Source: Pocillopora damicornis
Lineage: Eukaryota
Direction of reading: 5' to 3'
DNA: 64,000 bases
NCBI RefSeq assembly: GCF_003704095.1
Contig: NW_020843495.1
Location: 124,001 to 188,000 of the forward strand
The position numbers and the translations under genes were made by a program. Under the pieces are notes generated by a model. That model was not told the origin of the DNA, did not search any database, and saw only the letters and a program-made list of their open reading frames with translations. The number at the start of each line of letters is the position of its first letter. Positions within the stretch are counted from its first letter, which is position 1. Positions 1 to 64,000 of this stretch are shown here, one piece after another.

Positions 1-378
1 GCAGTCAATATCTAGAGAATAACAGAACATAATATGCCCATTTGTGGTTAGAATTAGTCTTCTCACATTGATAAGATCTCTCACTCACTTTGCTCGCTTG
101 TGAAAGATAGTATTACCACTCAAAGATAAAATTTGTATTTATCCACTGCCACATAATATCCCCTATACATATTACAAGAGCTAATGAGAAAAACAAAAAA
201 GTGCCCAACATTTTAGGTAATATGTGGTACAAACAAACACCTGCATAATGCTATTAGCAAGCATCTCCAGCAAAACTGAGGAAGAGTTAATGCTCATGGT
301 AAAAAGGTATGAAAATTGTCACAAACACAAGAAAAAATGCCAGTGTGATGGTCACTGAAGGCAACTGCAGCATTTTAC

Positions 379-1897
379 CTTGAGACCACTTGAGAACTCC
401 ACCATCTCTTCTGCCTGAATATTTTTAAGGCCATAAACACGAGCAATACCATCACCAATGGACAGAACGCGTCCAGTTTCTTCCAGTTCAGCCTTCTGTG
501 CAGACCCTAAAATTCTTTGTTCCAAGATTGAAGACACCTCTGCAGTCCCTGAAACACAGAAATAATGCTGTATCGTACATATCAGCTTTAAGCAGTAAGC
601 ACAAGTAACTTGGTGTGGGATTCTAAGGAGAAAATATCCCTGCCCCATGGAGTAAATTTCAGTGGTGACTTGCCCACCTCTCTGTAATCTCAAAAAGCAT
701 TTTCCAAAATTACATATACACTAGTCAACAATGACAAATCATTACTAGCTAACTTACCACTACTTGCAAAGTGTGGACTAGATGATGTTATATTTCGTAC
801 AGCAACTGATACTGCACCAAGGGATCCATGATAAATCTGAAAACCAGAAACTCAAATTGGAACAAAGCCTGTAACACTTTTGCAGATGTTATTTCATTCA
901 GTCTACAACAACATTTTTACACTACACCCAAAGCCATATTTTGATTGGAAACAAGTATGCAGATAATTCTAACTGATACTGTTTTCAACAGTTCTGACAG
1001 AGTGTATGGGTGCAGAGCTGCAACTGCAAATTTTGTAAATCTCTCTCCTCTGGCTCAATTTACAAACTGAGCTAGTTGCATTCTCCCAACACTTACATTA
1101 GTGAACAGAGAAAAAAGAAAGGATATCAACCAACTGTACAATGAAATTCCAATTGTACAACAAACATTTGTAACTGAAAATGACCTAAAATTATTGAAAC
1201 ATGTTTTGTACACTAAAAATTGTTTTTTCCACGGTAGTTGGAAAAATTTAAGAAGTTGGATTTAATTCCTTCTACCATTCTCGTAACCTTCCAATAAACA
1301 CAGGGTTACGATGAAGGCCATATCAAAAGCCCCCTTAATAAATTGAGGAAGACTTAGCATATGCGAGATTTAAGTCTTGACGTTTACTAACGGAATGTGC
1401 CGTAACATTATGCAAAGTAGATAAAATGTGGTTTATAAAAGACATGAAACTCAATTGCATTTCTGGTTACAAGTTGGGTGGCTAACCAATAGTAAATGCG
1501 GCTCACGGCGTTATCCGGTACACCCCTCTGGACTGCAAAACCATTGATATTGAGTTACGGAAATGTTCCATCACTATATTCCATGGACAACAGAAATTTC
1601 AGATAGCAATGAGTTATTCTTTTAATCCACTTCTTCGAATAAGATATCAAAGAAAGTTTTCCCTAGACCTTGTCGCCTATTACTGGGAAATTTCCGAACT
1701 TTTGATCGCTGCATCCCTTGAACCATTACGAGCCGATTCACGGTGCAACCAGGCCGCGCTCTTCCTTCACGACTTTAATTTGTCAAATACGACTGGGACA
1801 TGGACCTAAAAGGGCTTTAACAAACTGATTACTTTACCTGAGGTGTTCTTCTCGCCAAACTTCTCGTTAAAATGGACGTGAGTCGTGATGAAAGCAT
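379..1897 (-). CDS. ATP5F1A: ATP synthase F1 subunit alpha, mitochondrial (5' part; continues beyond window start)
   Basis: Exons 1897-1838, 836-758 and 548-379 have GT-AG boundaries and join in frame. They encode a presequence [20 protein letters not shown], then [15 protein letters not shown]...[35 protein letters not shown], the conserved F1-alpha N-terminus. Confidence 0.97.
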
Positions 1898-2069
1898 GAT
1901 TGCAAAGACTATTTTCCGGCAAATGTCCACGCTGCTACCTCTGCCAGAGAGAAGTATATCAGACCACGTGACCTTCTAGTGGGGCGAACAAAGGGCAACC
2001 TGGGTAAATTTTAGTTGATGACCGCTATCACCGGAGCCCGTAGCAGGAGCTAAGGTACATGTGGTAAGT
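1898..2069. promoter_or_regulatory. Putative bidirectional promoter ATP5F1A/HIS7, including the probable non-coding first exon of HIS7
   Basis: CpG-richer stretch with an E-box CACGTGAC at ~1965-1972. A plus-strand donor GTAAGT at 2064 could pair with the strong acceptor (T)nCAG at 4238-4239, 34 nt before the HIS7 ATG. Confidence 0.55.
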
Positions 2070-4273
2070 GCATATCGTCCTTTCACAAAACTTCGGAAGT
2101 ATTCTAATTTAAACAACAGAGTGTTGAAAATTAGGGATCGATAAAAAAATGAGTATTCGTAAAATTTCCGTACAGCACCATCCTACATTATGCATTCAGT
2201 TCTTGGATAGAGAAAACAATGACAAAAACAATACATTGCCATTGGGAAAACAGATTTGTTTTACAACAGTATGGGGCTGTGCGGAAATTTTACCTAAGTA
2301 TTTTTCTGGTCCGTTTCAGTGATGTACTCTGCATTAAGATCAAAATGAACTCGTTCTTTGCGCGCGCTCTTAAAGAGGGTATGTTAGCCAGGCTGAAGAG
2401 ATATTTAAGTTGAAGACTTTATTACAATAGGAGTATATGACTATTTCATCCTATTACAGGATGAAGGTAAGATTCTCACACAGCCCTGTAGTATTGTAAA
2501 ACAAAACTGTATTCCTAAAGGCAATCTATTGTTTTCGCCATTGTTATCTTTATCCAAGAACTGTATGCATAATGAAGGATGGGGCTATGGGGGAATCTTA
2601 CCCAGCTGTAAACGAGGCCTTCCAAGGGGGGGTTTTGATGTTCCCTTGTTGCTCGTATATCAACACTCCTGTCTCTTATTTGATAAGGGACAAATGTTGC
2701 TGTCACTTCGAGTTCTTTACTAGAATAAAAATGGCATTGTCACACTAAATTTGGCAATACAATCATTTTTGACTTGTGCCAGCACTGGGGCATGTTGTCT
2801 TTTTAACAAAGGATCAACCACACATAAATTTTTATTGGCTTTAGGAGTAGTAAGAATTACAGAGACCACTTCAAGGCTTCATATTTGTGTTTCATTATCG
2901 GTCGTTGGCCGATAGCTTCCCCACTCGAGTACTTATCTTTTACACTTATATAGTAATGAAGAACACAATTCTCTCTAGATAAATGTTGTATCATGGTTTG
3001 AATAAGGAGTCTTGACTTTTTAGTGGTTTATTAGTTTAGTGAGGCTGGAAAGATCACAAAAGAGTCATGCGGTCCTGGTCACAATGTCTCTGCCATGAAT
3101 ATCAAAGCAAAGAAATGTCACTTCATCAAAATTAAAAATGGATAGTCGCTGTTGCAAAATATTGCTTCTTTTCTATCAGTTTTTGTGGACTGTTGGTGCT
3201 CCTGAACAAGATTTTCACCATATTTTTTAGCAAATTATGTTGCTTGTTGCCAAGATCCCTTGAAGGCCTTGTAAATCAAAACATCAAATATACATTGGGC
3301 TTTGTGAGCTGTTTTAATCATGTTAAATGTTTCTGTCAATCTGAAAAATAGGATGTGTAATTGTATTCATAATCTAGCAGACAAAATTTTCAATCAGATT
3401 GAAAATCCTTTAGGCATGCTTTAGTGTGGAGTTGCCACACTCAGTATACATACCTGGTGGGTACCCTGTGTTCCTCTTATCTGTCTTGAGTGAGGAGCTG
3501 GTAGGCCAAACTTCCATTGTATTGATGAAATTCTGAGTCTGTTCTTGTGCAAAAAAGATTATTTTTCTTGATGTGACTTGTCTCTTAGTTAACATTGGCA
3601 CAGATTCGAACTGTCAGTCTTAAGGAAGTGTCCAACTTAAACAATTACAGGTGGTGTCACCAGTAATTCAGAGATTAATGGGAATGAACATGTGTAAAAC
3701 TGATACACATCTGTATTAAGGTTTTTTGAAACTGTTTCCTCAAGGAGAGCTTACAAGTTGGAAGGGGAATATTAGAAAGAAAACAATGGAACAGAAATAA
3801 ATTGTCAATCAAACATTTATGCCATCTGAAAAAGGTATATTCAATTCAAGAAAAAATCTCACTGCTTAATAGTCCAGAACGTAAATATGCCAGGGTTGTT
3901 AGAAGGATGGATATTTCTATCTACCAGATAATCTCTGTTGAGTGGGTGAGTGTAAGTGGACTATACCATGTTAGTATGTACTTAAACAGTGGGTAGCTTT
4001 TAGGGAATGCTCTAATTGGGTACTCAAACTCTGATATCTTTTGCAATTTACCTCTGTGCAATGTGCTAAGGGTTTGCACCCAAAAATCTTGTAATTGTTG
4101 GGGAAATAAGTTATTCAAAATCATCTTTTTGCACTATTTCATCTCACTGTTTCTGTACAGTCTTGTAAACATGTAATTCTTTAATTGCAATAATTGCAAT
4201 TATTATTTATCATGTTTCAAAACCAATTTTTTTTTTCAGGACACACCTGTGACAAAAACCCAAGACCTCAGAG

Positions 4274-6919
4274 ATGTCTGAAGTGACAGTCCTTGATTAT
4301 GGAGCAGGAAATATCCGAAGTCTCATTAATGCTCTTAAACTTCTTGGTTACAATGTGAAATTTGTGAAAGATGCCAAGGATATCCTAAGTGCAGAAAGGC
4401 TTATCTTTCCAGGTGTTGGAGCCTTTGGAAGTGCAATGGCTCTTCTTGAAAGCAGTGGTTTTGTGGAACCACTTAAGAAGTACATCCAACAAGACAGGCC
4501 ATACTTAGGAATTTGTCTTGGACTTCAGACATTGTGTGATGGCAGTGAAGAGTCTCCAGGTACCAAAGGCTTGTCTGTGATACCTGCAACTGTGACACAA
4601 TTCAACAAGGCTGAAGGTCTTGCTGTACCACATATGGGTTGGAATGGACTTAAGCTTCGTAAGGAATCAGCTCTGTTCCCAACTGGTTTCTCCAGTGAAG
4701 AAAAAGTCTACTTTGTCCACTCATATGCATTACATTCACAAAGCAAAGAGATCGATGAGTGGGTTCTTGCCACTACTGATTATGGAGAGGAGTTTATCAG
4801 CATTGTGCAAAAGGGAAATATTGTTGCTACACAGTTCCACCCAGAGAAAAGTGGAGAAATGGGAATTAAAATAATCAAGAGCTTCTTGGAAAGTTTTCCA
4901 ATGAGTGCAAAGATTGCAAGTATTCCCTACAAACTGCCTGATGCCAGTAAGCCAACACAACTTGGTCATCGCATCATTGCTTGTCTTGATGTCCGCAATA
5001 ATGATCAAGGAGACCTTGTGGTCACCAAAGGTGAACAATATGATGTGCGCGAACAATCCATTACAGAGAATATTCATTCTGTCACACAAATTAAGGGTGC
5101 TGTGAGAAACCTTGGAAAACCTGTAGAGTTGGCACGCAGGTATTTCAAGGAAGGAGCAGACGAAATAGTATTTTTGAATATTACAAGCTTCAAAAACTGC
5201 CCTCTCCATGATCTTCCAATGCTAGAGGTACTTCGGCAAGCATCTGAAAATATTTTTGTCCCCCTTACTGTCGGGGGTGGTATTCGTGAGATACTTGCCC
5301 CAGGCAAAGATGGTGACCAATCAAAGATGAAGTGTTACTCAGCTGTGGAAGTGGCAGCTGAATACTTCAGATCTGGTAATGTATTCAACTTTTTGGTAAA
5401 TAAAGTGACCTTTGTATGATACTGGAGACTAGTTTTGAATATTTGCCTATAATTATTGATTTTATGAAAGTGTTATGTGGTACAAGCATATATCACCAGT
5501 TGAAAACTACAGTTAAACTTCTTTGTAACAGCCAACCTAAGACAGAACTCTGTGCTGGGGTCATTTTAATGCTAAATAACTTTGATTATTATTTGTTTTG
5601 ATGCAAACAAGAAAATTATGGTTCAATATCTGATCCTACTATGATATGTATTGCTGATGGTCCATTGTAGAGGGGTGTAGAAATGGCCCTTGCAGAGAGT
5701 TTCAGTAAGAATAAAATTTTCAATAACACAGTTAAGGAATAGAGAAAAGTAAAGTGTCTGTGCCCTGACCTTAGCTCTAATCCCTGGTTACATATCTAAT
5801 GAAGACTTCATGTAGACAAGCTTACTAGTCTCTTCCACCTTCAATGCTTGTTTAATAACTGGATCTAAACAGTGGATAACAGGGGACCACTGTACTATTT
5901 TGACAGGAGCAGACAAGGTGTCCATTGGCAGTGATGCAGTGTATGCAGCTGAGAACTTCATATCATGTGGTGGAATTGCAACTGGCCAAACCTCTATTGA
6001 AACAATAGCTGCTGCATATGGGCGTCAGGCAGTAGTTATCTCAGTTGACCCAAAGCGAGTTTGTGTTCCATCCCGTGAGGCTGTACAGCATCATGTGATT
6101 CACTCAAGTTACCCTGGTCCATCTGGTGAGGAATACTGTTGGTACCAGTGCACAGTGAAAGGAGGGAGAGAGTTGCGAGATATTGGAGTGTATGAAATGG
6201 TGCAGGCATGTGAAGCTCTTGGTGCAGGAGAAATTATGCTTAACAGTATTGACAGGGATGGGTGAGTAACAATGTAAATCATATTATGTAAATCAAAGTT
6301 CACACAATTACTGCAAAATGCAAGTCCAACCTTCAGTTAGTGTATTCCACTGCTTGGATGTAAGGTGTGTATTTAAGGATTTAGTGAAAAGGAGATCACT
6401 GATAGGAATCAGGCTCCATACACAAGGACATTTCAGCCAATCTGTGAACAGAATGGACTGAAAGGAGGGTGGCTTTCAAGTAGTAACTCATCTCCATGCT
6501 CTATTTATGTGGTGTGAAACCACAGTGACATATTTTTTGATTGGATGAAGTTGATCAGATGGAAATCCTAAAAGAAAGTGATAAATTGGCTGAATACTGA
6601 ACTGGAAATGTGATTTTAGTCTTCACTGATTGTAGTACTAGCAAGAAGTTGGTGTTGTGGACTAATCATTTTCTTTGAATTTATTTTGGTTAGAACTAAT
6701 AGTGGTTACGATCTTGAACTGGTTGCCATGGTCAAAGAAGCTGTTGGTATTCCAGTGATTGCTTCTAGTGGTGCTGGTCATGTCAATCACTTCTCTGACG
6801 TGTTCCAAGATGCACATGCTGATGCAGCACTAGCAGCAGGAATATTTCATCGAAACACAGTTTCAATCAATGTTGTTAAAGAGCATTTGTTGAGTGAAGG
6901 AATCCCTGTTAGAGTTTAA
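4274..6919 (+). CDS. HIS7: Imidazole glycerol phosphate synthase, fused glutaminase (HisH) + cyclase (HisF), ~560 aa
   Basis: Exons 4274-5375, 5907-6261 and 6694-6919 (GT-AG, phases 1 and 2) total 1683 nt with no stops. Glutaminase motifs: DYGAGN, PGVG oxyanion strand, GICLG (catalytic Cys), FVHSY, QFHPEKS (His-Glu). Cyclase motifs: [62 protein letters not shown]. An in-frame TGA at 4250-4252 fixes the start codon. Confidence 0.98.
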
Positions 6920-7123
6920 ACAGATGGCTAAAAAGTTACCTTCAATTTACATCTAGACACTGTCTATGATTTCGTATCATAATATAATTTATAATAACTA
7001 GTCTCAACAGAGGGTAGAAATAAGAACTCACTGAAGAAACCTGTCAGTCAACTATTAGCCAACTGTTGGCTAAAATTTCAAGGATAATTATAGTCAGGGT
7101 GAAGGGTTGAAAGTTGTTCATTG

Positions 7124-7286
7124 TTAACCCTTTAACTCCCAGATATGATAAACATGTAACTTCCCCCTTTAGTATCCATACATTCAACAAACAGGTAATG
7201 AAAATACTCACACTTATCAGGTAGAAGTTACTATCTTGGTCTATCACCACTCACAACAAATCAGATCTTGGAAGTTAAATGGTTAA
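7124..7286. mobile_element. TTAA-flanked MITE (piggyBac-like, non-autonomous)
   Basis: Ends ttaaccctttaactccc ... ggaagttaaatggttaa form terminal inverted repeats. The interior resembles the copies at 21666 and 27228. Confidence 0.75.
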
Positions 7287-8138
7287 AAAAATTTAGTTGT
7301 TGCTGAGAAAAACAGCCATCTCACATTGAACTCTGTATTTATTCTTTCAAAAGGCAACCTGTAAAAAAAGGCATCTAAATTCATACAAAAACAAAGAAGT
7401 TGGATGATAAATAACTCTCTCACATTTTAGTGTGTAGAGTTGCTGAGTATTTTTACTCATTGTTTGTATTTTACAGCACAACTTGCCAAGATACTCAGTG
7501 ACACTACACACCAAAATGTCTAATAGGATATTTATCCCTTTCCTCTGGTGGTCAGCTTTTGAAATATTTCATGGAGTTTTTTAGTGAACCTTTCATGTAA
7601 TGAAGATATATGATAAGGAACCAATCAGTCTTAAGTGATGCACAGTTGTTTGTCATTATCATTTTATTACTTAATGCATCATACATGTATTTATTAAAGG
7701 AAAATTGATAAGCAATGTAATATAAAGTAAAAAGACACTGGCTGTATGCATTACATTTGCTTTACTATCTCTAAAATTTCTGTCATAGATTATGCTCTAA
7801 ACAAACCTGTTCCTAGCATTCAGTTGTTAAAACAAAGTGCAATAGCTAATGCCAAAATAGTAGCAGAGCAGTGAAAAAAGGAGTGATGTTTGGGTCAGGT
7901 CTCATTCCTTACCCACACCTTTACTTTTTCACTCTACTGCAAACATCACCCCAGTTTGCTAATTAAACACCTGGGACAGGCCATGTTCTCTCACACACAC
8001 ACACAAAAACCAAAGGTTGTAGCACTAAACAATCACTATGAAACAGATAAATGTTATTGATTAAATGAAGTAAAACCCTTAATGACTTTGAACATCAAGT
8101 TGTCTGATGGCATGGTTGTGTCATGATTCAAATGTTTT

Positions 8139-8402
8139 CTTGGTGTAATAAGAGTTTTGGAAACAAAAGTTGCAAAATTTGCCTTGTGATACCCATTGCC
8201 CTTCATTTCCCTGCAATGTGATTGGTTATTTTCAGTAAACCTTGAAATCTGATTGGTTGTTTTGTTTTTAGTGAAGCCTCCTCATTGGCTGGGAAAAGGA
8301 TGCAATTTAAAGCAAAAAATGGTGGGATTCAAGAATAAATCACACCAATTAGAGCCAATCAGATTACAGGGACCACCAGTGATTTCAAAATGGGTGTAAT
8401 AA
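8139..8402. repeat. Dispersed repeat fragment, same family as 27351-27893
   Basis: Shares long tracts with the 27.4-27.9 kb copy: gttttgtttttagtg, aaagcaaaaaatggtg and caccagtgatttcaaaatgggtgtaataaa. Confidence 0.7.
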
Positions 8403-9161
8403 ATACGGTAATCATATTTTTAACAACAATATTGATTATCAATTTTTAGTTATGATATCAGAGATTCTAGCAAGAAAGTCGCCAAGAGAGTAACAAATTG
8501 AATCTCGCAAATGAAAATAAAGAAACAACTGTTCTGGTGTCAGTAGTTATTTGACAAGTATCCATTAAAACAAAATTTATTTGAGTGGCAATGATCATGC
8601 ATTGGATTAGAATTATTATGTCACCTACTAGATTGAAATTCCAGTAACATTTTATATCACTTTTGTCACTAAATTTACGTGAAACACTACACTGCCTTTA
8701 CTAATAAGTAGTTAAAAATTGTCTGAGACCTTCCCTAGGTGTCAAAGGTAAATATTCTCTTTACAGCCCGAGGAAACGTCATAACATGTATGTGTGCTTA
8801 TATCACTTCTCAGTGTTTAGTTGCACATTCCTCAGGGAGAATAAGCCAAGGTGACATCCATGTCTTAAACATTTTTCTCTCAGAGACTAACTGCTTGAAA
8901 TTCAGAGAAACTTAGGGAAGAAATGCTCCTAGTGCAATCAACATCTTGATTCTTGGCTTATCACGTAAATCCACTCATCACAATTCCCAAAATGAGAGCA
9001 TTCTCTGCCCCTCAGAATGTATGCCCTTCCAGGAAATCTTCACTATGGGCTTTCCTTTCAATTGACCATTTGTGCGTGTGCCAACTTTTCAAGTTCTCAA
9101 AAAATTTATTACTAATTTTTGCATCCATAAAATAGATAACAAACAAATACCAAAACAGTTA

Positions 9162-14339
<5,178 letters not shown>

Positions 14340-14837
14340 TTATCGTGTAAGCGTCACTGAGGTGTTTGAGGATCACACATGACGAAGAAAAAGACTGGGA
14401 ATGAGGACTGTGAATTTTTCATTACACCATTTACAAATAGGTGTGTTGCAGTCAAACGGGGCAAATAATTTATTTCTGTTCATCACAGATCAATTCTATT
14501 GGAAATCAACATGTTTAAGTTGGTCTTGGGTTTTTTTTTCTTTTTTTTTTTTTTAGCGAAAAGCTAGCTGAGTAACCCTGTAAATTTTTATTACCATTCA
14601 CGAGGCCAATCTCTGGATGGGTGTCGATCGTGTCATGACCAGAAAACTTATCGAAACTTAACAAGACTCTAGGCTTTGCGCGGTGAAACCAAATAAATAG
14701 ACAGATAAATAACTAATGGGGAACAAATTTATAAATCTGCCGGTAATCAACTCCACAAGTTCCACGGGGACTGAGCGCTTTCAGCTTTATCGAAGTGAGA
14801 AAATTTTAAGATTTTCTTTCCAAAAGAGTATTCTAAG

Positions 14838-15010
14838 TACAGTGGAACCTCTCTTTTGTGACACCTCTACTCAGGGAACACCACCATTCCATGGAAACAA
14901 CGTTGTTCCCGGAAAATGTTCATATAACCTTTGTATCTGTAACTCCATCAAAGGGCCATCTCTATTCAGGGGAAATGGACCTTTTTTTGAGGATCCAAAG
15001 GTTGGTTTTA
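14838..15010. mobile_element. Tc1/mariner-type MITE end
   Basis: Begins TA-CAGTGGAACCTCT, a typical Tc1/pogo terminus, followed by acacctct.../ccatctctattcagggga subrepeats. The matching end was not found. Confidence 0.4.
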
Positions 15011-15506
15011 ACCACTCACACGAATCTACATGCAAAACCTCGAAGAACCAGTCTGACATTACCACAGGTTTTCTGTCCACTGGCTACTTTGAAAAGATAG
15101 AGGGAATTTTGGCAAATAGAAGCCCAGTCCATGTTCGAAACAAGCTATTGCAGGTCGCGAAATTTACCTGGTGCATTATAACTTGTGCCTACCCGTGTCA
15201 CTCAAATCGGTCAATTCTACTTTCGGGAATTCAGCACACAACATTGCAATCTTTAAATCACAGTCTTTTGTACATCGTATGGTGCTTGAATTAACGATTC
15301 CACCGGATTCCAAGCCAGAAAAAAGTTACAATAATAATAATACTTTATTCACAACTCAGTCGGAATATTTACAGATCGATATAGAGCCAAAACAAATCGT
15401 GCTTTTTGTGCCAAAATGTATATTAACTCCGAAGAACTTACATTATCAACATAAAAAGCAACGATTTAGAATTCAATCTCTCAAATACTTGTGAACGATA
15501 ACTAGT

Positions 15507-15954
15507 CTAAAAGTAAATACTTACAAAGAGAAGAAAAAAGGAACATATAAAAGAATGTACGTCTGATTCAATGGACATGGCCCTTTCTGTTGTTTGGATA
15601 TCAATGTTCTTAATGTCGCACGGGACTCTCTTAATAGTCTTTGAGCCTCTCAGACACAATAGAGCGGATCTTAATAATGAGAAGGACGTTTTCGCTCTGA
15701 TACATGAGATGGTCTTCGCATAACTCTCTACTTTCTTAGTTGAAATCAGCTCAGCCAGTCTGCTATGGCATATACCGCATTCTTTTCCCGTACCTCCGGT
15801 TGTGGTGAAGACCACTGGTGTAAATGTACCATGTTTAACTTCAATAACTCTGTCCCCATTTAGACGCTTCTTCTCCTTTTCGTGCATTCTTAAGATCTAC
15901 TGAGGTTCAAGACCTTGATACGAGTCTGCATTTGAGTGACATACCCTAACATCA
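15507..15954 (-). mobile_element. Degenerate 3' end of a non-LTR retrotransposon with a restriction-like endonuclease (CRE/R2-like group)
   Basis: Translation [29 protein letters not shown]...[17 protein letters not shown]...RLAELIS...[15 protein letters not shown] matches the C-terminus of RLE-type LINE ORFs as I recall them. In-frame stop at 15897-15899; the 5' part is lost in the N gap. Confidence 0.75.
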
Positions 15955-16245
15955 NNNNNNNNNNNNNNNNNNNNNNNNNNNNNNNNNNNNNNNNNNNNNN
16001 NNNNNNNNNNNNNNNNNNNNNNNNNNNNNNNNNNNNNNNNNNNNNNNNNNNNNNNNNNNNNNNNNNNNNNNNNNNNNNNNNNNNNNNNNNNNNNNNNNNN
16101 NNNNNNNNNNNNNNNNNNNNNNNNNNNNNNNNNNNNNNNNNNNNNNNNNNNNNNNNNNNNNNNNNNNNNNNNNNNNNNNNNNNNNNNNNNNNNNNNNNNN
16201 NNNNNNNNNNNNNNNNNNNNNNNNNNNNNNNNNNNNNNNNNNNNN
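15955..16245. other. Assembly gap (N run)
   Basis: Run of N bases. Confidence 1.
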
Positions 16246-17169
16246 CGTTAATTGGAAAACACATATATATTATTTATAAATAGGATGTGGTGTAATCACT
16301 TACAATTTTGTAATCCAAGAGAATATTAATGTAAAATCTCTTGTCTAACTATAGACTGTTACACATATCTATGAAGGTAAAACCGGTATCAAGCTGTCTC
16401 ACATTCGCTCTGTAAGTTTTCAGTTCATGTGTGTGTTGCATCCTACAAGTGACCACTTCATGATTTTACAAATTTTCGCAAATGTAAGCATTTTAAGAAG
16501 CACAACAGATTTTCTGAAAATATGATGTCTTCTCACAATCTAGAAAGGGGATACTTTGGACATTCAATGGAAAGGATCAGTTTAGGGTACTTTTAAACTA
16601 CTTCCCGAGCCCCACCCTCAATGTCTCTTGCCAAGATGCACGAATTAGCCGAAACAAACTTGTTTGTTACCATATTTATTGAATTAAGTGTACAAACGTT
16701 TATTAAGTTCGTCTCGACTTCACCGGTAGGATTTCAATACGATCCGAGGTGACAAAATTATCACCCAAATTTCAACCCAAAAATTTTTCCAGAAAACAAA
16801 ATTCGCTAAATTTGCCTCTTATGATCATAAGAAAACCGATCTTATAATTTGAATTTGTTCAAAGTTACCTTTAAAATTACTGAAAAATATATAATCAACA
16901 TTTTTTGAGTGAACTGGGCTGGAAGATCTCCTTTAATTAATTGTAAAGAGTGTATTTGCCAAAGTGTCAGTTTAGATCGAGAAACCATCTCAGTTATGGC
17001 GAGTAAATTCATGAATTAAAGATTCTTCATTTATGCATAAGCCTTTTTTCCCAGTTGTGAGAACGATTTCGACCACATCAACTTGTCTTTGTTCATTATC
17101 CTCTCCGTCTTAATGACCACAGCAGAACCAAGTAATTTAGTTCAGCCACTGTATCTCCATTGTGTCCCG

Positions 17170-19454
17170 TCATCCTCTGGTGTAATTATGCTGTGCTTGT
17201 CTGTGTTTCTTCTTTTTGTTCCATATTCGATCCACTCTAAAGCGACTGTATTCACTAATCTTTTCACCACACTTTGGACAAGTGTGAACTACATTCTTGA
17301 GCCCGTCCATTATAAACGGTATCCACATACAACAGTAACACCTGAAACGTAATACCACCAGCTTAGAAATTCGAAATCACGCTGGGAAACAGGAAAGTAA
17401 CCATTACAAAATATTTGCGCATAAAAAAGCCTATTAACTGTGCCTTTTAAACTTGCCGTCAAATTACGAAGATTAACGAGAGTAAAAATTGTGATGGAAA
17501 ATTATAGGAATAGAAAGGATAAGAGAAATTTAAAAAAATAATAAAGTGACTGTGTATTTCTCGGCTAAGATCTCCGGCGGTGATTTTTATTGCTCAGCAT
17601 GATAAGCTTCTTGTAGAACTAATACAACATTGATTTAGTTTTTCACTACTTTATTAAGGTCTATTGCTCGATGTGGCAAAAACATATGAGATCAACTAAA
17701 CAGAAGCTGTTTTGCGAAATGCAGTCTAGGAGTAGGGTTTTTCATTAGTAAAATGACGTTTTGAAATTAACAGGGATAGGTTGAAAAATATATCTCATCA
17801 CTGTGAAAGTGATACCATACCATGGTAATAAACAAAGCAAGCGTTATTTGTCAGAAAAAGTCACGTGAATCTCCCAAGTTGACGACTTGAAATCAAATGC
17901 ATCAGACACAAGGTTAAGGTTTTTTGTGGCCTGGAGTCAACCTTTTAAACAGGAATGAAAATAATTTAAAAATTAACAAAAAAAAAAGAATGAATAATAA
18001 AAATGAATGACACCCGAGAGATAACACAAGATAAAATTCTTTCAATAATAACCTTTTACACCGGTTGAAAAGGTTATTGCTTTTTTATATTTCCTTAAAA
18101 TTCAATGTTGTTACTTCTAAAACACGTTTCTCGGGAGTCCATTCCTTAACAAGTGACTCTTTTAGTATTCAAAGATTTCTTTGTCCCTTTTATCAAATCC
18201 AATTTGAATAAGCTACATTTATTTCAACACGTTGTTGATACTCTAGCAATAATTAAAGGTAGTGCAACACGAATCAACTTTTCAAGTTCGAAACTGTTGA
18301 AAAAAAAACCCTGTGCGACATGAAAAATGTATACTGGGCAGACAAATAATTAAGAACAGCGTCGCTTGTAAATTTTCCCCGTCATCCTCACGTCTCAGCT
18401 AGTCGGAAAATGAATACAGAAAAAAAAATTGAGCAGGTGGAGAAGCTGATGAAGTGAAGCTGATTAGTAACAAAGGTTTGTTCTGTATCATGTCAGCATG
18501 AGGTGTCCTCTCCTTTATGGTGCGATTGTTATATGAAAAGAATGTTTTGACAACTATCTACATAACTGAAACATTTCACGCCAAGTTCTCGGTCAAATGA
18601 TTGGTTCTCGAGAGGGAAGATTCGTATTAGAACGCGTGGCGTTAGGGCACTAATTGATAAAAGGTGATGTGTTTATATCGAGTTTTACGACACAGGCTCC
18701 TCAGTAAAGCTGATTACTGTTGCTAAATCCAAGTCGCGCGAAGAGCTACTCATCTGCATTCGATAAATTAAATCAGTACTGTTTATTCTATATACGGCAG
18801 ACAGTTTGCAAAACAACCCTGTTTGATTCGATTTAAAATAGGTGAAGTCTGAAATTAAATGTACTGTATATGATCTCAGATGAAAACAAAGACCCAAACT
18901 TATTTAATTTTACTGACTTTTGATCCGAGATTGTTCCTAAATAAATTTCACTTCAAATCGTTATAACTGACTAAAATTCCATTGACAAACTTTGATTCTG
19001 ATTGGTATGAATAATTCGGCTTTATTTTCAATGAAAAAATCCGTCTGCCTCCGTGAAACACAAACGAAAAATTTGATTCGATACTCTTGTTTTGAATACA
19101 TGTAAGTCTCGGAACAATCATATTCATGGCGATATTTCCAACCACAGAGAATGAATTTTCTCCAAGAGTCACTCATACAACAGAAACAAAATATATTTGG
19201 AGCGAAATGCTCATTCATACTTACTGAAATATGCATAGACAGGCCGAGGTCCAATAGGTATATTTTCCAGATTTGAAACTGGTACGAGTGACAATTTTTT
19301 CATGGCAATATGGGCATGTAATGTACACTGGAACATCTTCGAAAGCGGTTTCGGCATCAGAGGATTCCGCGCCATCTGCACCTGCTTGTTTTGTACACTC
19401 TTCGTCTTCACCCACTTTCTGTGAAACCAGGTGTATCCTTTCTTCGCTGGTCAT
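17170..19454 (-). CDS. LITAF-domain zinc-binding membrane protein, ~133 aa
   Basis: Exons 19454-19225 and 17341-17170 (phase 2, GT-AG). Sequence VPVYITCPYC...hydrophobic WTSACLCIFQCYCCMWIPFIMD...VVHTCPKC gives the CxxC / hydrophobic / HxCxxC LITAF signature. Confidence 0.93.
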
Positions 19455-21665
19455 GTTTTAAAATTAAACCCGAGAAATATTATAACTTCTTTGAAGAAAA
19501 CGCCGGCTAAGGTCTCTTTGGAAAATTTTTTTAGGAATCCCAAGTGTTCGGTTCCTAAATATATTTTGAAATTGTTACTTTAAACAACACGACATCAAAA
19601 TAGCTTATCGCATACCTCATTCGTTAGACGCTGTCTACTTGTGATTTCCTATTGGCCGAACGCGACATCCGCAGCCCTTTGTTGCTCGATTACAGAGCAA
19701 ATCTTTTCGTCACAATTCGCCCAATCAAGTTGATTCTCTTTCAATCTAAGGAATCTCACTCGACGATAATAAATGTTATTTCGAAATTACTGAAATGATA
19801 ATTTTCAAGACACTACATAGTTCCATTCACAAAAATTACAAGCTTCTTAGAGATTTAGCAATATAAAAACACTGTCAACATACGGTGTACTTTGGTGAAA
19901 AACCATAAATTTCGGTCAAGATGTACATAAGTATCAGTGAGGCTTGATACTGACTATCATTAAACGTTTGAACTGTAAACTTCCATAGCCAAATTAGATT
20001 GAAAGTTGTCTCTGCTTCAGTTCCAAACCAGATGATATTAGACCAGATATCAAGACACCTTACATGTGTTTCTATTCAACAGCTAACAGTTGTCTTTTGC
20101 GCTTAATTCAAAAACGCTTCTAATATAATACACGTACAATTACTGTTTAAAACATGTTTGCATATAAAGAGTACACGAAAGAAATTGCATTTTTCTTCGT
20201 TGTGAAATTCAATTTTGTCAGAACAATCAAACTTCTTTCGGAGAGCGAAAATAGAACTGGATTTTTATTTCGATTTTGATTTGTGGCCGGGAATGAATAA
20301 AACATGTAATCTGAAACACGGTTTATTTGAGCTAGATCCTAACTGAGAATCTAATCTACGAAACGCCCGCCCAGAGGAAAACGTTTTTTGATTGAGTTGC
20401 AGATTAGAAACTTGAAGATCAATCGAGCTGCAAGCTGAATGGGCGGCTTAGTGTTCTACCACTGTCGAAGTGGCTCTTGCGGTCGGAGAAAATCTGTAGC
20501 TACACTAAATTGTTTCAACCATATCACATACGTACGCATTCAAACAGGCAGTGTTTCTTATTGTCTGCGGCACTAGCTGCCGTACACTTTCCTTCCTTTG
20601 AGAGGTGTTCATAAGGGCAATTTCAAAGTAATAAAAGCGAGCTATTGAGCAAGACAGAAAAAAATCACATGGTGAAGTCTGGGAAATCAACCTTCCACCA
20701 TATAACGAAACTTTCGGTAAACACAAATGACTTAGAAGACGGGTGTGATTGCCGGGTGAAGCATCAGTGGAAATAAAACCAAGTTGCCATTATCGAGGAG
20801 TGGTTTTCACTTAACAGACTCTGAGCACTCGTGATAATTACAAGCTAATAGCTTAGAATACTACATTCTTGAAGACAGACCGCACGCTATAACTGATAAG
20901 ACAATTTTTCCCAGCTATGAGTTCATGCTTTTGTCCTCAAGAAGGTTCCTATCAGTCTAGTCATTGTTAACAGAACATCAGAGTTAACCGAGTATTTTAA
21001 TATGCGTAAACGGGGCGTTAAGCACGTGGATACTAAAATAGTAGCGAAACACGGCAAAAAGATGAACTTACGAACATTTGCTGCTCTCGATACTTGTGTC
21101 ACCAAGCGCTATGAGAACCCTGACAGGGTCATTAACATACAGTTCTACACAATGAACCTTTCAGTCGACTCCATGGAGCAGAACTACATATAAATAAATT
21201 CTTTCGGCTGTAATCGAGTAGCCGTTCATAAAACAAGCATTAATAATAGCTTATATACCGCTCTGGGGTTCGCCGGAGACTGTCTCTAAGATTCTCATGT
21301 TGAGAAAGTCTTAATATACTTGAATCAGATCGTTCATACAGCGTAGATAGTGAAGAAAAAAACCCTTCTTGACTTTTCTCGGCAGCCATCTGCAAATCAA
21401 GTAAGTAAATAAACCTCCACCTCACCCCATTTATAGTGATTGAACTGATTCAGCGTTTCGCTATCTAATAATAAAATAATGAAATAGTAACATCACGACT
21501 AAGGAAATCACCAAAAAAATCGTGTTTCTTTGAAGTTAATCATTTTATTTTTTAACATGTTTTAACAAAGTCACACGCTCACAGGGAGACACGCATTCAT
21601 AATCTGCCTTTTTCAATGGTGACATCAATTTATCAGCCACAATCATGGAGTCCACGACTTTTGCA

Positions 21666-21852
21666 TTAACTCTTTAACTCCCAAAAGTGATCAACAAGTA
21701 ACGTCTCCCTACATTATTCAAGCATTACCCAACAATAGGTAATGAGAATACTAAATCTAATCAGGTAGTAGTTCTAATAACTAATTTACAAGGAAATGTG
21801 TAGCAGCTACGGGAGAGAGTTAACATTCAGATCTTAGGAGTTAAAGGATTAA
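21666..21852. mobile_element. TTAA-flanked MITE (piggyBac-like)
   Basis: TIRs ttaactctttaactcc ... ggagttaaaggattaa. Homologous to the 7124 and 27228 copies. Confidence 0.8.
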
Positions 21853-22354
21853 TCTTCTCAAAACTACAACATAACTGCAGGTTTCTGGGGAAGCGTACAA
21901 AGTAATTCAAGGAGCTAAGTCAAGTCTTACGTATCTTTAAAAAATCATTAGTTCCAATCCGTGCTTATCTTTTCAAACCTCCCTCGCTCTTGTTCCTTTT
22001 TGGTATACTTTCCACTCGGCGATGTTCATTTTTCTTTGCGATTCTTAATTTTAGGGTTTTAGTCAATTTAAGCGGAGTTTTCTCTTCCGGAAATAACCTG
22101 GACTCTGATGACGTCACACCTTTAAGTCGTACGCAGAATCTGGGGATAACTAATTTCATCCATAGCTGTATCTTACGTTACATAACATGGTGACACGTCT
22201 CAAGGGGATTGACAAACATATGGCGCCTCCAAATCTACTGACGGTGTAAAAGCAGCGGGACTCAAAACACGGCCGACTACTTACTACACCATGTGACTCA
22301 ACTGACAACAATTAAACTTAAAACATAATATTTGAAGACTTGTAACGCAATCCC

Positions 22355-28829
<6,475 letters not shown>

Positions 28830-28894
28830 GTTGAAATGATATCAATCTTCAGTTCCCAGGGATTCTCGACCAAAGTAACGACAGACTGTACCAC

Positions 28895-29125
28895 ACGACT
28901 GTGAATAAATGAAAGTCATATGTAAGAACAGCGCATAAAAGCGTGATTGATAAAGCAATCTTCGCATTAATGAACACTACTTGAGCATTAGTGAAAATGA
29001 GGCCTGAATTTTTTTCAGGCCTTATCTTCACTACTGCTCAGCTAGTGTTCATTACTGCGAAGATCGCTTTCATATTCACGTCTTTATCCGCAGTTCAAAT
29101 GTGACTTTCATTAATTCACAGTCGT
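28895..29125. repeat. ~230-bp imperfect inverted repeat (hairpin)
   Basis: Arms acgactgtgaat..gaaagtca...cttcgcattaatgaacacta...gtgaaaatgaggcctgaa and ttcaggccttatcttcac...tagtgttcattactgcgaag...tgactttc..attcacagtcgt surround a T-rich loop. Confidence 0.9.
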
Positions 29126-29164
29126 TCATTCACCTCTTCACGGGTTTATTTGGAACTCAAATTT

Positions 29165-29237
29165 GGCTTGTTAGCTCAGTTGGTAGAGCGCCGCACCGGT
29201 ATCGCAGAGGACATGGGTTCAAATCCCGTACAGGCCT
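29165..29237 (+). pseudogene. tRNA-like (pseudo-tRNA, GGT anticodon) head of a SINE-like repeat
   Basis: Acceptor stem GGCTTGT/ACAGGCC, D arm GCTC-AGTTGGTA-GAGC and T loop GGTTCAAATCC are intact. The anticodon stem is mismatched, and its 3' end aggcctgaa recurs at the centre of the adjacent hairpin. Confidence 0.7.
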
Positions 29238-29460
29238 GAATCTTTTATGAATGAATGAATGCATTACATTAAGTTTCTTAATTCGTATGGTAGCCAAAAG
29301 GGAAACTGTTTGTTAATTTCTCTCTTTTTTTTTTTAACGTCCTTTCTCGATCGCGATAAACATTTAGGAGATACAAACGAAAAGTAATTACAATGAACTC
29401 TTTTTTTCAGCGGACACCCTTTGGACTAGGTACTTTACGGTTAATACAGGGTCAGAAGAT

Positions 29461-29822
29461 ATCCGCTCTTCAAAACAACCAATCAGATTTCAAGGCTTGT
29501 TTAAAGTAACCAATTAAATTGCAGGAAAATGAAAGACAAAGAGTAACATGTGGCAACTTTTGTTTCCAAAAGTCTTACTTTCCCCCCCCCCCCCAAAAAA
29601 TGGATGAATTTAATTTCAGACCAGCTCAGTATTGCATCAATTAAATACTTAAACTGACCAAGTCCTGTATTTGGGCGATTTCAACCTCGCGTCGTGCAAT
29701 TTTGGTCTGAAATCATTCTTGTGATTTCACATCGAACTCGCACTGCGTGCCCGTTCGATTTTGAAATCACACGTATGATTTCAGCCCAAATTGCACTTTA
29801 CTCAGTTCAATTACCATTATTA
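29461..29822. repeat. Dispersed repeat related to the nested insert at 27351 (opposite orientation)
   Basis: Ends ccaaattgcactttactcagttcaattaccatta, the reverse complement of the terminus at 27351. Confidence 0.7.
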
Positions 29823-30429
29823 ATCAACGGCTGATCAACCATCTGTTATAAACCAAGTAAAATCATCTTACTTGATTATTGTACTTTTAGGTCATTCAGC
29901 AGTCATATTATAATTTCACAAATGTTGATAAAAATTTTGTCTTGTTGTAAAGGTAACCAATACACTACAGGTGTAGTATCTCATGCTTGATAAAATAATT
30001 ACTGATAAATAATTTCCATCGGCTACTTCAACAGCGAGTCTATATCATGCGGCCAGAGTTACCATCAGTACACGAAATACAGCTGTAGTTCCTACTTTTC
30101 GGAACAGTTTGAAATCAGGAAAGAAAGCATGCTGATGTTTATACATTTGCACCAAGAGCATGGCTTTTCAAAGAAAATGTGCTAATCCATTCAAAAGTAT
30201 TCGATTGCACGAGAAACCATGAACAGAATAACAGGTTTTTTAAATTAATATTTCTCTCAGCTTGAAACATATTTCAAGCCAAACCTTTTTACTTTAGGAT
30301 GTATTCTTAAGTATTACATCCGACTCTTACAAAGCGTCTAGATTCTGTGTGGATGGTTGAAATGAAAACAAATACACTTAATGACACCTCCACGCTTCTT
30401 CAACATATTCTAACATGGCTCATGGAGAG

Positions 30430-33400
30430 TCACTTCGCCTTGTTTCCCTTTCCTTTTCCTTTCGTTTCGGACCGCTTCTGCGCCTTTCGTGACGTTGTTT
30501 TTCCCTGCTGACTGTATTTTTGGTCATCGTTTCTAAATTTAAAAAAAAGTGGAAAAAAAGACCATGAAGTACACCCCAAGCACGCCGCCTCTTCTGCTCG
30601 ACACCCAAGACATCCTCAAGAACATGCGCAAACACCTTACCTACTCATAGTGAGCTTGTCACGACATCCTTTTCCCCCTTCCCAGTGGGTAGAACGTGGC
30701 TTGGTCACGGACGATTTACAGCCATTACAAGGACGCTGGGAGTATGGCTGAAAGAATCAAGCAAAACCCGCTTAAATCGTTTACACAAAAGAATACATGT
30801 TGCCGTGTTTCTTGGAGTCTTTGTTTAAAAGCAGGAATCCTCCCACATTAGCAGCTGATATTCTAATTCTTTTTAAGTTGGTTTTATTATCATTAATTGC
30901 AATGCTAACCCCAATCATTATTATCAAAAATTGTGAATTTCAAAATTTGAGGTGTCGAGGGATAATCCCTTTGTCAGTCGAACCTCCAGTGATTGAACCG
31001 GATCACGAAAATATCAAGCCTGTGCCAGCTAGTGACGGGCTCGTGCAAGCTGTCTTCAGGGTTGTTTTAATCTAGGCTATTGGAATACATTGCTTGGTCT
31101 TCTAAAGCTATGATCACCTCAATTATTTGAGGGCTTAAAAAAAAAAAAAAGGGATGCACCCCTTTTCCTTTGATGGTGGATATTACGCCAATTCCATCCC
31201 CAACGAAGAAAAACAAGGACAGCTGTAACATCGGGAGAATGAACAAAGCAAGTGAACAGGGTAAACTTCATGGATCAGATCTAACTCCACTTTAAACAGG
31301 TTAAGAATCCATTCCACAGACACTTCCTGTACAAACTCACTTGTTCTTTGGAACAAAAGCCACAAACCATCCGCGTGGCATATTTCATTTCGTGACTTTC
31401 TTGTTCTTCATGACATAAGTCACATGGATAACATTTTCCACAACAAGGAAACCTTGAAAAGAGTATAAAATGCTCGTTAAAGCGACATACAGGAGTGAAC
31501 GAATGATCTGGTAAGAGGCTCCTGCACTTAGTAAATACAAAATTCTATCAGTGTTAGGGAGGTCATCAATTTAAATTTTTAAAAGAGATTTAATTTTATC
31601 TAGTGTCTAACGCCAATGACAACTGAACATGTTCTAAAACTACAATCAAGATCTTCAGCAGCAGCAGTGCAACACCTTACCAAGAAATAAGTTTTTCTCT
31701 TTTATGAGTTCGACACAGTTTTAATGCATTACCCAAATCAACCAATTTACTCCAATCTACAATGGGAACATTTTGAAAAAGGCAAGTACTCAGGGTTAGT
31801 GTACTAAAGTGTAGTTATCTTTAACACCCTAAGTTATCAACATCATAAGTTTACCTGAGCCACCTGTAACTTTTCTTGTAGTGTTTACACGTTCCATTAC
31901 CAGGTAATGGCTGACCCTCCTTGATTCCTGAGTTCTGAGCTAGCCTTTTAGGCTTGGAGGAAGTATTTGAATCTTTACCTTTTTTAAGGGAGGCTAAAGA
32001 AAGGTATTATGAAATTTACATTAGTATCAGATGATTCTTCACTATCTTAACACTGTCAAAAGATAGTAAAAAAACAAGAAGCAAGCAATTGGTATAATGA
32101 TGATGTTCAGTCAACTGAATTCACCAAGTAAATAGGTCTAAATACCCCTGAGGCCAATTTTTGACTAAAATACTGAAAACACTCTAATGAGCCTCTGAGG
32201 GCTAATTTATTTCCATGGTTTTCAGATGGGGGGAGGGGGGAAGCTTGATTGGTAGACAGGCCTATTAGAAAGGGGGGATTGTTTAAGAGGAGGGCTTACT
32301 GGAGAGAAAGGTTTATTGGATCAGCCCTACTGTTCAATTTGTATATGTATAAATTCCTGAATAATCAGTATGCATGCAGAGTACTGAGTACAATGCTATC
32401 AAAAGTATCTGTTTTAAAACCTGCTTGGGTTGCATCATTCTGTAATTCTTGAAAGCGAGTTGACTGCATGCGGAATCCAAGCTTTGAATGGCAATGCCTA
32501 CACCAGCTCCAGTTGGCTCCATACTGCAGTCCCTACATAATCACATGATAAGTTTGAAGTTGCTGTCAGTACCTTTCCTATTTGTGAGACATTCTTATTC
32601 AACAAGATTTTCCTTGCTGTTCAGCCAGGATTGGCATACACTCTTTTTGTAAGTTTTACAAATCACTATTAAATAGCAACATTTCAGGCCATCAGTGATC
32701 TTTGTTCACTCCAATTTCTTTACATAATTACAGCTTTATTGTGAGGATCTTGCATTTAGTTGGGTGACCTTTGTGAATGATTCATTTCCTCATGAGAAAG
32801 TTATTCCTGTACATACTTAATGTAATCATTGATGTGGGTCAGTGATGATTAAGGGAACTAGAATACTTATAACAGCAAAGATCATTATTACTACTGACAG
32901 TAACTATTAATAAAAGTAATTTAAGATCTCAAATGTTTTAGTAAGTACATATCAAGACACCATTTGATGGCTATTTCAAGTATCACTGAACTAACCTTCA
33001 CTGTTGTTTCTTTAGAACAGTTTAAACAACCTATCTTCAATTCACTCTCTGGTAGAACCACATCAAATGGAACACAGCTGAATGTGATAAACAAGACATG
33101 TATAACATTGACAAAATTTAAGATCTCAAAACAACAGAAGGCAGAAAATAAATGAGAGCAAAAAAGGGTCCAGTTTTGTTTCAAGGTATTTCTTGAGACT
33201 TCTGTCCAAGGCATAAAAGGCAATATTTATAAGCAAGCAAGTGAACTAGCACTTGGTAAAATTAAAAAAAGTTTGGCTTCTAAAAAATGAATGGTTCATG
33301 AATGAAATGAGAAAAAGTGCATGTGGCATTAAACCTGTATGTGCCAACTTGAAGTTCATGACTATTATTTCAGCCATCACTGTTTAAGATGGTGACCCAC

Positions 33401-36400
33401 AGGAAAGTATAGAGATTTTCATTCCAATGCATTTAAGTTTTTGTTTTGCTTTGGGGAAGCAGTATACTATTTGAATGTGAAATTAGAAATAATTTTATTA
33501 CACAGTTCAATTTCATTGATCTCTTAACTCACCCATCCAAGTCTAAATATCCTAAAATCAAAGAAAACTGATGAATAACAGCTGGTCTGTAGGTGACAGC
33601 AAAGACTGAAGCACATCTGATACATCTGATACATCTGATACAAACAGATCTGTAATAGGAAGGAAGTAAATTGAAATCCTAACCACAAGGGGTACTAAGC
33701 AAGATTGTGACATTTTAGTTTAGTTTAGGTATAAGAGCTAAGAACTTTGACACCATCCTCTATGCACTGCGCACATTATGCCACCCAGTCCAGTGAAAAA
33801 AACAAACAAACAAACAAAAATAGAAATTAATAAGAAGAAAATTTAGTGTGCGTAATTCATCAAATACTCCTTTCAGTCTGTTCACAAGCAGGTAATGTGA
33901 CTAATACATACCCTGATCCAAGTAACTGTTGGTCAATCCTCTGCCTACACCTGTTGCATTCTAAAGTGAAAACTATCCTATTTCCAATCAGGGTGCTCAC
34001 ATTCTCTTCTAGATCAAGTCCTCTAAACTGAATTTCTGTTCCTCTCCTGACAGCAGAGGCCTTTTCATTGGTAATTCTTGTCTCTTTGTCTTGATCAGTT
34101 CCATTGTTTGTCATTTGTCCATGGTTAATATCTTCCATGCTTGAAGTTAGACATTTATTGTCCATGTCAACAGTTTTCTTCAAGCTTTTGCTTTCCAGCA
34201 TTATTCCAAATCCAATGTTAGCGTCACAAGTTCTATTAGTACAATTTTCTTCTTCATGTCCAATGGACTTTTTAGCTTCAATTTGGTGACACAATAAGGC
34301 CTGCTTTATATCACCATGCTCTGTATCAGTTTTCTTCATATTTTCAGAGGGTTCTTGACTTTTAGTTCTGTTCAAGTGATCTCTATCTCCATTAATTGAC
34401 TGATTGCCATAGCTTTCTTCAGGCACAGGAACACTTTCCAATGTCATCCCTGAGTCTGGTGTTGATGCAGTTGCTGATAGACTGTCTTGCGAAGGATTGT
34501 CAGCTACTTCACACTCAGTTGTGCTGCTTGAAGAAAAGCTTCCTTTCACCTGTGGAGAATTTAAAACAGCATCACATAGGTTAGAATCAGTGTAAATGAA
34601 TGAACACCTACTGGTTTTGGTATTCATAGTTGACCATGACTATTAATGAATCTCTGATCAAGAAAAGTGCTTAATTTAGTAATTTGGTATGATCTTCATT
34701 TGCTCTTGTTCTGCTTTCTGGATTGAGGAAGGTACCTTTTAACTTTTAAAGATTCATAAACAGCAACTCAATAAGGGTTCCCCAAGACATTTTGATGTTG
34801 TATGTGAATAACAACATTTAAAAAGTTTATGGTGCACTTTGGACAATATATAGTTAAAACTAAATGTACACTAAAATTGCCTGATGTATACAGTTCACTT
34901 TTTTCATTACTTCATTACATGTTAAAAGCTGAAATTCAAGCCAATCTTGCTCAGCAGCCGGCCAAAATGAAACGGATCCTGTCCATGACATAGAATTCCA
35001 GCTTTAATATATGATTACTTCTCAGACAATCATAATTTGCTCTAGTGTTTTGCTTGAGTAGCTATTTTTATCAAAAGTCACTGCAAGCAGAGGCAAAGTT
35101 ACATATGGGTCAATTTGAAGTGTTGCTCTCACCATGCCATATGTCTGCAAAATATTGCCTGGTTCACTCTTGTGAGAATGCTCTTGGATGTCTGAGGCAT
35201 TTAAAGCTCATTGCCATTATGCTGGAGAAAAGTAAGCTTCCTTTTTCTTTTTTCCAAGAAGACTTTTTTAATGTCTATTTACAACTGTTTCCAGAGGGGT
35301 TGTTGGAAAAAAGGACAAAAGTGCACATGGCAATCTTGAAAGGTCATCTGGGTATCTGGCATTTAATGAATTTTAATAAATCAAATTACGGTAATAAATA
35401 AATTCATCAAACCTGTAATACCTTGTCCTTACAGTGACCTTTTCTCAGATTTCCCAAAAAATTCTGCAGTTATGAAGCTGTGACCTAAAAACTATCCACA
35501 ATACCTTTCAGGATTGTTCAGTGCACTTTTACGCTTTTAACAGCTGAATAAGGTAAATGCATTAATTAAATTTCTAGAAGCTGTTACAAATAAACAATAA
35601 ATTAAACAATCTGCCAGCTTCTTTCTTTCCAGAAAATTAATGTGAAGGACATGCAAACTAGATTTTAATTATCTCACTATAACTGAGGTATACCTGTCTT
35701 CCTGCATCCACAATGAAAGATTCCAGGTTCCTGTCAAACCAGCGCAGAAATGGTCTAAAGTATAGCTTTAAAAGTCCTTGATCAATACTTGCTTGCTCTT
35801 GCTTCACAGCCCATTGCTGAATTTTTAGAGTTACAAACCTTGCAAAAACAGGCACCTTAAGTTAGAAGTGCCTTGTGCACAAAACATACTGTTAAGCACA
35901 ATGTTCCAAAAGTAAGTTATCGCTAGTAAAAAGTGGAGAGCAATACTGCACTACTGACCCCTATGAGTGACTAACATCTAACTTCCCCTTACATTAACAC
36001 CTCTGAATCAAACATTTAAGTCACAAGAATAGAGGAAATGACTATCAACTAAAAAAGTTATTGATTGTTGAACAAATTCTACTTGTCAGCTCTTAGGAAA
36101 TGTATTGAGAATAGTATGGAGAATATGCATACTGATATTAAGGTGTAAAGGATTAATAGTGTTAACTTCATTTATGTCCATCCACAAAATCACTTGAAAA
36201 GTTTCTTTTGCAAGACTCTTACAAAACTCTTCCTTATCAAAGAAGTGATGCCACAAATGTTAATAAAATAATGAAAAACCACAAGGCACAGCCTAATAAC
36301 ATCACCCCATTCGAATTAAGATCATTAATTAGTATAAGAGGTGACATATTGCTTTCTCAGTGAAAAAAAAAAAGGACAATTTGAATATTGACAATATTTA

Positions 36401-38905
36401 GCATACCTGATAACATCTTCAGAAAGAACTTGTTCCTTGGATAGAGATGCTGCAAAAATCTAAACAGTAAAAATTACCCAGTAATTAAAAAACATGCACT
36501 ATCATTAGGTAAGAGGTGCTAGTTGAAGAGAGATTTAGTGATGAGAACACAGAGCTTAAGAATGGATTACAAGCTAGGCTGATAAAAATTGCTCAGTTTC
36601 AAAAAAGGTTTGAATTCAAATTATAATATACCTTTATAACTCCTTATCTGGGATGTTAGCTTATATTTATGTCCATGCTCTGATACATTCTCACTGTTAT
36701 ATTTTTTTCTTACTTCATCTTATGCTTGCAAAAACTGCCTCCTAATTCTAAAACAATGATCAGTTCCTGATATCTCTGTCTGGTTCAACACCTCAAATCG
36801 TAGGACAGGTTTAAATTTATCACAAAACATTTTTAGGGGCCACAAAGTACTGTTAAGTCTCCTTAGTACACTGCACACAATAACATAATAATGGCCTGAA
36901 ATCAAAACAATTCCCCAAACAGTGAAATCAACTTCACCAGCCAGCAGCCCCAACTTTTATCCTAGTATGCTGAACTCACATGCAGAGGATAATCCTCCGG
37001 GAAGGATACATCAAGGTATACTGCCTCAATCTTAAAAGCCTGTAAAGTAAAACACAGAAAATTGCCACTTTACAAGAACAATTTCTTTAAGCTCTTGTAA
37101 CAAATTACTAGCTTCACATCAAGTGATCATCTTATTTTAACAGGCTTCATTTTCCATGCATAATGGTTCTTTAAAATGAACCCTTTGTGGATAAAATAAT
37201 TATTGCACACAAATTTTGTTGCATGCAGCTTGTGATACTTTATGTACCTAGCTACTGATAATGTTCTAAAAACCTTTTTTTTTTCCTAGGAAGAATGAGT
37301 GAATCTGTAAATACAAAACTGACTGTTTTATTATTTTTTTCTAGTAAAGTATCTGATTTTATTAAGATATTTGATTCCTGTTGTAAAACAACAATCAGAA
37401 TTAAAGAAGACCCTATTCTAATGAACAACTAACATTAGGAAGAAAACTCAAATCATTGTTAGTATATGAGCAACTGCACACTTAGCCCTCCCTTAACCAA
37501 ACAACAGTCAACTGATAACAAGTTGTTATTAGGGTTAATGTCAGCTTAGGGAGGGGTAAGAGCCCAGTTGCTTGGATACTGACATTTATCTGAACATTCA
37601 TGTGAGCAGACACCAGCACATCATATCAGCATATAAATCCTTACACTTTGACCTCCCATGAGTGCACATCTTTCAGTAATAGTGAACAATGGTTCCCATT
37701 TTTGGCTCTCGGTAACCTGTCGGTCAACTGTCAGCCGACAGCCGACAGCCGACAGGTTACTGACACATTAGCAACACATGACTGACAGTTGGCTGACAGT
37801 GTTTAGTAGACCAAAAATTGACTTATAACAGAGTCAAAACTTTTCCAGTTGAAAACAGTAAATAGAAACCTGTCAATCGCACCATTTGTACCTATCTATT
37901 ATGGTAAAATAGGCTTGTTTAACCCATCTTTTAGTAACTGTTCTTCACTTTTACCCATCTTTTTTACACAAATTGTTTTTTTTTCTGATGCACAGTACCT
38001 CTATTTTCAAAGTGAAAGACAGGATTTATTTTACTCACCCAGTCTGGATCTGTTGGTTTAACTTTGATCTTGTAACAACTATTCTCTGTGATTTCAGAGT
38101 AATTGTCTTTGAATCGTCTTTTAAGTTGCTGTATCTCAATTGATCTCAGTCTCTTACATTCATCATGTGGTTGTTCACTAACACCCATCCCCTTGTCTTC
38201 AGCAATGAAAGCTTCATTGGGCAACAATGGGATTTGAGCTTTGACCTTATTCTTGATAACTTCATTTTGATTATCTGGCCGTGCAATATATGACTCTACT
38301 GGCTGTTCAGTGATCTGTTTGACAGCCATGAAAGGTTTAAGTGTGTCCTTTCCCAAATGAGGTTTTTTGTTACTTGACAGATTGCCTGCCTTTCTAGAGA
38401 CTTTTCCAGCTAGAGGCTTCCTATTGGTCTTGTCAATAGAAGTAGTCACATGTGCAAAGGGGCACATGTTGCCTCTTAAGCATCCCTTCTCTTTTGGAAA
38501 GAATTTACAAACAACTCTTTGTGCTGAGGACTCTTTATGCTGATCTGTAACCTTCTCTTCACCCTGATCAGTTATATCGGGTTCAGAAACCTTCTCAATT
38601 TTCTCGGATTCAGTGGATACCTTTAAATCCAAATGTAAAAAGCGGCATTTATTTCCAAACGCGCATCCTCTCTTACTCTTAAAGAACCTACAGGATTGCA
38701 AACCTGAGTTTTTCTCCTGATTGGATGGATACAGAAGCTTTGGAACATCATGAAGCTTTTTAACCTCGGTTAAATTAACTCCTGGTAAGTTTAATGGTTT
38801 TTCAGGATGTAGGAATTGGCACTCATTTCCAAACTTGCACTCTTTTTTCCTCTGGAAAAATTTACAAGTCTTTGTGATCGCTGTCGTGGTTGATGCATCC
38901 GCCAT
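30430..38905 (-). CDS. Uncharacterised multi-zinc-finger protein: 3x CCCH + RWD-like + CxxC ribbons + C-terminal CHY finger, ~844 aa
   Basis: Twelve exons: 38905-38039, 37039-36980, 36459-36407, 35838-35694, 34549-33912, 33649-33533, 33077-32996, 32532-32421, 31993-31855, 31452-31341, 30747-30641, 30532-30430 (2535 nt, in frame). CCCH example CKFFQRKKECKFGNECQFLH; FPEDYP; CHY region CKHYKKSYRWLRFPCCGKCYPCDLCH...MVCGFC; HWEGGKGCRD. From memory it resembles the S. pombe C18H10.09-like family. The exon 4-5 junction is the least certain. Confidence 0.85.
33613..33642. repeat. Perfect 9-bp tandem repeat (acatctgat x3.3) inside a coding exon
   Basis: Reads TGT ATC AGA x3 + TGT on the minus strand, encoding CIRCIRCIRC. 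Confidence 0.95.
35955..36156. mobile_element. MITE (subfamily of 13044-13221)
   Basis: Reads gtgactaacatctaac...ctgaatca...ggagaatatgcatactgatattaaggtgtaaaggattaa, matching the 13044 copy. Confidence 0.7.
37466..37575. repeat. Palindromic MITE-like element
   Basis: Imperfect inverted repeat: agcaactgcacacttagccctccct ... agggaggggtaagagcccagttgct. Confidence 0.6.
37715..37800. repeat. Short tandem/inverted (gccgaca)n / ctgaca repeats, probably transposon subterminal repeats
   Basis: Sequence tgtcggtcaactgtcagccgacagccgacagccgacag...ctgacagttggctgacag. Confidence 0.55.
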
Positions 38906-39100
38906 TTTGAACGCACCGGAAGCTGAGGCTTGGAACCTAATGATTCTTGTCGTCTAACCTCACTTCCGGTACATATTTTGTTTACAGTCGAGCGGTCTTT
39001 ATGAACTGAATGAAGAAAATTATTAGCTTCGTTGCCGTAGTACCACACCTGCCAGGAAAGAATTTTTGTTCCTAGGAAACCAAGCTTTTTCATTTTCCGT
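38906..39100. promoter_or_regulatory. Bidirectional promoter between the CCCH-CHY gene and the ZNF474-like gene
   Basis: CpG-rich. ETS-type CCGGAAG (~38916) and CACTTCCGG (38961); YY1-type AAAATGGCG over the minus-strand ATG; RFX X-box-like GTTCCTAGGAAAC at 39068-39080. Confidence 0.6.
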
Positions 39101-39969
39101 GTTCAAGCGATTGTACTGTGACGCTAGTCGAATACAAGAACGGGAAAATTTGAACGTCCTCCTTATTTTATGGTGACGCATATGTTTCCATCTCCGTCAG
39201 AACTTCTGTTCAAGTCAGGTGAGAAAATCCAGCTGCCTCCTTGTAAACCACCCGTGGCCACAGAAAGCTGCAGCTTAAATTCGTGCATTTGAAGCCTAAC
39301 AGGCTTGGGAAAAGTCCTATGAACGAGTACATTCGAAGTGCACCGAAGACAGGTATTTTTTGTGGCTCGATTGACGTAAATTTATCGCTATATTGAAGAA
39401 GCGACGAGGTTCAAGTGCCGTTTTGAATCATCATTTTCTATTAAATTAAAATTCCTTGCCTGCGAACGTTGTGTTTTGTGTTTATGATATGAGCGGACAT
39501 GCAAGGATTTTCTTTCAGCAACATTGTTTGTCTCTCGTGACTCACTATTTGTTGTAAACCCTCGTCGAGAAATATCTGATTACGAAACTAAAGGTTACTT
39601 ACAAAATTTTTAAGGGTGTGAGAAATGCTCTTTAATTCTTCTAATGTGATTATTAGATTTTCGCCGTTTTCTTTATTTACAGGCTCAATTACAAAAATTA
39701 TCAAGCATATAGACCATGCAACGAACTTGGGGAAGTGTTTATTCTGCACTCCTCTCTATATGACGATCATATTGTAATTGTTTCGAGAGACAAACACGGC
39801 GACAGGAAATTTGAGAGGCTCAATTATATTTATATGAGTGATGTCACCGAGTTCAATGTAACACTTCACGGTCTGGACTGCATATTGGTATAAGGGTAAC
39901 CTTTTTACATTTTAAAAGTTATTTTCAGGAGAAAGAAGCTATTAATTGACTGGAGAAGTCAAGTCGAGT

Positions 39970-41505
39970 ATGCCGAAGCCACAAACAGTGATGTGCTACA
40001 TTTGTGGGAAGGAATTCAGTTCACACTCCATTAATGTCCACGAACGACAGTGTGCTAAAAGATGGGAAATGACTAAACAGAAAGAAAAAGAGGAAGCCAA
40101 GCAACAGCAGATGAGAAAATCTTCACACGAGTCTCGTAGGCGACGAGTCTTACCTAACGTGCCGACTATGGACAGACAACAAAGTTTGAGTTTAGACGAC
40201 ATAAGAGGTTCCTCAACAAGGAGAGCATCGCAAACCCGACACAGTACTGTTACAATTAGGGAACAGGGGCAAAAATTACTTCAAGAGCGCTCAAAATCAT
40301 TAGCCACTACAACACCACTGTTAAAGCCCGAATCTTCTCCGAGAGATTCTTCAGATTCCTCTTCTGAGCAGGATCCTCTTGGGAAATTAGACGTTCAGTC
40401 ACACTCTTCCACAGAACAGAATTCATCAGACGACGACGACATTGACAAGAGTAGTAAGGCGATAGGCACTGTGTCTGAACTCAATGGGCAAAAGAAAGAC
40501 TTTTCACATTCAAGACCAGGGACAGTTACTCTTAATGGAAAGCATCTGACATCTAATTTACCCAGGAGGGAAGGCTCACCAGAATCATTATCATCAGACT
40601 CACAGGATGCTGACAGTGTGAAGGGCACACCTTTGTCAAAAGCAAGATTCTTTTCCTCAAGTAACCCCAATTTAATGGTTTGTTACATCTGTGGACGTGA
40701 ATATGGATCTAAGTCCTTGAAAATTCACGAGCCTCAGTGTCTGAAGAAATGGCGTTTAGCCAATCCGAAGCGTTCTCGCAGCCCTTGTGGTCGTCAAAAT
40801 GGGCTCAGTAAGGCAAATTCAGTTTCTTCTCTTACAAGTCATGACATTACTATCCTTGATGATCAACAAGTTACTTCCTTAATGTCAATACCACAGCAGA
40901 AACTGGAGAAACAACGTTCTGCTTCTTGTGAGAATCTCATTGCCACTACCAGTAGGAGACCATCCAGAGGCAACATTCAAGTATCAAAGATGGTTCTTTG
41001 CTACATTTGTGGTAAACAATTTACTTCCCACTCCTTACCAATCCATGAAAAACAATGTTTGAAGAAATGGGAGGCACAGAAGAAGGTAGAAGCCACTGAA
41101 AAGTTGAAGAAAGAGTTACAGTCTAAGAAAAGGAACTCTATTCACTTGCCTGTTACAATAAAAATTGATCATGCTGAAGAAAATAACAATAAAAAGACTC
41201 CATTGCCCAAAAGGAGTGGAAGTTATGGGGATCTCTTATCCCCAGAGCATGCTACACTAGATTCTGATTCTGACACAGGTGATCAGGCACAAGATCAGGA
41301 AAGCTTTAAACCAAGTAAACCAGCTCTGGTTGTATGTTATCTTTGTGGCCGTGAATATGGTTCAGCTTCAATTTCTATCCATGAGAAACAATGTTTAAAA
41401 AAGTGGCAGATAAGCGAAGCAAGAAAAACACACGAGAAGTCAAAGTCAGCTAAAGAGAAAAAAACAACAGGCATAAAGCAAAAACCAAAATCATTTGTAT
41501 TTTAA
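39970..41505 (+). CDS. ZNF474-like protein with four C2HC/C3H zinc fingers, ~511 aa, single coding exon
   Basis: Four repeats of CY[IL]CG[KR]x[FY]xSxSxx[IV]HExQCxK[KR]W separated by Ser-rich linkers. An in-frame TAA at 39943 makes ATG 39970 the start. An acceptor at ~39928 implies a 5' UTR intron (candidate donor ~39353). Confidence 0.9.
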   Translation: MPKPQTVMCYICGKEFSSHSINVHERQCAKRWEMTKQKEKEEAKQQQMRKSSHESRRRRVLPNVPTMDRQQSLSLDDIRGSSTRRASQTRHSTVTIREQGQKLLQERSKSLATTTPLLKPESSPRDSSDSSSEQDPLGKLDVQSHSSTEQNSSDDDDIDKSSKAIGTVSELNGQKKDFSHSRPGTVTLNGKHLTSNLPRREGSPESLSSDSQDADSVKGTPLSKARFFSSSNPNLMVCYICGREYGSKSLKIHEPQCLKKWRLANPKRSRSPCGRQNGLSKANSVSSLTSHDITILDDQQVTSLMSIPQQKLEKQRSASCENLIATTSRRPSRGNIQVSKMVLCYICGKQFTSHSLPIHEKQCLKKWEAQKKVEATEKLKKELQSKKRNSIHLPVTIKIDHAEENNNKKTPLPKRSGSYGDLLSPEHATLDSDSDTGDQAQDQESFKPSKPALVVCYLCGREYGSASISIHEKQCLKKWQISEARKTHEKSKSAKEKKTTGIKQKPKSFVF

Positions 41506-42925
41506 AGTCAAGATTAACAGTCAAATTTTAAATTATACACATATAAAGAGAAGCCCAGTCACCTAGAGTGCAAACTGATGGACATGCTCAATTCAGGGAT
41601 TATTGACACCCTTTTATTTTAATCCTATCACAATCTATGGGAATAATGTAGGACCCCAACAGCATGCCTCTCAAACTATGAAGTCACTTTGAAGTTAAAT
41701 GGGCCTTTATGGCTGGGACATGAATCTTTCCAATGTTGTTGGTTAGGGCCCAATTGTTGAAAGAGCAGTGAAGCAATCCAACAGTTAAATTTTTATCCAG
41801 TGGATTGCCTTTGCCATAACCAAATTAAATTTAGGTTTTTTTTATTTTTCAATCTGTTATTTTCAATGCTCTTTATTTAAGCATGACAAGGAGTTTTTTG
41901 GGTTTATTGAAGCACACAGTAAAAATTTGCTGAAAACATAAAATTTCCTCTATCTGGCATTTTGGCCCACATCATACAGGATTTTGTTCTTGGTAAATTG
42001 ATGTTATTATCAACTTCATTTCACATTAAATCACATTTTCAAGTTTATTGTAAAGCTTTCCAAAATATTTGTTTCAGCTAGATGATGTGTAGGAAGCTGG
42101 TAGGAAGTAAACTAAAATGCTTACTTTAAAGAAGCGTAAAATTGCTAAAATAATGTATAACATGACACAAAGTTCAATTTAACAAGAACAGAACTGTTGA
42201 ACAGTTTTGTCTCTATGAATGTTTATTTTGTAAGCCAAAGCAACTGAACTAGATTTGAACATAGGGAACTTGACTTTTTCTGCATAAAATGTCTGGGATA
42301 AGGATCACTTCAAATTATTACTATTGCTTACATTATCTTTAAAATCTGAATACTTTTTTTCTTTTTACAGTTTCCTAATTAAAGTTTACTACTTCACCTG
42401 AAGACATTTCAACAAAGTGTTGTAACATGCATAAGATCAAAAATGTTATTTCAATTGTTGATGTCATGTTGTTGTAACAGGCATCATTTCATTCCAAAAC
42501 AAAGCTATTTTTAGTCCATTGAAGATGTACCACTTTGTCTAATTTGTGTGTAATAATAAATATTTATTCTGAAAGAATCCATTAAACTTATGAAATATAT
42601 AGTCTTGCACTTTGCCTGTGTTTCAAGCATAACTTCAAACCATAAATGAGTTCAACTATATCAACTGGTTTCTTGCTTCATGCCAATTTGAAATGATGCT
42701 TTTGTGCCTTCAGGCACCATCTTGCAAAGGTTGCTTTCTTAGCATCAACACTGAGCCAAATTGTTCTTGGCAAGCTCCAGGGAACATTGGACAGCACAAG
42801 CCAGACAATAACTATAAAGCCATATGCACAGTTGCTTTTGTTCCAACAAATCCTTGTCCTTTGCCTTTTCATTTGTGTGTTGAATGGACCAGAGTAGTCT
42901 TACATTTGATAACAATGAAGAGTGA

Positions 42926-45900
42926 TCATAAATGAAGTGTGTCTATGCTGACGGATAGTTGTTTCTCTAACATTTCCTAAGAATGTCAAAACATGACCAT
43001 CAGAGCAATAAAAATTCATTGTGCCAAACTAAAGGCCTTTTACATGAGAACAATAATATTATCACAATCGCTAAGAAGACTGTGTCAGGTAACACACCTT
43101 GGATCAAGCAATGAGCCAAAATCAAGTCTTGCTAGTAAAATTCTCATGAGAATAATATAAAAATTTTAAAATCACATCATGTAACCTCAAGAAAAAAAAT
43201 CTGTTTGATTTTTAAGATCTTTCTAAACAAATTTCAATGTTTTGTGCTAGACCAACTTATCCTGGCTAGTGACCAAAACCATGAAACATGGACTGCTTGT
43301 TTCATGAGAAGAGAAAAATAATAGAAAACATGGTATGAATGACTGGAGCTTCAATAATTTGAATATAGTGATGTAGAGACATGTTTGAAACAGACTTCAA
43401 TGTACAACTGTGTACTACTCAATGTTTAATTGGGGAAAACATACCAATTGCATTTTTGCTTCTTCAACTTTCACCTTAGCTTGAGAAATATCCTTGAAAA
43501 AATAATGACACAGAAAAATTGGTTTCCTAAAATTACAAGTCAACCATTTACATGAACTAATACATAATAGTGAAAGATAACTTGGTAGTCATTAAAATAT
43601 AGAATATATTGCATGGTTGTGCAGGATGGCTTAAATCAATTGTACAGTTTTGCTCTGAGGTATTTTTTGTGTTTCCAGCACGATAAGGTAGAATTTGTCT
43701 CTTACACTAGCCATTTTATCTTCTGTTTATTATTAAAATCTTCAAATCAAAGAATGATGTACAGTGCAGTTTGAAATAACAATTCAAAAGTACCAAAGTC
43801 TCATCGAGAAGCCAAAGGTAATTCATGAAAGTTTGCTTTATAGGGTTGAACAAGACTCCACTTACAGGTGGAAGGCTATGGTAACCCTCTAACTTCCTCT
43901 TCATTGGTTTCATCTTTTCTTCAATTAGTCTCACTTCCTGAAAATTGAAAGAATGATGTTGCAAGTTACATGACAGTCTTTATTGGGTCATCATCATGAT
44001 AGGTTTTCAGAGTTATTTTTGAGTCATGTTATCCATAATGTTTCTTTTTTTTTTACAAAGGATTTATCACCAAATTTAACTTATTTGACCAGTGTTTTAA
44101 ATTTAAAAAAAATTGATATAATTATTACAAAAGGAGTAAGGATGTTTACAGTTGTATTAGTGTTGCATATTAAGTACGTCAAAATTTAGGGAAACCAAAA
44201 TAGTTTCCCCCTTCTATTTGTTACCTTTGCTGAATAGTTTCATTCAGATGGCAAGTGGGTTTTATTAACACATTCTATATTTACCATTAAATTTTTCACT
44301 AAGGTTACTATACTCATTATTATCAGTATCAAAAAAAATATATAGGTATGAAAATTTGGACTGACTGATATTCCACCTTTTAACAGAACCTTTCACAATA
44401 AATTTCCAAAGTGATCAGTATAAAGGAGTGACCTCTGATCAGGTAGAGTACACAAGTACAGTGAATAGGATGGCTTAAGTTGATACCTCTGCCTTCTTAA
44501 CAAGGGAATTGTGGTAGATTGAGGAATCTAACTGTGCTTTGCTTTGATATCCCTACAAAATATAAAAAAAAAAAAAGATTTAATACATTGTGTATAAATT
44601 GAATTATACCTAGCAGGCTTAAATAATCAAACAACAACATAACTGGTTTGTATGCTCTGTTGCATCTGATACTTTTTTGCATTTGAAGGGGCCACCTGTA
44701 TGCCAAGATATTCAAACAAGGCTTAACTGTACAACCTGAAGTCTCATCACAATCTTATTAAAAAATTTCCAATTCCCAAGAAAAACAAATTGTTTTAAAG
44801 AAAGAAGGAGTTGTAATTCTAATTTTTACATGCAAATAACTGTGGTAATAATATAAGTGAAACATCTTTAATACAGACATTCTTATTTACTTATCTCTCC
44901 ATTTTGAGAAATCTGCAGCTTTGGATCATTTGATGGAAAGCTCTTTTTATGAAAGGTTATTTTAACCAGTTAGGTGGTTGGTGGATTCATTGAAGTGCAG
45001 TCAGCATAACCAGGAATATAATATCATGTCCAATTACAACTAAAGAATCTCTGGGCAAGAAATAACCTAGTTCATCGACCAGTAACATTTAGGTATGCTG
45101 TGAACCAAAAATTATGAAATCATTACACAGTACTGTGTTGTTAAAGTTAAATGCATCACTCACCAATAGAACAATTTGAGAATAATTGGAAATGGTAAAT
45201 GATTCTATTTTAATTCAGTTGTGCCAATCCCTGCTTAAGGACGATGCAAGCAAAGATGACAAAGACACTTATAATGGAATCATGGCTCATTTTCAATAAT
45301 CAGACTGGTCAGTTTTGAGCAAGGTGATCCTGGTGACAAACATCTTATTATTCAATTAATAAATTGATGTTTTTATTATTATTGAGAATTACAGAAATAT
45401 ATAGATCTGAGCTTTACTTGTACCTCAAGTTCCCTGTTGCTTTTCTCATATTCTTTACACTTGAGTTTAACAAAGTCAGTTTCTTGTGCATTTTTCTTCA
45501 GCTGAGGAGTCTGTAATGCTATTTGATCCTGGAGACCATCAAGAGACCTGGAACAATGTAACTCTTGAAGTAAACTATATCTTTGCTTGATTACAGACTT
45601 TACCCTAACAGTCCCTCTTTTTTCCAATATGGGAGATAAGGTGGCAAAGCTCTGGCTGGGTCATTGCACCATATTTTTTAGTTTGACATTTTACCTTCAC
45701 AACACCTATCTCCACCCTGGAGGGTAGCTCCTAGGACTGGTATCCCATGTACATGGACTACCAATACTTTTGGTTATGTCATGCAAAGAAAACATGATAA
45801 GCTCCAACAGTGAAAGGCCAGCAAGCTATTAAGACTTGCAGTATTTCCAGAATTAATTATAACCATGCTGTTTGGTTGTTGTTGTTGTTGGTGGTGTTAT

Positions 45901-47721
45901 ATGGATATTACAATTACGTAAATTATGGAGCAAAAAGATGAGATGAAGAAAGGAAACCATAAATTTGGAGATGCTGATTGATTTGACACCAAATTCTCAA
46001 AGCCAAAAATATAATTAAGCAGTGAATGGAGTACAGTGCAGTGAATTGACATTTTGATCTTTGGAGTACAAGGGTTACATAATAATTGGTGGAATTAAAG
46101 GGTTATGTAATAATTGGTGCATAATATGGTAATCTGAGTTTATCAGTTGATACCTCTGTAGATCAGAAGCATCAGCTTGTGCTTTCTTTGTCTTCACCAC
46201 TAATCTGGACAGAAGTCGTTTCTCCTCTGTGTTAGCATCCACTGCAGCAGACAGGGCCTGGTTTTGTTCAGCAATGCCCAACAGAAGACTAACAATGAAT
46301 GAAAAACCACTGTGAAAATTATTAGAGAGAGATTTTTCTCTCTGCAGACAGATGATGTCCAGTGATATTTATTGCTTTTTACAAGTAAGCATGAAAATTG
46401 CATACTTGACCCCAGATGATCATCTAGAAGGACTTAGCTTGTGAACAGGCCCTCATTATTACTAGTACCACAAGATACCCATTTCTCTGCCTGCAGGTAT
46501 ATTTGAGACAAGTCCAGGAGAGGTTTGCTTGGGGTCTGGTACCAACAGCTTGCACTACAGCCACTCAAACATCAGAAATCCCATTTTTTTCTCTGACTTT
46601 ATAAAACAGTTCATAAATTAACTAATGAATAACCTATTTTGAAATACCATTCTGATTTTGTTTTCTTTTTTTGCATGCAAGCCATGGGCAATATACGCTT
46701 TCTTTTAGGGACAACTAGGATGAGAAACCACCATCCCCTCACTTCTCTTCAGTCCACTTCAGAAAGTGCAATGGATTTGTCTCAGCCCCAAAATAACAAT
46801 AAGGATACCACTCCTTCAATATTTTTTAGGGAAAACAACTGTCTTAACTGTTTTGCATTCAATGATTCACCAAATCTGCTTACCTTGAAGTGGAGCAGTC
46901 TTTGGTCCCAAGCAACAAGGCCATAGATGCTAGGGTTTTTAAACTCATGCGTCCTGACTGTGACATGCAGGATACTGGTAAACCCACTTGTTCTGTTATC
47001 CTGCTGAGTCTTTCAACTGATTACAGACAAAACAAATTATCCATCCTTATGCGTTTCAGTGGTCCTGAATTAATCATTTTCACGATAACATGGAAAATTA
47101 AAGCATAGAAATTCGTAAAAGCACTGTTTTGAAAGTTCTTGAACTTTCAAAAGTCATCTTTCTGAACCAATCACCAAAATTACGTAGACCCACATGAGAC
47201 TCGAATGTTTAAGCTTTTATATCTAGAAATACCTGGACATACAGACCTACCTTTATAGTTACAAGTAAAAAATAGAGGTAAACCGAAAGAATAGGAAGAC
47301 TTTATCATAATGTGTATGCAAAAAAATGTGTCCAATAAAGATTAAGCGTATAGCACCTTCAGCAGAATATTCCACCGTCTTCTGAGTACGGTCCTTTGTG
47401 ACAAGTTCAGCATGCTTATTCTGTTTCAGATTTCTTTTCGCAAGTCGTTCCAGTACATTCAAAGTGAAGCTGTTTATCTCAAACTGGGGAATATGATCTT
47501 GGCCAAAGACTTGCTGCAGCCATGTAAAAACCTAGAAAAGTAGTTCGTTTCAATCTTTGTAGATATATCCTTCGAAGTGGAACGATATGACCAGAACATA
47601 GAGCAATCTCACATGCCCATCATTCCAGTAACCCACTCCCGATTTCCTTTCATAAGAGCACCCAAGAAAATCTAACCTGGTTATGTTTTCCTCTGCCGTC
47701 AGTCGTTTGAAATTCCTCCAT
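42926..47721 (-). CDS. HAUS1: HAUS augmin-like complex subunit 1, ~282 aa
   Basis: Nine exons: 47721-47677, 47531-47357, 47016-46884, 46288-46154, 45547-45424, 44552-44487, 43937-43866, 43492-43445, 42976-42926 (849 nt). VFTWLQQVFGQDHIPQFEIN and KLEGYHSLPPDISQAKVKVEEAK match conserved HAUS1 blocks. Confidence 0.93.
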
Positions 47722-47916
47722 TATTTATTCCGACAAGTGTTCTTGAAAATGGCGCGGGTTACTAGTAGTAGATCACCGTCCCTCGCGGTTTTTCTCCTCT
47801 GTTGACATTATTAGCACGGTAGACTGGGGCTGAGTCACAAGGAAAACTTCCACGACGGCAGCCATGTTAGATTAGCTTGGTCGAAGATTTGATTCATTGT
47901 TTTTAGAGCTTTGAAT
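47722..47916. promoter_or_regulatory. Compact bidirectional promoter HAUS1/AP3B
   Basis: Divergent ATGs only 195 bp apart; CpG-rich; YY1-type AAAATGGCG at ~47746. Confidence 0.7.
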
Positions 47917-50900
47917 ATGTCTTACAACGCTGAAAAACCGGAAGGGGACTCAGATGTCCCTGATACAAGAGCTGGTGGATTTTTTTCTAGTGATTTTCAA
48001 AGGTAACTTTCGTCCTTTCTGTATGATTTGCACCAACCTGATCGATGTCCCTTACTTTCACGAGCTTTCGATTTCCAGAGGTCATCAAAATCTCAACTTT
48101 TATTACAGACACGATGATTTGAAAAATATGTTAGACAGTACAAAGGATAGTCTTAAACTGGACGCGATGAAAAGGATTGTTGGGGTAAGTTTTCATCTTT
48201 ATCAAGGTTTGACAGGCTTGATAGCGGAATTCGAACACTGGATCAGTATGTGTAAATCTAGGAGCACGACAAACGTTATTACGATTTCTACCTTTTGGTG
48301 CTCTAGTTTTCAAGTAATTGAACTTAGATTTTTTCTTAGATTTTTTCTGTTTTATAGTCTTGTGATGCTAACTAGAATAGGTCAAAAGCAGTACGTTTAT
48401 GTATTTAACCTCAGCTCATTTCTTTATGGATTTGTAGACACCTGAGCCAAAGAATTTACTGACATTAGTATTGTATTAGTATTAGTATTGTATTAGTATT
48501 AGTCAAAAAAACTGATAAACTCTTATTTTTTTCCCCTTAAATAGAAGATAAAAATTCAGAACTACACTCAATACATCTCAACCAACTTTAAAAAAAATGA
48601 AGATTTTCTGCAGTTTTGTTCATTACAGCTGCCATGCTTTAACACTATCCTCTTAGACACTAAATGTACTCTAATTGGTCAAACACTTATCATTCATTGT
48701 ACCAATACACCCATAGTTGTTTTGTAATAGTAATTATCTACCTTTTTTCTTGGTTTATGGTCCATTACAGCCAAAGTCCCAAGGGATTTTTGTAGATGAT
48801 ACAAAAACATCACTCACAGCTAACTCCCAAGGGTTAAATTAAAAGTAGTGAAGAAAAAAGGGGGAACAGTAGGGATCATTAAAATTGAAATAAGCACCTC
48901 TTTATACAGTTACTCTCAAAGCATTCAGTTTAAATATGTGAAATAATATAATTATGGTGGCAGTCATGAAACACCCTTTTATTCGTGGATGGAGAAGTTC
49001 TTAGACATAGTTTTTGAGGTCTTGGGTTATCTCTTCTCATAATACTATACTGAAGTAATGACCTACAAATTCAATAAATTTGTAAATCCTTAAGGAAAGT
49101 TAAACAAATTTACCAGTCTCTCTTGTGTTTTCCAAACATCCCACTTAGGTTAGTACCCTGATAAACTGATAAAATGTTGCAATGGTAGTACCTTGACCTT
49201 AGGTTGTTGTTGAATAATCAAGTAAAGCTAGTAATGTGCTCGAGTCATTCAAGATGATTTGTGACTAGTTCTAAAGAAACTAATGTCAAAGGTATATTGC
49301 TGGTAAATATAAAATATAGTTGGTTGATTATTAACTATAAGTTCCATTGTTAGCCGCAGATATCTGCAGTAGCTTTCTATGAGAGAGACCTTATACTCAA
49401 AATTTCATTTCTCTGTCTATAGTGTGGAAGTTATTTCACATTAAGTACATTCAAGTTGATAATTGTCAAAGTCATTTAAGATAGATTGGCATGCTATCTG
49501 GGATAAGAACAATACTTTCAGACACTTCATGCTAGGGATTTGTGACAAGTTCTTTCACCCATTAGGTCTCTGAGGAGTTACTTAGCAACCTATAAGTCAG
49601 TTACAACCTTTTTTGATCGCAGATGATGGCTGATGGGAGAGATGTATCAGACCTTTTTGCTGCAGTGGTTAAGAATGTTGTCTCTAAAAATGTTGAAGTA
49701 AGTGATTTGTTTTTTGTTATTTAAGAGAGCATTGCTGAAATGTCAGCATTAACTGATATTTTTTCTCCCAATATCTTGTTTGGATTTAGACAGTAACAGG
49801 GATTCTGACATAAGTTATGCTCTCTGACACAACATTTTTTTTTATTTTGGCAGGTCAAAAAGCTGGTTTACTTGTACCTCGTCAGATATGCTGAAGAACA
49901 ACAAGACTTAGCTCTCCTCTCTATAAGCACATTTCAGAAAGGACTGAAGGTTGGTCAGATCCATGTAAATAAGCAAATACTGTAGATGATATATTGGATT
50001 ATACCTGAATGAGAATACCCAGAAAGTGTGCTTGTCCAGACTGCTCTATAGCTATAAACCTCCCTGTAACCTCTGTAATGCTAATCAATACTCAGATTTG
50101 TCTTGGAGGTATGACCATAATCACCAAGAAAACTGCTAACTCTAGGTATTTTTAGCTCTAAGTATTTTTAACTCTAGCTTTTTTTCAGAGAAGTCACTCT
50201 CAGTCCCGTAATGTGAGGTACTAGTAATCAACTGAAGAAAGGCAGATCCTGTCACTTTCACCTGTTTTTACATCACAATAATTTTGTCATCTTTGCCTCT
50301 TAATGCTCAGGATCCAAACCAACTTATCCGTGGAAGTGCTTTACGGGTTTTGTCAAGTATCAGAGTTCCTGTTATTGCACCAATCATGATGCTAGCAATA
50401 AAAGAAGTAAGTGAATGCAAAGATTGTAATAACTGTCCTAAGCTACTGGTGGACAACTATTTTTTTCACTTTCTGTTCAATTAGCGGCGCTTTTGGAAAG
50501 GCTGATCCCATAGTGAGAAATCCACAATAGCCATGATATTACTATTGGGGTCTGAATTATACTTATCAGGAATATTAGGAGACTAAGAAATGTATAACTC
50601 TTTCCAGGGAGTTGCAGATATGTCACCTTATGTTCGGAAAACTGCTGCTCATGCCATTCCCAAACTTTACAGGTATGCTATTCTTTATGTTTTGTGGTAA
50701 CCCAGTCACACATTCTTATTCTCCCACATTAAGCAAAAAAATTATGACCACAGATCCTGGAGAAAAAAAAACTACCCAAGGTTTAAGTCCCACCTCCTCC
50801 CTTTTTTAATGGTCCATTTCAAATTTTGATGATGTCTACTTCATAGTCCAGCATCCCTTGTGAGTTGGGCACAACTTCTGTCTGAGCTACAAAGCTACTT

Positions 50901-53900
50901 TGTTGGGACAGAGGAAAATTTTAGGGTGTTCTTTGTTCTGTGACAAAATTTACCCTCAGTAATGAAATAAGTCATATTTTGACCTTCAGAAGAAGCAAAT
51001 TCAGGCTTTTTTCATGACAAGTTTCCTCTATAGGAACAAAAGACCTGCCAAAGATTTGCTCTTAACATGTAGCTGCACCTGAGAGGAATGGGGACAAAAC
51101 TTGTTAAAGTTTATCTACAGTTTCTCTAATTGCAGGTCATCTGCAAGGATTTTACTTCTTACATATGATTTATTTAATTTGTTTTGTTTTGTTTCATTTG
51201 CTTAGAGGTATTTTGTTAAGCATGAATTGTAATTGTAATTGCATTTCTTTCCCTCTTGTAATTTGGTTGAATCATCAATAGAAACCAAAAGATTAACCAG
51301 AAAAAATTATACTTTTCTAGTTTGGATCCTGAACAAAAAGACTGTCTTATTGAAGTTATAGAGAAACTATTGAAAGACAAGACAACGGTAAGGATTGAAC
51401 AATCACCCAGAGTGATCATTGCCATGTTTTCTTTTCCAGTTGGCCTGGTGTCTTACATTTGTTCATATATGACAGGCTGCATTTCAATTCTGGTTATAGT
51501 AATGTTATCACATTGTTTAACAGCTTGTTGCAGGCAGTGCTGTTATGGCTTTTGAGGATGTTTGCCCAGAGAGAATAGATTTGATACACAAAAACTACCG
51601 CAAATTGTGTAACTTGTTGATAGACATTGACGAGTGGGGTCAAGTTGCTGTCATCCATATGCTCACAAGATATGCCCGATCACAATTTATTGACCCAAAC
51701 AAAGAGGTGAGGTTGTCTGCCTGGATTGCAAGAACTACAGGTCAGATAAATTTTTTTACAAGTAAGGTATTGATTTAATAAACTTTTGTTTAGCCCTCAT
51801 CAGAGGAAGCCTTCTATCCCCAATCTGATGATTCTGATGATGATTCTGATGATGATGAATCCAGAAAGGAACCAAAGAAGCAGACTTACATGATGGATCC
51901 TGATCATCGCCTTCTGTTGAGGACATGTAAGCCACTTCTTCAGAGCAGGAATGCAGCAGTAAGTTGCCATCTGAATAATGAAATAATGAAACTTACAGTT
52001 TGTAATAACAAGTTAAAATGATGAACAGCATTCCTTGTGGCAGAACTAGCCAGTTATCCATGATTGTGGATACTTATTTGATCTACTGTTTATCATTAAC
52101 AGGTGGTGATGGCAGTAGCAAGAGTGTATCATCATTTAGCACCCACAAATGAAGTTGGAATTGTGGCACGTTCCTTAGTCAGACTCCTTAGAAGTCACAG
52201 GTAGGAATGTGTTTACAACCATTTACCAACATAGTAAGCTAGAGTAATGTGTCATGTGTTAAGACACACTAACTTTGAAGATATACCTTTATTACATCAC
52301 AAGATATCACAAAGAGAAAAAAATACATTTAAAATTGTTGACAAAAGTTGTCCTTCTAGTCTGGAAAAATGGGACTTTTAGTGATTAAAACATTTCTGGT
52401 TGAAGATTTGAAAGTTTGTGACGATGAATTTTGTTGCACATTAAATCTATCTTGAAACAATTGAAGAGTTAAAGCTGAAGAGGGACTTAAAAGAGTGTTT
52501 CTAAACTACTAAGCCACTAAAATTCATTTGATTTTTCACACATTTGAAATAGTTAATTTTACAGTCATGTTTTTTTTTTCTCTTCTAGGGAGGTCCAAAG
52601 TGTTGTCCTCAGTAATATTGCAACAATGTCTTTCACAAGAAAGGTAGAGAGTGAATAGCATCTTATTTCTACTTTCAATATTCCCCCTGAGTCACACATA
52701 AAGGTCACAAGAATAAAAGAAATTATCGCCGACTTAGGAAGCTCTTGATTGTTAAACAAATTCTCCTTTAAAGCACCTGAGGAGATGTATAGAGAAAAGT
52801 ATGAAGAATAGACATACTGATGTTAAGGTGTAAAGGGTGAATGGCTCTCTCATGTTTAATGCTTAGTTAAAGTGATGGTGACAAAGTAGTAAATATATTT
52901 TTTTACAAAAAGTGCTTTTGCTAAAAGGCTGTGATTGGGTTGCAGAAAGCAGCTTGAATAATGTTTATTGTTGGACCTTGTTGATTGGGTAGTATTGCTA
53001 AAAATTAGTTTTTCAGCAATTGTATTTATAGTAAAAATTCTGATCAATTCATTATTTAATTTTTTTAATCATCTAATACCCATAATCAATTTTTCCAACA
53101 TAAATTTTTTAACATTAATTAGTCAATGGATAATTTTTTTGCAGGGAATGTTTGAGCCATACCTGAAAGGATTCTTTGTCCATTCAAGTGATCCAACACA
53201 CATCCGTTTATTAAAGGTAAATTATTCAGGTTACTCATGATAGAAGTAATTTTGAGATTTTTAATGAATGGACATCAAATGGGTTGTTTGTATGTTTTTT
53301 AAGTGTATGACACCCTGTCATATGATGTCACTCTTTCAGTGTCTGTAAGTAATTTATAAGAATAAAGCTAATTTTCATGACTCCTCATGGCTTCCTTTCA
53401 AAATCTTGGGTAATGAAAAATGGGGAGGAATTTCAGGTTTTCTCTAAGATCATTATCATCATGTAATCAAACCAAATCCTTACTAAGTTTTTACCTGTCC
53501 TGTGTGTGGGTGATTTTAATTATTTTCTTGTTTTCATTGTAGCTAGAAGTTATGACAAATATTGCTGGAGAGACAAGTATTGGCACAATACTTAGAGAGT
53601 TCCAAGTATGAGATGATGTTTTTTTTAAGTATAACTTCAAAATATTTCATGTGCAGTAACTGGTGTCTATTTTATCTTCTGTGTGTGTGTTGAGGCAGTG
53701 ACAGCCTATGTTAAGTTGTCTCCACTCTGCTATGTGCTGGAATTGTTCTTTGTCTTCAATGTCCACTTTCATGGCTATTCTCTATATATAGATAGCTAAT
53801 TGGTCTTACTAGTTATTTCTAGGTGGGATTTTAAGTAACTTGGATTTTATTTTGAAATTTGTTTCTCTGTTCATTTTTGTTCGCTGTTAACCATTGAATA

Positions 53901-56900
53901 AGTAATCCTTCATACCACTATGAGCACTGATGTCAAAAGTGGTTGGAAGGTTACAAGGCTAACTCTTGTTTGAAGGCCTTCTCTCATGCTCATAACAATA
54001 CTATTATTACGATTCAACTGAGCCACTGAATTTACCATCTTTTTGATCAATGTGAATCAAATTTATTTATGAATTTTTTCTTTTAGAGCTATATATCCAG
54101 TCCAGATAAGCAGTTTGTAGCTTCAACAATTCAAGCCATTGGGCGATGTGCCTCAAACATTTCTGAAGTTACAGAGACTTGCTTAGCTGGCCTGGTGCGA
54201 CTGCTTTCTAACAGAGATGGTACATAAAAATTTTAAGTTGGCTGCATGTAAACCTTAGTTGTACTTGTATTAACCNNNNNNNNNNNNNNNNNNNNNNNNN
54301 NNNNNNTAACCTCAACACCAGCTTAGAAACCAAGCTTCAAACATTATTCTTAAAAAAATTAACATGAAAATTTCTGGTAGGTGTAACTTGCAGGCTGATG
54401 ATTCTTGAAAAGATCATTCATTCTTGTTAAATATATTCTGTTAACAGAGGTAGTGGTAGCAGAGAGTGTAGTGGTCATCAAAAAACTTCTACAGCTTAAG
54501 GTAATTATGAAATTATATATTAAATTATTTTTATTATGATCATCAAAGTTACACCAGTTCATAATTTGTGTAATTTTATGTTTTAAATGCAATGATTTTT
54601 AAAAAAAATTAATTTTAGTGGACCTGCTGTTTATTATTGGTGATACCCCTTTATTTTTATTTTTTTTCACAGCCTAAGGGGAATTCAGAGATCATCATGC
54701 ATATGGCAAAATTAGTAGATACCATCACGGTTAGTGTACACGTATGCAAGTCACTGTCACTACTTCCAATCTTATACCCCATTCACACCAAAGCCTAAAC
54801 ATGTTTTAAAACTGTTTTGTTAAACATGGTTTAAAATTTTTTATGATGTTGGTGGACTTCAAATGTAGCATCTGAAAATACAAGATAGCAATTACTTGGA
54901 TCTAAGAGTCAGTTTTTAATTCTCTGTTTCTGATGTTTTGCTGGTGTGAATGGGTTATAAGCTACTACATTTTTCAGCTTTAACAACTTTGTAAAACTCT
55001 TAACGAATTTCAAGCTCATGGCAAACAAAGTCAATTTTGGACACAAATCTTTGAATAAGTTCTCAGTTAATCCTGAAGTATGAGCAAGGTTCTTTTCTCT
55101 TTGTTTGTAGCTTTGTCTTAGCATTTCATATTTTAAATAGGTTCCAATGGCCAGAGCAAGTATTCTGTGGTTATTAGGAGAATATTGTGAAAGAGTGCCA
55201 AAGGTAGCACCAGATGTTTTGAGGAAAATGGCAAAAATATTTGGATCAGAGGTAAGGTATACCTGGTACTGCATGATTTTACATGAGCTTCAGGTAAATA
55301 GATTGAGAGTGACCTTAACCCTCACAGTCATTGAAAATATACTATGGTTACAGTAAGTGATTGTATAACAAAGGCTTGTTGAGTAGATGAATAAGAACTG
55401 TAGACTGAAAGTCCTTTTTTAACTGGGACTGCAGACCTGTGCCACTAAGAGAATGTTTTGAACACAACATGATATGAATTCAAATACATTATATAGATTA
55501 CTTGACTGTATTTTCATCACTGCAGGAAGACATTGTCAAGTTACAAATTTTGAATTTAGCTGCAAAGCTCTTCATAACAAACCCTAAACAGGTATGTACA
55601 CATGTAGTACATTTACTTACTATGTGTTTATTTATTCAGATGCTTATTCCATGTATCTCAGAGTTTGACTTGTAGTCTTTTGGGAGAGGTTGATAGGGGT
55701 CATTATGTTTTGCTCTTGAGAAAGACTTTGGATCAATGATGTGTATAAAGAAACATTAAAAATGGTATACTGTCAATAGCCTATTAGAAAGTCTTAGATC
55801 CAGCAACTCTGGAGAAAGAAAAATTCTTTACTTCATATTTTGAATAAAATTTATATGATGATTACCCCTAACCCAGGAACATAACTTTCTTTAACATTTG
55901 TTTTTAATCCATTTCAGACAAAACTTCTTGGTCAGTATGTACTGAACCTTGCAAAATATGACCAGAGTTATGATGTCAGAGACCGAGCTAGGTTTCTACG
56001 GCAACTGCTTATTCCAAGTGATACGGTGAGCCTGTGATCTCCAAATCCTGAGATTCTCTTTTCCTTCAACTGTTATTTAGAAAAGTTTGTCTGAGACCTT
56101 ATGTTTGAATGTTACAAATTTATTTCACATTCATATTTGCTAGTCAGCTCATTCTATCATCTAAATTATTATAAATGAATGGAAGTGTGTGTACAAGATG
56201 TTATTAACAAAATTTAGAGGGGAATTGGTCAATGCATTTGTAGCAAGGAAGTGCAAGTGTGAATTAATACCAGTGACAAAAATGCATATGAACACAGATG
56301 TTAAAAATTATGTTTTTCCAGTCTATTTATCTACAGAACTCTTAAAAAACCAGCTGTTAATCAATTTTGCTTTCCACACTTTGTAGGGAGGTCATCTAAG
56401 TAAACATGTGAAGAAAATTTTCTTGGCTTCAAAACCACCCCCAATTATACAATCAGTGTTTAAAGGTGAGGTTTATTATTAATCATGTCAAAGTAACACA
56501 GTATATACAGCTGTAAGGTATTGGGCAAATTAAAGGGAAAATTTGTATGGTTGAAACATGTTGATTTCCTAGATTTGTTATACCCCTTATATTCCATTTT
56601 GCCATATTAGGGCGATGGAACATGCAAAATATGCCACAGTTTTACAGTGTAGAACAGAGCAAAAATATGGAAAGTCTTTGAAGTTATCTATGCTTCAAAC
56701 TCATTTGTGTTTGCTTAACTTTTCAACTTGCATTCTTTTCAGATCGCCAAGGGTTTCAGGTTGGCTCTTTGTCTCATATGATGAACCTTAAAGCTAATGG
56801 TTATCAGGAATTACCTCAGTTTCCAGAGGTTGCTCCAGATCCTTCTGTCAGAAATGTAGAAGTGAGTATTAGATGCAGTTAGCTTGATGTTGCACCAACA

Positions 56901-59900
56901 CTCCCCCACACTACTTCCCCATACTGTACCTCTATGTCTGCTACTCATTTTCTGGAGGGCTAACTGACTATGAAAATATTGTTACTGCTTTGAAGATTGA
57001 GCCAGTATGGGGAACAAGCTCTAGGAAGAAAACTGGTAAAGCAAAGAAAACTTCTTTTTACTCGGAGTCAGAGACAGAATCAGGCTCAGAATCAGGTATG
57101 AAAGGTGTTGTATTCTATTTTGTATTACTATTTGTGAAAAAGATGTCAGTTTTAGTTTGAATAGCTCCCAGAATAACAAGACTGGTGGATACAACTTATT
57201 ATCCAAATTCCGAGACAGTTACAACTTTTTGATACTTGAATTCAGCTTTTTATTGACAATAACTGACAGGTCCATGCCTCAACCTGCATTTATCAAGACA
57301 TAAATCACTTACTAGAAAATTTGGAGAAATAGAAAGATATGCAAGAGTTTTTTAGAGGTGTAAGTAAGAGAAACTACCTCAAGTGCTACATATGTGAATA
57401 AACACAAATTTGACATGAGCAAATTATTTCAAGGCATGGTTTGAATGTTGTGTAAAGAGCAGTTATTTATGCTATGCTCTGTCAGAGCAAAAGGATGAAA
57501 AGCTCTGACGAAGGGCTAATGCTCGAAACATTGGCTTTGAAACTCTTTACGGTGGCCAATTTACATTATCAACTCAGTTGATGAAACCAAGTTTATCTTG
57601 CTATAACTCCCCCAATAATGCAGCTCAACAGTTTCTTTAGAAACTTACCCTCTCGAACAATGAAGCTAGTTCACTTTTTTTTCTAATATGTTTTAATTTG
57701 ATGTTTCTGTTAATTTTTGTGGTGGGCGTCTTCTAGAAACTGATTGATTGAAAAGCTTTGCACTAAGACTTTACTCTAATGTATATCACTCTAACCAATT
57801 TCTTTTCCTTTTTTTTTTTCCCATGTTTGTGCTTGATTTAAAAGCAATTGTATTTTGTTCAAGAGATTTACCTTCATGGATAAAGATTTTTTGGGTACAT
57901 GTACAGCCATAGAAGATAGAAATGGGGATTTCTCAAAGTCACTTCTTGGATTAAGGTTAATTTTTTTACTGTTAAATATCAGAGAGTGACAGTGAGGAAG
58001 AGAGTGGAAGCAGCAGTGGTTCAGAAGAGGATGAAGATGAGGATCAGAGCAAGACAGAATCAGAGGCATCTACTAAGGGTACTGGTTACAATATTCCTCA
58101 AATGAGATCATGTGCATAAGTAATGGTTATTCACAGAGATTCAGGTCTGATAGCACATAACTCATGTGGTCCACAGAGAGACTTATCAAGGCCTATGTCC
58201 TATGGGATATTTGGGAAAAAATTATAAGGACATATGGTACTTAAGGAAAAATTAAATGGTATAAGAGATATTTACATTAGAGATTCTGGGATATCAAACT
58301 GAAATTATAGGGAAACTATCCACAGGAATAAATGGATACAGGATATTTAGGCCAAAAATTGATAGAATATGGGATACTCAGACCCCCCTCCCTCCCCTCA
58401 ATAGGGCCTCTCTCCTGCAGATACCACAAATCAAACATCAAATAACTTGCAACATGGACCTAAAAACTCTGAAAAAAAGACTCTGAAAGCATTTAATTTT
58501 TGCATGCTTCTTCTTATCAGGTGATAGTGAGGAGGAGAGTGATGCAAGTGAAAGTGAGGAGAAGTCATCTTCAGAGTCAGAGACAGATGAAAGCAGTGAA
58601 AACAGCTCAGATATTTCATCTGAAGATGAGAAGGTTACCTTCAATCATATGTTACACTGTTGTTTTTTTTTATGGTTAAAAACCATACTTGTAACTCTCA
58701 AAGCAGTTAAGCCCTGGTCAGACAGTCTAGCTCTAGTCTGACAAAGGTCATGGTGTTTTAATTTGTATTTTAGTTTTTTGAGATGAATTTCAAAAAATGA
58801 ACTGTCAAATGAAACTATGATACAAACCACACTAAAGACTTGGGGAATGGGGAAGTAAACCACATGCTGGAAAAAACATTGAATATGGTTGGAGTTTTGT
58901 CGGAGTGGAAAAAGTCATTACCATTTCTTATAGAGAACATGAGGGTAAATTTTAGCTATGTGTTAGGCTCATGTCAGCAGATCCTTTGTACTTGCATATA
59001 TAGAAAGATTTAAAATGCTTAAGCAAGCTTTTTTAGTTGAAGAGGGATTTTGCATCCCATTCTATTTTAGATTCCAGTAAAGAAACCTAAGACACCAGTT
59101 AAGATTACCAAGCAAGAAAAATCACCCCAAGGAAAACCAGCTTCAGACAAGGGCAACGCATTATTGATTCTCGATGACTGTAAGTACAACCCACAGACTC
59201 TCTAACTAAACAGGACATGGTTGATATAAATCATTTTATATCTGAAGAGTAGATATTTAGAAAATTTTCTGTTTTGTGGGTATATCAGTAGTGTTATCCT
59301 TCAATCAAGTAAATGATGGTATGATTTTTGTTGCAGTAAATGAACCAGTGACTTCCAGTGTAGGTTCAAGTTCCAGTAACATAATGTCACCAAGTCTTGC
59401 TTCTGAGATCGAATCTTTATCATTTTCAAATGATGCACCTACTGTCGTTGCCCCAGTAAGTGAAGATACTGTGTTAAAGATCATATCTTTGTTTAACATT
59501 TATATGATGAGCAAAATCTTTTCACAAGTCCCCATCCAGGCGATATTTTTCATATATTGTATTAAGTTGCAAGTCCGATGTGCAGGAAACAGAACTCAAA
59601 GTCTCATTGAAAAGGCATTGTAGACTTAAGCCCTGAAACTTTATTTCCCTCTTTCAGATTTTTTAATTGCACACTTTACGAAGCAGTGTGGTTCTTAAAT
59701 TTCTTAGAGTCACAAAATAATTTTATTTTTTCTTTTAACAGCTTAGTCCAAGTTTTTCATCTGCAAAATCACACGAGCTTCTCCATCGCATGCAGGGCAA
59801 AGGACTCAGTGGCAGTTACAAATTTACAAGAGGTCCTTGCATTTACTCCACATCCATGGTAGCTGTGGAAGTAACACTGGTCAACAACTCTGAAGCTCCC

Positions 59901-62535
59901 ATTTCTAATATTTCTGTGGAAGAAAAGGCAAGTTTTTAATCATTTGTCCTCCCACTTGTTTAGTTTTTTTTCAAGGTCTATTTAAAGGGTCACATGTCTA
60001 TTAAAACCTTTATTTTGAACAGAGCAATTGAAGACAAGAGATATCAGAAAGCTGGGACTTTGCCAGTGAACAAAAATTTCTTCAAGTGCTTGTGATGGTT
60101 TAATTATGTTGGTCATGCAGGGATAAATTAATAACTTTGTTTGAATTTTATACCTAATCTAAGTTTGTTTGTCTTTTTGTGGCACAGAAACTAGGAGCAG
60201 GAATGAAAATGCATGACTTTCAACCAATCAGTAAGTTGCAGGCCCAAGCTTACTGTATTACCACAGGCATCCCAAGCTCATGTCTCAAGAAAAAGCAAAA
60301 GATTAATTCATGACAGTGTCAGGCGTTGTGTAACCTGATGTTAAGTTATGCAAGGACCTGTTGAGAATTTGAACATCTTATAAGAAATAGTATGGGGAAA
60401 GAAAATATGGTTGATTTACAACACTAAATATTCTGAAATATAAAAGTTTTACATGGAAGATTAATAGAACTTACTCACTCCTTGTGTGTCCATGTAACTT
60501 AACACCCCATCTCACTGTGCAAGGAGCTTTCATGAATTGATTGTTTGCTTTTTCTTAAGATGTTAGCTTAGGACACCTTTGGTATTACATGTACTAGTGC
60601 TGAAGAGTTCAGCAGGGATTCTTCTCCCCATGTACAAAATATAATCAACATCTGTCCCATTGAACTACCTAACAGATGGGTTCTTGAGAGATTGTATTTA
60701 CATTTTAGTTAATTTGATAAAAAAAAAACACCTTGGTAAACAAAATAATCAAGTGAGATTGTTTGTATGTACCTCTGGTTGTTTAACTTCATCCAGCTCT
60801 TATATTTGACATTAAATGGATTGGTTATCAACTGGTCTTCATTGCTAAACTTATTTCATGAACTTATCTTTTATTTATTTCTCACATAGCATCACTTGCA
60901 CCAGGTGCAACCATTGCAGTGACTGTGGGAATTGATTTTAATGATACAACTCAGCCTGCCAGTTTTAATTTGTGGTGGGTTAAGTTTCTCTATTTTTGTA
61001 TAGTGAAGTTTTAAATGAGTTTCATTTCACACTTCATCTGTGGTACAGGGCATTTTACTAGAACCTGTAGTATCTGACACTAATGCAGAATTCTTAGATC
61101 TGCAGATGTAACTTAATAGTGGGGCTGCCATTTGAACTGACCTCTGTAGGCTGCCATTATACAACAACAATGTGTTTTGTCACTGTCACACATTTAAACT
61201 GGTGTTCATAAAATGACTACTTGTTGAAAAGTGTTTAATTCTGTGAAACTCTGCTTTCAAAATAGTCTTGAAAGTAGAGCAATAAGTATTGGAACCAAAT
61301 TTAGCTTTGTACAGTTTGTATAAGCTATTTTATTTTCCTGGATACATGTGCATATTTGGAAATGTCTTTATTGAGTCATTGTGTAACTGAAAAAGACAAT
61401 CAATCTAAGTGTCCCAGGACTGGGAGATTTACCTTTAAAAGTGACATGATTTTTGGGGTTGTCTTTTAGTACTCAATCCAGTAAGTTTCCAGTTAGCATC
61501 AAGGCACCTGTTGGTGAACTATTACAAGGCTGCCCCATGACTGAAGCTGACTTCTTGACCAAACAAGGTGGGTGTATTCTTTATTTAGTCAAACTGGTTG
61601 CTTTTGCCTCCACACTCTTTCACCCTTTCATAGTCAAATTTGGTCAATTTGTTAGTGTTGCTTTTTGTATTTTTTATACAGAAATCCAACTATCACCCAC
61701 CCTTACTTTCCTTTTTAGAGGGTATTCAAGAAGATAATGATTGCTTTCACAACATATTATATGTGATATTCATTGCTAAACACCTGTACAGCCATATAAA
61801 GTGATGTGGAAGATTGATTCAAGTGTAATTCGCAAACGTGCTTCCTTGCAAATTTGCAAGAAAAATCAAGGCATTTTGAGGAACAATTCCTCCTACTTCT
61901 TCAGAGTGCTATTTTGTCAAGTTTTTATGAAATGCTTTCAATTAAAAGTGATGTTTTGCTGTCCAGTACTTCGTGTTTTTTTGTTTGTGGAAAGACACAA
62001 CAACATATTGTTCCAGTCAATAAATCATCTATGGTATGACTCTGAGAACAGTTTTTAGTGTATGTATGGTTCAATTTATTCTTGGTTTTAATTACGTTTT
62101 CCTTTGTTCTTTGATGTGGAAATGGCAATGAAAAAAAATTTATTTTTGATCCAAAGTTAAAACTAAACCACAACCCTTACATTACTGGTAATGATAATAA
62201 CAGCAGGATTTTACCTGTACAAATTCCTCTCAGGTAAACTTCGAGGCTTAAATGAGAGTTCTGGAACAGTAGATATACCTGGCAACCTTAATTCTGAAGA
62301 AGTGGTATGTTCAAAGGTGAAGGAGGCTGCTGCCATCACCTACATTGGAGCCACGCCCCTTTCTGAGGGGGCATCAACATACCGATTTGCTGCTCGCACC
62401 ATCTCTGGAGGAACACATATTCTTGTGACAGTTAAAGTACCTGTTGATGGAAAAAGCAGCTCCATAACAGTGAATTGCGAAAAGATGGCAATTAGCTCTA
62501 TGCTTGTCAAAGAAATTAAACAAGCCTTGCAGTGA
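47917..62535 (+). CDS. AP3B1: AP-3 complex subunit beta (AP3B1/AP3B2 pro-ortholog), ~1057 aa
   Basis: 31 exons: 47917-48002, 48109-48184, 49623-49697, 49854-49949, 50311-50406, 50608-50672, 51321-51387, 51524-51706, 51794-51958, 52103-52200, 52589-52643, 53145-53216, 53543-53605, 54087-54219, 54448-54500, 54673-54729, 55141-55251, 55526-55591, 55918-56025, 56387-56465, 56743-56861, 56996-57095, 57983-58078, 58521-58633, 59071-59179, 59337-59455, 59742-59927, 60188-60230, 60890-60974, 61470-61567, 62234-62535 (3174 nt, in frame). Adaptin trunk ([56 protein letters not shown]), Ser/Glu hinge and ear domain. Confidence 0.97.
48463..48502. repeat. Simple repeat (attagt/attgt)n
   Basis: Sequence attagtattgtattagtattagtattgtattagtattagt. 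Confidence 0.8.
54276..54306. other. Assembly gap (N run) in AP3B intron
   Basis: Run of N bases. Confidence 1.
57498..57653 (+). mobile_element. Penelope-like element terminal fragment carrying a degenerate minimal hammerhead ribozyme
   Basis: AAAGCT-CTGACGA-A-GGGC-TAAT-GCTC-GAAAC-ATT-GGCTTT contains the hammerhead core boxes with stems I and II. It is followed by ctctttacggtggccaatttacattatcaactc...agtttctttagaaacttacc, which I recognise as a common coral repeat. Confidence 0.65.
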
Positions 62536-63341
62536 TGTCAGAATTTCAGTCATGTGACTGTCGTCAAACATTTATTGTGAAAGAATGGACAATAACTTTT
62601 CTCCACATTACTATAGATCATATTTTTCCTCATAGACACAATATCTATCTTTCAAATTATGCATGACAACTATTTGAATAAAAGTCCAAAATACTCTGAG
62701 ATCACATGAGAACTACATGTATTTTGAAAATGGAATGCTTTCCGTGGCCACCTAAGAAAATTAAAAGGGTCTTAGAATGTTCTGAAGGTCACAGGAAATT
62801 ATGTTGTAGTTAGCAGATGAGAACAAAGGTTGAAAACTCAGTTTGACAATAAGCAAAGTTACTGGTAGACATTCATTATGGGTATTATCTGCTGTTTCAT
62901 AACCATGTGCAGTATTGATTGATGAGTGATTCTCTCAGTTTTGGAGTTATATTAAATTCAGTCACCTCTCCAAAAACCTTCAAGAGTACCATGAATGTTA
63001 TGTTGCATATGGTTGGCCAATTATCATAGAAATCAGCCCTTATATGCTGTTAATGTGGCATGGATTACTTCTCCTTCCTGGCAATGAGATAACCAATAAC
63101 AACAGTGTTTTACAGTTTTGTCTCTGTACCATTTGATATCATTGTAACAATACATAATTGCCTCCCAAATTTTGTTCATCCAAGCCACCAGAACTCATCA
63201 ACTTTCTAATTAGGGGTGATATCATTCCCCACATCTAAATCTATATTATACACTTTCAAGAAACTGGTTTTAAAATCAATAAGATCTATCTTGGATTGAA
63301 AGTAACAAAATGTTCTGTTATGGATTGACAATATCAATCAA

Positions 63342-63630
63342 TTAACCCCTTTGCTGCCAATCGTAATGAGAAGTCTTGTGCCAACACAAATTGACTCTTT
63401 TTTTCAGAATTGGACACTAAATCTGTTTTGCCAGATGTGGAACTGGGCATTAGTTCTTACCAGTCTTCTAAACTGTTTTTAGTCTTAGATGCCAGGTTAT
63501 TTTACATCTTCAGTGCTGGGGATTTGACTGTTACTCTCTAACTTTCGACATACTGAGTATGTCATGTAGCCACACAAACTTCAAATTTAGTTACATACTC
63601 AGTATGTCATGCAGGCAGTGAAGGGATTAA
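63342..63630. mobile_element. TTAA-flanked MITE, third family
   Basis: TIRs ttaacccctttgctgcc ... ggcagtgaagggattaa, with an internal direct repeat catact[gc]agtatgtcatg at 63549 and 63594. Confidence 0.7.
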
Positions 63631-64000
63631 TGGTTTTGGATGAATGCAAAGCACCATCATTTTCTGTTAGTTTCTCAGGGTAGAGACTTTATTTGTTGCG
63701 AGAAATGTTGTTGTCTTCAACTCATTTCACTTCCTACAGAAACAACAGTCATTTCAGCAGTTAAATGAGTAATTAGCCAGAAATTCCTTCTTGAGTAGAA
63801 AGAGTTTTGTCTAACAAGCACAGCAATACAGTAACTTAATAAATAATCAAAACAACGTGAAAAGAGTCATTGGTAAGTGAACAGCGATTATTGGAGAATA
63901 AGCAACTGATTTGCAAAAGTTCAGCAATTTTAAGTTCTTCCTCTCACTGAACATGAAAAGTTTTGGGTCTTCAAGAGACTTAAGCTTGATACATCCAATT

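What the first reader, a model, noticed from the sequence alone, without database searches (positions are those of the whole stretch)
4274..6919. Intact fungal-type HIS7 (histidine biosynthesis) gene in an animal chromosome
Seen: a complete spliced ~560-aa HisH-HisF fusion with the Cys-His-Glu triad and cyclase motifs, no transit peptide, flanked by animal genes and host MITEs. Known: histidine is an essential amino acid for nearly all animals, and a fungal-like de novo pathway has been reported in robust-clade scleractinian corals, so this is rare but not unprecedented. Inference: the host makes histidine independently of symbionts or diet, and also produces AICAR, which feeds purine synthesis.
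Basis: partly seen in the sequence, partly recalled or inferred. Interest (0 to 1): 0.8.

Follow-up and report, generated by a model that had tools for sequence, protein, structure and literature searches.

The report
Coral host histidine-synthesis gene HIS7
This is a real, spliced and expressed coral (Pocillopora) gene for the fused HisH-HisF enzyme of histidine synthesis, inherited from the common ancestor of animals and fungi, but the pathway it belongs to was already described for robust corals in 2018.

Summary
Window 4274-6919 (+) carries three coding exons (4274-5375, 5907-6261, 6694-6919) for a 560-aa HisH-HisF fusion, imidazole glycerol phosphate synthase (HIS7). A non-coding 5' exon ends at 2063.

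- **Expression:** RNA contigs from three studies carry all three splice joints.
- **No transit peptide:** an in-frame TGA at 4250-4252 rules out an N-terminal extension.
- **Active-site residues:** all those known from yeast HIS7 are kept.
- **Selection:** dN/dS against two other robust corals is 0.13-0.21.
- **Neighbours:** ATP synthase alpha lies head-to-head upstream and a prenyltransferase beta gene lies downstream. The same order is seen in Stylophora, and the ATP synthase linkage in Desmophyllum and two more distant unnamed assemblies.
- **Rest of the pathway:** all other yeast-type histidine genes (HIS1-HIS6) have matches in the same genome, which is Pocillopora damicornis.
- **Phylogeny:** corals, other anthozoan-like sequences and two sponges form one clade, sister to fungi. 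"Fungal-type" therefore means shared opisthokont descent, not transfer. One intron is shared with a sponge in position and phase.

The pathway, this enzyme included, was published for robust corals (Ying et al. 2018), so this is confirmation, not discovery. Enzyme activity remains untested. The scan also flagged HIS1 and HIS4 of this genome elsewhere.

The parts
2041..2063 (+). HIS7 non-coding 5' exon. The 3' end at 2063 is exact. The 5' end is only where the RNA contigs stop.
   Evidence: RNA contigs of X15 and X18 join 2063 to 4240 (GT..AG, 22-24 nt on the short side). X20 shows the same exon as a loose end with one mismatch.
2064..4239 (+). 5' UTR intron of HIS7 (2176 nt), holding two MITE-like repeats
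   Evidence: Joint. GTAAGT donor at 2064 and AG acceptor at 4238-4239.
2159..2601 (.). Pair of about 137-nt MITE-like elements (2159-2295 and 2465-2601) in inverted orientation, each with 21-26-nt terminal inverted repeats. High copy number in the genome.
   Evidence: I1-I3. Summed contig depth is about 45,000 against about 22 in run X11, and many divergent loose ends start at 2291-2295.
4240..5375 (+). HIS7 first coding exon. In-frame TGA at 4250-4252, ATG at 4274. Encodes HisH (residues 1 to about 206), the linker, and the first third of HisF up to residue 367 plus one base of the next codon.
5376..5906 (+). Intron (531 nt, phase 1, in codon 368). Shared among robust corals.
   Evidence: Joint skipping 531 nt in all three RNA runs. 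Same position in Stylophora and Desmophyllum.
5907..6261 (+). HIS7 second coding exon: HisF middle part (residues 368-486 in part), including the eukaryote-type insertion and D415
6262..6693 (+). Intron (432 nt, phase 2, inside the Gly codon of D-R-D-G|T-N-S-G-Y-D). Position and phase are shared with the sponge Corticium candelabrum. Low-depth RNA contigs retain it.
   Evidence: Joints. Corticium junction GAT GG|GT ... CAG|T ACC. Alignment columns.
6694..6919 (+). HIS7 last coding exon (HisF C-terminus, TAA at 6917-6919). RNA contigs run on past 6999 into the 3' UTR.
1838..1930 (-). ATP synthase alpha (ATP5F1A) exon 1. It encodes the presequence [20 protein letters not shown] and is transcribed away from HIS7, with about 110 bp between the ends of the two transcripts' contigs.
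   Evidence: High-depth RNA contigs at 1838-1918 and 1838-1930. Translation.
352..693 (-). Open frame holding the next ATP5F1A exon (N-terminal beta-barrel domain)
   Evidence: PF02874 at 3.8e-5.
11845..13604 (-). Further exons probably lie nearer to HIS7.
   Evidence: PF00432 at 2.1e-10 and 7.4e-6. Same neighbour in Stylophora.

Best explanation
The locus is the coral host's own single-copy gene for imidazole glycerol phosphate synthase (HIS7/hisHF, KEGG K01663). The genome is Pocillopora damicornis, a robust-clade scleractinian.

Mechanism, by homology to the solved yeast enzyme:
- The N-terminal HisH domain hydrolyses glutamine with its Cys81-His189-Glu191 triad.
- The ammonia passes through the gated barrel of the C-terminal HisF domain.
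- There PRFAR is converted to imidazole glycerol phosphate, which goes on to histidine, and AICAR, which returns to purine synthesis.

The protein has no targeting peptide, so it should be cytosolic, as in fungi. The gene descends vertically from the opisthokont ancestor, was lost in most animals, and is kept under purifying selection. It is transcribed from a short divergent promoter region shared with ATP synthase alpha. It works together with HIS1-HIS6 equivalents, all of which have matches in the same genome.

Shown here: gene structure, splicing, presence in RNA libraries, conserved residues, synteny, phylogeny, and matches to the other pathway genes. Inferred: catalytic activity, cytosolic location, and net histidine synthesis by the host.
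For: - **Domains and full-length match to yeast HIS7 (1JVN):** 5e-93, 1.8e-46 and 1.7e-21 for the three exons.
- **Residues:** all catalytic and gate residues are present.
- **Splicing:** spliced contigs in RNA libraries of three studies. Transcript-derived 560-aa proteins P0121 and P0134 match the three exon translations at 1-367, 369-485 and 487-560 with 99.5-100% identity.
- **Selection:** dN/dS is 0.21 against Stylophora and 0.13 against Desmophyllum.
- **Copy number:** a single locus in the genome.
- **Synteny:** ATP5F1A(-)/HIS7(+)/prenyltransferase(-) in Stylophora. ATP5F1A lies upstream in Desmophyllum and in two unnamed assemblies at 71% and 65% identity.
- **Tree (careful, 38 rows):** animal clade 100/99, fungal clade 100/99, animals plus fungi 99/99 against algae and fused prokaryotic forms.
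- **Shared intron:** a phase-2 intron is shared with the sponge Corticium.
- **Rest of the pathway in G000:** HIS4, HIS3 as an intact 200-aa ORF, HIS6, HIS2, HIS5, and HIS1 as micro-exons.
- **Species:** HIS3 is 100% identical to a P. damicornis protein, and the assembly size matches the published 234 Mb.
- **Publication:** described for robust corals in PMC6214176.
Against: - No enzyme assay, complementation or isotope tracing exists for any coral histidine gene. PMC9506716 says so as of 2022.
- The RNA evidence is from assembled contigs. It shows spliced transcripts but not levels, tissue, or aposymbiotic expression.
- Coverage of HIS6 (profile positions 36-174 of 255) and HIS1 (three micro-exons scored, others read by eye) was not checked to full length, so their intactness is not proven here.
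- Six of nine coding differences seen among the laid runs are non-synonymous. The sample is small, but it is more than the between-genus ratio would suggest.
Confidence: 0.85

Rival explanations
1. The gene is kept mainly for something other than histidine supply, such as AICAR/ZMP production or another link to nucleotide metabolism. The pathway as a whole would not deliver net histidine.
For: Ying et al. report that Nematostella keeps K01663 without the rest of the pathway, and they suggest a nucleotide-metabolism role there. Two unnamed, more distant assemblies also keep HIS7 beside ATP5F1A, and their other pathway genes were not examined.
Against: The substrate PRFAR is made only by the preceding histidine steps. 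In this genome those steps (HIS1, HIS4, HIS6) and the following ones (HIS3, HIS5, HIS2) all have matches.
Confidence: 0.08
2. The gene entered the coral lineage by horizontal transfer from a fungus, alga or bacterium. It would then be fungal-type by origin.
For: Raw identity to fused bacterial and archaeal HisHF (58-60%) and to Mucoromycota and green algae (56-58%) is about as high as to sponges (57-63%). Best SwissProt hits of the coral pathway proteins are fungal or plant.
Against: Animals, including calcareous and homoscleromorph sponges, form one clade with 100/99 support. That clade is sister to fungi, not inside them. An intron position and phase are shared between coral and sponge. Synteny with ATP5F1A is conserved down to 65% identity.
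Confidence: 0.04
3. The gene is contamination or a chimeric assembly: it belongs to the dinoflagellate symbiont, a fungus or a bacterium and was mis-joined to coral DNA.
For: Only that coral tissue is a holobiont, and that the DNA contigs of run X11 break at the repeat at 2190-2560.
Against: - The spliced mRNA links a 5' exon at 2063, on the same DNA contig as ATP5F1A exon 1, to the coding exons.
- The same gene order occurs in four other independent assemblies.
- Exon and intron GC (41-47% and 34-36%) fits the window.
- Host MITEs lie inside its intron.
Confidence: 0.01

Closest known systems
Robust-coral histidine pathway gene K01663 (Fungia ffun1.m4.971, Goniastrea gasp1.m3.19737, Stylophora pistillata XP_022785437.1), Ying et al. 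2018, Genome Biol 19:175
   Same: - Orthologous gene, 90% protein identity to Stylophora.
- Same two coding introns.
- Same neighbours, ATP5F1A and prenyltransferase beta.
- Same complete seven-gene pathway in the genome.
   Different: A different species (Pocillopora damicornis), which that paper did not analyse and whose genome paper does not mention histidine.

Added here:
- The non-coding 5' exon and the roughly 110-bp divergent arrangement with ATP5F1A.
- The sponge orthologues and the shared intron.
- A tree placing animals as sister to fungi.
Saccharomyces cerevisiae HIS7 (PDB 1JVN, 1OX4-1OX6)
   Same: - Same HisH-N/HisF-C fusion.
- Similar length (560 against 552 aa), with no targeting peptide.
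- Triad, catalytic Asp pair, Lys and four gate residues conserved.
- Same long insertion in the HisF barrel (VSVDPKRV...YCWYQCT.KGGRE).
   Different: Aligned over the full length (E 5e-93, 1.8e-46 and 1.7e-21 for the three exons). The coral gene has introns, a 9-residue longer loop after the first barrel strand, and belongs to the animal clade.
Plant HISN4 (Arabidopsis hisHF, Q9SZ30)
   Same: The same fused enzyme. It is the best SwissProt hit reported for the coral protein, and NCBI names the Stylophora orthologue "chloroplastic-like".
   Different: The plant enzyme carries a chloroplast transit peptide. The coral one cannot, because of the in-frame stop 8 codons before the ATG. Green-algal sequences fall on the other side of the tree from animals and fungi.
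Bacterial HisH + HisF heterodimer (Thermotoga maritima 1GPW)
   Same: The same two domains and chemistry.
   Different: Two separate polypeptides, without the eukaryote-type insertion. Similarity to the stand-alone subunits is much weaker (E 1e-37 to 3e-32 for HisH, 5e-15 for the last HisF exon) than to fused forms.

Membership tests
Imidazole glycerol phosphate synthase, fused HisH-HisF type (HIS7 / hisHF, K01663) | N-terminal class I glutamine amidotransferase domain of the HisH equivalog | tested here: met
   TIGR01855 at 210.5 bits against a cut-off of 105.4, residues 4-206. PF00117 at 5e-23.
Imidazole glycerol phosphate synthase, fused HisH-HisF type (HIS7 / hisHF, K01663) | Cys-His-Glu catalytic triad of HisH (yeast C83, H193, E195; residue numbers from the literature on 1JVN, recalled) | tested here: met
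   C81 in GICLGLQ, and H189 and E191 in FHPEKS, aligned column for column with 1JVN.
Imidazole glycerol phosphate synthase, fused HisH-HisF type (HIS7 / hisHF, K01663) | Complete HisF (beta/alpha)8 cyclase domain | tested here: met
   TIGR00735 positions 2-86, 97-180 and 182-254 of 254 over the three exons. Each exon was scored alone, so the whole-protein cut-off could not be applied. 1JVN is aligned over chain positions 6-359, 361-477 and 479-551.
Imidazole glycerol phosphate synthase, fused HisH-HisF type (HIS7 / hisHF, K01663) | Cyclase catalytic Asp pair, the signalling Lys and the four ammonia-gate residues (yeast D245, D404, K258; R239, E293, K360, E465) | tested here: met
   D239, D415 and K252; R233, E297, K371 and E476.
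Imidazole glycerol phosphate synthase, fused HisH-HisF type (HIS7 / hisHF, K01663) | Both domains on one polypeptide from one mRNA | tested here: met
   RNA contigs span the exon joints. Transcript-derived 560-aa proteins P0121 and P0134.
Imidazole glycerol phosphate synthase, fused HisH-HisF type (HIS7 / hisHF, K01663) | Glutamine-dependent conversion of PRFAR to IGP and AICAR | not testable with these tools
   Needs an enzyme assay or complementation of a his7 mutant.
Robust-coral de novo histidine pathway (Ying et al. 2018) | Host is a robust-clade scleractinian | tested here: met
   HIS3 of the same genome is 100% identical to Pocillopora damicornis pdam_00000220. HIS7 is sister to Stylophora within named robust corals.
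Robust-coral de novo histidine pathway (Ying et al. 2018) | All seven yeast-type genes present in the same genome | tested here: met
   HIS1 on C1472 as micro-exons, HIS4 on C2740, HIS6 on C538, HIS7 in this window, HIS3 on C3883, HIS5 on C2801, HIS2 on C2969. Full-length intactness was shown only for HIS7 and HIS3.
Robust-coral de novo histidine pathway (Ying et al. 2018) | Animal genomic context with conserved synteny | tested here: met
   ATP5F1A and prenyltransferase neighbours here and in Stylophora. ATP5F1A also in Desmophyllum and two other assemblies.

The most novel reading that the evidence does not exclude
Robust corals may not be unique among animals. HIS7 orthologues sit on chromosomes of a calcareous sponge (Sycon ciliatum, between FancD2 and a PI3-kinase gene) and of a homoscleromorph sponge (Corticium candelabrum). 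They form one clade with the cnidarian genes, and the Corticium gene shares an intron position and phase with them. If these sponges also keep HIS1-HIS6, de novo histidine synthesis survived in several non-bilaterian lineages. Histidine auxotrophy would then have arisen by repeated independent losses rather than once at the base of animals.
Probability: 0.35. Interest if true: 0.55.

Novelty: already known. Interest (0 to 1): 0.28.

Why it matters
Histidine is treated as essential for animals. A host-encoded pathway would make robust corals independent of symbionts and food for it, which bears on coral nutrition, bleaching tolerance and symbiont choice. That point was made in 2018. This window adds a well-resolved, expressed example from Pocillopora damicornis, a widely used coral. 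It also adds firmer evidence that the gene is an inherited animal gene and not a transfer: the sponge orthologues, the shared intron, and the animal clade sister to fungi. What is still missing in the field is any functional proof, and this gene model could be used directly for that.

Tried and rejected
- **PF01634 (HisG) on the own genome found nothing.** This looked like a missing first step. It was an artefact of micro-exons: TIGR00070 gave one weak 26-aa hit. Reading that locus and scanning three exons by reference showed HisG and HisG_C pieces.
- **PF00977 on the own genome found only HIS7.** HIS6 needed the eukaryote-specific model TIGR02129.
- **The 50%-representative search gave few full-length fused proteins and no names.** Several were very long branches. 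In the quick tree they pulled animals next to the algal/prokaryotic group. I rebuilt the tree without them using the careful method and rely on that tree.
- **The look-up of encoding contigs had no record for the Oculina protein.**
- **The HIS3 protein search was saturated by coral variants.** It could not say whether sponges have HIS3, but it did name the species.
- **The two assemblies with 71% and 65% identical HIS7 (ERZ25071792, ERZ25073755) could not be named.**
- **Not done on purpose:** structure prediction was not run, because the match to a solved structure is unambiguous. I never joined the three exon translations into one sequence. Each exon was searched by reference, and the transcript-derived proteins P0134 and P0121 served as full-length stand-ins in alignments and trees. 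The run of N at about 15908-16246 was left untouched.
Full report
**What is there.** Reading window 3800-7400 and its open frames shows three coding exons on the + strand.
- Exon 4274-5375, followed by GT at 5376.
- Exon 5907-6261, preceded by AG at 5905-5906 and followed by GTGAGT at 6262.
- Exon 6694-6919, preceded by AG at 6692-6693 and ending in TAA.
- Together they are 1683 nt, or 560 codons plus stop. Both split codons read GGA.

Each was searched by reference. HisH (TIGR01855) scores 210.5 bits against a cut-off of 105.4 on residues 4-206. The hisF model TIGR00735 is covered at positions 2-86, 97-180 and 182-254 by the three exons in turn. The closest solved structure is yeast HIS7 (1JVN), with E-values of 5e-93, 1.8e-46 and 1.7e-21 for the three pieces. 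The alignment covers chain positions 6-551.

**Active-site residues.** The residue roles come from the literature on 1JVN and are recalled, not tested. All of them are present:
- Glutaminase triad: C81, H189, E191.
- Cyclase acid/base pair: D239 and D415.
- Signalling lysine: K252.
- Ammonia-gate residues: R233, E297, K371, E476.

**The gene is transcribed and spliced as modelled.**
- Two 560-aa proteins, P0121 and P0134, come from short intron-less public contigs. They match the three exon translations at positions 1-367, 369-485 and 487-560 with 99.5-100% identity, leaving exactly one residue for each split codon.
- I laid contigs of three RNA libraries from three studies on window 1000-6999. 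All three show the joint 5375|5907. All three also join 6261 to exon 3; in X20 one base (6694) reads T, a synonymous variant.
- Two libraries also join 2063 to 4240 with GT..AG ends, and the third shows the same 5' exon as a loose end with one mismatch.
- The gene therefore has a non-coding first exon ending at 2063 and a 2176-nt 5' UTR intron.
- Low-depth contigs retaining the second coding intron are also present.
- Contigs cannot give expression levels, and none of these runs is known to be aposymbiotic.

**No targeting peptide.** Within the exon that carries the ATG at 4274 there is an in-frame TGA at 4250-4252. No upstream exon can therefore extend the protein. Residue 3 already aligns with the first strand of yeast HIS7.

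**Context.**
- **ATP synthase alpha:** it lies on the minus strand upstream. Its first exon at 1838-1930 encodes a typical mitochondrial presequence and is covered by very deep RNA contigs. The next exon lies within 352-693.
- **Shared promoter region:** the contig ends of the two divergent transcripts are about 110 bp apart. This agrees with another note of this scan (s1-775525) about a shared promoter region.
- **Downstream:** convergent exons of a prenyltransferase beta subunit (PF00432). Pfam cannot decide between PGGT1B and its paralogues.
- **MITEs:** the 5' UTR intron holds two 137-nt elements with terminal inverted repeats. Summed contig depth in a DNA run is about 2000 times that of the flanks.

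**Is the assembly sound?** In an independent DNA run (X11), one contig covers 1000-2212 and runs on leftwards, and another covers 2548-6999. They break only at the repeat, which short overlapping contigs bridge. The spliced mRNA itself ties the 5' exon, which lies on the ATP5F1A side of the repeat, to the coding exons. The same gene order occurs elsewhere:
- ATP5F1A(-)/HIS7(+)/prenyltransferase(-) in Stylophora pistillata.
- ATP5F1A upstream in Desmophyllum pertusum.
- ATP5F1A upstream in two unnamed assemblies whose HIS7 is only 71% and 65% identical.

A chimera or contaminant is excluded for practical purposes.

**Whose genome?** The assembly has 234,350,878 bases in 4393 contigs. Its HIS3 protein is 100% identical to Pocillopora damicornis pdam_00000220. 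The published P. damicornis assembly is 234 Mb, and that paper does not mention histidine. HIS7 is 90% identical to the Stylophora protein XP_022785437.1.

**The rest of the pathway.** Searching the whole genome exon by exon gave matches for all six other genes:

| Gene | Place | What was found |
|---|---|---|
| HIS4 | C2740 | Histidinol_dh positions 6-410 in six exons, plus PRA-CH |
| HIS3 | C3883 | intact intron-less 200-aa ORF |
| HIS6 | C538 | TIGR02129, two exons at E about 1e-21 |
| HIS2 | C2969 | TIGR01856 at 4e-39 |
| HIS5 | C2801 | TIGR01141 in four exons |
| HIS1 | C1472 | micro-exons (HisG and HisG_C) |

HIS1 was missed by PF01634. It is present as micro-exons of 24-33 aa. Three that I scanned by reference match HisG and HisG_C (E 4.5e-5, 6.3e-5, 4.1e-7), and others are readable by eye. 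Another note of this scan (s1-776145) describes it as a 16-exon gene. Full-length intactness is shown here only for HIS7 and HIS3.

**Selection.** Nei-Gojobori estimates, summed over the three exons, give dN/dS of 0.21 against Stylophora and 0.13 against Desmophyllum, with dS of 0.22 and 0.70. That is clear purifying selection. Among the runs laid, six of nine coding differences are non-synonymous. This is a small sample that I do not over-read.

**Origin.** The careful maximum-likelihood tree has 38 rows and uses P0134 as a stand-in for the window gene.
- One clade holds named robust corals, unnamed anthozoan-like sequences, Sycon ciliatum and Corticium candelabrum (support 100/99).
- Fungi form a second clade (100/99).
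- The two together are separated from green algae and fused prokaryotic HisHF at 99/99.

An earlier quick tree with several very long rows placed the animal clade next to the algal/prokaryotic group. In both trees animals are one clade and are not nested in fungi. The sponge genes lie among animal genes on large chromosomes. The coral's second coding intron lies inside the Gly codon of D-R/K-D-G|T-N-S-G-Y-D, in phase 2. The Corticium gene has an intron at exactly that place and phase. The first coral coding intron is shared only among corals, and Sycon has no introns. "Fungal-type" is therefore a fair description of the architecture, but the history is vertical descent from the opisthokont ancestor with many losses. 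Ying et al. proposed the same.

**What is known.** Ying et al. 2018 (PMC6214176) reported a complete fungal-like histidine pathway, K01663 included, in the robust corals Fungia, Goniastrea and Stylophora. They found introns and conserved synteny, absence from complex corals and sea anemones (except K01663 in Nematostella), and argued that it is ancestral. A 2022 paper still notes that function is unconfirmed (PMC9506716). I found no paper in the held library on sponge HIS genes. A follow-up agent of this scan reached the same "already published" verdict for HIS4 of this genome (s1-769288).

**Verdict.** The finding is a new species example of a published phenomenon, so I class it as already known and score interest low to moderate. 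The residual novelty lies in three things: the sponge orthologues with a shared intron, the deep conservation of the head-to-head pairing with ATP5F1A, and the still open question of function.

Noticed in passing
window 1838-2063: ATP5F1A exon 1 (minus strand, 1838-1930) and the HIS7 non-coding 5' exon (plus strand, ending at 2063) are divergent, with only about 110 bp between the ends of their RNA contigs. The head-to-head pairing is kept in Stylophora, Desmophyllum and two assemblies whose HIS7 is 65-71% identical. It is therefore old and possibly a shared bidirectional promoter.
   Followed up: partly
L029:10001-13390 (Corticium candelabrum) and L028:10001-11719 (Sycon ciliatum): Two sponges of different classes carry HIS7 on large chromosomes among animal genes. 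Corticium shares the phase-2 intron in the DxDG|TNSGYD motif with corals, and Sycon is intron-less. Whether these sponges have the other histidine genes was not tested.
   Followed up: partly
proteins P0030, P0034, P0035, P0050, P0085, P0088 and others: Many Deltaproteobacteria, Thermodesulfatator and Archaeoglobi encode a fused HisH-HisF of 523-531 aa that is 58-60% identical to the coral protein. In the tree it groups with green-algal sequences and not with stand-alone bacterial subunits. This is a eukaryote-like fused form in prokaryotes whose direction of transfer is open.
   Followed up: no
window 2159-2295 and 2465-2601: Two copies of a roughly 137-nt MITE-like element with 21-26-nt terminal inverted repeats lie in inverted orientation inside the HIS7 5' UTR intron. 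Summed contig depth in a DNA run is about 45,000 against about 22 for the flanks.
   Followed up: partly
window 6232-6722: In all three RNA libraries a low-depth contig runs straight through the second coding intron (depth 3-8 against 28-105 for the spliced form). This could be intron retention, pre-mRNA or DNA carry-over.
   Followed up: no
G000:C1472:146761-149838 (L013): HIS1 (ATP phosphoribosyltransferase) is split into exons of only about 12-33 codons, so whole-genome profile searches miss it at normal thresholds.
   Followed up: partly
window 17170-17358 and 19221-19454 (minus strand): Two exons with the two halves of a LITAF-like zinc-ribbon domain (PF10601 at 5e-10 and 6e-9), probably one LITAF-family gene downstream of the prenyltransferase gene.
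   Followed up: no
window 15507-15887 (minus strand) and about 15908-16246: A 126-aa open frame abuts a run of N (an assembly gap or masked stretch).
   Followed up: no
L030 and L031 (ENA ERZ25071792, ERZ25073755): Two unnamed eukaryotic assemblies with prokaryote-style gene calls carry HIS7 (71% and 65% identical) beside ATP synthase alpha. Their identity is unknown: a corallimorpharian, another hexacoral, or even a complex coral. It would bear on the claimed loss outside Robusta.
   Followed up: no
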